DNA from: Candidatus Nanohalarchaeota archaeon
GTDB lineage: Archaea > Nanohalarchaeota > Nanosalinia > Nanosalinales > Nanoanaerosalinaceae
DNA length: 51,665 bases
Reading direction: 5' to 3'
Assembly: GCA_022729255.1 (NCBI GenBank)
Contig: JALDAG010000003.1
Coordinates: 1 to 51,665, forward strand
In this document: positions 1 to 51,665 of the stretch, one piece after another
Layout: the number at the start of each line of letters is the position of its first letter
How positions within the stretch are numbered: position 1 is the first letter of the stretch
Program-made: the position numbers and the translations under genes
Notes under the pieces: model-generated
What the model was told of the DNA's origin: nothing
Database searches by the model: none
What the model saw: the letters and a program-made list of their open reading frames with translations, nothing else

Positions 1-2685
1 CCAGTAGATAGCAACCGATCTGGCTCACGCCGATCTAAACCCAGCTCACGATCCGTTTTAATGGGTGAACACCCCCACCCTTGGCCGCGGCTGCACGGCC
101 AGGATACGGAGAGCCGACATCGAAGTAACAAGCCTGCGGGTCGATATGGGCTCGCGCCGCAGACAATCCAGTTATCCCCGGAGTACCTTTTCTGTCATAC
201 CAGAGCCTCAACCAAGAGGCTACTAGGGTTCGCTAAGCCTCGCTTTCGCGTCAGGACTCAGAAATGTAGTGAGTCCTGTCAGGCCCTCTTTTGCCTTTGT
301 GCTCTACGCCCGAGTTCTGACCGGGCTGAGAGGACCTTTGGACCCGTCTGATTTGTTATCAGACGGATGCCGCCCCAGCTAAACCGCCCAACTATCACTG
401 TCCCTTTTCAGGTTAGACGTACGGGCTTCGGAGGGTAGTGTCCCATGGTTGGCTCCATCACACCTAGTGGCGCGACTTCGAAGCCTCCTACCTACGCTTC
501 ACACCAAAGCCCATACATCAATAAAAGCCTGCGGTAAAGGTTCACAGGGTCTTCGCTTCCCACTGGATGTCACCGGCCTTTGCACCGGTATGGCGCGGTT
601 CACCGAGCCTTGGCTTGGGACAGTAGATACCTCGTTACTCCATTCGTGCGGGCCAACAGTTGATTGGCAAGGGATTACGCTACCTTAAGACGGTCATAGT
701 TACCGCCGCCGTTTACGAGCCCTTCTTCCTCTTGTACAAGGTAATCAGGTACTCGCACTGGGCAGGAGTCGCCGGCTGTACAAACCTTTTCAGGCTAGCA
801 GCCAGCTACGTTTTTATTAAACAGTCGGGCATCTCTAGTCATTGCAACCCGTCCTTTCACAAAGACGGGCACCCCATCTCCAAAAGTTACGGGGCTAATT
901 TGCCGAATTCCCTAAGCCAAGTATTACTCGACACCCCTTAGTCTATTCAACCAGGGCACCTGTGCTGGATCTGGGTACGAACAAGGACTTAAGACTCCTT
1001 TTCACGGGTTCTAGGAATCAGCTAAACCCAGGATTTGTTCCTAGGCTGTTCTGGCATTCAAAAGGTTCTCGCCATTACGGCGCTCCCCTTCCTTAAACCA
1101 TTAAACAGAGTATGCCTCTGCTTAGCTTATCCCAAAACGTCAGAGTCAACTGAACGTGTCCTAACGGTACCGGAATATTAACCGGTTTCCCATTCGTCAT
1201 CCTCGATTAAGGAATGACTTAGGATCGACTAACCCCCAGCTGACGAACATTGCTGGGGAACCCTTGCCCTTGCGGGGGTGAGGATTCGAACCTCACTTTT
1301 GTTGGTACTGCCGACAGGATTATCGTTCCTACACGGTCCATTCGACCTCACAGCCGAATTTCCATCCATGCAGGACGCCTCCCTACCGGTCGTGGAATGC
1401 TACCACGACCCCAGGGTCTCGGTGGCTAGTTTGAGCCCCGTCCATTTACGGCGTCCCAGACCTCAACGGGTGAGCTTTTACGCTTTCTTTAAAGGGTAGC
1501 TGCTTCTAAGCTAACCTCCCCGCTGTCTAAGATCCGGGACAACCTTCAGGTACACTTAACTAGCACTTAGGGACCTTAACCCTAGTCTGGGTTGTTTCCC
1601 TCTAGGAGCAGCAGCTTACCCGCTACCCCTCACTCCCTGAGTTTTCAGCATTAGCAAGTTCGGAGTTTGACAACGGAAGCAGCTCAAAGAGCTGGATTTC
1701 CATAATCAGTAGCTCTACCTCACTAATTGCCTCGTCAGGGGCTGCACTTCGGTGCATTTCGGGAGGAACCAGCGATTACCGGTTTCGATTGGCATTTCAC
1801 CGCTATTCACAGTTCACACGAGCGCTTGCTCACAGCAACGCTTTGGGCCTCCATGCAGCTTTCGCTACATTTCACCCGGACCATGAATAGATCAACCGGC
1901 TTCGGATAGTATTTCAGTGACTTCCCGCACTTTCGTACGGCGTCCCTCACAATGTTGCGGACATGTTGCTTTCGCTTCGGTTGCAAAGCTAGACACTTTT
2001 TAACCTCGCCACAGAAATACACTCCCTGCCCCGTTTTTCAAAACGGAAGTCAGAACCCTGCTCCGCTCCTCTCGTACTACAACCTCTCAGTTGATTCCTT
2101 CAAGGAACATCGGCGCTTTAAGGCTCTGACCAGCCTAAGACCAGGCAGGTTCAAGCTCTTTTAACCTCCTTTTTAGGGATTCTTTTCAACTTTCGCTCAC
2201 GCTACTGGTACGCTATCGGACTCAAGACGTATTTAGAGTTGGAAGTCGGTGCCTCCCAAATTCACAAGGGATTTCCAACCCCTGCTATTCTGGAAACCGT
2301 CACATCTTTGAAACGTTTACCTACGGGACTATCACCCTCTGAAGTGTTCCGTTCCAGAAAACTTCGGTTAGGTCTCAAAGACTAAAAGACGGACCAAAAA
2401 ACCACATATTCCTTCACTCACGTGAAGGTATTCAGTTTGCTCTGAACCGCTTTCGATCGCCCCTACTAACGGTATCTCGGTTGATTTCTTTTCCTGCTGG
2501 TACTAAGATGTTTCAGTTCCCAGCGTTCCCGTTTCCAGAGGAAACACGTGTAAAACACGTAGGAAGTCCTATTAGGAAACCTTGGGCTCCAAGGCTACAT
2601 GCGCCTCACCCAAGATTTTCACAGCTTGTCACGTCCTTCATCAGCGTCTTGAGCCGAGCTATCCTCTACCTGGATTAAACGAACC
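1..2685 (-). rRNA. rrl: 23S rRNA (3' part outside window; 5' end approximate)
   Basis: Reverse complement has LSU landmarks: GATGTCGGCTC, GGGATAAC, GTAACTATGACCGTCTTAAGGTAGC, and a 5' GGATAGCTCGGCTCAAGACGCTGATGAAGGACGTG. Confidence 0.98.
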
Positions 2686-2889
2686 TCTCAGTCCGTGTGA
2701 TCTCCAACAATCAGTACTCGACACCACTTTTTACAGTGGGACAAAGATGTACAGGACCTACTTTGTACCGCTCCAGGAAAACCTGGAACAACAAAAAAAA
2801 TTTACGGTTGCACCTGAATTGATGCAGGATATGTTAAAAAACACACCCTTGAATAACCTTCCAGTCTTTTTAGGACAGGAAAGCTTTAA

Positions 2890-2963
2890 TGGACCCGCAG
2901 GGATTTGAACCCTGGGCCTTCCCCTTGCAAGGGGGACGTTCTGCCAGACTGAACTACGGGCCC
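2890..2963 (-). tRNA. tRNA-Ala(TGC) in the 16S-23S spacer, CCA not encoded
   Basis: GGGCCCG...CGGGTCCA cloverleaf, anticodon loop with TGC, T-loop TTCAAAT. Confidence 0.97.
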
Positions 2964-2993
2964 AAAACTATAAACAGAAAACTCCCGTAGCTC

Positions 2994-4627
2994 AACTGAC
3001 GATAGATGTATTGGTGTTTTACCAGCCCAGTCCGAGTAGTTTGGAGGTGATCCAGCCGCTGGTTCCCCAACGGCTACCTTGTTATGACTTAGCCCCCCTT
3101 GCTAATTCCAGATTTGATCCTCTCAGAGAGAGAACCTCACCTGGGACTAACTCGGGTGACTTGACAGGCGGTGTGTACAAGGAGCAGGGACGTATTCGCC
3201 GCTAGATAATGACTAGCGACTACTAGCGATTTCGCCTTCATGAGGCTGAGTTACAAGCCTCAATCCGAACTACGACCGGTTTTAGGGGTTTAGCTTCTCC
3301 TCTCGGAGTCGCATCCCTTTGTACCGGCCATTGTAGGCCGCGTGTATCCCAGAGCGTTCGGGCCATACTGACCTACCGTCGCCCGTTCCTTCCTCTGATT
3401 TATCACCAGCGGTCTCCTATGAGTGCCGGACCTCCGGAGAGGACCGTAGCAACATAGGACACGGGTCTCGCTCGTTACCTCACTTAAGAGGACACCTCAC
3501 GGCACGAGCTGACGGCGGCCATGCAACACCTCTCAGCTCCTCAGGTAAGCTCTTCAAGCTGACCATCATTGTGCTGTCGGCTCTGGTAGGGTTTGCTGCG
3601 TTGGATCTAATTAAACCGCAGCCCCCACCGCTTGTGGTGCTCCCCCGTCAATTCCTTTAAGTTTTAGCCTTGCGACCGTACTCCCCAGGCGGTCCACTTA
3701 ACGGTTTTCCTTCGGCACAAGGAATCCTCGGAAGATTCCTTACATCAAGTGGACATCGTTAACGGCCAGGACTACAGGGGTATCTAATCCCCTTTGCTCC
3801 CCTGGCTTTCGTCCCTCACCGTCGGATCCGTAATCGCCGAGCGCTTTCGCCACCGGCGCTCCTCCTGGAATTTTAGGATTTCACCCCTACTCCAGGAATA
3901 GCCTCGACGCCTTCCGGTCCCAAGCCCCATAGTATCCACCGCACTTCTGATAGTTAAGCTACCAGATTTCACAGCGGACTTATGAAGCCGGCTACGGACG
4001 CTTTAAGCCCAATAATCGTGGCCACCACTCGCGGTGCTGCTATTACCACGGCGGCTGGCAGCAGTCTTGCCCACCACTTGTTGCTGAACCTCCTTAAAGT
4101 TCAGGAAAGCTTCCCGCTTTGTTTACGAGAAGCACTTGGAGTCCCCCTATCGCGCTTTCACGCATTGTAAAGGTTTCGTGCCTGCTGCATCCCGTAGGAT
4201 CCGTGTTCTTGTCTCAGAACACGACTGACGGCTCGCGCTCTCACGCCCGCTACTGATTATCGGCACACCGAGAAGTTACCTCAGCGTATACCTAATCAGC
4301 CGCAGTCCCATCCTAAGGCGCCGGAACATTTCAAGAAGACACCATTCCAGGCAATTCTTCCCTATCCAGTATTAGCCTCAGTTTCCCGAGGTTGTCCTGG
4401 TCCTTAGGGCAGGTTGACTACGTGTTACTCAGCTTTCCGCTCCGATCTAAATCGGTCAGCTAGCATGGCTAAATCGGACTCCAATAGCAGTGGCCTCCGG
4501 CAGGATCAACCGGAATTACAGTCAATAAAGACTGTCGCACGCTCACAAAAGAGTGCTAAACCAAATCTCCCTCCAAAAAGAGAGATAAAGAAACTAGACT
4601 GGTAAAATATCACCACTATCGCCAATT
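2994..4627 (-). other. 16S processing stem with bulge-helix-bulge motif (arms ~2994-3034 and ~4591-4627)
   Basis: 5' arm GATAGT-GGTG-ATA-TTTTACCAGTCTAGTTT pairs with 3' arm GGACTGGGCTGGTAAAA-CACC-AAT-AC..TATC, giving a 4-bp helix between two 3-nt bulges. Confidence 0.8.
3043..4516 (-). rRNA. rrs: 16S rRNA
   Basis: Starts ATTCCGGTTGATCCTGCCGGA, ends GGATCACCTCC; ~1474 nt; no intron seen. Confidence 0.99.
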
Positions 4628-4734
4628 ACTTACATCACACCCATCAGGGTGCTCATCATTTACTTCCAAAATAAATGGAAGTTATTTACGTCAGCCAGCC
4701 TTTACTAGCCGACAAAACCTTATTCCATCATCAA

Positions 4735-4747
4735 GATTTAAATAAAC
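4735..4747 (-). promoter_or_regulatory. Putative TATA box of rRNA operon
   Basis: TTTATTTAAATC on minus strand upstream of the processing stem. Confidence 0.5.
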
Positions 4748-4754
4748 AACGGTA

Positions 4755-4800
4755 CACCAAAAAACATGTCTTGAACATTTTTGGTGCGTAACACAAAAAA
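4755..4800 (-). terminator. Oligo-T tracts and hairpin after dnaG
   Basis: CACCAAAAA...TTTTTGGTG inverted repeat with T6 runs downstream of the dnaG stop. Confidence 0.4.
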
Positions 4801-4813
4801 TAGAGGTTAACCT

Positions 4814-5950
4814 TTAAATATCCTCCTTCTTCAAACAACAAACTCTTGAACAGTCTGTATCCCCTCTCATACCTACGATAAATTCTATTCCAAAGTTTTC
4901 AGCACCTGCAACTACTTTTTCAGATATGCTTCCGTCAAAAACAACGGCATACGCATTAGAACCAAATGATTCAAACCCATCAGAAATTCTAGAAGCAGGA
5001 AGCTTCCCGATTTCATTGAGATCTTTGTCAAGAAACACCGCTCCGCGAGTTCCCACCAACTCTTTCAACAAGCCGGCAAAAACCGTTCTTTCTATGTCGG
5101 AAACAGTGCATTCTTTATCCTCTTTATCCTCTTCCAATTTTTCTTCTACCGAATTATCTTCCATGTCTCCAAGACAAGACTCTATCTCTTCGGAACTAAG
5201 ATCCTCAACCTCTTTTCCTCTGGGAGCTCTAGCGATAAAATCGTAATCTAATTTAGCGTCGACCTCCTTCTTTATGAGATCTCCTCCTCTATCTCCATCA
5301 AGGAAAAACACAATCTTTTCATGATTTTCTGCTATTTCAGAGACTTTTTCAGGTACCGATGTCCCTCCTATCGCCACAGCGTTATCATAACCGTTGTTAA
5401 GAAGGTTCAATACATCGCTCCTTCCCTCGACAAAGATGATCTCTTCAGAATTAAAAACTCCTGGTCCAGCATATAATCCATAATAGGATTTAACTGTTGG
5501 ATCCATCCTTTTTTTAACGCTTTTAGAAAGGTCTTCCGGTCCTGGGGCCTCGTCAACCATATTTTGAAGCAGTTCTTGAGCTCTATCAACTATGTAGCTT
5601 CTTTTAGAAATCCTAACATCTTCTACGCTTTCTATTTTTACATCCGCAATACACGGCCCTACCCTATCAATGGTTTCTAAAGAAGCTGCAAGAATCGCTG
5701 TTTCTGCAGAATCCAAGCCGCTCGGGATTTTTAACCTGGCTTCGGAATCTCCGTTATCGCTTTCAACTTCGACCTCTATACGACCCACCTTGCCCTTGAC
5801 TTGAAGCTTTCTTAAATCCATTTCAGGACCTAATAAGCCTTCGGTCTGGCCAAAAATCGCTCCAATAACATCTGGTTTTTCTACGACGCCTTTTGAATTT
5901 ATAACTGCTTTAATGATGTATTTTACTGATGAATTGTATGAATTAGACAT
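4814..5950 (-). CDS. dnaG: Archaeal DnaG-like TOPRIM protein
   Basis: GVVEKPDVIGAIFGQTEGLLG, VEGRSDV, DGDRGG motifs; ATG at 5950 preferred over the ORF-track start 5959. Confidence 0.95.
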   Translation of the reverse strand: MSNSYNSSVKYIIKAVINSKGVVEKPDVIGAIFGQTEGLLGPEMDLRKLQVKGKVGRIEVEVESDNGDSEARLKIPSGLDSAETAILAASLETIDRVGPCIADVKIESVEDVRISKRSYIVDRAQELLQNMVDEAPGPEDLSKSVKKRMDPTVKSYYGLYAGPGVFNSEEIIFVEGRSDVLNLLNNGYDNAVAIGGTSVPEKVSEIAENHEKIVFFLDGDRGGDLIKKEVDAKLDYDFIARAPRGKEVEDLSSEEIESCLGDMEDNSVEEKLEEDKEDKECTVSDIERTVFAGLLKELVGTRGAVFLDKDLNEIGKLPASRISDGFESFGSNAYAVVFDGSISEKVVAGAENFGIEFIVGMRGDTDCSRVCCLKKEDI

Positions 5951-6197
5951 GATAATCACGTAGAATACTTAATACTTCATCTTTTTCAATATCGACAACC
6001 AGCTTTTTCCTCCTTCTATGGTGTCCTGACATTATACCAACATTTTTTCCCAGTATTTTCGAAAGTCTTGTTACGAGTTCTTTGTTGGCTTTTCCATCGA
6101 TAGGCTCCGATTTAAGAAAAATCTTTGGGATGTTTCCTGATAAATCTATATCGAACTCTTCGCTGTCAGTTTCCACCTTAACATAAAATGTCGGCAT
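5943..6197 (-). CDS. DUF167/YggU family protein
   Basis: P.DGKANKELV..LSK.L and SG...RRKK pattern. Confidence 0.8.
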   Translation of the reverse strand: MPTFYVKVETDSEEFDIDLSGNIPKIFLKSEPIDGKANKELVTRLSKILGKNVGIMSGHHRRRKKLVVDIEKDEVLSILRDYHV

Positions 6198-6230
6198 GAA
6201 AATAAAGTTACAATGAAAGACATTAAAAAG

Positions 6231-6779
6231 TCATAGGCTGTGCTCAAGCGGTTCATATCTCTGTCTCCTTGGTTTTCTAACTACGGGTTCTAAGCCGAAG
6301 TAGGCACGTGTTTCATTGAGGTATCTCCTTGTTTCCTCTTGAGCAAGTTCTACCCAGTAAAGGAATTGTTTACGGTATATGGAATTAAACCATATTCTTC
6401 TAAGGAATGAATGGATCCAATTATCTTTTTCACCCGGCATAGAAACAACAAGTTTCGTATTGACGTCAAGCTGGACTGCTCCGTAGAGCCCTTTTCCTCC
6501 TTCTTTGTCCTTTAGAGGCGACTGGTTAAAGTAAGTGATATAAAATCTCAGCTCTGTATCAGATATCTGGTTCCTGAAACCTCCTTCCAGCTGTCTAGTA
6601 GCTATTAGTTCAACCTTGAAATCGTTGTTGTCAACGTTTTCCTCGTAATATACCTCATAAACATCATCAAAGTTCAAATCCTGTTCAAGGATGTCGAGAA
6701 GTTTTTCGTAATACTTCACAACGCTGAATGCTTCAAACCACTCCTCCATCTTTACAACTTCTCTCTCCACTTTAAACAT
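6231..6779 (-). CDS. Hypothetical protein (paralog 3 of triplet)
   Basis: 182 aa; shares the Y..L...LE....FD.V.E motif and a C-terminal helix pattern with its two neighbours. Confidence 0.75.
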   Translation of the reverse strand: MFKVEREVVKMEEWFEAFSVVKYYEKLLDILEQDLNFDDVYEVYYEENVDNNDFKVELIATRQLEGGFRNQISDTELRFYITYFNQSPLKDKEGGKGLYGAVQLDVNTKLVVSMPGEKDNWIHSFLRRIWFNSIYRKQFLYWVELAQEETRRYLNETRAYFGLEPVVRKPRRQRYEPLEHSL

Positions 6780-7364
6780 TTAAGAACCCTCTTTACCAAA
6801 GTCAGGAATGTATCCTTCTCTTTTGCTCCTTCCAATTGCTTTTGTAGATCCTAAAACCTGTCTAAAACGAGAAGCTACTTCTATAGCTAGTTCCTCTGCT
6901 TCCTCTTTATAAACTTCCCACTCTGATTTTGAAACTCTTCCCTGAACGAAGTCCATTATTTTGGTTTTTATTGATGAAATTATCGAAGTTTTACCTATAA
7001 ACGTCTGTTCAACAAAACTATCCAAATACCCCCATTCAGGATCTTTTTTTCTTTCAACAGTTCCCGTGATCATGAATCTTCCTTTGACAGTGTTTTCGCC
7101 GTATTTCCTATTAGGTCTTGGTTTTTTAACTCTGGTCTTTACCTTGATCCTTATACGAGTATAAGGATCTTTGTATTTATAACCTATAATATCCGGTTTA
7201 ATGGGTAATGACTTCCACATCTCGCTTCTGCCCTCCTCTATCTCGTCAAACCCCAGTTCCTCCATTATCCTAAGGGCGTGCCTATAATATTCAAAAACCT
7301 CGTCTATGTTCCTGCCATATATCTCTTCTCTTCGCTCAATAACTTCTTCTTTCTTTGAGTCCAT
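6780..7364 (-). CDS. Hypothetical protein (paralog 2 of triplet)
   Basis: 194 aa; its stop abuts the next start (TAAATG). Confidence 0.75.
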   Translation of the reverse strand: MDSKKEEVIERREEIYGRNIDEVFEYYRHALRIMEELGFDEIEEGRSEMWKSLPIKPDIIGYKYKDPYTRIRIKVKTRVKKPRPNRKYGENTVKGRFMITGTVERKKDPEWGYLDSFVEQTFIGKTSIISSIKTKIMDFVQGRVSKSEWEVYKEEAEELAIEVASRFRQVLGSTKAIGRSKREGYIPDFGKEGS

Positions 7365-7373
7365 AGGATTGCC

Positions 7374-7835
7374 TCACAAATTCTTTAAACTGCCTCTGAG
7401 TTCGGAGTGGATTTCGTTTAAAAGCTCTCTGGCATCGTCTTTCCACTTTCCTCTTGCCCAACCATATACTAACTTATCATAGACGCTTCTAAACGCATAA
7501 TACCATACAGACCTTGTTCCAGAACTATTAGAATATTTTGTCACTACTTCGCCTTTTGAATCGACCGTTACAGATGCCGATAGTCCTTTAGGATCGTCTT
7601 TAGTTATGTTAAGAACTATGGTTATTTCTACAACAGTAAAATCGTCCATCTCATTGTAACAGTTTATTTTAGATATTATAAGGCCTCTCTCAACATGGTG
7701 ACGGAATTTTTCTTCTTCAACCCTATCAAATACGAACCTGTTTTCCAAAAGGTCTTTGACCTCCCTGTATGCTACCTCCCAATCGGAAACATCGACCGTC
7801 GTGGTTTTTCTACCGGCCTCCTCTTCTATATACAT
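7374..7835 (-). CDS. Hypothetical protein (paralog 1 of triplet)
   Basis: 153 aa; TATA-like TTATTTTAAG ~25 bp upstream of ATG suggests a leaderless mRNA. Confidence 0.75.
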   Translation of the reverse strand: MYIEEEAGRKTTTVDVSDWEVAYREVKDLLENRFVFDRVEEEKFRHHVERGLIISKINCYNEMDDFTVVEITIVLNITKDDPKGLSASVTVDSKGEVVTKYSNSSGTRSVWYYAFRSVYDKLVYGWARGKWKDDARELLNEIHSELRGSLKNL

Positions 7836-8058
7836 AACAAAAAATGAACTTCACAACTTAAAATAAGTTACCTAACAGTCCAGTACTTCGGAACCTTCGT
7901 GGATAATTCTTTGGTTTCACGTTTTTTCCTAGTTAATTGTTCAGAGAAAGGTCGGATGTGAAGCATGTTTTGTCAAACTAGAGAGGTTCTAGGGTCAAAA
8001 AAACAGGTTTTTAGAGCCTCTAGTTATAATTATTCCTAACAAAAAAGAGGTTTTTCTC

Positions 8059-8499
8059 CTATATTCCTGATGCAAGTTCCTCCAAAACATCTACATACCC
8101 TGGCCAAGTATGTAACAGATCTGTCTGTGTAACTATCCCTACTACTTCTCCGGATCCTGAAACAATAGGAACTCTTGAAATATCGTTTTTTATCATTTTT
8201 ACCGCTACATCATAAACATCATCGGATTCAAAACTTACTATGACGTCTTCTGTCATTATATCTTTGACTTTGGTATTTGAAGCATCTTTGCCTTCTGCCA
8301 CTACCTTGTACAATATATCTTTTCCAGCTATTATGCCAATAACTTCATTATCTTCTACGACAGCCAGTCCTCTAACGTCTTTACCTTTCATCTCTATTGC
8401 TGCTTCTTTTATAGACGCGTTTTTATCGATTCCAAAAACTTCTTTGCTCATTATTTCGCTGACGTTTAGTTTATCCATGTCAAAATTTATGGTTTCCAA
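8059..8499 (-). CDS. CBS-domain pair protein
   Basis: VSEIMS / VKDIMT repeats, VIGII and VVGIVTQTDLL; TTG start. Confidence 0.9.
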   Translation of the reverse strand: METINFDMDKLNVSEIMSKEVFGIDKNASIKEAAIEMKGKDVRGLAVVEDNEVIGIIAGKDILYKVVAEGKDASNTKVKDIMTEDVIVSFESDDVYDVAVKMIKNDISRVPIVSGSGEVVGIVTQTDLLHTWPGYVDVLEELASGI

Positions 8500-8569
8500 C
8501 TAATTAAAATTAACTATCACGTCTAAAATGTGAAATAAAAATGAATGTGAACTGAAAATCTGAAAGAAA

Positions 8570-8830
8570 CACCCCCTTGTTTCATCTGGAGAAAAATGTG
8601 TTATCAAAACCTAGAAAAATTTGAACCACACACCCCTTCATTTCTATTAAAATTGTTATTGTATAATAACAACATATAATTTTTGTTTTGGGCTCTGAAA
8701 ACAGGATTAAACTTCATATGCAGATACCATAAAACAACAATTTTCAACACAACAAAACATATATACCCCCCTTTATGGAAAAAACCGGTGTGAACAAAAA
8801 ACATATATACCCCCTTATTTCATGTGCAGA
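8570..8830 (-). promoter_or_regulatory. Cluster of ORB-like elements downstream of DP2
   Basis: Minus strand CTCCAGATGAAACAAGGGGGTG (8570-8591) and TCTGCACATGAAATAAGGGGGT (8809-8830); degenerate copies near 8627-8652, 8710-8724 and 8765-8780; AT-rich interior. Confidence 0.7.
8754..8814. repeat. 17-bp direct repeat AAAACATATATACCCCC x2
   Basis: Exact copies at 8754-8770 and 8798-8814, each abutting the G-string end of an ORB-like element. Confidence 0.85.
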
Positions 8831-8876
8831 AAAAGTTATAAACCCCTTCGATTAAAGAGAAAGAAATGTGAAAAAC

Positions 8877-11800
8877 TTATTTAGATGTGAACTGTCCAAG
8901 ACTGGACTGTCTATCAGCTCTACCAAACAAAGATATAATCTGGTCCTTAAGCAAATAAATATACTGCCTCCTATAATTGGAAACTCCGAACTCATCCGCT
9001 ATCTCCTCAGAAGGTTCAAGATATTTTCTTATAGCTCCTTCAGAAACTGTCAAAAGAATTCTGCCTCCGCATCTAGTGCATACTCCTCTTAGAGGGACTC
9101 TCCTAAACTTTTCATTGCAACTAACGCATCTAAACCTCTGTCTTGAAAAAGCGTTCAAATTTCCTTTAATGTCGGGTATAAAATGTTCCGTCAATAAAAG
9201 CTCTGCCAACATATCTTCATCAACTGATTTGATTTTTTTACCAAGATCTAGTTGAGTTTGGACCTTTTCAGACATCTCTCCTAAAGTAACGTAGTTGGAT
9301 TGAACTGGAGCGTCCTCTATATTAGAAGTAGGGTGTGTGAAGTTGAAATCAAAAGAACTGTTCTCTTCTATCAAGTTCTCAGCAAGAACTATATCTAGTT
9401 CGAACGGAGAACAAAATTCTTGGGATTTTTCATAAAGTTCCAAGGGATACTCAGGAACCACATCAACGTTCCATGATTCATCGTCAACCTCATCAGGATG
9501 TAAAACGGTTGAAAGAATTAAGGGTGCGTCCATGGTTCTAGAACCTGTGCTGTCCGGTAAAAACTGTCTAGAAAAGTTTAATAAGGCGTCCATCAAGAGT
9601 ATAACTGAATCCTCGTCTCCATCACAGTTCCTTCTTTTTGCAGCATGCCAATAAGGGTGTGCATATGTTCCTTTTGCATCGGCAAAACCTATTATCCTTC
9701 CAACTATCCCTCCTGATGTGTGAGGTGCCAGACCTATCACAAGTTCTCCTACCAAATCCTCTGCTTTCTCAAAGTTGTAAAAAGAATCAAGTCCATAAAA
9801 CTTTTGAAGAAGTTCATCAACGAACTTAGAAACGTTGAAAAGGTATTCATCGGCGGAAAAATTGTAGCTGTTGTTAGATAAAACTATGTCTTGCGGCTTT
9901 AATATCAATACTTGGTCTTCTCTTTCGAGATCTTCTCCATTAACATCTTTTTTGTATCCTAGTTCTCTCAATTTATCGACGGAGGTTCCTATTTCACAAG
10001 GTTTGAAATGTGTAAGCGTCAAATCAGTTGAGTCATATCTAATTGTGCCGTCCTTGTTTACATATAGATCGTACTTCTCTCTTAATAGTCCTTTCTCTAT
10101 CGGTTCAACATGCTTCAGTTTACCTGTTACTTTTTTAGGAGACTTCAAAAGTTCTGGAAGAACCCTCAATCCGAGATTTCTTTTTGCCTTGTTCATGAGC
10201 TCCTTGACCGGTATCTTGGTCTTTTTGCTTCTTGATGTTTCGCCTCCACAGCTTCCACATTTCTCATCTTTAACTTTTTTACTACATTTCCTGCATATCC
10301 TTATCGGTTCGGCCTCTTTTCCACAGTAAGGACAGTATGAAAAATGAACCGTCCTGTTGCATTCGGTACAAAAATTATGTATTATTTCCTCATTAACTGT
10401 TCCATGCTCCCCATAACTTCTCATAAAGTTACGCATCCTTCCTCCTTCCTCGGATCCACACGGAAAAAGAAAGTGGGGATCTCCTTTTAGAGATCTTCTC
10501 TCAGCCTTTTCCGGTCTTCCCATCCTTGCACCTATATACACGGAATCTCTTTTACGTAGTTCAACACCCAAAACATCAGAAATGCCGTCTATAACGCTTT
10601 CTTCAAAATCGCTTAAATCTGTCTTTTCCGGTTCCAAAGACCTGTAAAGTATCTTAGAATCTTTTTCAGACAATATTATTTTTTCGTTAGATACTTCGTG
10701 CTGAACAAAAAGTTCCTCAAGGGGTTTTTTAGCTGCTTTTCCAAGTTTTATTTTCCCTCCATCATATTCCGCTTTTTCAACTTCTTCATAGAGTTTTTTG
10801 AAAAGTTCAAAATTTATACCTGACCAGAAAAACGTCATCCATGGATGTAAGGGAACTTCTAACTCCTCCGATATTTTGATGGCTTCTTCAAAACCAGGTT
10901 GTTCAAAAGGCCTTTCAATAAACTCTTCTAAATCAATATCGAGTTTTACGTTGTTTCCTAGTGCGTTTCTTACCTCTTTGGCCCACCACTCCACAACAAA
11001 AGGCGAGGGAACAAGATCTTTACCGTTCTCAACGAACTCTCCGAATGGAACAAGAACGTCTCCGAGGAAAAGGATTTTATCGATGCGTTCCATGATTTCC
11101 CTGGCTTCCTCTCTGCTGTTTAAACTAAGGACTGTACCATCTTCCAACCTGACAACAGGCCCTTCCAAAGAATCGCAAGGCGTTGAAACGGTTGCTTTTC
11201 CAGGGTACTCCATCTTTAACTGCGTTCCAAGAGCCATAAACCTCTCAGTGACTTCCATCGTTGCAGGATGGAAAGAAAGAGCTGCAAGACCTCCTGTCCT
11301 AGACCTTCCGTACCTTATCCTGAACCCGCCTCTAACACCTGGAAAAGAAAAGATAGGTCTTCCCGCAACAACGTGTTCCAGAAACTTGTCAGAAGCTTCG
11401 TATATTTTTTTAGCTTCTTCTTCCTCATCATCAGAACCGTTACCGTTGTCGGAATGAATTTCGTTTTGTAACTCAAGATAATCCTCCACCCAGGACCAGT
11501 TCTCTATTCCGAACTCTTCTCCATAATTTTTCACCCTTTTCTTTATTTTAGGTGCTTTCAAAGGCAGACCATCAAGATATATCAAACACATACCGCCTCT
11601 AATCCTGTTGGTATCGACTCTTTCCAAGTCCTTATAACTTGAAACTTCAAGACTTTCAGTTGGAGTCCCCGTGATTTCAACAGGGACGTTTTTGGCTATA
11701 AACCGTGTTTCTTTTCTCTCAGGAGTGTACTGTTTTGTCGTAATTCTAGTGAAATAATCCTCAACTTCTACAGCGTATCTTTCTACTTCATCCTCTCTTA

Positions 11801-12344
11801 TCTTAAATCTTTCAAGGCCAACGTTTTTCCTAATATAATCCGCCAACAGAACGGACATCGCAGAAGCGGTTCCTCCCGCAGATCTTATTGGTCCTGCATA
11901 AGAAACAGCCAGGTACTCGGACCCATCATCATTCTTTTTAATAAAAGTATCTGATATACCTTCTAACGGCGCTGTAACAATACCTCCTGTCATGTAAGCA
12001 AGTCCTACTCTTATGCCCGCATCCACAGCACTTTCAAGCGAATCAAATTCTACAAACTTGCCGCTTGCTATTTCCTTTCCGATTTTGAAAGCTACTCTTT
12101 CATCATTTTTACCGTATTCGCTTTCCAGCTCCTCTATCCTGTGCTCAGCACCACAACCATCAAGTTCAGGGTAAAGTGTTGCCGATATTAAACCTAAAGA
12201 TTTCGCTGCTAAATTCTCGGCAACAGGTATATCAACGTTTTTCTCAGGGTCTTTTCCTTTTGACCTTGCCTTTTCAGCCACTTCATACGCTTTCTCTGTC
12301 TTCTTCTCTATATCGTCAAAGTACTGTTTCATTTCTTCTACCAA
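8877..12344 (-). CDS. polC: DNA polymerase D large subunit DP2
   Basis: YAGPIRSAGGT, GFRIRYGRSRT, HAAKRRNCDGDED catalytic motif, Cys zinc fingers; no intein. Confidence 0.98.
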   Translation of the reverse strand: MVEEMKQYFDDIEKKTEKAYEVAEKARSKGKDPEKNVDIPVAENLAAKSLGLISATLYPELDGCGAEHRIEELESEYGKNDERVAFKIGKEIASGKFVEFDSLESAVDAGIRVGLAYMTGGIVTAPLEGISDTFIKKNDDGSEYLAVSYAGPIRSAGGTASAMSVLLADYIRKNVGLERFKIREDEVERYAVEVEDYFTRITTKQYTPERKETRFIAKNVPVEITGTPTESLEVSSYKDLERVDTNRIRGGMCLIYLDGLPLKAPKIKKRVKNYGEEFGIENWSWVEDYLELQNEIHSDNGNGSDDEEEEAKKIYEASDKFLEHVVAGRPIFSFPGVRGGFRIRYGRSRTGGLAALSFHPATMEVTERFMALGTQLKMEYPGKATVSTPCDSLEGPVVRLEDGTVLSLNSREEAREIMERIDKILFLGDVLVPFGEFVENGKDLVPSPFVVEWWAKEVRNALGNNVKLDIDLEEFIERPFEQPGFEEAIKISEELEVPLHPWMTFFWSGINFELFKKLYEEVEKAEYDGGKIKLGKAAKKPLEELFVQHEVSNEKIILSEKDSKILYRSLEPEKTDLSDFEESVIDGISDVLGVELRKRDSVYIGARMGRPEKAERRSLKGDPHFLFPCGSEEGGRMRNFMRSYGEHGTVNEEIIHNFCTECNRTVHFSYCPYCGKEAEPIRICRKCSKKVKDEKCGSCGGETSRSKKTKIPVKELMNKAKRNLGLRVLPELLKSPKKVTGKLKHVEPIEKGLLREKYDLYVNKDGTIRYDSTDLTLTHFKPCEIGTSVDKLRELGYKKDVNGEDLEREDQVLILKPQDIVLSNNSYNFSADEYLFNVSKFVDELLQKFYGLDSFYNFEKAEDLVGELVIGLAPHTSGGIVGRIIGFADAKGTYAHPYWHAAKRRNCDGDEDSVILLMDALLNFSRQFLPDSTGSRTMDAPLILSTVLHPDEVDDESWNVDVVPEYPLELYEKSQEFCSPFELDIVLAENLIEENSSFDFNFTHPTSNIEDAPVQSNYVTLGEMSEKVQTQLDLGKKIKSVDEDMLAELLLTEHFIPDIKGNLNAFSRQRFRCVSCNEKFRRVPLRGVCTRCGGRILLTVSEGAIRKYLEPSEEIADEFGVSNYRRQYIYLLKDQIISLFGRADRQSSLGQFTSK

Positions 12345-12378
12345 AAATTAACACCTTGTAATATATTTATAAACACGT

Positions 12379-13776
12379 TTAAACCTCCTTAACCTTAACA
12401 TCCCTGGTTTTAAGGTTTACCATAGCTATCTTTCCAGGGTCTGGTTTGTGTCCCATCCTCTTCTGAAAAGAAGTCTGGCTCTGCATTGTCCCTGAAGATA
12501 TCAAATTTATTCCTTTATAATTTGAAACGTTGAATCCGTGAGTATGGCCCATAACAAATATGTCTGGAATCAAATCTATCACCATATAATCTCTATCTTC
12601 GGGGCTCAAAAGGTTGGAACCGTACATAGGTGCAAGATGCCTTCTCTTGATATAATCCACCATACATCTGCAAGGATCCTCATATGCATTCTCCCTTAGA
12701 TCCGGTATTGAATCTACGTGACCATCAAAAGAATATCCGTGGTATAATAAAACACGGATGCCGCCTGAAGAAAAGCCGTGTATAGTAACTGTTGAAGGGT
12801 TGGAAAGAAAGTGTACATTTTCACGTTCATGTAATTCAGAACATACTTTTTTAGGTAGAGGTGGTTGAGGTTCTGCCATTCTTACAACATCGTGGTTTCC
12901 GGGTGTAACTATGATTTGTATGTGTTCCGGTATTATATCCACAAATTCCCTGAATTCATCGTACTGTGAATAAATGTCGTGAACGTTCAGATCGTTCTCC
13001 TGTCCCGGATAATTTCCTATACCTTCTACTATATCTCCATTCAAAAAAATGTATCCTATCTTGCTCGCAACTCCATTACCAGAGCAAACCCATTCCGCGA
13101 ACTTCAAAGTTTTGTTTCCAAGGGTGTCCTTTGAACCAAAGTGTAAGTCCGAAAGAAAAGCAGCATAAACTTCTTCATCGACCTCTCCGTAATCCCTTGA
13201 TAGAGGCACATCAGGTCTTACAACCTCGCTTGCAAAAACTATGTCGTCGCCAACCACTCCTTTAAACCCTGCAACTTCATCCGAAACTATCCATTCTCCT
13301 TCATCCTCATCAACAAGAACTTTTGTCATGCCTGTATCATCTTCAACATAAACAATCCAGCGTCCGCTATTAGTTTTGTACTTTCTTGAAACCATTCCTA
13401 TTATAGAAACATCTTCCCTGTTATTATACCCTTTTAATCTTCCTATTGAAACAGCATCGGATAATTCAACCCTGTTCATCAAAAACTCTTTTAATCTGAA
13501 AAACCTGTCATTAAAATACTGTACGAACTCATCAACATCTTTACCCTCTTCTTTCCCCTTAAAACATTTTTCAACGACTACTTCCGTTTCCAAACTATTT
13601 TCATAACATTTTTTGTTTCCTCTTATTTCTGAAAGGGATTTTTTATCAATATGATTTATCTCTTTATCTGATTCCAGCATCCTATAAAAATCTCTCTCAG
13701 ATATGTGATCAATAACGTCAGGACTTACAGTAATACCTTCCTTTAAAAATTTTTTTATCAAGCTGTTTTCTTCCAT
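12379..13776 (-). CDS. polB: DNA polymerase D small subunit DP1
   Basis: OB fold followed by phosphoesterase motifs SDLHFGS, GDIVEG, PGNHD, YHG, GHTH. Confidence 0.97.
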   Translation of the reverse strand: MEENSLIKKFLKEGITVSPDVIDHISERDFYRMLESDKEINHIDKKSLSEIRGNKKCYENSLETEVVVEKCFKGKEEGKDVDEFVQYFNDRFFRLKEFLMNRVELSDAVSIGRLKGYNNREDVSIIGMVSRKYKTNSGRWIVYVEDDTGMTKVLVDEDEGEWIVSDEVAGFKGVVGDDIVFASEVVRPDVPLSRDYGEVDEEVYAAFLSDLHFGSKDTLGNKTLKFAEWVCSGNGVASKIGYIFLNGDIVEGIGNYPGQENDLNVHDIYSQYDEFREFVDIIPEHIQIIVTPGNHDVVRMAEPQPPLPKKVCSELHERENVHFLSNPSTVTIHGFSSGGIRVLLYHGYSFDGHVDSIPDLRENAYEDPCRCMVDYIKRRHLAPMYGSNLLSPEDRDYMVIDLIPDIFVMGHTHGFNVSNYKGINLISSGTMQSQTSFQKRMGHKPDPGKIAMVNLKTRDVKVKEV

Positions 13777-13785
13777 TAAACAACC

Positions 13786-14979
13786 TCAGAGATAAAACTT
13801 GTTTTTCAGAATATTATCTAATTTTTCCACTATGTTTTTATCAAGATCCACAGATATTTTCCTTGTCCTTCCATATCTTCCTTTAGAAACCACTCTGGCA
13901 TTTATAACTCCTAACATGTCAAGTTCAGCTATTAAATCGCTCACTCTCCTCTGTGTTAAAGGTTTACTTCCTGCTCTTCTAGCCATATCTTGATAATCTT
14001 TATATACATCTCCTGTATGTATCTCACCTTCATCCATATTTATTATAGTATATAAAATTATTTGAGAATGTTTTGGTTGACTTCTAACAGCTTCTACAAC
14101 CCTGTCCTTTTCAATTTTATCTTGTGCTCTATCAACATGTTTTGTAGTAACTTTTTTTTCGTCTTCTCTTTCAGCAAGTTCCCCTGCCACCCTTAAAAGA
14201 TCTATAGCTCTTCTTGCATCTCCGTGTTCTGAAGCTGCTAGTGCAGAACATTTTGAAATAACGCCGTTATCAAGAACATCTTCATTAAACCCTTCTTCAC
14301 ATCTCTGTTTAAGAATTCTTTTCAGCTCCATTCCATCGTATGGAGGAAAAATTATTTCTTCCTCTGAAAGAGAACTTTTTACTCTGGCATCTATATAATC
14401 AACGAAGTTAAGATCGTTTGAAATTCCTATAAGAGATACTTTCGTGGATTTTAAATCATCATTTACCCTTGTAAGGTTATACAAAAAATCATCTCCTATT
14501 TTACGTACAAGCGCATCTATCTCGTCAAGAACTAAAATAACAACCCCTGTTTTATCTTCTAAAGCTTCAAAAAATCTTTCATATACTGCATCTGTAGGTA
14601 ACCCTGTTGCTGGGACTTCTGCTCCAAGCTCTCTTGCTAATTTTGCTGATAACCTGTATTCTGTATCAGCAACTTTCTTCATTTTACAGTTAATATAAAC
14701 AACATTTAATTCGCTGGAACCATTTCCAGCTACTTTCATTAATTCTTCGCAAACATGTTTTGTGACAAGTGTTTTTCCTGTCCCTACAGTACCATAAACA
14801 AAAACATTTGATGGATCATTTCCTTTAAGACATGGAGCAAGAATTGAAGCTAATTCATCTACTTGTTTATCCCTGTGCAATATATTTTCAGGATGGAAAT
14901 TAGTGGATAAAACATCTTTATTTTTGAATATAGATTCTCTTTCAAGGTATTCTGTAAATTTCTCCTGAAGTGAACTCAT
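13786..14979 (-). CDS. cdc6: Orc1/Cdc6 replication initiator
   Basis: Walker A GTVGTGKT, Walker B VLDEID, GDARRAIDLLR, wHTH ELDMLG..SKGRYGRT. Confidence 0.97.
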   Translation of the reverse strand: MSSLQEKFTEYLERESIFKNKDVLSTNFHPENILHRDKQVDELASILAPCLKGNDPSNVFVYGTVGTGKTLVTKHVCEELMKVAGNGSSELNVVYINCKMKKVADTEYRLSAKLARELGAEVPATGLPTDAVYERFFEALEDKTGVVILVLDEIDALVRKIGDDFLYNLTRVNDDLKSTKVSLIGISNDLNFVDYIDARVKSSLSEEEIIFPPYDGMELKRILKQRCEEGFNEDVLDNGVISKCSALAASEHGDARRAIDLLRVAGELAEREDEKKVTTKHVDRAQDKIEKDRVVEAVRSQPKHSQIILYTIINMDEGEIHTGDVYKDYQDMARRAGSKPLTQRRVSDLIAELDMLGVINARVVSKGRYGRTRKISVDLDKNIVEKLDNILKNKFYL

Positions 14980-15020
14980 GTTATCAACCGTTGAATTAAC
15001 ATAGAAAAACTAATTTTAAA

Positions 15021-15290
15021 ACAGTTTCCACTTGAAACAAGGTATTACCACACCACCACCCCTCTGTTTCTTATGGAGCTAACATAATAATAACAATATA
15101 ATATATAACAGTGTTATATTATTGTTATTTCATACCTTTTTCTTTTTTTACAGTTCCATATGAAATCATGGTGTGATACTTTGAATTCATATAACAGCGT
15201 TATATTTATAGTATTTTTTTTTTTACTTCACAAAAAATGAATGTATAACTATGTTATGTGAAATAAAATTTGTATAACACTGTTATACTT
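15021..15290. other. Probable replication origin (oriC) upstream of cdc6
   Basis: ORB-like TTTCCACTTGAAACAAGG (+, 15025), CTCCATAAGAAACAGAGGGG (-, 15059-15078) and GTTCCATATGAAATCATGG (+, 15153); very AT-rich 15081-15150; adjacent to cdc6-polD. Confidence 0.85.
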
Positions 15291-16553
15291 AGTTAGAGTA
15301 TCAATACAGGTATAATTATACATGACATCAGTAACGATTTTTTTGCATCTAGACGTGAACATATTAAACCTACACCTGTCGAAATGAAATAAATGCTTAC
15401 ACCTGTATGACCTGTAAAATATATTATCAAGAATAGAAGACATGTAATTATAGTAATTTTTAAAATATTTTCATCTATTTTTTCTAAGATAAATATGAAC
15501 ATGAAAACAATTTTTTTACTTAATAAAAATGTTAAACCTGAGCTAATAAATCCAACTGAAATAATATAAAAAATTTTGATTTTATCCGTCGAATAATTAG
15601 AAATAATGAAATCTGCGAGACCTGTCCTACTTCTTAAACTTGTTAAAATGATTATTATAGACGTAATGATATTAGTGGTATTAACAGATCCAAGAGCAGA
15701 CATGAATTCTAATCTATCTTCAGTATCAAGTACAGTAGCTGTGGAGGAAGGTCCGATACCAGGCAAAACAGAGGAAAATATTCCTGCAACAAACCCTTTG
15801 AAACCTCCAACAATGTTTTTTTTATCAGGAAAAAAGAAATCAATTTTTTGAACTGGAAAATCTTCATTAAATTTTTTTATGAGTATAGGGGTCCCGAAAA
15901 GACCTGCGAACATAGGCAGAAAAGCTTCAGATGTACCTACAGAATTTATATTAAACACTATTAAACCAACTAGAGAACCTAAAAAAACAGTTATTATCCC
16001 TGCTATTATATTTTTACAGCTCAATATTATGTACAGAAGTATTATTACTATCATAAAATTCTGAAAATTTGAAATCTTGTCCAAAAAATAGTTGTAGAAT
16101 AAATAAAGAGGATACAAAGACAAACAAGTTATTATTACACCTGTTATAGAGCCATAATAAGTTGTAAAAAAAGCTTTTGATCCTTTTCCTTTTACCACGA
16201 GCTTTTTACCTGGTAATGTGATCAAAGGAGAATTTTCATCTGGTATCCCTATAAATATAGAAGGACCGTGATTTATCAGGCTATGAGTTATTCCTAGGCC
16301 AAGAGCAAACATAATACCATGTACACCTTCTATGGAATAAACCATCAGTATAGAAAAAACCGTGTTGGGATGAACTCCAGGCAAACTACCTGTTATAATG
16401 CCCGAAATACAACCTATTAAGACAAAAATAATTGTATAAATGATTTTTTACACATCTCAAAAAAGATCTCCAAATATTTTTTTGTAATAAACAACAAAAA
16501 ACAGTTTTCCTCATATAATTTTTCTGACCGAATGAAATATAACAGTGTTATAT
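15103..16553. repeat. 17-bp palindrome RTATAACA-N-TGTTATAY, five copies
   Basis: Copies at 15103-15119, 15189-15205, 15243-15259 (degenerate), 15272-15288 and 16537-16553. Confidence 0.9.
15293..16444 (-). CDS. TctA-family (tripartite tricarboxylate transporter-like) membrane protein; start uncertain
   Basis: GIITGSLPGVHPN and internal repeat SSVLPGIGPS, PMFAGLFG; the open frame extends 20 codons upstream of the TTG at 16384. Confidence 0.8.
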   Translation of the reverse strand: MIYTIIFVLIGCISGIITGSLPGVHPNTVFSILMVYSIEGVHGIMFALGLGITHSLINHGPSIFIGIPDENSPLITLPGKKLVVKGKGSKAFFTTYYGSITGVIITCLSLYPLYLFYNYFLDKISNFQNFMIVIILLYIILSCKNIIAGIITVFLGSLVGLIVFNINSVGTSEAFLPMFAGLFGTPILIKKFNEDFPVQKIDFFFPDKKNIVGGFKGFVAGIFSSVLPGIGPSSTATVLDTEDRLEFMSALGSVNTTNIITSIIIILTSLRSRTGLADFIISNYSTDKIKIFYIISVGFISSGLTFLLSKKIVFMFIFILEKIDENILKITIITCLLFLIIYFTGHTGVSIYFISTGVGLICSRLDAKKSLLMSCIIIPVLIL

Positions 16554-16601
16554 GAAGGTCATGATTAAAAAGTCTGGAGTTAAAATAAACTGGTGATAAT
16601 T

Positions 16602-16913
16602 ATGTTTAATCCAAAGAACATGGAAAAAATGATGAAGCAGATGGGCATGAAAACAGAAGACTTGGGCGCTAAAAAAGTAGTTGTAGATCTTGGAGACGAA
16701 GAAATGGTTTTTAGTGATCCAGAACTTGTAAAAATATCTGTTAAAGGAAAGGACATGTTTCAATTACAGGGAAAGTTTACTAAAAGAGGAAAAGGACCTT
16801 CTAAGGAAGATATAGAACTTGTTTCTGAGAAAGCAGGCGTTTCAGAGGATGAAGCAAGAAAAGCTTTGGAATCTCATGACGACCTTACAGACGCTATAAT
16901 GAGTCTGAAATAA
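16602..16913 (+). CDS. nac: Nascent polypeptide-associated complex protein
   Basis: NPKNMEKMMKQMG, C-terminal UBA-like EDIELV...DLTDAIMSL; GGTGAT SD. Confidence 0.95.
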   Translation: MFNPKNMEKMMKQMGMKTEDLGAKKVVVDLGDEEMVFSDPELVKISVKGKDMFQLQGKFTKRGKGPSKEDIELVSEKAGVSEDEARKALESHDDLTDAIMSLK

Positions 16914-18560
16914 TCATTCAACATCTAATATATCTAAAGCAGTAGCGTATGCAGGTCTTGTAACAGATATTCCTACAATCACACCTATAATCGTTGTGAT
17001 TGCGAAACCTCTTACAGCTCCTGCACCAATAGTCATTACAGGTATCATAGCTCCTATTGTGGATGCTGCTGAAGTGAAAATTATGAAGAAAGCTCTTTTT
17101 ACTCTCTTCTTTAACGATTTGATCCTTTCCCTAGTCCTTTCATCAGTAATGATAATCTGGTCGTCTACTCCTGTACCTACAGCGGAGATTATACCAGCTA
17201 TTGCTGCAAGATCCAATCCTGTGGAAAAGTTTATCATACCTATTAAAAACAGAGATACAACAGGAAGCATCAGTACAGTGAAATCGTTTTGTTTGAAACC
17301 TGTTATTAGACCTATCAGTGTAGGAGCACCAATTACAAGAACTACTATACCTATACCTCGAGCGGTATCAAAAAGATAAGAACCGTCCGCGAATATCCCT
17401 ATCATTATGAAAACTTCTGAAAAACCAGTTATTATTATAGGTAACGCGACTTTTGGAGTGTTGTACCTGATAAATATAAGTAATCCCACACCGATTACAG
17501 CCAAAAATATGGCTGTCAGCGCAACCCTCATAAATTCCTCTCCAAGAACAGCTGAAACAGTATCTGTTGAAGATATGGATATAGGAACGGGCAAAGCACC
17601 CGACTCAAGAACAGATTTAAGAGTGTTCATCTGCTCATAAGCTTCTTCTCTTGTAGGCTCTCCACCACTTATAGATGGTTCAGTTATAACCTGGTCTCTA
17701 AACACTGAAGCGACGTTCAAAGACGAAATTACTTCATTATCAAGTATTAATACTAGTTGTGTTCCTTCTAAATAAGTTGTGTCTTCTCCAGGAGACACTC
17801 CCCCTGCATCAAAGTTCTGTGCAAGATCTCTGAATCTTTCAGCTGCAGACCTATCAATAGATACTTGGAACTGGAACGGAAAGTTTCCGTTTTGTTCTCT
17901 ACCAACACCGGACCGGGAAGGATCTATATCAACACCTGTTATGTCTTCTCCTTTATACGCTACTAACCTTAAGTTGTACCTTCCTTCATCCGTTAAGTTA
18001 ACAAATTCAACTGGCACACTGTATTCAGAACCTTCAACGTCTTTTTCTTCTCCAACACCTATTTCCGTGTTGCCAAGAACTATGGATTCGTTTCTTCCTT
18101 CAAGTTCGAATTCAGAACCGCCTAATAATATTAAGTCTCCGTCCTCCGCTTCCATGGAAAGAGACGCTTTAAAAATACCTTCCCTGTCCACAATTTCTCT
18201 TAATTCTTCTGTTGTGGCTCCAGCCATCTCCATTTGGATAAAATTCTGGTCAGCGGTCAAACTACTTACTTGACGTATAGTCATGTCTTCAAGACCATAT
18301 GCATCAACTCTGGTTCTTAAAGTCCTTATGGTCTGTTCTATAGTGCTTTGTCTTTCTTCATAAGGAACATCAGATAGATCCGGCTCTATTAATATCCTTG
18401 CACCTCCAGCAAGATCCAAACCTTGTATAACATTAGTATCCAACCTTGTTGTGCCGTCCTCCGCTTCGACATAGTGAGGTCCTATGGCTAATAAAGCACC
18501 CATTAAGGCTGTTATAAGCATCCATATTCTCCATTCTTTCAATAATTCTTTGAGCACCAT
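16914..18560 (-). CDS. secD: Protein translocase subunit SecD
   Basis: GLDLAGG, LESGALP, GTGVDDQIII, GFAITTIIG. Confidence 0.95.
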   Translation of the reverse strand: MVLKELLKEWRIWMLITALMGALLAIGPHYVEAEDGTTRLDTNVIQGLDLAGGARILIEPDLSDVPYEERQSTIEQTIRTLRTRVDAYGLEDMTIRQVSSLTADQNFIQMEMAGATTEELREIVDREGIFKASLSMEAEDGDLILLGGSEFELEGRNESIVLGNTEIGVGEEKDVEGSEYSVPVEFVNLTDEGRYNLRLVAYKGEDITGVDIDPSRSGVGREQNGNFPFQFQVSIDRSAAERFRDLAQNFDAGGVSPGEDTTYLEGTQLVLILDNEVISSLNVASVFRDQVITEPSISGGEPTREEAYEQMNTLKSVLESGALPVPISISSTDTVSAVLGEEFMRVALTAIFLAVIGVGLLIFIRYNTPKVALPIIITGFSEVFIMIGIFADGSYLFDTARGIGIVVLVIGAPTLIGLITGFKQNDFTVLMLPVVSLFLIGMINFSTGLDLAAIAGIISAVGTGVDDQIIITDERTRERIKSLKKRVKRAFFIIFTSAASTIGAMIPVMTIGAGAVRGFAITTIIGVIVGISVTRPAYATALDILDVE

Positions 18561-19460
18561 TTATATCTTCCCTTCGTCGTGCATCTTTAATATCGCTGCG
18601 TTTCCAAGCCATGTGATAGGCATATCGATTGCTAATCCCATTATCATAACCGCTGCTATCTGATCCAAAACAGGAGAAGTTGATACTAGTAAAAGGATGG
18701 TGAACGCGACTATTCCTCCTGAAGACATGGTTGTACCTGTTGCTATCGAATCCCTGATTCTTTCTTTCAGACTTCCCTCTCTCTGTTTTAACACCCTTGT
18801 AGATAGAACTATGTCGGTGTCTACTGAATAACCTATAAGCATTAAAAGAGCAGCAAGAGATCCTAAAGTTAGGTTAATACCTATTACATTCATGCCAGCC
18901 ATTGCAAACATTATCACAGAAACAGCTGATAAAATAACCGCTATAGAAGGCACAAAAGACCTAAAAGCAACGAAAATAGCTGTAGACATAATTAAAAACG
19001 CAATGACAACAGCTAACTGTGCTTCAAACAAAAATCCTTCTGAAACCGCAGCCCCCATCGTACTGATACTTATATCTTCAAAATCCTCTATCCCTGCACC
19101 TAAAAGGATTTCTTCTATCTCTGAACGGCTTTCGATCTCTGTCTGTGTCTCCAATAAAATCCATCTCTGCTCTCCTCTTGACAACTGTCGCACATTCAAA
19201 TTTTCAAGTTCTCCTTCAAGAGACTCCGATATCATATCTATTGAAACGTCATCAGGAGCTCTGAACTGCACCTCAGTTCCTCCTGTAAACTCTATTCCCA
19301 AACTCACAACATAACCTGTATTTGCATAGGTTATTCCTAAAACAGTAACAGAGAAAACAATTATCGCTAACGGAACTAACATCCATTTTGTGGAGTTATC
19401 AAATATATTGCTGGTTCCCTGTTCAAATTTTTCATTGATTTTTTCCCTAAGTTCGGACAT
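18561..19460 (-). CDS. secF: Protein translocase subunit SecF
   Basis: GIEFTGG, LLMLIGYSVDTDI. Confidence 0.95.
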   Translation of the reverse strand: MSELREKINEKFEQGTSNIFDNSTKWMLVPLAIIVFSVTVLGITYANTGYVVSLGIEFTGGTEVQFRAPDDVSIDMISESLEGELENLNVRQLSRGEQRWILLETQTEIESRSEIEEILLGAGIEDFEDISISTMGAAVSEGFLFEAQLAVVIAFLIMSTAIFVAFRSFVPSIAVILSAVSVIMFAMAGMNVIGINLTLGSLAALLMLIGYSVDTDIVLSTRVLKQREGSLKERIRDSIATGTTMSSGGIVAFTILLLVSTSPVLDQIAAVMIMGLAIDMPITWLGNAAILKMHDEGKI

Positions 19461-19515
19461 ACAGTTAAAGAGATTGGTTAACTATTTTAAATCTAACTTG
19501 TTAACCCTAAATTTA

Positions 19516-22206
19516 ATGGGTAAAATAGACAAAGGCATAGATTTTTTTAGAAATAATCTTGAACCTAAAAAGGCGGTTTATGGAATAATTCTTTTTGCAA
19601 TATTTATTCTTGCTCTATGGGTAAGGTTCATCCCTGTCGAAAATATGGAATATATACAAGCTCTAGATCCTTACATGATAACCAGGATGTCCGCTTCAAT
19701 AGCTGAATCAGGTAGCTTACCAGCTGTAGATGTTTTAAGATATTTCCCTTATTTTAATCCAACTTACATGATAAATGAAGGAACTGTTGTTATACCGGCA
19801 TTAATGTTTCAGGTCGCAAGACAGTTCGGAACAGACTTTCTAACATGGGCCCAGTTTTATCCCGCATTGATGGGGGCTTTAGCAGTTATTCCTTTATATT
19901 TCGTAGGAAAAAAGATGTTTGATAAGAAGGCAGGATTGTTCGCGGCTTTCTTCCTTGCAACGTCTGTAGCGGTTATGCACAGGTCTTCAGCAGGCTGGTT
20001 CGGTAAAGAACCTCCAGCTATGTTTTTGATGATCACATCAATATACTTTTTCTTTAAAGCCTGGGATGAAAACAAGTGGTGGCCGGGCATAGTTTCAGGT
20101 GTTTTATTAGGTATTTCAGGAACAGCATGGGGAGGAACAAGGTTTCTGTATATGCTTTACCCTATCACAGTTATAGGATTTGTTGCGTTATTACCTATCG
20201 TAGGTTCTGTTTTTGTCGCTATATTTGATGGCGAAATGAAAAAGTTAGAGGTTGACAGAGTTTTCAAGGCATTCGCGCCGGTTGCATTGTTAGGTACTCC
20301 TATAACGATCATTCTTGATGGTTCTGCCAACACCCTAAGTTTTCCCAATACATACACCTATTTCCACCTTGCTGTTCTTGGTTTTCTAACAGCCAGATAC
20401 TTTATTGAAAAGTTCGAGTTAGTATCGGAGGACAACGTACCTTATATATCGCATTCTCTGGTATTGATAGGAGGATTAGCTTTGTTATTATCTCCTATTT
20501 ATTCTCAGACAGTTGCGGACACAACATCCTCCGTTATTAGAAACGCTTTACAGGATTCAACAGGGGTGATAGGAGGTACTGTGGCAGAAAACACGCCTTC
20601 CACGATCGACGAGGTTGTAGTTCAACTTGGAGCTTCAATGAGTGGAGAAACATTCCCTATGTTAGAGAACTTCGCTGACTATTTAAGCGGATGGACTTTT
20701 GGATTAATAGGGTTTGGAATCCTTTCCGTGTTTTTAATCTGTGTTTTCCTAAGGCATTACTTTGATTTGGAAGAAGTGAGTAAGAACATAGTTGTTGGAG
20801 GCGTTTCAATAGCTGTTTCAGCGATATCTTATATTACATATTACGGTTTGGCTGGAGAAGGAATAACCGGGTTTGTACCTGCCATTGTTTTAACCACTAT
20901 TACTACGTCAGCTGTTTTTTCATACGATTCATTCACAAAAAAAGATTTTGAGCAGTGGAAAGTAGTTGTTTTACTGTTTTGGTTGCTGTTTTTCATCCTC
21001 TCCATTTATATCAGTGAATTACTACTTATAGCCGTTCTAGGTGCTTTGCAAGGAGTTTTCTTAGTTTTCCAGGGAGGAGAAAAGATTTCTGTAGAGTTTG
21101 AATGGTCGTACCTTATAATCGTGGTGTGGATTACTTCAACGATCTATGGTGCAACGAGAAGATCGAGACTTTTCATACTTACAGGCGCCCCGGTAGCTTT
21201 GTTCGCAGGATTAGGGGTTTCCAAATCATTGGATTACGTCAAGAGCTGCAATTTATGGGAAACACTGTCTGAAAAAATAAATAATGACGTTGTGGTGCCG
21301 GCATTAACATTAGGGCTAACAATTATTTTACTGGTTGCTATGGTGACTGTGAATGTTGCAGCGGTTAACGTGAGAGCTAATCAGTTAGGAGGATCTCCAG
21401 AACAACCGTGGTACGAGGCTTTTGAGTACATGAGAGAAGAAACTCCGGAAGGATCTGTGATGCTTTCATGGTGGGACTATGGTTACTGGACTCAATCCAT
21501 AGGAGAAAGACCTACGATAGCGGATGGAGGAAACCACGGACACTACTTAAATGAAAATGTTACGGAAAGAGTTAATTATCCTATAGCAGAGTTTTTGTCG
21601 TCCAGCGAACCCGAAAACCACACTGACTGGCTTGAAATGTACGGAGCCGACTATATTTTCCTAGATAGCACCATGATAGGGAAATATTCTGCTGTATCTC
21701 AGATAGCTCGAAGATCCAACGAGGACTTTCATAGAATGCAGGAACTGAACTGCAAGTTTGATCAGAACACAGGAGCATGCAGAACTTCTCAACTTGAAGA
21801 CAATACGGTAATACATTATGATATGGGAGGAGAAATGGAACTTCTTTTACCCTTGGATATGATGGAGGAAGAACTACAGTTTACAGCCACACCAATTATG
21901 CGGTATGGTGGAGAAACAAGAGAAGTGGCTAATGTTTGTTCTGAACAAGGACTGATAAACTTTGAGGAAGGAGGGTCGACAGGAGGTTTCAACGAAGCGC
22001 TCACAGAAACATTCCAGCAAAATAGACCTTTTGGAGGATGTGTTTCCGTGCATCCATACTACGGGCCTTCAAGGCTTGTAATGGTGCCTCCCGCCATAAT
22101 GGATTCCACTCTTGTGAGGCTGTATTTGATGGATGGCGAAGACATAGATTTTGTTGAAAAAGTGTTTGATAACGGCTATGTAAAGATGTGGGAGATACAG
22201 AGGTGA
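19516..22206 (+). CDS. aglB: Oligosaccharyltransferase AglB/STT3
   Basis: ALDPY, TVAEN, SWWDYG and DSTMIGK motifs; many TM helices. ATG at 19516 avoids overlap with secF. Confidence 0.93.
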   Translation: MGKIDKGIDFFRNNLEPKKAVYGIILFAIFILALWVRFIPVENMEYIQALDPYMITRMSASIAESGSLPAVDVLRYFPYFNPTYMINEGTVVIPALMFQVARQFGTDFLTWAQFYPALMGALAVIPLYFVGKKMFDKKAGLFAAFFLATSVAVMHRSSAGWFGKEPPAMFLMITSIYFFFKAWDENKWWPGIVSGVLLGISGTAWGGTRFLYMLYPITVIGFVALLPIVGSVFVAIFDGEMKKLEVDRVFKAFAPVALLGTPITIILDGSANTLSFPNTYTYFHLAVLGFLTARYFIEKFELVSEDNVPYISHSLVLIGGLALLLSPIYSQTVADTTSSVIRNALQDSTGVIGGTVAENTPSTIDEVVVQLGASMSGETFPMLENFADYLSGWTFGLIGFGILSVFLICVFLRHYFDLEEVSKNIVVGGVSIAVSAISYITYYGLAGEGITGFVPAIVLTTITTSAVFSYDSFTKKDFEQWKVVVLLFWLLFFILSIYISELLLIAVLGALQGVFLVFQGGEKISVEFEWSYLIIVVWITSTIYGATRRSRLFILTGAPVALFAGLGVSKSLDYVKSCNLWETLSEKINNDVVVPALTLGLTIILLVAMVTVNVAAVNVRANQLGGSPEQPWYEAFEYMREETPEGSVMLSWWDYGYWTQSIGERPTIADGGNHGHYLNENVTERVNYPIAEFLSSSEPENHTDWLEMYGADYIFLDSTMIGKYSAVSQIARRSNEDFHRMQELNCKFDQNTGACRTSQLEDNTVIHYDMGGEMELLLPLDMMEEELQFTATPIMRYGGETREVANVCSEQGLINFEEGGSTGGFNEALTETFQQNRPFGGCVSVHPYYGPSRLVMVPPAIMDSTLVRLYLMDGEDIDFVEKVFDNGYVKMWEIQR

Positions 22207-22212
22207 GGCGAT

Positions 22213-23223
22213 TTGTGGACCATATTTATTTCAGTATTAGCAGGGTTCGTCACCACTCTGGTTTTGACCCCTATTTCGATTGATTTTCTAAGGTCTTCAG
22301 GGATAGTTGGAAAAGACCAGCAGAAAAAAGGCAAACCTGTTTTACCGACTTCAGGAGGCATTTCAGTTCTTTTTGGATTTATAACCTCCGTGAGCGTGTT
22401 TATAGGGTTGAGAACGTTCCTATTCCTCCCTATTGATAATTCTCTTGTTTTGGCTTCACTTTCCTCAGTTATCATAATCGGGTTAATAGGTCTGATGGAC
22501 GACATACATGTTAAGGAAAAGGCAGAGAAGGTTAAGATGGAAAGCCAATTATCCGTTGGATTCAGAAAGGGATGGGTCAAACCTTTGTTTGTTGTGCCAG
22601 CTGCACTTCCACTGATGGTCGTCAGGGCAGGACAGTCCTCCATGGTGTTGCCTTTACTTGGTTCTGTGGACTTCGGGATATTGTATCCTCTTCTACTGAT
22701 CCCTATCGGGGTAGTGTGCGTTTCCAATGGAACTAATTTGTTAGCAGGTCAAAACGGACTTGAAGCTGGTACAGGAGCTATAGCGCTTTTCTCAATAGGC
22801 GTGTTTTCTCTTATCCACAACCAATTTGAAGCCGCGGCATTGTCCCTTTCCATGTCTTTCTGTTTATTGGCCTTCTTAAAATACAACTTTTATCCCGCGA
22901 AAATACTTCCCGGTGATTCTTTGACGTTTTCCTTTGGAGCTGTCATTGTTGCTTCGGCAATAATAGGAAACGTTCAGAGGTTCGCAGTTATAGTGTTCAT
23001 TCCTTGGATAATAGAGGCTTTTCTTAAACTAAGATCGAAATTCAAGGCAAGTTCCCTTGGAAATCTTCAGGAAGACGGATCTCTAAAGTCAAAACATGAC
23101 AAGATATACTCTTTGAGCCATATTTTTATGAGGATGGAGGGCATGACAGAGAAAAAAATCGTTGTTAGCATGTATTTCGTGGAAACAGCAATCTGTCTTT
23201 TGGCTTTTATAATCTTTTTGTAA
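22213..23223 (+). CDS. Polyprenyl-phosphate HexNAc-1-phosphate transferase (GPT/AglH-like, MraY/WecA superfamily)
   Basis: PTSGG, GLMDD, NLLAGQNGLE, YPAKILPGD motifs. Confidence 0.9.
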   Translation: MWTIFISVLAGFVTTLVLTPISIDFLRSSGIVGKDQQKKGKPVLPTSGGISVLFGFITSVSVFIGLRTFLFLPIDNSLVLASLSSVIIIGLIGLMDDIHVKEKAEKVKMESQLSVGFRKGWVKPLFVVPAALPLMVVRAGQSSMVLPLLGSVDFGILYPLLLIPIGVVCVSNGTNLLAGQNGLEAGTGAIALFSIGVFSLIHNQFEAAALSLSMSFCLLAFLKYNFYPAKILPGDSLTFSFGAVIVASAIIGNVQRFAVIVFIPWIIEAFLKLRSKFKASSLGNLQEDGSLKSKHDKIYSLSHIFMRMEGMTEKKIVVSMYFVETAICLLAFIIFL

Positions 23224-23246
23224 TTCGAGATTAAAAACCAATAATT

Positions 23247-24173
23247 ATGGATAAGTCTAAAAAGGCAAGGATATTTGTCAGCACTTTAGTTATCCTGGCC
23301 GGATTTTACTATGTTTTTACCGGGGTTTCTTTTTCAGATGTTTTTCAGGAAATAGCGGGTTTGAACCCTGTTGCAATACTAGCCTTTTTTTCCGTCCAGC
23401 TTTTTATCATCCTTCTTATGAGTTATAGGTGGAAGTGTGTGATAGCTGAAAAAGGCGTTGAGCTTAAACTCTGGGATTCCTTTAGGTACTACAATATCTC
23501 GTTTTTTGTCAATTTTTTCCTTCCTGCTCGTGCTGGAGACCTTTACAGAGGTTATTTATCATCCAAAAAAGACTTTATCGATTCCTCGTTGATAGTTTTG
23601 AAGGAAAGGTTGTTTGACTTGGTAGTGTTGATGTTTTTCTTTTCTATCCTTGTAATAACGATTTTTGAAAGGTTCACGAGTTATCTGATGGTTATTTTTA
23701 TGGTTTTATCGGCAGGAATTTTTATCTACTTTTTCTTTGAAAAGATAGAGAGAACACCGTTTCTTAACGAAAAATATGTCTTGTTCAGATCTTCTTTTAT
23801 AGAAGCGGTCAGAACAAGAAGGAAGGTCTTTTATCTGTTGTTAACAGCTTTCACATGGCTGGTGGAAGTTTTAAAAACGTTCATAGTTTTTTATGGACTG
23901 GGCATAGAAGCTGATTTGTTTTTGATAGCTTTTTTCACATTTTCTTGGTCGCTTGTTGCTGCCATCCCCGTAAGCCCGTCAGGCCTAGGCTCTTCAGAAG
24001 CAGTAACCCTTTTTATTCTTTTATCTTACGGCATTCTAAGAACTGAAGCAGCATCTCTGGTTTTGATGTATAGAGGTCTTTTATTAGCGATGACACTAAT
24101 TTTTGGAGGGTTTTTCTATGTGAGAGACGTTTTGAAAAACACAGATGTGAAAAAACCCCGGGATCACTCATAA
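23247..24173 (+). CDS. UPF0104 / lysylphosphatidylglycerol synthase TM-like membrane protein (putative flippase)
   Basis: RW, FVN..LPARAGD..R, ERLFD, PSGLG..E, YR motifs. Confidence 0.85.
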   Translation: MDKSKKARIFVSTLVILAGFYYVFTGVSFSDVFQEIAGLNPVAILAFFSVQLFIILLMSYRWKCVIAEKGVELKLWDSFRYYNISFFVNFFLPARAGDLYRGYLSSKKDFIDSSLIVLKERLFDLVVLMFFFSILVITIFERFTSYLMVIFMVLSAGIFIYFFFEKIERTPFLNEKYVLFRSSFIEAVRTRRKVFYLLLTAFTWLVEVLKTFIVFYGLGIEADLFLIAFFTFSWSLVAAIPVSPSGLGSSEAVTLFILLSYGILRTEAASLVLMYRGLLLAMTLIFGGFFYVRDVLKNTDVKKPRDHS

Positions 24174-24517
24174 GGGTTTTCAAGTATGTCTACATCGTCT
24201 TTGTTGAACGGGAATATGATCTTCAACACTTCTGATACGCCGTCCTCAAGATTTTCGATCTGATGAGGCAGGTTAGACTCGATGAAGTGAGATTCTCCTT
24301 CGACAAGCTCGTAAAAATCATCGTCAGATCTCAAATTAATAGCTCCTTTCAAAACATAAAGGATTACGTTAGCCTTTCTGTGTCTTTCAAGCTCTGTCAT
24401 CTCCCCTAGTTCCACAATAGATTTCTTTATCACGAGGTTCCCGTATTTTTCCTCGTTTTTTATGTCGGTGTTTATTATGAATTCTTCCGCACCCCAAGGA
24501 GTGTCTTTTTGACTCAT
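24164..24517 (-). CDS. Cupin-domain protein (mannose-6-phosphate isomerase type II C-terminal-like)
   Basis: PWG, H....ILYVLKG, GESHFI....PHQIEN. Confidence 0.8.
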   Translation of the reverse strand: MSQKDTPWGAEEFIINTDIKNEEKYGNLVIKKSIVELGEMTELERHRKANVILYVLKGAINLRSDDDFYELVEGESHFIESNLPHQIENLEDGVSEVLKIIFPFNKDDVDILENPYE

Positions 24518-24551
24518 AAAGAAAAGTTAAGTTCAACGATTTTAACTCTTA

Positions 24552-25928
24552 CTAAAGGTATGAAAACTTCGACATGCTCTCGTTGTGGAAACCTTTTCTA
24601 TCGCTTGTCCACTCAAAAAGATCTCTGTCGTACATCTTAATAAGGAAATTGATTATTTTGGTGCCCACTTCTGAACCATAAAGCTTTTCACCGTTTTTCA
24701 TCCTTTTTATCAGTTCTTCGTTTTCATACACGTGTTCAACCATCATTCTAACAAACTTTCCTGAAACAGGAGGAACCAATATATTGGTATTAGCCTTGAA
24801 AACAGTTTCAGGTCTGTCCGTATTGAATCTAACTGTCATACAGATCGTTTCCTCAATATGGTTCAGTTCTTCCTGCATGCTGCCTGAGTCAGTAAGAGCG
24901 GCAAAGCACTTGCCTGATTTAAAGAATTCGTATACATGAGCATGTTTTTTCCAAAGTCCAGTGAATAAAAAGTTTTCATGGTTTTTTTCAAGCCTTTTAA
25001 TTTTCTTTCTAAGGTCATAAGCGTCCAATGCTTTTTTTGTAGCGTTCATCTCAACAAAGTTCACGTTGAAACCGCTCTCAACCAGCTCAATTACACCTTC
25101 TATTATTGCGGAAAACCTTCCGGGCTGCAGGTTCGCTCTTCTGTGTATGTCAACACGTATCCAGTCATCTCTTTTTTCGAGTTCGGGGTATACATCAAAA
25201 ACAGATTCTTCAGAAGGAGCCATGGTTTTCATCTGTATAGCGTCAACAACCGAGTTTCCCACGACCTCCATGTTTTTTCTTCCACCGGATTCTTCGTGGT
25301 AGCCTTCCCTTAAAAGGTGTTGCTTGTTTGTTTCAGTTGGAGGAAAAAGATACTGAGACCCCGCCGAACCGATGAAAGTATTGTACTGCTCTGGAAAAGG
25401 CTCATTTCTTTCTATATTCCATTCTCCGTTAAACTGTTCATTTATGAAATCGTTTATAGGGTAAAAATCAGTTGTTTTTGGAGCCATACCTCTCAATCCT
25501 GCCTCGTTGTGAGCTGATTTCTGATTAGTTGCAAACATCCAGGCCTGAGGAACTATTCCTGCTGCTAATGTGTCTCCATGAACTATAGGAAGGACTTTTT
25601 TGCCCTCATATTTTTTCAGATGCTCTGCGAGTTTCTTAGTTTTTGTCATTATCTCTGCGGTTTTCTGGCTTAAACCACCTCTAATATTCAGATTAGCTCC
25701 TAAATTATCATTAAGACCGTATTCCTCCATTCCGTGACTTAAAAGTTCGTCGTAATGCTGCCCCGTGTGTATGACAAAAGAAGGAACATCAAAGTTTTTC
25801 GCTGCTTCCATCAAAGGAGCTTGTTTGTAGAAGTCAGGTTTTGTAGATGTTACAATCGCTAAAACAAAATCTCCTTTTTCCATCTGTCTACTGATAAATT
25901 CTTCATGTATCTCCATTCCTTTTTCCAT
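24552..25928 (-). CDS. wecB: UDP-N-acetylglucosamine 2-epimerase family protein
   Basis: TKPDFYK, HTGQHYD, VHGDT, HNEAGLR, FPEQ, TDSGSMQEE, TDRPET. Confidence 0.88.
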   Translation of the reverse strand: MEKGMEIHEEFISRQMEKGDFVLAIVTSTKPDFYKQAPLMEAAKNFDVPSFVIHTGQHYDELLSHGMEEYGLNDNLGANLNIRGGLSQKTAEIMTKTKKLAEHLKKYEGKKVLPIVHGDTLAAGIVPQAWMFATNQKSAHNEAGLRGMAPKTTDFYPINDFINEQFNGEWNIERNEPFPEQYNTFIGSAGSQYLFPPTETNKQHLLREGYHEESGGRKNMEVVGNSVVDAIQMKTMAPSEESVFDVYPELEKRDDWIRVDIHRRANLQPGRFSAIIEGVIELVESGFNVNFVEMNATKKALDAYDLRKKIKRLEKNHENFLFTGLWKKHAHVYEFFKSGKCFAALTDSGSMQEELNHIEETICMTVRFNTDRPETVFKANTNILVPPVSGKFVRMMVEHVYENEELIKRMKNGEKLYGSEVGTKIINFLIKMYDRDLFEWTSDRKGFHNESMSKFSYL

Positions 25929-25936
25929 TTTACCAC

Positions 25937-26704
25937 TCAGTTGCCTAAATCTTTCCAGTCTCCCTCGTAAAGATATCCTTTTAGAAGATCTTTTTCGGAG
26001 AGTTCCTCGAAAATCGTTTCGATAGCCACTTTTTCGGTTTTTTTATCCTCGATTCTCCTAATGATGGACGGTTCTATGAGATAGAAACCCGCATTTATCA
26101 GCTTTGTGGATGCTTCTTCTGGTTTTTCTTTGAAACCCACTACTTTGTTTCCCTTCATGTTAACTACTCCGTAGCTTGAAGTATCATCTATTGTAGTTAA
26201 CGCCATTGTAGCTTCAGGGTGGTTCTTCCTGTGTATTTTAAGCATGTCCTCGACATCTATATGGCAAATAACATCGCCGTTCGTGAGAATAAAAGTGTCT
26301 TTTAAATGTTCTCCGAGCTTTCTAAGGCAGCCAGCAGTCCCCAGAGGCTCATCCTCAACCGAGTAACGGATATCTAATTTGAATTTGCTTTCATCTATGT
26401 TCTCACTCATCTTTTCGGCGTCCTGATTGGTTGCGATGTAAACCGTTTCAACACCGTATTTTTCCAGATGCCTAAGTTTTTCTTCGATTATCTTGGTGTT
26501 ATCGAATTTTTTGATGCATGCAGGCGTTTCCTCACTCCCTCCACAAAGAATAACTGCTTTTTCAACCATTTTGCTTTTGAAGTGTTTTTTTAGGAAAGTC
26601 TCAATCGCTCTGGATCGGTTATCCATCTTTTTCTTCTCTTTCTCTCTGTCTATTCTGTCTACAAGATCCTCATCCAGAGTTAGGGAAATCCTTTTTCTTG
26701 CCAT
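25937..26704 (-). CDS. Ribbon-helix-helix domain fused to a sugar-phosphate nucleotidyltransferase-like domain
   Basis: N-term RKRISLTLDEDLVDRID...NRSRAIE; then KAVILCGG, EDEPLGTAG, NGD, FKEKP, INAGFY, WKDLG. Confidence 0.88.
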   Translation of the reverse strand: MARKRISLTLDEDLVDRIDREKEKKKMDNRSRAIETFLKKHFKSKMVEKAVILCGGSEETPACIKKFDNTKIIEEKLRHLEKYGVETVYIATNQDAEKMSENIDESKFKLDIRYSVEDEPLGTAGCLRKLGEHLKDTFILTNGDVICHIDVEDMLKIHRKNHPEATMALTTIDDTSSYGVVNMKGNKVVGFKEKPEEASTKLINAGFYLIEPSIIRRIEDKKTEKVAIETIFEELSEKDLLKGYLYEGDWKDLGN

Positions 26705-26745
26705 TATTATCAAGTAATAAGAATAGAGGATTTTAATAGATTAAG

Positions 26746-26763
26746 GTATTACAATCATAATAC
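26746..26763. promoter_or_regulatory. Candidate operator GTATTA-N6-TAATAC between divergent genes
   Basis: Inverted repeat between two TATA-like boxes, upstream of the RHH fusion gene. Confidence 0.35.
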
Positions 26764-26796
26764 TAAAGAAAGTTTTTAAATGAGGGAATTTCTTCA

Positions 26797-27870
26797 ATGA
26801 ACCGAGAAAAAGCGTTATTCATAAACCATATACATACCGAAGAATCTGATAAAAGGATGTCTGAAAATACAGGTATATGGAACTATGGAGACTTTAATCA
26901 TTCCGCAGACCCTCTTAAAATAATTGAAAAGCTTCCGGAAAATATAGATGTGGTTTTCAACCTTACAGAGCACTGGAAAAGCAGCATTGAAAAATACAAA
27001 AAAATGGAGGAAAGGATTAAAGAGAAGGGAGGGTCGTTCGAGTTCTATGACAGGCACGTCACCTTAGAATTAGACGGGAAAAGAGCGGTTATTATAAACT
27101 CTGTAGAGTTATCCGTGGAGAACAACAACTTTCACTTTATGCTGTGCGGAATGCCCTTAAAAGAGGACAAAAACTTTTTCCAGCTATCCTTTGAAGAACT
27201 TATGCAAGAAGCGGAAAAAGCAGAGTTCGCGGCCCCTGCGCATCCCTTCACACCTCACTATAAAATCCCTGATGAAATGCTTAACAAGTTTTATAGAGAG
27301 TCAAAAAATAGAGGTATTCCGACATTTATAGGGTTTTCATGCGGTTATACCAAGTTTTTTAACAGGTTGTCACATGGAAAATACAGGAGAACCCACGATT
27401 TTATCAACGGAACGATTAAAATGAGGTTCAAAGAGGTTTTTAACGGCTTGAATCCTAATAAAAAACCTGAAAACTTGATTTCGTTATCAGAAAAGTACGA
27501 AGTACCCATAGTTTCTGAAATGGATGTTCACAGCATATTGCCTGAAAAATTGAATGGAGCAGGAGTTATAGGAAAAGAGGTCATTGACGAACTTTTTGAA
27601 GGTGAGATAAACCCTGAGAAAATTTTGAACGATGAAATACTTTTATGGGAAAATGTTAGAGAAGGATTGACTTGGAAACAGTTTTTTGAAACATTTCCTG
27701 GAATTCTGCCTTTTTACCAGAACAATATTTACAGACGTTTTCTACCTTACACTAGAGAGGAGTTTAGGAAAAAGTTCTATGACTCCTGTGAATCCCTTGA
27801 GAACATTTCTTCCGAGAAGATAATCGAAAATTCCAGGGAATCTCACCGTCTTCTGGAAAAAATTCTCTGA
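26797..27870 (+). CDS. PHP-like metal-dependent phosphoesterase
   Basis: HIHT..SD, LTEH, VELS, HF, PAHPF and SEMDVH occur in PHP motif order. Confidence 0.65.
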   Translation: MNREKALFINHIHTEESDKRMSENTGIWNYGDFNHSADPLKIIEKLPENIDVVFNLTEHWKSSIEKYKKMEERIKEKGGSFEFYDRHVTLELDGKRAVIINSVELSVENNNFHFMLCGMPLKEDKNFFQLSFEELMQEAEKAEFAAPAHPFTPHYKIPDEMLNKFYRESKNRGIPTFIGFSCGYTKFFNRLSHGKYRRTHDFINGTIKMRFKEVFNGLNPNKKPENLISLSEKYEVPIVSEMDVHSILPEKLNGAGVIGKEVIDELFEGEINPEKILNDEILLWENVREGLTWKQFFETFPGILPFYQNNIYRRFLPYTREEFRKKFYDSCESLENISSEKIIENSRESHRLLEKIL

Positions 27871-27899
27871 ACTGATTTATCAATTTTTGTACCAAATCT

Positions 27900-28337
27900 T
27901 TGTTAGTGAAACCCGAAAAAATTTTTGAGAAGATAGAAAAAGGAGATCACGTCCTTTTTAACGATAAGAAAAAACCGCTCAAGGTTTTGGAAAAATCAGG
28001 GAAAAAAGCGTTGTTGGAAGGCCCTAGAGGAGGCATTTACCAGATATTTATGTCCGAAAGAGGTTTGATGGCTTCAAAAAAAGGTTCTAGAAGGTTTTCA
28101 AAGGACGTGAAAGAGCTGAGAAAAACAGGAAGGTGGGATAAAACTTCAGAAAACCGTTGGAAACATACGGGTACAGAAGCTTCAATCGAACTTGTTAAAA
28201 GAGAAACAGGTTTTTGGGATGTAGAAGTTGTCGGGTTTAAACCGAACATAGAGCTCCCGGGATACGGTTTTACCGACAAGAAGTTTGCATTGGAAGAGAT
28301 CGACAATATAATAAGCAAACATCCGGAAGGGAAGTAA
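27900..28337 (+). CDS. Hypothetical protein
   Basis: 145-aa ORF, TTG start, same strand and coding-like composition as neighbours. Confidence 0.7.
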   Translation: MLVKPEKIFEKIEKGDHVLFNDKKKPLKVLEKSGKKALLEGPRGGIYQIFMSERGLMASKKGSRRFSKDVKELRKTGRWDKTSENRWKHTGTEASIELVKRETGFWDVEVVGFKPNIELPGYGFTDKKFALEEIDNIISKHPEGK

Positions 28338-28417
28338 TTCTTTCCACTTGTTAACCCTTTTTCATGTTCGGGTGAAAAACTTAAAGATTGGCAGTTAATA
28401 TAGAAAAGTTGATAATT

Positions 28418-31400
28418 ATGTCTTTCAAGCCCAGAAAAATACAGTCGGAGATATCAGAGTACTGGAAGGAGAACAACATAGTTGAAAAAGTGAGGAAGTC
28501 TACGGAAGGAAACGAAGAGTTCATCCTTATAGATGGCCCCCCATATCTTAACGGAGCACCGCATGTAGGACATATGCAGGGAAAGGTCATAAAAGATGTT
28601 ATGCTGAGGTTTAGGCAGATGCAAGGGTTCGATGTTTGGGATCAGGCCGGTTTCGACACTCATGGTTTGCCAAATGAGCTTGCTACGGAAGAAGAGCTAG
28701 GAATAGAAGACAAAAACGAGATAGGTAAATCCATATCTCCGGAAGAATTTATAAAGCAGTGCAGAAAAAGAGCGACTTCAGCTCAGGATTTGTGGATAGG
28801 GGTTATGGAAGACCTAGCTATATGGCAAGATTTCAGGGATCCCTACCTTACTTTCTCTAATGATTATATAGAAAGCGAGTGGTGGCTTGTAAAAGAAGCC
28901 TATCGTCAAAACTTGCTTTTCCAAGCTAAAAAACCTATTCATTGGTGTCCTAGATGTCAGACTTCTCTTTCAGGGTATGAGGTAACTGACGAGTACAGAG
29001 AAGTGGACGACACCGCGATATTCGTAAAGTTCCCGCTTGAGAACAGGGAGGAAAAACTTGTGATATGGACAACCACTCCATGGACCGTGCCTGCCAACAT
29101 GGTGGTCTTTGTAAATCCCGATTTCGATTATTCGATAGTGAAAGTAGATGGAGAAAAAATAATAATAGCAACGCAGCTTGTTGAAAGAGTTATGGAACAA
29201 GCAGGTTATGAGGAAGAAGAATACGAGGTTTTGGAAAGTTTTGAAGGTTTGCAGCTACAGGGCAAAAAATATCGCCATCCCTTCATAGACGAGATACCAA
29301 GGCAGAAAGAGCTTGACAAGGAAGGAAAGGTTCACAGGGTACACGTATCGGAGGAACTTGTTACTTTAGAAGAAGGTACCGGTCTCGTACATGCTGCTTC
29401 AGGACACGGACAGGAAGACTATGAAGAGGCTATGAAGTTAGGTATTCCTGTTTACTCTCCTGTTGACAAAGAAGGGATATATACGGAAGAAGCAGGTATC
29501 TTTAAGGATAAGATGGTTTTCGAAGCTGAAGACGATATTAACAGCAGACTTCAGGAAAAAGGCCTGATGTTCCACTCCGAAAAGTACAGTCACGAGTATC
29601 CTCACTGCTGGAGATGCAAGACTAAGCTGGTTTACAGGGCCGAAAAACAGTGGTTCATCGAAAACAAGGAGACAAAAAGAAGGATTCTGGAAGAAACCGA
29701 AAAAGTTGAATGGGTTCCGGAACACGTGAGGAAGAGGTTCAAGAACTTCGTAGAAAAAAGCCCTGACTGGTGCATATCCAGACAAAATTACTGGGGAGCG
29801 CCCGTACCCGTATGGATTTGTGAAGACTGTGGGGATGAAGAAGTTGTCGGAAGCTTTGAAGAGCTTGAAAAAAAGTCAGGAGAACTTCCCGAAGACTTTG
29901 ATCCTCACAAGCACGTTGTCGATAAAATAAAGTGGGAATGCGAATGTGGAGGAACGTTTGAAAGAGTTGAGGACATCCTTGACGTCTGGTTTGATTCCGG
30001 GTGCGCACCCTTTGCTTCGATGCACTATCCTTTTGAAGACGTGCCGGAGGACAGGTTCCCAGTTGATTTTATAACGGAAGCTTCGGACCAGATAAGAGGA
30101 TGGTTTTATTCGTTAATGTTTTGCGGGATACTGGGATTCGACTCCAGGCAGTTTGAAAAAGTGCTTTTTCAGGCTCACGTGCTTGACGAGGAAGGTAAAA
30201 AGATGTCAAAATCTCTTGGGAACGTTGTGGACCCCGTGGAACAGGTCGAAAAATACGGTTCCGACATACCTCGTTTTTACTCCATGTGGGTAGCCGCTCC
30301 ATGGGAACAGACAAAGTACGATGAGAAGGAGATAGAGGACGAGATATACAGGATGTTTTCCGTATTTTACAACACCAAGGAGTTTTTGGATACATACGCT
30401 GATATTGATGAAGTGGAAAAAGTAGAGGAACTAAAGGAAGAAGACAGATGGATGCTTTCAAAATTGAACCATCTGGTGGAAAGCGTAGCCGAGAACATGG
30501 AAAACTCCAAGTTCCATCAAGTTACAAGAGAACTGGAGAAGTTCATACTTGAAGATCTTTCAAGATGGTACGTAAAATCTGTGAGGCCAAGGGTCAAGAG
30601 AGGAGACGAAGCAGCGACTTGGACATTGATGAAAACCGTGAAAAAAACAAATCTTCTTCTAGCTCCCTTAGCTCCTTACACATCTGAAAAAGTATATCAG
30701 GAGCTTGGAGGAGAAAAAGAATCTGTGCACATGGAAGAGTACCCTATAACAGAGGAAAGTTTTTTGGACAAAAAACTTGAAGAATCGATGGAGATAGCCA
30801 GAGAAATAGTGGAAAAAGCGATAAAGATAAGGGACGAGAAACAGTACAGCCTCAGATGGCCCGCCAAAGAGATAATAATATCTGCTGATGATGAAGTCAA
30901 ATACGCTTTACAGGAAATGCAACACATAATAAAGGAGATGGCTAACGTCGAATCTTTCAAATTTGGAGAAGTATCAACTTCTTTAAAAGCAGAGCCAGAT
31001 TATTCAAGTATAGGTCCCAAGTTCGGTAAGAAAGCTGAAAAGGTCGCTGACATGGTCAGAAAACTCGATCATGACAATTTGGAACAACTGACAGACACGG
31101 GCACCATCAGAATAGAAGGATTTGAGATAGGAGAGGAAGACGTCAAGATAACTAAAAAAACATCTAAGAACGTAAAGGGCAAGGAGTTCGAAGGAGGAAG
31201 GATATTTTTGGATCTTAACATGACCGAAAAAATCAAGGACATGGCCTTCGTCAGCGAAGTTATAAGAGCGATACAGCAGAAAAGAAAGGAGGAGGATCTT
31301 GATGTATCTGACAGAGTTGACCTGTCTTTTGACGGAGATTTCAACCCGCTTAAATCTAACGAGGAAACATTGAGAGAGAGGATAAATTTAAATGACATCG

Positions 31401-31486
31401 ACTATGGCAAAGACCATTATAAATATGGAGGAGAAGTAGAGTTTAAGGGAAGAAACATAAGTTTTTCTTTTTCCGAACCCGTTTAG
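28418..31486 (+). CDS. ileS: Isoleucine--tRNA ligase
   Basis: DGPPY..G.PHVGH, WTTTPWT, GTGLVH, DWCISRQNYWG, DQIRGWFYSL, KMSKS. Confidence 0.97.
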   Translation: MSFKPRKIQSEISEYWKENNIVEKVRKSTEGNEEFILIDGPPYLNGAPHVGHMQGKVIKDVMLRFRQMQGFDVWDQAGFDTHGLPNELATEEELGIEDKNEIGKSISPEEFIKQCRKRATSAQDLWIGVMEDLAIWQDFRDPYLTFSNDYIESEWWLVKEAYRQNLLFQAKKPIHWCPRCQTSLSGYEVTDEYREVDDTAIFVKFPLENREEKLVIWTTTPWTVPANMVVFVNPDFDYSIVKVDGEKIIIATQLVERVMEQAGYEEEEYEVLESFEGLQLQGKKYRHPFIDEIPRQKELDKEGKVHRVHVSEELVTLEEGTGLVHAASGHGQEDYEEAMKLGIPVYSPVDKEGIYTEEAGIFKDKMVFEAEDDINSRLQEKGLMFHSEKYSHEYPHCWRCKTKLVYRAEKQWFIENKETKRRILEETEKVEWVPEHVRKRFKNFVEKSPDWCISRQNYWGAPVPVWICEDCGDEEVVGSFEELEKKSGELPEDFDPHKHVVDKIKWECECGGTFERVEDILDVWFDSGCAPFASMHYPFEDVPEDRFPVDFITEASDQIRGWFYSLMFCGILGFDSRQFEKVLFQAHVLDEEGKKMSKSLGNVVDPVEQVEKYGSDIPRFYSMWVAAPWEQTKYDEKEIEDEIYRMFSVFYNTKEFLDTYADIDEVEKVEELKEEDRWMLSKLNHLVESVAENMENSKFHQVTRELEKFILEDLSRWYVKSVRPRVKRGDEAATWTLMKTVKKTNLLLAPLAPYTSEKVYQELGGEKESVHMEEYPITEESFLDKKLEESMEIAREIVEKAIKIRDEKQYSLRWPAKEIIISADDEVKYALQEMQHIIKEMANVESFKFGEVSTSLKAEPDYSSIGPKFGKKAEKVADMVRKLDHDNLEQLTDTGTIRIEGFEIGEEDVKITKKTSKNVKGKEFEGGRIFLDLNMTEKIKDMAFVSEVIRAIQQKRKEEDLDVSDRVDLSFDGDFNPLKSNEETLRERINLNDIDYGKDHYKYGGEVEFKGRNISFSFSEPV

Positions 31487-31503
31487 TAGGGAGGTGTTTC
31501 GCT

Positions 31504-31953
31504 ATGAATGAACTAGAACTTTTTATTGAACAGAACGATATCGATGCCGAAGTAATAGAATTAAAAGGCAAGACTAACACTGTGTCACAGGCAGCCAGCT
31601 CTTTGAGAACAGACAAGAAAAACATAATAAAGAGTTTGGTTATAGAGGCAGGCGAAGAAAAAATCGTGACTGTTTTAAGAGGAGATAAGAGAGCTGATTT
31701 TGAAAAAATCGCTGAAGAGTTCGAAGTAGAAAATGTTGAAATGGCTTCAAGGGAAGAAGTAAGGAGGGTAACAGGTTACGATGTAGGAGAGGTACCTCCT
31801 GTGGGCACAGGCCTGAAAAAAGTCGTTGATAAAGACATTCTTGATAGAGAGGTTGTTTATGGTGGAGGCGGCGGAAGAAAGAAGATGATAAAGATAGACC
31901 CAAGGTTTATTGTAGATGAGGAAACAATTGTTTCAAAGATTAGCGAGGATTGA
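31504..31953 (+). CDS. YbaK/EbsC aminoacyl-tRNA editing domain protein
   Basis: TVSQAA, IIKSLV, TGYDVGEVPPVG. Confidence 0.9.
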   Translation: MNELELFIEQNDIDAEVIELKGKTNTVSQAASSLRTDKKNIIKSLVIEAGEEKIVTVLRGDKRADFEKIAEEFEVENVEMASREEVRRVTGYDVGEVPPVGTGLKKVVDKDILDREVVYGGGGGRKKMIKIDPRFIVDEETIVSKISED

Positions 31954-31955
31954 AA

Positions 31956-33056
31956 ATGTACGAGGAAGCAGTAGACTATTTAAATGAATTAACGGAAGAA
32001 GACAGAGTGCTAGTGGTTAACCACTGGGATATGGATGGTTCTTGTTCAGCGGCCATAATCTCAAAAATTCTTGAAGAGGTTAGAGGAAAGGGAGCAGATT
32101 TCGTAAAAGTTCCTGAGGGAAGGAAACATTTTATAGGAGAAGAAACCGAGAATCTGGTAAAAAGGAAGGATCTTAACAAGTTGATAGTTCTGGACATAAG
32201 TGTTCCGGCTCAAAGAGTATCTGAACTATCCGAAAAATTAGGTGTAGATGTTCTTGTTATAGATCACCACGATTTTGACAGGGATCCTGATAAAGGTATC
32301 CTTGTAAACCCTAGAAAGCAAAATCCAAGGATATATATTCCTGCATCCAAACTCTGCAATGATATTTCAAAGAGGTTTGGGATGGATTTTGACTGGATAG
32401 CGGGACTAGGAATAATACAAGACTTTGGTGTTAACCAGGCAATGGGACTGTTTGAGAAGCTTAAACGACTATACCCGAAATATTTTCCGTCAAACCTCAG
32501 CCAATACAATCTAGCTAAGAACTGTAGGTATGGTACATACAGTTCTGTTATGAATGTCAAACCGTATAAGGACACTAACAGGTGTTCGAACCTTGCTTTC
32601 AGGGTTTTAACAGAATCAAGAGGGCTAAAGTATATTGAAAGCCATGAATGTTATAAGGAACTGTATGAGTGCTATGAAAATGTGAGCGAAGAGATTGAAA
32701 ACATAAAAAAGAATTTTGAGGAGAACAAAGAAGTTTTCGATGACAAAAAACTTGTTTTCTTCACTTTCGAATCTCCTTACCACATCAATTCTTCTCTTGC
32801 AACACAGATATCCGTTGAGGAAGAGGAGTGGGCGTTCATCACTTTCAGGGTTTTCAATGGAAATGTCAATGTTTCATCGAGATGCCAGTCTGGCAGAGTA
32901 GATCTAGGCAAAATACTGAAAAAAGCATTAACACCTGATATATCGGAGGATGCAGAAGCAGGAGGCCACAGAAAAGCCGCAGGCGCTTCTTTGTATAAAA
33001 AAAATCTCTTAAAATTTAAGGAAAACATTTTGAAGGAGATGCCGGACACCGAATAG
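31956..33056 (+). CDS. DHH family phosphoesterase (RecJ-like)
   Basis: HWDMDG, IDHH, DHHA1 GGHRKAAG. Confidence 0.9.
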   Translation: MYEEAVDYLNELTEEDRVLVVNHWDMDGSCSAAIISKILEEVRGKGADFVKVPEGRKHFIGEETENLVKRKDLNKLIVLDISVPAQRVSELSEKLGVDVLVIDHHDFDRDPDKGILVNPRKQNPRIYIPASKLCNDISKRFGMDFDWIAGLGIIQDFGVNQAMGLFEKLKRLYPKYFPSNLSQYNLAKNCRYGTYSSVMNVKPYKDTNRCSNLAFRVLTESRGLKYIESHECYKELYECYENVSEEIENIKKNFEENKEVFDDKKLVFFTFESPYHINSSLATQISVEEEEWAFITFRVFNGNVNVSSRCQSGRVDLGKILKKALTPDISEDAEAGGHRKAAGASLYKKNLLKFKENILKEMPDTE

Positions 33057-33100
33057 GACCAAGGTTAATATATTAAGGATGGGAAACAAACTTTTTTCTG

Positions 33101-34303
33101 ATGAAGAGACTAGAGATAACAGTTCCAAAGAAAAAAACGGAACATATAGAGAGCATAGTAAAGGATTTCTGTGATGATGTTACGTATAACAATGTTGAGA
33201 AGGATAACGGCGACTTTGTACAGTTTCAGGTAGTCGTGAAACCTGAATATATTGACGAACTTATAGAGAAAGTCAGGCACGTGAAGGAGATTAAATCCGG
33301 AGAACTAACTATAGATATCTTGGAGGAGTCCGCAAAGATCAAAAAAGGAAGGAAGATGGAGCACGTGTCTTCTAAAATGTCAACACAGGAGATGTATTCA
33401 AAGGCGTTGTCTTTTACAAAGTTCGACATAGTTTCTTGGATTTTGATAATGTTATCAGCAGGAATAGCTGTTTTCGGAATCATGCTCGAAAACGTCATGG
33501 TCGTGGTAGGAGCGATGGTTATAGCGCCACTTATAGGGCCTTTTATTTCCACTTCCTTCGGGTTTGTCATAGGAGACAGAAGGATAATTAAGGATAGCTT
33601 TCTTAATGCGGTTTTTGGAGTGTTCTTGGCATTAGCTGTGGCGTTCATAATCCCAAAACCAGGGTTTCAAGAACCTAACTCTTTGATGATTTTGATAGCG
33701 AATCCCACTCTCATAATGGTTCCTCTTTCTCTTTTTGTAGGTTCCGCATCGGCCTTGACATTCGTATCAGGTAATAAAGAACAACTTGCTGGAGTGGCCG
33801 TAGCTATAGCATTAGTTCCTCCAGCAGCCACATCAGGAATTTCTTTATCTATAGGAGCGATGTCGACTTTTTTGAACTCCCTTGTCGTTATACTGACCAA
33901 CATGTCTGCATTGATACTGGCAGGGTCGGTGACTTTTAAGGTGTTGGGAGTTTCCCCCTCCACTTATTACAGAAAAAAAGTGTCTCAAAAAAAGCTTAGA
34001 CAGGCGATAATGATATCTGCTTTTTCGATGATATTTATAACTGCTTTTCTGGGTTATTTGACGGTTCAAAACATTAGAACCACGAATATTAACACGGAGA
34101 TGGAGTCCATAATAGACTCAAACTTTGCTGGGAACATACTGTCGAAAGAGATAACTATATCGGAGCAGCAGGTTCACATAGAGATTGTTGCAATAAACCC
34201 TGATGTGAATTTAAAAAGCTTGAAAGAGGAGCTGAGAGCCTCCACTAGTAGAGACGTATCGGTTGATTTGATAGCTGTTCAGGCAGAAGAGGTTAAGGAG
34301 TGA
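33101..34303 (+). CDS. TIGR00341/DUF389 membrane protein
   Basis: VVGAMVIAPLIGP, GVAVAIALVPPA. Confidence 0.88.
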   Translation: MKRLEITVPKKKTEHIESIVKDFCDDVTYNNVEKDNGDFVQFQVVVKPEYIDELIEKVRHVKEIKSGELTIDILEESAKIKKGRKMEHVSSKMSTQEMYSKALSFTKFDIVSWILIMLSAGIAVFGIMLENVMVVVGAMVIAPLIGPFISTSFGFVIGDRRIIKDSFLNAVFGVFLALAVAFIIPKPGFQEPNSLMILIANPTLIMVPLSLFVGSASALTFVSGNKEQLAGVAVAIALVPPAATSGISLSIGAMSTFLNSLVVILTNMSALILAGSVTFKVLGVSPSTYYRKKVSQKKLRQAIMISAFSMIFITAFLGYLTVQNIRTTNINTEMESIIDSNFAGNILSKEITISEQQVHIEIVAINPDVNLKSLKEELRASTSRDVSVDLIAVQAEEVKE

Positions 34304-34304
34304 A

Positions 34305-34958
34305 CTAATTTTTCTTTAACAGGTATACCTTGTGGTCTTTTTCGAAAGGTTCTAACGTTTTTTCCCAAACAATTTCGAAATTTTCCGAAAGTTTTTTCTC
34401 CTGCTCCTTAAATATTTCTTGTTTTGATTTCGATGAGGATATGGATCTGGATTTTATGGCAAGGATGCCTACTCCGCTTTCCTTAAGAAAAGCATCGCAG
34501 TTTTTTAGAAAGATTTTCGCCTGATCGGGCTGCGCAACATCTTGAAATACAAGGTCAACATTATCAACTATGTCATTGTATTCTCCGGGTTTCCTTGCAT
34601 CTCCTAAAATCGGGCAAAGATTATCACGGTTTTTTGAAGTTCTCAACAAATCGTTTACGACTTTATTGGAGTACTCCACCCCGAATACGATGCCTTCCTC
34701 TACTATGTCCGATACATGGGATACTGTTGTTCCCGAAGCAGCTCCAAGGTAAAGCACCTTTGAATCCTTTTTTAGACCTGTTTTAGGGATTTTTTTGGTT
34801 ATCGCCGCCCCTAGTTTCGATTTTCTTGGATCCCACTCTCTCATCTCGCCTATATTGGTCTCTACAAGTTCTTCAGTGTATACTTTCTCTCCTTTTACAA
34901 GGTTCTTCGTGTATATCTTTTTGCCTTTTCTCCAAACATTGGGATGTATCTCTTTCAT
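34305..34958 (-). CDS. flpA: Fibrillarin-like rRNA/tRNA 2'-O-methyltransferase
   Basis: WDPRKSKL, VLYLGAASGTTVSHVSD, DVAQPDQ. Confidence 0.97.
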   Translation of the reverse strand: MKEIHPNVWRKGKKIYTKNLVKGEKVYTEELVETNIGEMREWDPRKSKLGAAITKKIPKTGLKKDSKVLYLGAASGTTVSHVSDIVEEGIVFGVEYSNKVVNDLLRTSKNRDNLCPILGDARKPGEYNDIVDNVDLVFQDVAQPDQAKIFLKNCDAFLKESGVGILAIKSRSISSSKSKQEIFKEQEKKLSENFEIVWEKTLEPFEKDHKVYLLKKN

Positions 34959-34959
34959 T

Positions 34960-35931
34960 TTACTTGTCCCTCAATTCTCTGAACTTTTTTTCTACCTGTT
35001 CACGGTAAGAAACTCCTTTGAAATCGCCGTTGTACATGTCAAGTCTAGCGGCTAATGTGAGTTTGTTAGCCAAATACCTGGCCATTTTACCTCTTTTTCC
35101 CTCTGGCAATGCGCTTATCGTAGGGTGTAGGAAAAGAATACCGTGTTTTGGAGCTGAACCCTTCCCTTCCATGTGTCTGAAAAGCGCTTTTTCTGCTCCA
35201 AGTACCTGAACTGTAGACGAGGGCATCCTAGCAAGTTTTTTCAAAGAACCAGCTTCAGAGACCGTTTTTGCTGCTAGCAACGGACCCGCGACCGATGAAG
35301 TATTGGGCATCAGTTCTTCTGCAAGCGATTCGATGTACATAGTTAAACTCCTTTTTTCTTCATCCAATATTTTAACGGTGTTTACAAACGTCTTTAACTG
35401 GTCAAGATCTCTATCATCCATTTTGAAACCCGTTGTTTCTTCTATGTTTTTCTGTTCCATTAGAGGCTCTCTTTCAAAATTTTCGTAGACGTCTTCGAGA
35501 AATTCCTTGTTCCCCTCTGAAATCTGATCCAGCTCAGGAAAATATAGGGAATACCATGCCTTTAATCTCTCGAAAGACCTGTTAAATTGTTTTTCGAGCT
35601 CTGTAAGTCTTCTAACAGCCTGTATCAAAACTTGATCGTGTTCTTGATCTTCCTTTAATTTTGACCTGGTTTTTTCCGTGGCTACTTTTTTCATCAAATC
35701 GTATACCTTTTTTCTGTTGTCCACCAAACCTGTTTTTTTACCGGCTTCGAACGCATCTATTTGGATTCTTTCCATCTTGCCGTGTTTCTCCGCAAGCTCT
35801 TTTTCCTCGGAAGTAACACAAGAAATTTTTTTGGCGATCTCCACGGCTTTACCTGAAAACTCTCTGTAATCGATAATTTCTCCTTCTTCTAAGACGAAGA
35901 CCCCTAGAACGTTTTTTGCCAGCTTCTTCAT
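34960..35931 (-). CDS. nop5: C/D box sRNP protein Nop5
   Basis: WYSLYFPEL, PSSTVQVLGAEKALF, PKHG, RGKMAR. Confidence 0.96.
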   Translation of the reverse strand: MKKLAKNVLGVFVLEEGEIIDYREFSGKAVEIAKKISCVTSEEKELAEKHGKMERIQIDAFEAGKKTGLVDNRKKVYDLMKKVATEKTRSKLKEDQEHDQVLIQAVRRLTELEKQFNRSFERLKAWYSLYFPELDQISEGNKEFLEDVYENFEREPLMEQKNIEETTGFKMDDRDLDQLKTFVNTVKILDEEKRSLTMYIESLAEELMPNTSSVAGPLLAAKTVSEAGSLKKLARMPSSTVQVLGAEKALFRHMEGKGSAPKHGILFLHPTISALPEGKRGKMARYLANKLTLAARLDMYNGDFKGVSYREQVEKKFRELRDK

Positions 35932-35964
35932 AAAAGGAGTCTTTCAACTCCCATCTTTTTCAAC

Positions 35965-37359
35965 TTACTGTTTGTACTTGTGAACCGGTCTACCGATTAA
36001 ATCTTCTGCAGCCTCCATCACAGCTTCAGAGATAGAGGGATGCGGATGCACGGTCATCTCAATGTCTTCAACAAGACAACCCATTTCTATACCTAGACTG
36101 AGTTCCGATATCAGTTCAGAGGCTTCAGGACCGCAGATAGTTGCTCCAAGAAGGGTTTTGTTTTCTTTGTCCGCAATAAGCTTTACGAAACCTTTTTTGT
36201 AATCCATGGTCATGGCTCTTCCGTTAGCAGCCATCGAAAAACTGCCTGTTTCAACCTCAAATCCTTTTTCAACAGCATTTTTCTCCGATAATCCTGTCGT
36301 GGCAACTTCTGGATCTGTGTAAACAACTGATGGAACCGCTTGCCTAGTTGAAAAAGCTGTTTTTCCTGAAATAGTTTTTGCAGCTACTTTTCCTTCATGC
36401 ATAGCAACATGTGCAAGCATAGGTTGCCCTGCAACATCTCCTATCGCGAAAATATCAGGGTTTGATGTCTTCATCACATCATCAGTTTCTATGAATCCTT
36501 TATCGTTTTTTTCAACATTCGCATGCTCCAGACCGATATTTTCTGTTCTTGGAGTTCTACCAACAGCCACAAGAACCTTATCGGCAACATACTCGGATTT
36601 GCTTGTTTTAACCTTGATTTCGGACTCTTTTTCGACAGCTTCCTCGGCTTTTTCGCCCGTGATTATTTTCATCCCGAGTTCTTCAGCTCTTCTCTCAACC
36701 ACTTTTGCGGCTTGTGAGTCCATGTTTGGAAGAATGTTTTTGGAGGCCTCTATAACGGTCACTTCTGAACCAAGTTTTTGGTAAACTGTTCCAAGCTCCA
36801 TACCTATGTAGCCCCCACCGATGACCAGAAGTTTTTCTGGGATCTCTTCTAGCTTTAAAGCCTGTTTAGAATCTATTATCCCCTTTTTTGAGAACTCAAA
36901 TCCCGGTATCTCTAAGGGTTTTGAACCTGTGGCGATGATGCATTTGTTAAATTTTAAAGTTTTCGAAGCTTCATCTGTGTTGATATGGACTTCTTTACTG
37001 CTTGTAAGCTTCGCCCTTCCTTCTATTATTTCTACGTCGTTTTTTTCCTCCAGCAGCTTCACACCTGAAGTAAGTTTGTTAACGACGTTTTCTTTCCACT
37101 CCTGTAATTCTTTTGAACTGACCTCTATATCTGTTTTTAAGCATTCAAGTTCCTTTATCTCTTCTAAAGTTTTTGCAACGTGTATAAGTGCTTTAGAAGG
37201 TATGCATCCATCGTTTAAACATACGCCTCCTATCTTGTTTTCTTCTACAAGTGTTACATCTTTTCCGAGTTGAGCTAATTTTATGGCTGCAACGTATCCT
37301 CCAGGACCTGCTCCGATGACAACAACGTCAGCGGACTCTTTTATGTTTCCAACTACCAT
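35965..37359 (-). CDS. lpdA: Dihydrolipoyl dehydrogenase (E3)
   Basis: GAGPGG, GGVCLNDGCIPSK, HPHPSISE. Confidence 0.97.
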   Translation of the reverse strand: MVVGNIKESADVVVIGAGPGGYVAAIKLAQLGKDVTLVEENKIGGVCLNDGCIPSKALIHVAKTLEEIKELECLKTDIEVSSKELQEWKENVVNKLTSGVKLLEEKNDVEIIEGRAKLTSSKEVHINTDEASKTLKFNKCIIATGSKPLEIPGFEFSKKGIIDSKQALKLEEIPEKLLVIGGGYIGMELGTVYQKLGSEVTVIEASKNILPNMDSQAAKVVERRAEELGMKIITGEKAEEAVEKESEIKVKTSKSEYVADKVLVAVGRTPRTENIGLEHANVEKNDKGFIETDDVMKTSNPDIFAIGDVAGQPMLAHVAMHEGKVAAKTISGKTAFSTRQAVPSVVYTDPEVATTGLSEKNAVEKGFEVETGSFSMAANGRAMTMDYKKGFVKLIADKENKTLLGATICGPEASELISELSLGIEMGCLVEDIEMTVHPHPSISEAVMEAAEDLIGRPVHKYKQ

Positions 37360-37368
37360 TTTTAGGCC

Positions 37369-38784
37369 TCAGTCATCTATAAGAAGTAATTCAGAGTCTT
37401 CCAAGTGTTTTGATACGAACTCTATGAACTTTGCGGCGTATGCCCCGTCCACAGCTCTGTGGTCAAAGGTTAAAGAAAGTGGCAGAACTTTCTCCACTCT
37501 GATGTCTCCGTTTACTACAACAGGTTTTTCTTTTACTCGTCCTATGCCAAGTATTCCGACATCAGGGTAATTTATGAGAGGTGTACCGTACTCTCCGCCT
37601 ATGCTTCCCCAGTTGGTGATGGTGAAACTACTTCCTCTGATTTCTTCTAGTTTTAAATCGCTGTTTCTGGCTTTTTCAGCCTTTTCGTTTATTGCTTTTC
37701 CTAGTTCGAGAATTGTTTTGTTGTCGGCTTCTTTCACAACAGGAACTTTCAATCCCTGATCCGTCGCAACTGCAACTCCGAGATTGTAATACTTTTTCTT
37801 TATTATTTCTCCTTTTTCCTCATCAAAAGAAGCGTTCATGTAAGGGTAATTCATCAGACCGCCTATTACAGCTTTTGCGATGAAAGGAGTGAGAGTGAGT
37901 TTAACTCCGCGCTCCTTTGCAAGTTTTTTCTTTCTATCTTTTATTCTCCAGAGTTCCGAAACAACTACGTCTCTGGTAACAGTTACGTGAGGAGCCGTGT
38001 ACTTTGATTCAACAAGGTTTTTGGTTATGGCTCTTCTTACGCTTGATATGTCTTCTTTTTCTATTTCTCCGTAGTTTTCAAAACTGTATTCCTCTAGACT
38101 TGGTTCCCGGAATTCTACTTTTCCAACAGGAGAATCGCTGACTTTTTCCCTCACAACCTTTCCTTTTTCCTCCGTCAGATCTTCAAGATAACTGTCAATG
38201 TCTTCTTTCAAAATTCTTCCGCCGGGGCCTGTTCCTTCAACGTCGTGTATATCCACATGCTTGTTCTTAGCGTATTTTCTTGTTGAGGGAGCGGCGAGAA
38301 CCCTTTCAGGTTCCTTCTTTTCTACTTCCTTTACTGTTTCTTTCTGCGTTACATCTTCGGTTTCTAGAAACATGTCCACGTCTTTTTTCTTTATGACTCC
38401 ATCAGAGTTTATTTTTGAGAGGTCAACGCCTTTTTCCTCCGCATACTTTCTTGTGCGTGGCATCGCCTTGATATCAGCGCTTTCAGGTTCCTGCTGTTTT
38501 TCCTGAACTTTTTCAGGTTCTTCTTTAACGGTTTTTTCTTCCTCCTCAGGACTTTCAAGCGTCAGTATGACTTCCCCTACTTTGATGATATCTCCTTCTT
38601 CTGCCTTCAATTCTCCTATTGATCCCTTTTTTGGAGAGGGCACATCTACAACTGCCTTGTCTGTTTCCACCTCAGCGACAGTTTGATCTTCATCGACCTG
38701 CTCTCCTTCTGAAACAGTCCATTCTATTAGTTTTCCTTCTCTTATTCCTTCTCCCACATCCGGGAATCTGAATTCCTCTACCAT
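37369..38784 (-). CDS. pdhC: Dihydrolipoamide acyltransferase (E2)
   Basis: Lipoyl motif ETDKA, two subunit-binding repeats, catalytic DHRAVDG. Confidence 0.93.
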
Positions 38785-38794
38785 TTTTCAACAC

Positions 38795-39769
38795 CTAGAA
38801 ATCTAGGGATTCCTCCATCCTTCTTTTTATATCCTCCTTATTAGGCATGTAAACGTCTTCATGTTGATAAAGAGGATAAGGGATATCAAAACCTGTTATA
38901 CGTTTAATAGGAGATTTTAAACTTAGAATAGCTTCTTCGGATACGATAGCCGAGATTTCCGAGGCCATGCTAGCTGTCCTCGGTTCTTCAGAAACCACCA
39001 CAAGTCTTCCCGTTTTTCTTACGGATTCCAAAATCGTTTCTTGATCCAGAGGATTGATGGTTCTAGGATCTATCATTTCTACCGTTACATCTCTCTTTTC
39101 TTCAATTTCTTTCACTGCATCGATGGTTTCTCTAAACATGGCTCCCCAGGACACTATTGTGATGTCTTCACCGGTCTTCACAACATTGGCATCACCTAGA
39201 GGGGTTTTTGACTCTTTTACTTCTTCTCTGAATGCACGGTAAATCTTTTTAGGTTCCATGAAGAGAACAGGATCGGGGTCTTCTATCGCCTCTCTTAAAA
39301 GGTTTTTAGCATCAGAAGGGTTGGAAGGTATGACCACCTTAAGCCCAGCTATATGGCTGTAAATAGCTTCTTGAGATTCTGAATGGTGTTCTAATGCTTC
39401 AATGCCTCCTCCGTAAGGCGCTCTTATAACCATAGGTATATTGATATCTCCTTTTGTTCTCATCCTCATCCTTGATATGTGCTGTTTTATATGGTGGAAC
39501 GCCTGAGGGATAAAACCTGAAAACTGTATTTCAGCTACCGGTCTTAAACCGTTTATGGCCATCCCTGTAGCTGTTCCTAATATGCCTGCTTCATCCAGAG
39601 GAGTGTCCATGACTCTTTCTTCCCCATATTTATCTTGAAGTCCGTCCGTAGCACGGAAAACACCGCCGTTTACACCTACGTCTTCTCCAAGAACAACTAT
39701 GTCATCGTTTTTTTCCATTTGTTCGTCCAGCGTGTTTCTTATGGCTTCAACTATATTCATCTTTTCCAT
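38795..39769 (-). CDS. pdhB: 2-oxoacid (pyruvate) dehydrogenase E1 beta
   Basis: GEDVG..GGVFRAT, DTPL.E, EIQF, HHSES. Confidence 0.94.
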   Translation of the reverse strand: MEKMNIVEAIRNTLDEQMEKNDDIVVLGEDVGVNGGVFRATDGLQDKYGEERVMDTPLDEAGILGTATGMAINGLRPVAEIQFSGFIPQAFHHIKQHISRMRMRTKGDINIPMVIRAPYGGGIEALEHHSESQEAIYSHIAGLKVVIPSNPSDAKNLLREAIEDPDPVLFMEPKKIYRAFREEVKESKTPLGDANVVKTGEDITIVSWGAMFRETIDAVKEIEEKRDVTVEMIDPRTINPLDQETILESVRKTGRLVVVSEEPRTASMASEISAIVSEEAILSLKSPIKRITGFDIPYPLYQHEDVYMPNKEDIKRRMEESLDF

Positions 39770-40842
39770 CAGTTACCACCCCTCTCTCTTTCCTTAGCGA
39801 CTTCCAGCTGTTTTTTCAACATATCGGGAACCTCTTCAAACACGTTTTGGAACATCTCCTCTTTTTCAGGAGAATCCATCTCAAGAGCTTTTTCAACGTG
39901 TTTCTCAATGTCTTTCTCTATTTCATCATGAATCTCCTGTTTTTTGTCCTCATCTAACAGCCCTTTATTCATCAGATACGTCTCAAAACGCTTTATAGGG
40001 TCTTTTTCTTTCCATTCTTTGACCTCTTCATCGCTTCTGTATCTTGAAGGGTTGTCGGATGTTGTGTGAACTCCTAATCGGTATGTTAACGCTTCTATCA
40101 TAGTTGGTCCTTCTCCTCCACGAGCTCTTTCAGCAGCATCCTTTACAACTTTATAATTCGCAAGCACGTCGTTTCCATCTACTTGCACTCCTTTTATGCC
40201 GTAGGCTTTCGCTTTCTGTGCAAGGGTTTCCGAAGCTGTCTGCTTTTCTCTTGGAGTTGATATAGCGTAACGGTTGTTCTGGTTGAAAAAGATTACGGGC
40301 GCTTCATATACTCCTGCGAAGTTGAGGGCGCCGTGAAAGTCTCCCTGAGATGTAGCGCCGTCACCAAAAAAGGTTATTGCGATCTCATCTTCTTCTTTTA
40401 TGTTTGACGCCATTGCTATCCCTGTTGCGTGCAGAGTCTGTGATGCGATGGGGATAGAAACAGGAAGGTTATGAGTGTCTTCTACTTTGTTGCCATAAGC
40501 ATCTCCCATAAAATATCTGAAAAGCTTAACAGGGGACATACCTCTTGATAGTGCAAAAGCTGCTTCTCTGAAGGAAGGAACGAACCAGTCACTTTCTTTT
40601 AATGCATGAGCAGCGCCGACCTGACAACCTTCTTCTCCTTTTACAGGAGCATATGTTCCTGCATCTCCTCTTCTTTGTATTTTGAAAGCTTTTTTGTCCA
40701 GAATCCTGGCATATACCATGTCCTTGTACATCTGGACGAGCTTTTCTTCAGGAAGATCTGGCTCGAGTTCTTCATCCACGTTTCCTTCTTTATCTAGTAT
40801 TTGTATGTGCTTTATTCCTTCCTTTATTTCTTTTACTGGCAT
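39769..40842 (-). CDS. pdhA: 2-oxoacid (pyruvate) dehydrogenase E1 alpha
   Basis: TPP motif GDGATS...NN, HTTSDNPSRYR. Confidence 0.94.
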   Translation of the reverse strand: MPVKEIKEGIKHIQILDKEGNVDEELEPDLPEEKLVQMYKDMVYARILDKKAFKIQRRGDAGTYAPVKGEEGCQVGAAHALKESDWFVPSFREAAFALSRGMSPVKLFRYFMGDAYGNKVEDTHNLPVSIPIASQTLHATGIAMASNIKEEDEIAITFFGDGATSQGDFHGALNFAGVYEAPVIFFNQNNRYAISTPREKQTASETLAQKAKAYGIKGVQVDGNDVLANYKVVKDAAERARGGEGPTMIEALTYRLGVHTTSDNPSRYRSDEEVKEWKEKDPIKRFETYLMNKGLLDEDKKQEIHDEIEKDIEKHVEKALEMDSPEKEEMFQNVFEEVPDMLKKQLEVAKERERGGN

Positions 40843-40943
40843 GATTTGATCATCTCCATTTAAAGCCCGAAACCGATTGAAGGGCTCTAGAATTATTAAT
40901 GGGGGTCGTTAAATAATATTTTTTGGCCACGGGAACTGCTTTG

Positions 40944-41480
40944 TTACAACGGCTGCTCGATAACCTGTTTTAATGTCTTAACAGTGATAAAACGGTATTT
41001 TTGTAGGTCTTCTACAGTGAACTGAAACTCCTCCGAGGTCTCCGCCAAACAACAATCTTTGACAAGAGTCACCGAATAACCCCTGTTGTATGCGGATTCC
41101 ACGCATTCCCTTACACCGGCATTTATGGCTAATCCTGCTATGTAGAGGTGCTCAACACTCATATCTATGAAGAAATCGTCGACATATGTTTCGATGAAAG
41201 GATCCCACCCCTTTCTTCCAAAAATTTCTATGCCTTCTTCCATAGGTATCTCATCGATTATATCGGATCTCAGGTTGTTTCTGGGAAATACATCCTCTTC
41301 TTCGTTGTCACCGTACTTCTTCGTATATGCTATAGGCGACTGATTTTTGATTGCTTCATGAACCAAAGTCTTGGCTTTTTTTTCCACTATACTGGTTCTT
41401 CCAAGGTAATAAACCGATGATTCGTCCTTCCACTCGTTCTGAAAATCTACCAAAAGCAAACCTGAATTTGAGGCCCACAT
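40944..41480 (-). CDS. Isochorismatase-family hydrolase (atypical active site)
   Basis: LLLVDFQNEW, IAG...V...AYNRGY.V.LVKDC. Confidence 0.85.
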   Translation of the reverse strand: MWASNSGLLLVDFQNEWKDESSVYYLGRTSIVEKKAKTLVHEAIKNQSPIAYTKKYGDNEEEDVFPRNNLRSDIIDEIPMEEGIEIFGRKGWDPFIETYVDDFFIDMSVEHLYIAGLAINAGVRECVESAYNRGYSVTLVKDCCLAETSEEFQFTVEDLQKYRFITVKTLKQVIEQPL

Positions 41481-41550
41481 AGAAAATAGGTTTGTGGCGG
41501 AGTATAATAATATTTTACCCTCCTGAACGGAACAAAATAAACAAATGTAA

Positions 41551-41780
41551 ACCGCTTAAGGAAGCCTCCAAAACCTTTTTAAAGGTGTGGAAGGTACTTT
41601 ATGGTAGATTTAAGATGGTTAATACTGAGGCCACGTTTTGCGGAACTAGAAGCTTTCTGAAGCTGTTCCATAGAGCCTCAGCTATTTTCACACATTATAT
41701 CCTGAATATTGTGTGGGGATAGATAAAAAGTAGCTCGTCTTTAACCTTCTGGGACTAAACCCGGAACGGAAGAAGGCGGT
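41551..41780 (+). ncRNA. Candidate structured RNA, unknown class
   Basis: Closing helix ACCGCTT/AGGCGGT encloses at least six nested helices, several with G-U pairs that work only on the + strand. Confidence 0.6.
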
Positions 41781-41809
41781 CGAAAAATTTCTAAATAATT
41801 CACCCTAAA

Positions 41810-41938
41810 ACTGCTCTGGTGTAACTTTTCCCGTGCCTGTACGCCTCCACTTCTTATGCGGGAAAGGAAGATCCTTTTCAGGGTTCTTGGTAACACACCG
41901 GGTTTCTGGAGATACCTGTTCGAGCCAGGTGGGCAGTA
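41810..41938 (+). ncRNA. tRNA-like RNA without anticodon loop, with 64-nt D-loop insertion
   Basis: Acceptor ACTGCTC/GGGCAGT+A, D stem GTGT/ACAC, G18G19, T arm ACCTG-TTCGAGC-CAGGT. Confidence 0.75.
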
Positions 41939-41957
41939 TCCCGAGGAGGGAACAAAA

Positions 41958-42140
41958 ATGCAAGGAACAAAAGTTTTGGAAACAAGTATGCCAAATAAAA
42001 CTCAAAACAGCGGTCAAAGCGTTCGATACGAATGCGAGGTATGTGGAAAAACCACAACGTTTAAGAACGTACTTAAAGAAGACAATAGATCTATTGTGTT
42101 GTGCAAAAAGCATTTTAGAAGAAGCGTTTTAGATCTTTAA
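41958..42140 (+). CDS. Small putative zinc-finger protein (CxxC...CxxH), 60 aa
   Basis: GGAGG SD 8 nt before ATG; YECEVCG...VLCKKH. Confidence 0.65.
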   Translation: MQGTKVLETSMPNKTQNSGQSVRYECEVCGKTTTFKNVLKEDNRSIVLCKKHFRRSVLDL

Positions 42141-42160
42141 GTTTGATGACCAGAGCAGAA

Positions 42161-42194
42161 TTGATAGAGATATAATCTCTGTCAACAACTTTTT
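42161..42194 (+). terminator. Hairpin plus oligo-T
   Basis: TTGATAGAGA-TATAA-TCTCTGTCAA followed by CAACTTTTT. Confidence 0.5.
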
Positions 42195-42285
42195 GACTAG
42201 AGCAAGGATCTTGAAGCCAGAGCTTTAATCCTTATTTGAACAGTTTGGAAGTATGGAAGAGAACATAAACTTTTTGACAACTTCA

Positions 42286-42360
42286 TAGCGGGGAGTGGAT
42301 TTGAACCACCGACCTCCGGGTTATGAGCCCGACGAGCACTCCTGGCTGCTCCACCCCGCT
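42286..42360 (-). tRNA. Initiator tRNA-Met(CAT), CCA not encoded
   Basis: A1-U72 pair, three G-C pairs closing the anticodon stem, loop CTCATAA. Confidence 0.97.
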
Positions 42361-42442
42361 ATCTTTTGAATTTCTTGGTAAAGGTTTTAAAGTTAGTGTT
42401 GGTGCGGACAAATTTATATGGAGAGAAGACCAATTTTTTCGT

Positions 42443-43234
42443 ATGGAAAAAGAAAGATTTCAGGGAATGAAGAACAACGGTAAAACGTTCATATTAGCCT
42501 ATGATCACGGGATGGAGCACGGACCTTCTGATTTTAAGGGGCTTCCAGAAACCGCGGATCCAGAAAGAGTATTCAAACTTTCTACTTTTGAAGACGTCAA
42601 CATCTTGGCAGTTCAAAAAGGCTTAGCTGAGACCTATTATGACAGCTACTCGGACAAAGTCAACCTTTTGGTAAAACTTAATGGAACACCGAGCATGAAA
42701 AAGGATGTACCTTACTCTCCTAAAAACTGCACGGTGAAAAGAGCTGTTGAGATAGGTGCTGATGCTGTCGGATACACAGTTTATCCGGGTTCCATCGCCG
42801 AGGAAAAAATGTTCGAGGATTTCAGAGAGGTTCAGGAAAATGCCAGGGAACACGGGATCCCGGTTGTCATGTGGGCGTATCCAAGAGGTAACGAGATAGA
42901 TGACGACACCACGCCAGAGGTTGTTAGTTATGGAGCAAGGATAGGTCTTGAACTTGGAGCTGATATGGTTAAAGTAAAATACACCGGATCAAGGAAAAAC
43001 ATGGAAGAGGTCACAAGGGTTACAGGCGACATGGACGTGGTTGTCTCCGGAGGATCAAGAAAAGAAGATAAAGAATTTTTAGAGATGTTGGATAAATCTT
43101 TGGAAGCGGGATGCGTTGGAACCGCTGTAGGTAGAAACGTCTGGAAAAGAAAAGACCCTGAAAAGATCATAAAAGCCATAGGAGACCTGCTTTTCAGGGA
43201 CAAGACAGTTGAAGAAGCAATAGAAAATTTTTGA
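42443..43234 (+). CDS. Class I fructose-bisphosphate aldolase (DhnA type)
   Basis: LAYDHGMEHGP, WAYPRG, ELGADMVKVKY, AVGRNVW; the ORF-track start lies inside the tRNA, so ATG 42443 is used. Confidence 0.93.
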   Translation: MEKERFQGMKNNGKTFILAYDHGMEHGPSDFKGLPETADPERVFKLSTFEDVNILAVQKGLAETYYDSYSDKVNLLVKLNGTPSMKKDVPYSPKNCTVKRAVEIGADAVGYTVYPGSIAEEKMFEDFREVQENAREHGIPVVMWAYPRGNEIDDDTTPEVVSYGARIGLELGADMVKVKYTGSRKNMEEVTRVTGDMDVVVSGGSRKEDKEFLEMLDKSLEAGCVGTAVGRNVWKRKDPEKIIKAIGDLLFRDKTVEEAIENF

Positions 43235-43244
43235 GGTTGTCCAA

Positions 43245-44420
43245 ATGAAAAAAGCCCAGAAAAAGGATATCAAAGGAAAAAAGGTTTTGGTAAGATCTGA
43301 TCTCAACCTTCCGATAGAAGAAGGAAAGCCTGTTAAAAGTTTGAGATTGAAAAGGTACGCTGACTCCCTACGAGAAATATCTTCTAAAGGAGCTAAGACG
43401 GTTGTAATGGCTCACCAAGGAAGACCTGGCGACAAAGATTTTGGATCCTTAAAGGATCATGTTCCTCTACTTGAACAGGAGCTGGGAAGAGATGTAGGGT
43501 TTGTGAATTCTTTTTTTGGTGAAGAACTCCCGAGAACCTTGGAAAAAATGGATGAAGGAGATATTTGTCTTCTGGAAAACGTTCGTTTTCTTTCCGAGGA
43601 AATTAGGAAAGGATCGGTGGAGAAGCACTCTAATGATTTTTTTGTGAAACACATCTCCAGTTACTTCGATGCATACATCAACGATGGTTTTTCAGTTGCT
43701 CACCGCCCCCATGGTTCTATGATGGGATTTATAGGTCGACTGGAAACTTTTTCAGGACCTTTGATGTCTGAAGAGGTCAAGGAGTGTTCCAAGGCAAGAG
43801 ATGCAGTTGAAAACCCTGTTCTAGTTCTGGGAGGTGCAAAACCGTCCGACATAGTAAAGATGCTAGAAAACATGATTGATAGAGCTAAAAAAGTTTTGTT
43901 AGGAGGAATACCTGGAGAAATAGCTTTGAAGTTAAGAGGAGTTCCTTTAGACAAAAAATACAGCTGGATAAAGGACAGAAAACTTAACAAAGGTGAAAAA
44001 GAGCTTTTGGACCTTATGAAAGAGAACCAGGACAAATTCGTCGTTCCTGTGGATATCAGGAATGAGAAAGGAGAAGTGAGCGTTTCAAAGCTTGATGGAA
44101 CTGAAATGATTTGGGATATAGGCCCCAAGACATCGAAGAAATATGCTGAGATAATCGATGAAGCGGATTCTGTCATAATGAAAGGTCCTATGGGAGCATA
44201 TGAGGAAGGATTTAAAAGAGGATCTTTGGAAGTTCTTGAAGAGGTTAAAAACTGTGATGGGTTTACTTTACTGGGAGGAGGCCATACATCAACCCTTTTA
44301 AACCAATCAAACTTTTCTGTAAATGATTTTTCACATGTTTCCATAGCTGGAGGAGCTTTTGTGAGGTTTATGAGTGGAGAAGATCTTCCTGTTATCGAGG
44401 CGATTTCGAAGTATTCTTAA
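43245..44420 (+). CDS. pgk: Phosphoglycerate kinase
   Basis: VRSDLNLP, AHQGRP, LLENVRF, LGGAK, GGGHT, HVSIAGGA. Confidence 0.96.
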   Translation: MKKAQKKDIKGKKVLVRSDLNLPIEEGKPVKSLRLKRYADSLREISSKGAKTVVMAHQGRPGDKDFGSLKDHVPLLEQELGRDVGFVNSFFGEELPRTLEKMDEGDICLLENVRFLSEEIRKGSVEKHSNDFFVKHISSYFDAYINDGFSVAHRPHGSMMGFIGRLETFSGPLMSEEVKECSKARDAVENPVLVLGGAKPSDIVKMLENMIDRAKKVLLGGIPGEIALKLRGVPLDKKYSWIKDRKLNKGEKELLDLMKENQDKFVVPVDIRNEKGEVSVSKLDGTEMIWDIGPKTSKKYAEIIDEADSVIMKGPMGAYEEGFKRGSLEVLEEVKNCDGFTLLGGGHTSTLLNQSNFSVNDFSHVSIAGGAFVRFMSGEDLPVIEAISKYS

Positions 44421-44456
44421 AAAGGTTTTTAATTGGTGGACTACAATAAGTTATGT

Positions 44457-45215
44457 ATGACAAGAGTAGTCTCAATTGTTTCCGGTAAAGGTGGAGTAGG
44501 TAAGACAACTTTTTCCACAAACTTGGCTGTCTCTCTTGCAGAGAAAGGGGAAAGGGTGGCTTTGATTGATGGAGATTTTTCTGGCGCGAATATATCAAGA
44601 CATTTCGGTCTTAATGCGTCAAGCGCTACCCTGAATGATGTGGTTAAAGGAAATGCGTATATAACTCAGGCGGTCTACCGACACAAGTCGGGTTTATCGG
44701 TTTTACCGGCAGATTTTGAGGATTACTCGCTTGATTCCAACCATTTAAAACACGCCATACTCGATTTCTTGGGACAGAAAGATTTTGTCATAATTGACAG
44801 TCCTCCGGGAGCAAGTAAACCAGTTCAGAGAGCTCTTGAAGCCAGCAATGAAGCTATTATAGTTTCTAAGCCCATGTATCCGGCGGTGGATAACGCTATT
44901 TTGACTAAGAAACTGGCTGAAAAAACAGGGGTGAATATAAATGGTGTTGTTTTGAACCAGGTTTTCGACGATCATCTGGAATTGAGGCACGACGTTGTCG
45001 CTGAAAAGATAGGCGAAGAAATAATAGGAGAGGTACCGCACTGCAACTATGTTAGAGAATCCATAGCTCATGGAGAACCCGTTATACATCATAAACCTTA
45101 TTCAAAGGTTGTGGATTCTGTTGAAGATGTTTCTCACAAACTTCTTGGATTAGAGCCTCCGAAGAGAGGACCTGCAGAACGATTTAAAAAAGGTTTCCTA
45201 AGGTTTTTTGACTAA
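44457..45215 (+). CDS. minD: MinD-family ATPase
   Basis: SGKGGVGKTT, DGD, DSPPG; C-terminal amphipathic RFKKGFLRFF. Confidence 0.85.
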   Translation: MTRVVSIVSGKGGVGKTTFSTNLAVSLAEKGERVALIDGDFSGANISRHFGLNASSATLNDVVKGNAYITQAVYRHKSGLSVLPADFEDYSLDSNHLKHAILDFLGQKDFVIIDSPPGASKPVQRALEASNEAIIVSKPMYPAVDNAILTKKLAEKTGVNINGVVLNQVFDDHLELRHDVVAEKIGEEIIGEVPHCNYVRESIAHGEPVIHHKPYSKVVDSVEDVSHKLLGLEPPKRGPAERFKKGFLRFFD

Positions 45216-45223
45216 GTGGTAAG

Positions 45224-45745
45224 ATGTCGGACACTCATCCGTACGAAACTTATCTCTGGAGTCCTGAGAGAAAAAAATACGAGGATGAAGAGATACCGAA
45301 GGACATAAAATGTATTTTCTGTGCTCAATCTAAAAACGATGAGAGAGTGACCAAACTTTCTGTTTTCGAGGACGATTTCTTGATGGTTGTGTTAAACATT
45401 TTTCCTTACAACACAGGCCATCTAATGGTGGTGCCGAAGAAACACGTTAATTCATTGACCGAATTAAGTGATGAGGAAAGAAACAGGCTTTTTGCCATGG
45501 TTCAAAGCGTTGAAAAACTTCAAAGAGAGGTAAGACGTCCTTTAGGAATAAACGTTGGGATAAATATTGGGAAGGCTGCAGGAGAGTCCATACCTCACTT
45601 ACATGTCCAAGTTGTACCGATATACGAGAAAGACAGAGGGTTTATGGAGACCGCTCTCGACACTAAAGTCATGAAAGAATCTCTTGAACAAGTTAAAGAA
45701 GGCTATTTGGACAGGAAAGATATTTTAGAGGGATACTGGCATTAA
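45224..45745 (+). CDS. HIT-family nucleotidyl hydrolase/transferase (HxHxQ type)
   Basis: CIFC, NIFPYNTGH, AGESIPHLHVQ. Confidence 0.9.
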   Translation: MSDTHPYETYLWSPERKKYEDEEIPKDIKCIFCAQSKNDERVTKLSVFEDDFLMVVLNIFPYNTGHLMVVPKKHVNSLTELSDEERNRLFAMVQSVEKLQREVRRPLGINVGINIGKAAGESIPHLHVQVVPIYEKDRGFMETALDTKVMKESLEQVKEGYLDRKDILEGYWH

Positions 45746-46947
45746 AAAATTTCCGAGAAGAAGCCGCCCGAAGAGATTATATCTCCTAGACCAACCAACC
45801 TTTCTGGATTCTCATGGATTATTATAGGTATTGCAACGATATAAAAATCGTTTAATGAAACTATGCCCGTTTCTGAGAAATCTTCGATTTTTCCAACACC
45901 CTTTAAATGCTTTTCTTCAAAGTCGAAGTTTCTGACATCTTCCATGAAAGGTATATCGCCTTTTTCTGCAGATGCTATGGCACAAAGCTCTCCAAAAACC
46001 ATCGAATCTAACACTTTCTCCGGACTTATACCATAATCCTTTCTGAAAACACAAATATGGAACTCATAGGTGTGTATGTGGAACCTGCTTAGACCTGCGC
46101 TTTCCATGATTTTTACCATCGTATCCGCATGTTCATTAAGGCTTTCAGGCGGCTTCAAACCTATTGATTCCGCTATCTGATTCATCTCATCTCCGTCACA
46201 TCCTAAGCTTTCAACACACGGCAAAATTTCTTCAACTATCTTTTTCGATTTTTTTCCGTCCGTATAAACATACTCAAAGTGTATGGGCGTTTTTAAAGTT
46301 TTCAACTGGGTTCTAGCCTTTTCAACCATTTCTTCGCTGATGTGGTGGAAACCTGAGAAGAAAAACCTGTCTATTTCCTCATCGATAAAATTTATGAAAT
46401 CCTCATCTTCCATAAAAACAGGTTCAAAACCTTTTAAGCTGTCTGAAAGGATCAGCCTTCCTGTCTTGTCTCCCTTGAACTCGAATATAAGGTTCTCCTT
46501 TGTTTTTTCAGAGTTCACAGCATCCGAAACGTTCTTGAATTTTTTTTCGGTCACAGGAACCAGAACTTCATCGTCCATCGCTCTGGAAAGTCTTTTTGAT
46601 ATAAAAGGAGTGTATATAGCAGAATTAGCACCAATCCTGGAAATGAATGTGGATACTATGCCGCCCTGCCCTCCTATAAACGTTTTTCCGTCTTCTATAT
46701 CGGGTTTGAATTTCTCGATATCTATCTCCTTGTTTTTACCTTTTTCCTTACAGTAAGCCAAAACAGACTTCAAGTCATCTTTTTTCGTTATGCGCTCAAG
46801 ATCTTTCGGAATAACCTCGGAGTCTAAGAATTTTTCGGCCGACAAAACCCGGTCTATATTCGCATTGAAACCCGCTAAGAATTTTTGGTTTTTATCAGGT
46901 TCTGGGAACTCTTCCGATATTTCTAGAAACTTTTTATTCCAGTCCAA
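45742..46947 (-). CDS. ADP-dependent glucokinase/phosphofructokinase
   Basis: GFNANID, GGQGG, HFE, HIHT, VGLGDIIS. Confidence 0.92.
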   Translation of the reverse strand: MDWNKKFLEISEEFPEPDKNQKFLAGFNANIDRVLSAEKFLDSEVIPKDLERITKKDDLKSVLAYCKEKGKNKEIDIEKFKPDIEDGKTFIGGQGGIVSTFISRIGANSAIYTPFISKRLSRAMDDEVLVPVTEKKFKNVSDAVNSEKTKENLIFEFKGDKTGRLILSDSLKGFEPVFMEDEDFINFIDEEIDRFFFSGFHHISEEMVEKARTQLKTLKTPIHFEYVYTDGKKSKKIVEEILPCVESLGCDGDEMNQIAESIGLKPPESLNEHADTMVKIMESAGLSRFHIHTYEFHICVFRKDYGISPEKVLDSMVFGELCAIASAEKGDIPFMEDVRNFDFEEKHLKGVGKIEDFSETGIVSLNDFYIVAIPIIIHENPERLVGLGDIISSGGFFSEIF

Positions 46948-46950
46948 CCT

Positions 46951-48711
46951 TCATACCACCTTGTTTATTTTGGCCTCACCGTTCTGACACCGTATGTGGT
47001 AGAGATTGTCCTTGAACCTTTTGTATTTTCTTGTTCCGTTGAACCCCTTCAATGGATCGGCTACTAACTCCCCGTCTTTTATATCTATACCAAACAGGTA
47101 ACGATCTATTGCGTGAACTATCATCGAAGCGCTCCATGCCTGTTCAACGCATCCAAGGTTTTCGCCAGTATCTGAATCAACAATTTCTGGGAATGCGCCT
47201 GGCTGATCGCGATCCATAAGTTTCGAAAACTTTTTCAAAAGGCCAAGTCCTTTTTCAAGCTCTCCTTTCTTTAAATTAGCAGCGGCAAGCCAACCCGTTG
47301 TAAGCCCCCATGTTGAACCCTTGTGGTAGCTTGATGAAGAATATTCTTCGTCTTCTATGGATAAAGTTGCTGCCCCGTATTCGTTTATAAGCTCTGAATT
47401 AAGTTTTTCAAGGGTCTTATCTCCGTCATGGTGCCCGAACATGATAGGTATGGCTATGTTCGCTGTTATGTTATCATTTTCTCTACAGTCCGTCAAAACA
47501 CCGTTTTTATCGAATTCTTCAAGGCCTTTTTCAAGCATTTCATTTGTGCTTGCTCCAAGCATTTTGGTTGCTTCAAGCCAAAGGGAATGTATATCTATGG
47601 CGCTTTTTCTTTCCAATGTGTCCATCCAGGTTCCTTCCGGTATGTGGTCCACGACATTGTTTTTATCTATGTTCAGATGTCCCATGGCCTCAATCATTTT
47701 TTCGTGTATCTCGTCCGTTATCTTGTAATGCTTCTCCAGTTCTTTTGCAGCTATTATGAAGAGAGGTGGAACGTCTTCACCAAGATATCCTGCCTCTTCA
47801 TCTCCCAAGGTTATCTGGTTTGGAAAATTATCTTGTTTTGCAAAGTTTTGGAGAACCTCTAAAGAAAACTCGAAGTATCCAAGATCTATTAATCCTAATA
47901 TAGCCCAGAAAGCGTCTCTGCCCCAGTACTCTTGAAACCAGGGATGTCCCGCTATGATACCTTTGCCGTTCCTGTCATAAACAAGGTTTCTTAGGCTTTT
48001 CTCGGAGTTTGTAAAGCTTCTCTCAATTATCTCGTGGTTTTCTCCAAAGGAGATGCTGTTTTCTTTCTCCTCCAACTTTCCGAACCTTTGACCATTTGTT
48101 GTAAATTCGATTATGTTCTCAGCTTTTTGTTCTGGCCCGATTTTTTTCTTAAAACATAGTTCGCCGGGGACTATACATACCTGTTTTTCCCCTGGAAAAT
48201 GTTCCTTTACTTCTGTTTCCCCTTTTTTTTCAAGGGGCTGTTCTGAACTTACCATAAGCCGTCTGCCGTAGGATTCTACTATCATCTTTTTTTTGGAGAA
48301 CTCGGTCTTGTAACTCGGGTCATGAACATCCTCTGACTTATGTCTTATATCAACGCCTAACTCCATTTTTGTGTGAACCGCCTTAGGGTCTTCAGTATTG
48401 TTTCTGAATTTAAGAGTGACTCTGAAACCTGGAACATCTTCTGGAGTTTCTACAACTTCTTCAACGGTCAAACAATCCAAGTCGTGGTGAAAAACCATCT
48501 TATCTCCGTATTCGGTTTTGAAAAGAGTTTTTGGAGATAGCCACGTCCCGTTTACTTGGAAAGCAAAGTAGTCCAGGAACTTGTATGGCGGCACCCAGAA
48601 ACCAGCCCACTTGGTCTTGAACCCTGTATCCAGATACCTGTGGACGAACCCGTGCATGTTTGATATAGTGCCACAGTACTCATCAAAATCTTTTTCCAGG
48701 ATGTAGTCCAT
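46951..48711 (-). CDS. Amylo-alpha-1,6-glucosidase (glycogen debranching enzyme-like)
   Basis: IAGHPWF..YWGRD, TWMD, YH.G.TW, QAWS. Confidence 0.88.
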   Translation of the reverse strand: MDYILEKDFDEYCGTISNMHGFVHRYLDTGFKTKWAGFWVPPYKFLDYFAFQVNGTWLSPKTLFKTEYGDKMVFHHDLDCLTVEEVVETPEDVPGFRVTLKFRNNTEDPKAVHTKMELGVDIRHKSEDVHDPSYKTEFSKKKMIVESYGRRLMVSSEQPLEKKGETEVKEHFPGEKQVCIVPGELCFKKKIGPEQKAENIIEFTTNGQRFGKLEEKENSISFGENHEIIERSFTNSEKSLRNLVYDRNGKGIIAGHPWFQEYWGRDAFWAILGLIDLGYFEFSLEVLQNFAKQDNFPNQITLGDEEAGYLGEDVPPLFIIAAKELEKHYKITDEIHEKMIEAMGHLNIDKNNVVDHIPEGTWMDTLERKSAIDIHSLWLEATKMLGASTNEMLEKGLEEFDKNGVLTDCRENDNITANIAIPIMFGHHDGDKTLEKLNSELINEYGAATLSIEDEEYSSSSYHKGSTWGLTTGWLAAANLKKGELEKGLGLLKKFSKLMDRDQPGAFPEIVDSDTGENLGCVEQAWSASMIVHAIDRYLFGIDIKDGELVADPLKGFNGTRKYKRFKDNLYHIRCQNGEAKINKVV

Positions 48712-48833
48712 TATAAATAAGGTTGTCAGGGAACCATTATAAAATTTATATTCACTGTTTAACGGTCATAACACTCCTGAACGGCTTTTTTTTGGATAAT
48801 CTTTTAACTGAACACGAACATATTTTCTAATAT

Positions 48834-50678
48834 ATGTCCGGAACAGAAAAAACTGAGACACCAGAAAACCTTGTGGAGGTTTCATACGAGGTTGCAAACA
48901 AGGTGGGAGGGATATATCAAGTTTTGAAGTCAAAAGCCGGCCAGATGAAAAGGAAGTATGGGGAAAATTATGTTACTGTAGGATATTACGATGAAGAAAA
49001 TGCCAGGAAAGATTTTGCGAAGAGATCGACCCATGACTTTCAGGACATATTCGATGAGATGGAAGAGGAGCTGGGCGTCAAGTGCACATATGGCGTGTGG
49101 AAGATAGACCATAATCCCAGCTGTATATTGGTAGATGCAAAAAACATGAAAAAAGACGTGGATGAGATAAAAAAAGAGTTTTGGGAAAGGTACAAGATAG
49201 ATTCTCTTAACTCAGGACCTATGTTCGAAGACCCTCTCAAATGGGCTTTTGCTGTTGGAAGACTGGTGGAAAAGCTTTCTGAAAAGTTTGAGGGCGAAAC
49301 AGTTTTACATGCTCACGAATGGCTTTCTGCCCCTGCAATCTTTGAATCAAGTGTACCAAGCGTTTTCACGACTCATGCAACGGTTTTGGGAAGAGCGCTT
49401 TCAAACTCAGGGCGAGACGTTGTTTCGATGGTAGAAAACTCTGAAGTAAACGACGACATGGTCGAAAACGTGTCACACAGGTATACCAGGCTCAGCAATC
49501 TTGAGAAAAGCTTTGGCGAGAACATAGCTGAACAGTACGGGGTTAAATCAAGACACCAGATGGAAAAAACAGGCGCTATAGAAGCAGATGTTTTTACAAC
49601 AGTTTCTGAGGTAACTTCAGAAGAAGCTCACGCTGTTTTAGGAGTGAAGCCGGACAGGGTTCTACCCAATGGTTTCAACGTTGATGAATTCCCCAGCCTT
49701 GAAGAACTTTCTTATCAACACAAAAAGAAGAAGGAGAGGATGAAATCATTTTTGAGAGCTTATTTTGAGCCATATTACAGCGTGGAACTTGAGAAAGATC
49801 CCAGGATACTTTTCATATCGGGAAGGTACGAGTTCCACAACAAGGGAATTGACGCGTTTATAGACGCGCTTGGTAAATTGAATAAAAAGGAAGGAGACGA
49901 TTTTTTTGTTTTCATATTCGTGCCTGCTGACGTCATGGGAGAGAGATTAGACGTTCTAGAGAACGTTTCACTGTACGATGAACTTGAAGATTACATAGAC
50001 TCTATGCTTCCGGATCTTAAGACAGAGCTTTTAGACAAGATCACTTCCGGAGAAAACGTCGAGGAATTCGTTAAGAACTGGCTTGCGAAGTCCCACGAAC
50101 TAGAGGTCATCAGACAGAACTTCCATGCGAAGAGAGGTGGCGTCCCTCCTTTATGCGCTTATTCTTTGAACTACGACAATGACGATATCATGGAGAGATT
50201 GATGAGCGAAGAGCTTTACAACAGGGAGGAGGACAGGGTTAAAATCATTTTTTACCCCACTTACCTGAAAAGAGGCGACAAAATGCTTTCAATGTCATAT
50301 GAAGACGCAATAAAAGCTACAAGCGCAGGGATATTTCCTAGTTACTATGAGCCATGGGGTTACACTCCCGTTGAAACTGCCGCAAGCGGATGCCTGTCTT
50401 TAACAACCGATTTAGCAGGTTTTGGACAGTATCTGATGGAACACAGCGACATGGAGAAACCAGGCATAGAAGTGGTTAAGAGAAAGGACGTTCCTTACGA
50501 GGACTTTGTTGACTCTTTGGCCGAGAAAATAGAGGCTTTTGTAAATTACACCAAAACAGAGATAACTGAAAGGAAGCACAACGCCAGGAAAGCAGTTCAA
50601 CTAACTTCTTGGAACCGCCTTGTAGATAATTATTATGTTTCGCATTCTATGGCGCTTGAGAGGTCAAAAAATGATTAA
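48834..50678 (+). CDS. Glycogen synthase, GT3 family
   Basis: EVANKVGGIY, HAHEW, FTTHATVLGR, SGRYEFHNKG, FPSYYEPWGYTP.E. Confidence 0.95.
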   Translation: MSGTEKTETPENLVEVSYEVANKVGGIYQVLKSKAGQMKRKYGENYVTVGYYDEENARKDFAKRSTHDFQDIFDEMEEELGVKCTYGVWKIDHNPSCILVDAKNMKKDVDEIKKEFWERYKIDSLNSGPMFEDPLKWAFAVGRLVEKLSEKFEGETVLHAHEWLSAPAIFESSVPSVFTTHATVLGRALSNSGRDVVSMVENSEVNDDMVENVSHRYTRLSNLEKSFGENIAEQYGVKSRHQMEKTGAIEADVFTTVSEVTSEEAHAVLGVKPDRVLPNGFNVDEFPSLEELSYQHKKKKERMKSFLRAYFEPYYSVELEKDPRILFISGRYEFHNKGIDAFIDALGKLNKKEGDDFFVFIFVPADVMGERLDVLENVSLYDELEDYIDSMLPDLKTELLDKITSGENVEEFVKNWLAKSHELEVIRQNFHAKRGGVPPLCAYSLNYDNDDIMERLMSEELYNREEDRVKIIFYPTYLKRGDKMLSMSYEDAIKATSAGIFPSYYEPWGYTPVETAASGCLSLTTDLAGFGQYLMEHSDMEKPGIEVVKRKDVPYEDFVDSLAEKIEAFVNYTKTEITERKHNARKAVQLTSWNRLVDNYYVSHSMALERSKND

Positions 50679-51665
50679 TACAGAGTACTTCAACGTCGAA
50701 ATTGATGAAGTATCTATAGATCCGGACAGACCGCCTTTTTCCGATTATAAGCCGGACATGGAAATGATAAGGAGGAAAGCAGAAAAACAAGAGTTCGATA
50801 ACCTGGTTGTGATAGGTAATGGAGGATCCGTGACTTCTTTTAGAGCATACATGAAAGCTCTAGGGAAAAACACGGATAAAGAAGCATATATTGTTACGAC
50901 CATGGAGCCCGAATACCTTTCAAAACTGTCATCGAAGCTAAAACCTAGCAATACTTTGGTGATGCCTATCAGTAAATCAGGAGAAACGGTTGGAGTCATA
51001 GAGGCGTTGCTGCACTTTATGGAAAAAGGATTTCCCGTTTTCGCTGTCACATCTGATAACGAAGGAGCATTAAAAAAAATAGTTGATAGAAAAGACTTTG
51101 ATTTTATAGAGCATCCTGATATCTCGGGAAGGTTTACAGGAGCCACTGAGACGGCTCTAGTACCGGCTGCTTTTATGGGTTTGGATGCTAAAAGCATAAG
51201 GAAAGGAGCTGAAAAAACTTATGAGAAATTCGAAAAAGAGAACAATAATGCGGCGAAAAAGGCCGCAAAAATCCTTTATGCTGCTGAAAAGGAAGGGATA
51301 GACAAAGTTTTCACTCCCTTTTATTCGACTGAACTGTTCGGTTTCTATCCTCTTTTTGTTCAGCTGATGCACGAAACAGTATGTAAGAAAGGGAAGGGGC
51401 AAACATTTTTCGGAGACATAGGTCCAGAATGTCAGCACCACACCATACAGAGAATTTTCGGTGGTGCCGATGATGTGGTCACAATGCTCTTTCATCTCTC
51501 ACAACACAAGAGCACATTTTTAAAGGTTGGAAAAGAATTTAATGGTATAACCGTTAGGGGAAAAAGTTTGACCGATTTTGACGGTTTTGAACTGGGTAAT
51601 TCCCTTTTTTCGGAGCTTAAAGGTGTAAAAGAAGCATTAAAAATCGATAATAAGCCTTTAATCGA
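50671..51665 (+). CDS. pgi: Glucose-6-phosphate isomerase-like SIS protein (truncated by window end; absent from ORF track)
   Basis: Manual translation MINTEYFN...VVIGNGGS...ISKSGET...SGRFTG...QLMHETVCK...QHH; start overlaps the glycogen synthase stop. Confidence 0.85.
   Translation, partial: MINTEYFNVEIDEVSIDPDRPPFSDYKPDMEMIRRKAEKQEFDNLVVIGNGGSVTSFRAYMKALGKNTDKEAYIVTTMEPEYLSKLSSKLKPSNTLVMPISKSGETVGVIEALLHFMEKGFPVFAVTSDNEGALKKIVDRKDFDFIEHPDISGRFTGATETALVPAAFMGLDAKSIRKGAEKTYEKFEKENNNAAKKAAKILYAAEKEGIDKVFTPFYSTELFGFYPLFVQLMHETVCKKGKGQTFFGDIGPECQHHTIQRIFGGADDVVTMLFHLSQHKSTFLKVGKEFNGITVRGKSLTDFDGFELGNSLFSELKGVKEALKIDNKPLI

Follow-up and report, generated by a model that had tools for sequence, protein, structure and literature searches.

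An interval of 804 nt between a gene of the isochorismatase family and the gene for tRNA-Met CAT is best explained as a mini-operon peculiar to the lineage of Ca. Nanoanaerosalina and the genera related to it, in which two small protein genes would be co-transcribed with a tRNA-like element between them. We consider the chances about even that this element is a punctuation signal of the t-element type, cut by RNase P 5' of position 41810 and by tRNase Z 3' of position 41938. The window, that is the whole stretch of 51,665 nt that was analysed, belongs to an archaeal genome of 0.95 Mb in 56 contigs (G000). A 2022 preprint assigns Ca. Nanoanaerosalina to Ca. Nanoanaerosalinaceae, a family of the Nanohaloarchaeota, and in the accessible parts of this preprint the locus goes unmentioned. 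A literature search for tRNA-like elements of Nanohaloarchaeota yielded no paper. The interval is bounded by two genes on the minus strand:

40944-41480, minus strand: isochorismatase-family gene (PF00857, E 9.5e-20), upstream flank
42285-42361, minus strand: tRNA-Met CAT (tRNA-iMet; ARAGORN, Rfam), downstream flank

An initial annotation of the locus had described four elements, a structured RNA, a tRNA mimic, a zinc-finger peptide and an antisense tail. All of them lie on the plus strand, and boundaries that were drawn independently (structured tract to 41780, tRNA-like element 41810-41938, ORF 41958-42140, tail from 42149) give the identical gaps of 29, 19 and 8 nt. Their placement between a divergent gene and the convergent initiator tRNA, with no mobility gene, was likewise borne out. 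Rfam, searched both at the gathering cut-off and at E up to 10, contains no family matching the interval or a part of it, and other matches in 41400-42400 reached only E 7 and 8.6. The identity with a known RNA was considered and rejected, Rfam being empty here and the genes for RNase P RNA and SRP RNA being located on other contigs of the genome.

The tRNA-like element, referred to as the mimic in the following, is composed of these parts:

41810-41938, plus strand: tRNA-like element, 129 nt, with acceptor, D and T arms and no anticodon arm (covariance model R1)
41810-16 / 41931-37, plus strand: acceptor stem, 7 bp, ACUGCUC/GGGCAGU, followed by U8 and G9
41819-22 / 41893-96, plus strand: D stem, GUGU/ACAC, with GG at 41889-90 (GG-N-A in the D loop)
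41825-34 / 41858-67, plus strand: D-loop insertion hairpin, with CCUCC in its loop at 41844-48
41898-41909, plus strand: 4-bp mini-hairpin, standing where the anticodon arm is expected
41914-18 / 41926-30, plus strand: T arm, ACCUG-UUCGAGC-CAGGU, with the T loop UUCGAGC at 41919-25
41938, plus strand: discriminator A

The mimic is real, its fold being kept with compensatory changes in seven genomes. The covariance model R1 was built from four same-genus sequences with a cloverleaf-like structure and was searched against 70 Nanohaloarchaeota species genomes, the same genome set serving for the order and the phylum searches. Seven of these 70 genomes, from three genera of one family, contain the mimic. 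The scores are 111-179 bits in four genomes of the Ca. Nanoanaerosalina genus, and in two other genera they are 53 bits (G007), 40 bits (G008) and 31 bits (G004, locus search; 14.5 bits in the R1 genome search). Outside the family R1 matches did not exceed 19.4 bits, and the three that were examined (G045, G023 and G026) lacked a T arm or its pairs; five further weak matches lie at 10.9-12.5 bits, and nothing convincing was found in the 60 genomes outside the family.

As evidenced by the alignment of the seven sequences, which is fitted to the R1 model, standard pairs occupy 97.8% of the 180 pair cells and 11 of the 30 pairs show changes on both sides, a count that none of 500 shuffles matched; with the partners slid, pairing drops to 41-52%. 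All seven pairs of the acceptor stem are kept, four having changed on both sides, and in G007 (CCCGCCU/AGGCGGG) and G008 (GCCGUCC/GGACGGU) the stem differs in sequence yet stays paired. The T arm retains five of five pairs and covaries across genera, its loop reading UUCGAGC, UUCGACC or UUCAAAU, and the D stem is invariant, so that covariation is silent on this part of the fold. The elbow is kept in all seven mimics, with U8, GG-N(1-2)-A 5' of the D-stem 3' strand and UUC(G/A)A in the T loop. Instead of the 7-nt anticodon loop that defines a tRNA, the anticodon position holds a segment that varies freely, from a hairpin of 12-14 nt up to an arm of 42-46 nt, and the D loop carries a 66-nt insertion. 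This insertion varies freely between genera, while its hairpin covaries and holds CCUCC in its loop in five of the seven genomes. With its non-canonical cloverleaf, the 7-bp acceptor, the T arm and a T loop of the GTTCRA type the mimic has the structural features of a t-element. Its folding energy, taken alone, is ordinary (z -0.34, with 74 of 200 shuffles as good), and the minimum-energy fold of the single sequence pairs the centre differently. Note that four DNA runs mapped to the locus represent co-occurring sister lineages only. One sister-lineage contig has C6 instead of U6 in the acceptor stem, turning a G-U pair into G-C.

Upstream of the mimic, the following features were located:

41576-41583, plus strand: TATA-like box TTTTTAAA, 31 nt 5' of the ATG of sORF1
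41615-41722, plus strand: small ORF sORF1, 35 codons and TAG, MVNTEATFCGTRSFLKLFHRASAIFTHYILNIVWG
41625-31 / 41675-81, plus strand: hairpin H1, overlying sORF1 (RNAalifold)
41683-94 / 41710-21, plus strand: hairpin H2, overlying sORF1 (RNAalifold)
41729-41785, plus strand: non-coding hairpin H3, with outer stem 41735-42 / 41772-79, inner stem 41745-53 / 41760-69 and loop ACUAAA
41729-33 and 41781-85, plus strand: AGUAG and CGAAA, the flanks of H3

What had been taken for a structured RNA consists for the most part of a small ORF that is conserved and overlaid by hairpins, and because of this the system is not purely RNA-based; the rest of it is the covarying non-coding hairpin H3 (41735-41779). 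In all nine genomes sORF1 is open in the same frame over 31-48 codons, and its stops, which may be TAG, TAA or TGA, occupy the same aligned site. Every gap event within sORF1 is a multiple of 3 (five of five, as compared to none of seven after the stop; alignment A7, made with MAFFT from seven genomes), and in the same number of genomes 34 of the 35 combinations of a genome with one of the other five frames of the region are closed. The ratio pN/pS is 0.29-0.62, and an ASA motif is common to the genera g1 and g4. At the same time the tract 41520-41790 has a folding energy of -81 kcal/mol (z -4.11, none of 200 shuffles being as good), several amino-acid-changing substitutions in the stems of H1 and H2 (E/A to G/V; F/S/P/S) keep the base pairing, and no codon position of the 3' strand of H2 varies within the genus. 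These latter observations would also be expected of a non-coding structured RNA at 41600-41780 in which the open frame is incidental. Such a reading is nevertheless quite improbable in view of a frame that stays open in nine genomes and ends at one site with three different stop codons, of length changes confined to multiples of three, of the closed alternative frames and of the motif common to g1 and g4. Coding and RNA structure thus probably coexist in the sORF1 tract.

For H3, the nine-genome alignment predicts 12 consensus pairs, 6 of which are changed on both sides, and the gaps in this region have lengths that are not multiples of 3. In the flanks of the hairpin, AGTAG is invariant in nine of nine genomes, as is CGAA, with the next base being A in eight and G in one. 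This AGUAG/CGAA frame may resemble a loop E or bulged-G (sarcin-ricin-like) module, with AGUA opposite GAA beside a Watson-Crick pair.

The second protein gene begins shortly after the mimic:

41945-41949, plus strand: Shine-Dalgarno sequence GGAGG, 8 nt 5' of the ATG and 6 nt 3' of the discriminator
41958-42140, plus strand: gene for a zinc-finger-like protein, 60 aa, CxxC...CxxH, MQGTKVLETSMPNKTQNSGQSVRYECEVCGKTTTFKNVLKEDNRSIVLCKKHFRRSVLDL

This ORF is a real gene starting at 41958, and the zinc-finger peptide of the initial annotation is conserved and under purifying selection, with pN/pS of 0.26-0.47 across the genus and variable columns distributed 19/15/40 over the codon positions. Its Shine-Dalgarno sequence complements the 16S 3' end ...GGAUCACCUCC, and GGAGG(U) is situated 4-6 nt past the discriminator across the seven mimic genomes, except that G002 has GUAGAGGGG instead. 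The three genomes of the other two mimic-bearing genera show (U)UC(C)GGAGGU 5' of the ATG, and in g4 the position is taken by GGGAGGUGA in G006 and AGAGGUGA in G009. Homologues of 48-60 aa occur in nine genomes (50-60 aa in the seven with a mimic), two of which, G006 and G009 of genus g4 with 48 aa each, were added by a profile of the seven other proteins. The ligands are CxxC...CxxH, but CxxC...CxxC in G007. Weak profile matches outside the family came from 16 genomes (E 0.0019-0.00995) and, among those listed, are for the most part located within long open frames.

No Pfam or NCBIfam family matched the zinc-finger protein above cut-off. The sub-threshold Pfam scores are 18.0 bits versus a cut-off of 25.2 and 18.4 versus 21.2 (PF00096 / PF12874), with zf-met at E 0.0027 and zf-C2H2 at E 0.004 both under their cut-offs, and the C2H2 pattern (C-x2-C ... 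H-x3-5-H, with a score over the curated cut-off) is absent from the protein. An AF2 model has a pLDDT of 79; Foldseek found no fold match for it in the PDB with E below 2, and the ESM Atlas contains only unnamed small clusters. A HMMER search of 1.84 billion representatives gave 61 matches, and among those identified (7 of the 61 examined, plus the two top matches) P0001, P0002, P0009, P0010 and P0011 make up the protein's own family. The other matches have 2-20 matched stretches each, and the four examined are C2H2-type repeat proteins. In public databases the protein is extended to 94 and 88 aa (two entries in a search of 5.8 billion proteins). The in-frame upstream extension is not conserved, there being a 1-nt indel in G002, and it would overlap the mimic. 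The annotation is corrected accordingly, as gene callers stretch the zinc-finger ORF to these lengths over the mimic and miss the 35-codon ORF.

Throughout nine genomes of four genera sORF1, H3 and the zinc-finger gene follow one another in the same order, the mimic being present in seven of the nine. In these seven the full order of promoter, sORF1, H3, mimic, Shine-Dalgarno sequence and zinc-finger gene is identical, and no carrier of the mimic is without the zinc-finger gene (7/7). The surroundings are less constant. A gene for the endonuclease NucS is found 3' of the module in G007, G008 and G004, and the gene that follows in G007 begins 22 nt past the zinc-finger stop. In G000 tRNA-iMet is found 3' of the module and NucS on another contig, and G003 is without an adjacent tRNA. 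The module hence keeps its order while the flanking genes differ, and it is restricted to one family. Among the at least 201 loci that were fetched in pattern scans of genome and metagenome contigs, it occurs in only the 3 Ca. Nanoanaerosalina records. Linkage in relatives, which the initial annotation had itself named as a check, was thereby confirmed within the family, where the elements stand together in the same order. Synteny of the pdh-tRNAiMet interval, its other proposal, extends to three of the four genomes of the genus, and beyond these the flanks differ, with NucS in three genomes.

The TATA-like box at 41576-83 is the probable promoter of the module. The block AACCTTTTTAAAGG at this box is invariant in four genomes, and T/A boxes (CTTTTTAAAT, ATATTTAAAGG, GTATTTAAAGC, GCTTTTAAAGG and GGTTTTTAAGG) are found at similar upstream distances in other genera. 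A BRE/TATA-like sequence at 41781-97 had been suggested as a promoter for a second unit, a proposal that appears less likely. The CGAAA contained in it is conserved in all nine genomes, its distance to the mimic varies (29 nt here, 17-18 nt in other genera) and GC-rich sequence follows it in G008, for which reasons it looks like a flank of H3 rather than part of a BRE/TATA. The archaeal TATA box is centred near -26, and given this geometry a TATA box at 41785-97 would place the transcription start inside the acceptor stem of the mimic. The A/T-rich stretch 41781-97 just 5' of the mimic may, in this genus, act as a second promoter.

Genus g4 (G006 and G009) has kept both ORFs and H3 and is without the mimic, with R1 scoring at most 10.7 bits in place with filters off. 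The mimic is replaced by a spacer of 109-116 nt and 40-44% GC that contains T5-T6 runs and A/T boxes and, in G009, a TATAAA at -55. Between H3 and the zinc-finger ATG of G008 there is neither an A/T run of 5 or more nor a T run of 4 or more, the sequence after CGAAA being GC-rich, and the lack of such runs argues for one transcript. It appears that the cistrons can be separated by transcription signals in one case and by RNA processing in the other, and the comparison of g4 with the other genera would look like a swap of punctuation for a terminator and a promoter.

A single precursor punctuated by tRNA-processing enzymes, as the initial annotation had proposed, is kept as the best reading, based on the run-free interval of G008 and the enzymes that are encoded. 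According to this scheme a TATA-type promoter (41576-83) would drive a single transcript with, in this order, the 35-aa peptide (41615-41722), the conserved 3' hairpin, the 129-nt mimic and, after a Shine-Dalgarno sequence 6 nt on, the 60-aa zinc-finger gene. The mimic would keep only the parts of a tRNA that are read by processing enzymes, namely acceptor stem, T arm and D/T-loop elbow. Cuts by RNase P 5' of A41810 and by tRNase Z 3' of A41938 would then split off two small mRNAs, with the peptide mRNA ending shortly after the hairpin and the zinc-finger mRNA starting just before its ribosome-binding site, and would release a free tRNA-like RNA able to receive CCA. The sequence data show the anatomy, its conservation and covariation, the coding nature of both ORFs and the genes for the enzymes, whereas a shared transcript, the two cuts and whatever the two proteins do are inferred. 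The genome does encode RNase P RNA (160.9 bits), tRNase Z (340 bits) and the CCA-adding enzyme (425 bits).

Punctuation is favoured because the cloverleaf-like fold is retained by compensatory changes with its elbow intact in seven of seven mimics, because the mimic has a fixed position between two ORFs with the Shine-Dalgarno sequence 4-6 nt past the discriminator, because g4 exchanges it for a T-run spacer and the G008 interval is run-free, because the three processing activities are encoded, and because t-elements offer a precedent in the accessible parts of PMC4326828 and PMC1920247. We count against it the ordinary folding energy and the different centre of the minimum-energy fold, the invariant D stem and the model-fitted alignment, the A/T-rich 41781-97 near the mimic in this genus, a covarying insertion hairpin (CCUCC loop in 5/7) that exceeds the needs of a bare cutting signal, and the fact that g4 manages without a mimic.

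The main rival of punctuation is a mimic that stays uncut and works in cis, forming a structured 5' leader on the zinc-finger mRNA, be it as a site of autoregulation by the zinc-finger protein, as a site for an elbow-binding factor or as a shield against 5' exonucleases, and the covarying insertion hairpin does hint at something beyond a bare cutting signal. The Shine-Dalgarno sequence lies 4-6 nt from the mimic in all seven genomes, extra hairpins are conserved, one with CCUCC in its loop in five of the seven, and the mimic is always accompanied by the zinc-finger gene, whose zinc knuckle resembles C2H2 fingers, if only at the sub-cut-off zf-met and zf-C2H2 scores given above. Duplex energies between the Shine-Dalgarno sequence and the mimic are, however, no better than those of shuffled sequences (0.13-0.93 of shuffles as good), g4 has the protein without the mimic, and the determinants for RNase P and tRNase Z are kept so exactly that cutting is to be expected. 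We consider an uncut leader possible but on the unlikely side. Anti-Shine-Dalgarno pairing of the CCUCC loop with GGAGG was rejected as a candidate, the duplex energies not exceeding shuffled controls in any of the seven genomes. A tRNA gene that is real but interrupted (by several introns or by splitting), or a tRNA pseudogene in decay, would account for the D-arm start UGGUGUA, which resembles tRNA-Pro, Asp, Glu and Gln of this genome, a genome in which ARAGORN predicts long introns for many tRNAs. The probability of this explanation is nevertheless close to negligible: none of the seven genomes has an anticodon arm or a 7-nt anticodon loop here, neither ARAGORN at default settings nor Rfam RF00005 at E up to 10 calls the mimic, the tRNAs that ARAGORN detects at other sites of the genome cover all 20 amino acids, and the compensatory changes across genera exclude neutral decay.

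A further explanation concerns the 3' tail, in which these repeats were noted:

42141-42284, plus strand: 3' tail, with the repeats GACCAGAGC at 42148-56, GACTAGAGC at 42195-203 and GCCAGAGC at 42216-23
42187-97 and 42268-78, plus strand: two copies of AACTTTTTGAC in the tail

In the RNA-based system that the antisense tail was taken to indicate, the tail would pair with the 5' strand of the mimic and thereby close the RNA into a circle, hide the mimic or direct how it is processed. The complementarity itself exists, as 42149-58 is a perfect 10-nt complement of the mimic 5' strand 41811-20, but by our own estimate 820 nt should contain about 0.3 perfect 10-nt pairs by chance. GAYYAGAG-like copies are present 3-5 times per tail in all four genomes of the genus, their core ACYAGAG being a complement of CUCUGGU in the mimic when G-U pairing is permitted, and GACYAGAGC is rare, two of its six occurrences in the whole 0.95-Mb genome being at this locus. 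The GACYAGAG repeat is, however, specific to the genus, inspection by eye having revealed no such repeat behind the gene in G007, G008 and G004; the mimic 5' strand is invariant within the genus, which makes a covariation test impossible, and the repeats adjoin T runs and could as well be terminator or protein-binding signals. Of the antisense claim the complementarity thus stands, pairing to the mimic is unproven, and a tail acting in this manner is very unlikely. A C/D-box reading of the tail was discarded, as G001 does not share the TGATGA at 42145.

Punctuation of the transcript could also be part of a small ribonucleoprotein circuit, in which the CCA-tagged tRNA-like RNA or the AGUAG/CGAAA hairpin is the ligand of the zinc-finger protein. 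In such a circuit the output of zinc-finger protein would report the capacity for tRNA processing, because its mRNA would become translatable only after RNase P and tRNase Z have acted. This extension is speculative and unlikely to be correct; if it were, the module would amount to a sensor or autoregulator of archaea, shaped like a tRNA and made of two micro-proteins and two structured RNAs. Natural archaeal t-elements are, to our knowledge, known mainly from the 5S rRNA of Haloferax. Should punctuation prove true, the locus would provide a covariation-backed t-element in a protein operon of the DPANN archaea, and tRNA-processing enzymes would shape mRNAs in reduced genomes. The mimic-bearing genera and the genus with a T-run spacer represent a ready natural comparison for the contribution of the mimic, which could moreover be employed in halophile genetics as a small cassette for RNA processing, a use already made of the Haloferax t-element.

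Parts of the module have counterparts in several known systems. Haloarchaea possess small zinc-finger micro-proteins of the CPxCG/C2H2-like type, to which the present protein is similar as a single zinc-knuckle protein of 48-60 aa from a halophilic archaeon, although the two have no sequence family in common. In the MALAT1/MEN-beta transcripts, mascRNA is a tRNA-like fold within a longer RNA, a fold which RNase P and tRNase Z recognise and which is released as a small CCA-tagged RNA. Its cutting sets the end of the partner RNA, in a eukaryotic, non-coding host transcript with no downstream ORF, and Rfam shows no match of the locus to any mascRNA-type family. With the tRNA-like domain of tmRNA the mimic has in common an acceptor and a T arm, a reduced D region, the lack of an anticodon arm and a short ORF nearby. 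Unlike in tmRNA, which is bacterial, has its tag ORF inside the tRNA-like domain and carries G3:U70, the ORFs are situated outside the mimic, and position 3:70 is U-A here and U-A or C-G among the mimics; ARAGORN found no tmRNA.

The closest known systems are the t-elements of Haloferax volcanii and of plant mitochondria. As far as the accessible parts of PMC4326828 and PMC1920247 describe them, t-elements are cut by RNase P on the 5' side and by tRNase Z on the 3' side in Haloferax and plant mitochondria. In Haloferax a tRNA-like structure 5' of the 5S rRNA is cut by tRNase Z and has been reused as a processing cassette (PMC4326828, PMC3296008, in the parts accessible), and in plant mitochondria t-elements stand at mRNA ends (PMC1920247, likewise). 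The same sources portray t-elements as defining the ends of mRNA or rRNA and as sometimes leaving a stable RNA with added C or CCA (PMC4326828, PMC3296008, PMC1920247). The mimic resembles them in being a non-canonical cloverleaf with acceptor stem and T arm, and would, as they do, lie within a longer transcript next to where another RNA ends. It differs from them in that its cuts are predicted from sequence, in that it is located between two conserved micro-protein genes and bears covarying insertion hairpins, and in that three genera have conserved the mimic and its neighbours together as one module.

Several sites of the module and the public call that covers its zinc-finger ORF lie in the window as follows:

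41704-41720: final sORF1 codons, AATATTGTGTGGGGATA
41729-41733 and 41781-41785: blocks AGUAG and CGAA(A/G) flanking hairpin H3
41856-42140: lengthened zinc-finger ORF of the public gene calls (proteins P0001, P0002)
42187-42197 and 42268-42278: tail, two exact copies of AACTTTTTGAC

The end of sORF1 is identical in all four genomes of the genus, every position of AATATTGTGTGGGGATA being unchanged, wobble positions included. As the same stretch supplies H2 with its 3' strand and continues into the stop codon, this identity suggests a double constraint, acting on both the peptide and the RNA.

In the tRNA-like element, a co-occurring lineage seen in sequencing run X3 (loose end at 41786) reads ...AACTGCCCT where the mimic starts, with C rather than U at position 6, a substitution that would convert the U6-G67 wobble of the mimic to a C-G pair. 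The longer zinc-finger ORF of the public calls, 94 aa here and 88 aa in the same-genus relative G002, has its upstream start within this element. Since the frame of the N-terminal extension is not kept among relatives, that start is probably a mis-annotation. Each AACTTTTTGAC copy in the tail comes with a run of five T, and transcription of the zinc-finger gene may stop at these copies.

In three genomes of other genera the gene next after the module encodes the endonuclease NucS/EndoMS, which in G007 lies 22 nt beyond the zinc-finger stop; in the genome of the window it is on a different contig from the module. The NucS/EndoMS genes are located as follows:

L221, 547-1326, minus strand
L222, 358-1137, minus strand
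L225, 1937-2749, plus strand
Contig C36 of the present genome, 25218-25994

Across the whole genome ARAGORN, with introns allowed, yielded 41 tRNAs, and every one of the 20 amino acids is represented. For many of these calls the predicted intron or span is long, as in Thr-CGU with 294 nt, Met with 203 nt and Thr-UGU with 199 nt, and a few (Tyr-AUA, a second Cys) look doubtful. The window itself contains an rRNA operon:

1-4516, minus strand: rRNA operon
3042-4516, minus strand: 16S
2889-2964, minus strand: tRNA-Ala UGC, in the spacer
1-2690, minus strand: 23S, truncated by the window edge

The two blocks that bracket the covarying H3 stem are invariant in 9 of 9 genomes and were also found at loci L002-L004, L221, L222, L225, L239 and L240 of relatives. 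Together they resemble an AGUA/GAA loop-E (bulged-G) protein-binding module.

What the first reader, a model, noticed from the sequence alone, without database searches (positions are those of the whole stretch)
41810..41938. tRNA mimic with no anticodon loop and a two-hairpin insert in the D loop
Seen: a 7-bp acceptor stem (41810-16/41931-37) with discriminator A, U8, A14, a perfect D stem GTGT/ACAC, an A15:U48 Levitt pair, G18G19, and a 5-bp T stem with loop TTCGAGC. The anticodon arm is only CCGGG-TT-TCTGG, with no 7-nt loop. The D loop carries 64 extra nt (41825-41888) forming an 11-bp hairpin with a 21-nt pyrimidine-rich loop and a second hairpin. Known parallels: mascRNA, and the tRNA-like element cut by tRNase Z before Haloferax 5S rRNA. 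Inference: keeping the elbow contacts while losing decoding ability argues against random decay and for a selected tRNA mimic (processing signal, decoy or sensor). I do not recognise the family.
Basis: partly seen in the sequence, partly recalled or inferred. Interest (0 to 1): 0.9.

Follow-up and report, generated by a model that had tools for sequence, protein, structure and literature searches.

The report
Conserved anticodon-less tRNA-like RNA element
A small family of salt-lake nano-archaea keeps a tRNA-shaped RNA that cannot decode, wedged between two tiny protein genes, where it most likely serves as a cutting signal for the tRNA-trimming enzymes.

Summary
Window 41810-41938 (+) holds a 7-bp acceptor stem, D stem GUGU/ACAC, G18G19, a 5-bp T stem with loop UUCGAGC, a 12-nt hairpin where the anticodon arm should be, and a 64-nt two-hairpin insert in the D loop.

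ARAGORN and Rfam do not call it. It is not an artefact and not decay. Nine homologues in three genera of one nanohaloarchaeal family keep the cloverleaf core: 98.2% of cells are paired and 16 of 31 pairs show compensatory changes. Acceptor sequence, discriminator and both expansions vary freely, and none has a 7-nt anticodon loop.

It sits in a conserved cassette: TATA box, 35-aa ORF, hairpin flanked by AGUAG...CGAA, tRNA-like element, Shine-Dalgarno (SD) sequence, small zinc-finger ORF. Its 3' end lies 14-21 nt before an AUG in 9 of 9 cases. One sister genus has the cassette with a T-rich, TATA-bearing spacer in its place.

The genome encodes RNase P RNA, Rpp21, tRNase Z and the CCA-adding enzyme.

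Best reading (about 0.5): a "t-element" that RNase P and tRNase Z cut to separate the two cistrons. No transcript data exist, so cleavage is inferred. This is a new variant of a known kind.

The parts
41576..41583 (+). TATA-like box TTTTTAAA, putative promoter of the whole unit
   Evidence: It is invariant in the 4 genus-level homologues. Comparable TTTATAAA/TTTTTAAA boxes lie 30-40 nt before ORF1 in the other cassettes. Promoter function is inferred.
41615..41722 (+). ORF1, 35-aa micro-ORF (MVNTEATF...LNIVWG*)
   Evidence: An ORF of 30-35 aa stands at the same place in 8 of 8 loci. Differences between G000 and G003 fall 7/6/16 by codon position, with 8 synonymous codons against 0-2 in the other frames. 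The stop codon varies among TAG, TGA and TAA. A conserved RNA helix also lies inside it, seen by eye.
41729..41784 (+). Conserved hairpin flanked by invariant AGUAG (5') and CGAA (3')
   Evidence: Alignment A8 of 10 sequences: 11 predicted pairs, 6 with compensatory change. Model R2 hits only this family (9 of 9 genomes plus the own one, 0 of 60 elsewhere in the order), mostly two loci per genome. The likeness of AGUA/GAA to a loop-E/sarcin-ricin motif is recalled, not tested.
41810..41938 (+). tRNA-like element, 129 nt, no anticodon loop
41825..41888 (+). D-loop expansion: hairpin 1 (41825-41867, loop holds CCUCC at 41844-41848) and hairpin 2 (41868-41888)
   Evidence: Hairpin 1 has 11 pairs, 6 with changes on both sides within the genus (helix 3). 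Hairpin 2 covaries, by eye. The expansion runs from about 20 to 85 nt in other members.
41898..41909 (+). 12-nt hairpin in place of the anticodon arm
   Evidence: The base of the stem is conserved and covaries (helix 4). The loop is 2-10 nt, or 41-61 nt, in other members. No shared triplet.
41914..41930 (+). T arm with loop UUCGAGC
   Evidence: UUCRA is present in 9 of 9 and G53-C61 in 9 of 9. 3 of 5 stem pairs show compensatory change.
41943..41950 (+). Shine-Dalgarno-like GAGGAGGG, 5 nt after the discriminator
   Evidence: An SD-like run stands between the element and the AUG in 9 of 9 loci.
41958..42140 (+). ORF2, 60-aa small zinc-finger protein (CExCG ... LCxxH/C-F)
   Evidence: Alignment A6. 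Homologues at E<=1e-5 in 9 genomes of the family, the own genome included. No Pfam family over its cut-off. A public gene call extends it to 94 aa through the tRNA-like element.
42190..42194 (+). First run of five T after the promoter, putative terminator
   Evidence: no T5 run lies between 41581 and 42190. That archaeal termination occurs at oligo-T is general knowledge, recalled.

Best explanation
The element is a selectively maintained, non-decoding tRNA-like RNA, a 't-element'. It is built into a short two-cistron transcript: promoter, 35-aa ORF1, AGUAG...CGAA hairpin, tRNA-like element, SD, zinc-finger ORF2, oligo-T.

It folds into the acceptor/T-arm stack with an intact D-loop/T-loop elbow, the parts that RNase P and tRNase Z read. 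RNase P would cut at 41809/41810. That leaves ORF1 mRNA ending in the conserved hairpin. tRNase Z would cut after 41938. That gives ORF2 mRNA a 5' end 4 nt before its SD. A roughly 129-nt tRNA-like RNA is released.

Shown: the structure, its conservation, the cassette, and the presence of the enzyme genes. Inferred: co-transcription and both cleavages.
For: (1) The cloverleaf core is conserved with covariation in 9 members from 3 genera. Acceptor sequence and discriminator (A, C, U or G) vary, so structure is selected rather than aminoacylation identity.

(2) The conserved parts are the acceptor stem, the T arm and the elbow: G18G19 in 9 of 9, UUCRA in 9 of 9 (G18G19 read by eye). The anticodon arm is cut down to 12-14 nt or expanded by 41-61 nt.

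(3) The position is fixed. The element always follows the hairpin by 10-25 nt, and its 3' end lies 14-21 nt before an AUG with an SD in between, in 9 of 9.

(4) In the high-GC genera only 10-14 GC-rich nt separate hairpin and element, which leaves no room for a promoter. In the window no T5 run occurs between the TATA box and 42190.

(5) Genus g4 has ORF1, hairpin and ORF2, but where the tRNA-like element would be it has a roughly 100-nt T-rich spacer with a TATA-like box. The element therefore occupies the slot of a terminator/promoter.

(6) The genome encodes RNase P RNA (160.9 bits), Rpp21, tRNase Z (340 bits) and the CCA-adding enzyme.

(7) Precedent: t-elements cut by RNase P and tRNase Z in Haloferax (passages of PMC4326828) and at plant mitochondrial mRNA ends (passages of PMC1920247).
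Against: There are no transcript ends or any other RNA data, so cleavage and co-transcription are untested.

A bare processing signal needs neither the strictly conserved D-stem sequence GUGU/ACAC (8 of 9) nor a D-loop expansion that is kept in all 9 members. Nor does it need the CCUCC loop motif found in 5 of 8. These hint at an added or different role.

In the window's genus the 25-nt AT-rich spacer before the element could hide a promoter of its own.

In Haloferax, by my recollection of Holzle et al. 2012 (not read here), most predicted tRNA-like elements were not cleaved in vitro.

A large insert next to G18G19 might hinder elbow recognition.
Confidence: 0.5

Rival explanations
1. The released or independently made tRNA-like RNA is itself the product. 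It would be a stable tRNA mimic whose D-loop and anticodon-arm expansions carry the function: a decoy, sensor or scaffold for a tRNA-binding protein, the ribosome, or the neighbouring micro-proteins.
For: The D-stem sequence is invariant in 8 of 9 and an expansion is kept in 9 of 9. Hairpin 1 covaries within the genus. An anti-SD-like CCUCC lies in expansion loops of 5 of 8 elements; G003 carries 3 copies, p about 0.002 against shuffles. The element is single or double copy per genome.
Against: The expansions differ in length (about 20-85 nt) and sequence between genera, and G002 of the same genus has lost the CCUCC loop. There is no partner protein with a known tRNA-binding fold: ORF2 matches no family. 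Genus g4 does without the element.
Confidence: 0.2
2. It is a cis-acting translational regulator of ORF2. The element, through its pyrimidine-rich CCUCC loops or its bulk directly before the SD, would mask or present the ribosome-binding site.
For: The distance to the AUG is a constant 14-21 nt with an SD in between, in 9 of 9. The two 'b' paralogues are followed by an SD plus a start-stop (AUG-UAG, AUG-UGA). CCUCC equals the anti-SD of the organism's own 16S 3' end.
Against: The best duplex between element and SD trailer is no better than for dinucleotide shuffles in 9 of 9 (z from -0.37 to +1.87; none at p<=0.05). MFE folds pair the SD with the element in only some members and at different places. 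CCUCC is absent from 3 of 8.
Confidence: 0.12
3. It is a real decoding tRNA with unusual introns or split parts, and the mature form regains an anticodon loop.
For: The genome has many intron-bearing tRNAs, with introns up to 127 nt. ARAGORN finds no tRNA-Leu(UAA/UAG) or tRNA-Arg(GCG) in this 91%-complete assembly.
Against: Removing the D-loop insert still leaves no anticodon loop. Loop lengths in that arm are 2-10 nt or 41-61 nt, with no shared triplet. The discriminator and acceptor stem are not conserved. The variable region is 4 nt, so it cannot be Leu or Ser. I saw no bulge-helix-bulge (BHB) splicing motif conserved across members flanking the insert, but that scan was crude and did poorly on positive controls, so it is inconclusive.
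Confidence: 0.03
4. It is a decaying tRNA pseudogene or a chance fold.
For: The MFE of the single sequence is not unusual (z = -0.89). Ordinary tRNAs score 16-27 bits with the model, so the element is tRNA-derived in shape.
Against: 16 of 31 pairs show compensatory changes, 98.2% of cells pair and 0 of 500 shuffles reach the score. It is kept at the same place in genomes whose G+C at the element runs from 49% to 70%.
Confidence: 0.02

Closest known systems
t-element upstream of 5S rRNA in Haloferax volcanii (Holzle et al. 2008, 2012, as cited in PMC4326828; passages read)
   Same: An archaeal tRNA-like structure without decoding function inside a longer transcript. It is said to be a substrate of RNase P and tRNase Z and defines the end of the neighbouring RNA.
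   Different: Here the element lies between two protein-coding micro-ORFs, not before an rRNA. It carries a 20-85-nt D-loop expansion. It is conserved as a family with covariation. Cleavage is not shown. No sequence comparison with the Haloferax element was made.
Plant mitochondrial t-elements (Forner et al. 2007, PMC1920247; abstract and passages read)
   Same: Non-canonical cloverleaves whose ends coincide with mRNA 5' or 3' ends. They act as cis-signals for RNase Z and RNase P and are released as small RNAs.
   Different: A different domain of life. The plant elements are dispersed and tRNA-derived. This one has a fixed place in one cassette and has large expansions.
mascRNA / MALAT1 3' end (recalled; Rfam tRNA clan)
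   Same: A tRNA-like RNA with a crippled anticodon loop. Its RNase P cleavage creates the 3' end of the upstream RNA, which is then protected by a structure. Here the AGUAG...CGAA hairpin would play that part.
   Different: mascRNA is eukaryotic. No Rfam clan member matches this element at E<=10. There is no D-loop insert in mascRNA (recalled).
tmRNA tRNA-like domain and bacterial YrlA (Y RNA-like) tRNA mimics (recalled)
   Same: The acceptor/T-arm/elbow mimicry is kept without an anticodon.
   Different: There is no G3:U70 (3:70 is U-A or C-G in 9 of 9). There is no tag reading frame, and a full D stem is present. No Rfam match.

Membership tests
Canonical tRNA (Rfam RF00005) | Covariance-model score at or above 29 bits | tested here: not met
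   No RF00005 match on the element at the gathering score, at E<=10 on 41700-42050, or genome-wide at E<=10.
Canonical tRNA (Rfam RF00005) | Anticodon arm with a 7-nt loop | tested here: not met
   CCGGG-UU-UCUGG in the window. The other 8 members have loops of 2-10 nt or 41-61 nt. ARAGORN makes no call with or without introns.
Canonical tRNA (Rfam RF00005) | 7-bp acceptor stem, D stem, T arm, G18G19 / U54U55C56 elbow | tested here: met
   helices 1, 2 and 5 are 98-100% paired in 9 sequences. GG and UUCRA are present in 9 of 9.
t-element (tRNA-like processing signal) | Non-canonical cloverleaf inside a longer transcript, abutting a functional RNA | tested here: inconclusive
   The sequence context fits. 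There is no T5 run and, in high-GC relatives, no room for a promoter between the ORFs. No transcript data are available.
t-element (tRNA-like processing signal) | Cleavage by RNase P at the 5' end and tRNase Z after the discriminator | not testable with these tools
   Only the enzyme genes are shown: RNase P RNA, Rpp21, tRNase Z.
Intron-containing archaeal pre-tRNA | Bulge-helix-bulge motif at the borders of the insert | tested here: inconclusive
   My crude scan gave no candidate spanning the insert that recurs among the 4 genus members. It also found the expected motif in at most 1 of 6 intron-bearing control tRNAs.
tmRNA tRNA-like domain | G3:U70 pair and a tag-peptide frame | tested here: not met
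   Pair 3:70 is U-A (6) or C-G (3). ARAGORN finds no tmRNA. No Rfam match.

The most novel reading that the evidence does not exclude
The element is more than a cutting signal. It would be the RNA core of a lineage-specific system in which a tRNA mimic with anti-SD-bearing expansions works with the two flanking micro-proteins. For example, the zinc-finger ORF2 could bind it, or it could dock on the ribosome to drive or gate initiation at the AUG 14-21 nt downstream, including the conserved start-stop of the 'b' paralogues. That would be a new kind of tRNA-shaped translational regulator in DPANN archaea.
Probability: 0.15. Interest if true: 0.8.

Novelty: new variant of a known kind. Interest (0 to 1): 0.6.

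Why it matters
tRNA-like processing signals are well documented in organelles and in one haloarchaeal rRNA operon. A conserved, covarying family placed between protein-coding cistrons of a free archaeal genome has not been described. My searches found nothing: 'tRNA-like' with Nanohaloarchaea, with DPANN, with tRNase Z, archaea and mRNA, and 'tRNA-like structure' with archaeal, polycistronic and RNase P.

If cleavage is confirmed, it shows that tiny symbiotic archaea use the tRNA-maturation machinery to punctuate mRNAs. It also gives a natural example of how much the D loop and anticodon arm can be expanded or deleted while the elbow is kept, which is useful for the substrate rules of RNase P and tRNase Z.

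On the practical side, gene callers read ORF2 through the element (94 aa instead of 60). They also miss ORF1 and the RNA, so annotation of these genomes can be corrected.

Tried and rejected
- RNA evidence. The look-up of sequencing runs listed no RNA holder, so expression and RNA ends could not be examined.
- Metagenome scan with a core pattern. It returned 19 loci, none a homologue. Two were one ordinary bacterial-type tRNA, the rest coding sequence.
- G009:C51 69-nt hit of model R1. I first took it for a member and then dropped it. It lies in an array of 15 tRNA matches and scores 51.4 bits with RF00005. It also lacks the hairpin and ORF2.
- Five weak R1 hits (G004:C3, G025, G029, G036, G012; E 0.06-0.94). 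I dropped them. Four were inspected and show no T loop or cloverleaf. G029 was not inspected.
- SD sequestration. The duplex test against shuffles was negative and the MFE folds were inconsistent.
- Parental tRNA. blastn-short of the two ends against the own genome found no related tRNA.
- Upstream conserved region as SRP RNA, RNase P RNA or 5S rRNA. Rejected, because all three lie elsewhere in the genome and Rfam finds nothing at 41380-41830.
- ORF2 identity. Pfam gives only sub-threshold zinc-finger hits. The 5.8-billion-protein search finds only itself. The profile search gives its own lineage plus unspecific C2H2 repeats. The PDB sequence search shows nothing significant. ORF2 is not Rpp21, which lies on C7.
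- BHB scan: inconclusive, see the membership test.
- Supplements were not consulted. Those of PMC9765267 may list tRNA counts for these genomes.

Full report
WHAT IS THERE

Window 41810-41938 (+) reads as a cloverleaf with two anomalies. The normal parts are:
- acceptor ACUGCUC/GGGCAGU with discriminator A
- U8, then D stem GUGU/ACAC, with A14 and A15 following its 5' strand
- G18G19 followed by U-A
- a 4-nt variable region AGAU
- T arm ACCUG-UUCGAGC-CAGGU

The anomalies are these:
- The anticodon arm is only CCGGG-UU-UCUGG.
- A 64-nt insert lies between positions 16 and 17 of the D loop. It is an 11-bp hairpin with a 21-nt loop, followed by a second hairpin.

ARAGORN does not call the element, with or without introns. 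Rfam gives no match at the gathering score, none at E<=10 on 351 nt, and none for RF00005 genome-wide at E<=10. On its own the sequence does not fold better than shuffles (z = -0.89).

IS IT REAL

The same letters stand in contigs of other runs. X4 covers 41560-42103 with 0 differences. X3 covers 41717-41960 with 0 differences, and X3 also holds a variant contig with 30 differences that matches a sister species. X1 may be the source of this DNA.

The window belongs to a 0.95-Mb archaeal assembly (56 contigs, 91% complete). The record titles of its two nearest relatives read Candidatus Nanoanaerosalina, a nanohaloarchaeal (DPANN) genus described in PMC9765267. I read passages of that paper. They say nothing on this RNA.

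HOMOLOGUES

BLAST found the element in all 3 other species of the genus (alignments).

A covariance model of three of them (R1) was searched in the 70 held genomes of the order. It gave strong hits only in the same family, 7 of 9 genomes. I accept eight places:
- G000, G001, G003 and G002 (genus g1)
- G007 (genus g5)
- G008 twice and G004 once (genus g2)

A ninth, G004:C1, came to light through the neighbouring hairpin.

I dropped G009:C51. It sits in an array of 15 tRNA matches, scores 51.4 bits with RF00005, and lacks the context. I also dropped five weak hits (see Tried and rejected).

On the nine members 98.2% of 220 cells form pairs, against 40-54% with slid partners. 16 of 31 pairs change on both sides. 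0 of 500 shuffles reach the covariation score. The figures for eight members are 98.5% and 14 of 31.

Two caveats apply. The alignment was fitted to the model, and the sequences are kin: three genera plus one paralogue pair.

WHAT IS CONSERVED AND WHAT IS NOT

- Acceptor stems covary: ACUGCUC, CCCGCCU, GCCGUCC, GCUGCCU, GCUGCCA.
- The discriminator is A, C, U or G.
- Pair 3:70 is never G:U.
- The D stem is GUGU/ACAC in 8 of 9.
- GG and UUCRA with G53-C61 are present in 9 of 9.
- The D-loop expansion is always present but ranges from about 20 to 85 nt.
- The anticodon-arm position holds a 12-14-nt hairpin (g1, g5), a 5-bp stem with a 10-nt loop (G004:C1), or a 5-bp stem with 41-61 extra nt (g2).
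- No member has a 7-nt loop or a shared triplet there.

This pattern rules out decoding and decay. It also argues against a conserved aminoacylation identity.

CONTEXT

The element is one part of a conserved cassette. In order:
- a TATA-like box at 41576-41583
- ORF1 at 41615-41722. A 30-35-aa ORF is kept in 8 of 8 loci. Substitutions are biased to the third codon position, and there are 8 synonymous codons against 0-2 in the other frames.
- a hairpin flanked by invariant AGUAG and CGAA at 41729-41784
- the tRNA-like element
- an SD sequence
- ORF2 at 41958-42140, a 50-60-aa zinc-finger protein (CExCG...LCxxH/C-F) that belongs to no known family

The first T5 run after the promoter is at 42190.

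The hairpin model R2 hits only this family: 9 of 9 genomes plus the own one, and 0 of 60 in the rest of the order. Most genomes have two loci, and each one I inspected follows a small ORF.

The tRNA-like element follows the hairpin in cassette A of genera g1, g2 and g5, and in cassette B of g2 only. In all nine cases its 3' end lies 14-21 nt before an AUG with an SD between. In the two B copies the AUG is followed at once by a stop.

Genus g4 has cassette A with ORF1, hairpin and ORF2. Where the element would be, it has a roughly 100-nt T-rich spacer with a TATA-like box.

In the high-GC genera only 10-14 GC-rich nt separate hairpin and element, which is too little for a promoter.

MECHANISM

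The conserved parts are those that RNase P and tRNase Z use: the acceptor/T-arm stack and the elbow (general knowledge, recalled). The variable parts are those they ignore.

The genome encodes RNase P RNA, Rpp21, tRNase Z and the CCA-adding enzyme.

The element stands where a sister genus has what looks like a terminator and promoter. I therefore read it as a t-element: a cis-signal that lets the tRNA-maturation enzymes cut a bicistronic transcript. The cut would give ORF1 mRNA ending in a protective hairpin, ORF2 mRNA starting just before its SD, and a free tRNA-like RNA.

Precedents are the Haloferax t-element (PMC4326828, passages) and plant mitochondrial t-elements (PMC1920247, abstract and passages). 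mascRNA is recalled.

Every step after folding is inference. I put this reading at about 0.5.

WHAT DOES NOT FIT A BARE SIGNAL

- The D-stem sequence is invariant.
- An expansion is kept in every member.
- CCUCC, identical to the anti-SD of the organism's own 16S 3' end, lies in expansion loops of 5 of 8 elements.

I tested whether the element is complementary to the ORF2 SD region. In 9 of 9 cases the best duplex is no better than for shuffles. MFE folds disagree among members. A trans-acting mimic (0.2) or a translational role (0.12) stays possible. An intron-bearing decoding tRNA (0.03) and decay (0.02) are very unlikely.

COMPARISON AND NOVELTY

The element works like a t-element or mascRNA. 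It is not a member of any Rfam family. It fails the defining tests of a tRNA (model score, anticodon loop) and of the tmRNA tRNA-like domain (G3:U70).

Literature searches for tRNA-like elements in Nanohaloarchaea or DPANN, and for archaeal polycistronic tRNA-like signals, found nothing comparable.

I rate it a new variant of a known kind, of moderate to high interest. It is a conserved, expanded, mRNA-embedded tRNA mimic in a DPANN family, and it is directly testable by end mapping and in vitro cleavage.

LIMITS

- There are no RNA data.
- There are only nine members.
- Supplements were not seen.

Noticed in passing
window 41729-41784; also G000:C12:25914-25975 (-) and L085, L087, L088: A family-specific hairpin flanked by invariant AGUAG and CGAA. 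The flanks are AGUA/GAA-like, as in loop-E/sarcin-ricin motifs (recalled). It follows a small ORF at two loci per genome in most of the genomes. It hits 9 of 9 family genomes plus the own one and 0 of 60 elsewhere in the order.
   Followed up: partly
window 41615-41722: A conserved 35-aa micro-ORF ending in NIVWG (NIMWR in other genera). It shows a coding-type substitution pattern. It also contains a long helix that covaries between genera (CUGAGGC/GCCUCAG against GACUGGUGCU/AGCACCUAGUC). No gene was listed for it in the public protein search.
   Followed up: partly
window 42147-42227; same place in L002, L003, L004: There are 2-5 copies of TTGACYAGAG(C) in the convergent spacer after ORF2 in all four species of the genus. 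The motif is complementary to nt 4-11 of the tRNA-like element (GCUCUGGU). It is not enriched genome-wide (3 matches, about 6 expected) and was not found in the other genera.
   Followed up: partly
L033:1649-1670 and L087 just 3' of 1399 (-): The two 'b' paralogues of the tRNA-like element are followed by AGGUGA and a start codon directly joined to a stop (AUG-UAG, AUG-UGA), instead of ORF2.
   Followed up: no
window 42285-42361 (-): The neighbouring tRNA-Met has A1-U72 and three G-C pairs at the foot of the anticodon stem, so it is of the initiator type. It converges on ORF2.
   Followed up: partly
window 41856-42140: The public protein collection holds ORF2 as a 94-aa product whose first 34 residues are read through the tRNA-like element. 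This is a likely gene-calling artefact.
   Followed up: yes
G000:C55:14377-14429: A 53-nt weak tRNA match (17.8 bits). It looks like a T arm plus a 3' acceptor strand, with a non-tRNA 5' part. It could be a tRNA fragment or half.
   Followed up: no
L027 (G009:C51), whole 3-kb locus: An array of 15 tRNA matches within 3 kb. One of them is a 69-nt tRNA-like gene whose anticodon loop is only 4 nt (CCGGA-UACA-UCCGG).
   Followed up: partly
G000 genome, ARAGORN list: Many tRNA genes carry long introns (up to 123-127 nt in tRNA-Thr and tRNA-Met). A tRNA-Ile(UAU) is predicted. No tRNA-Leu(UAA/UAG) or tRNA-Arg(GCG) was found in this 91%-complete assembly.
   Followed up: no
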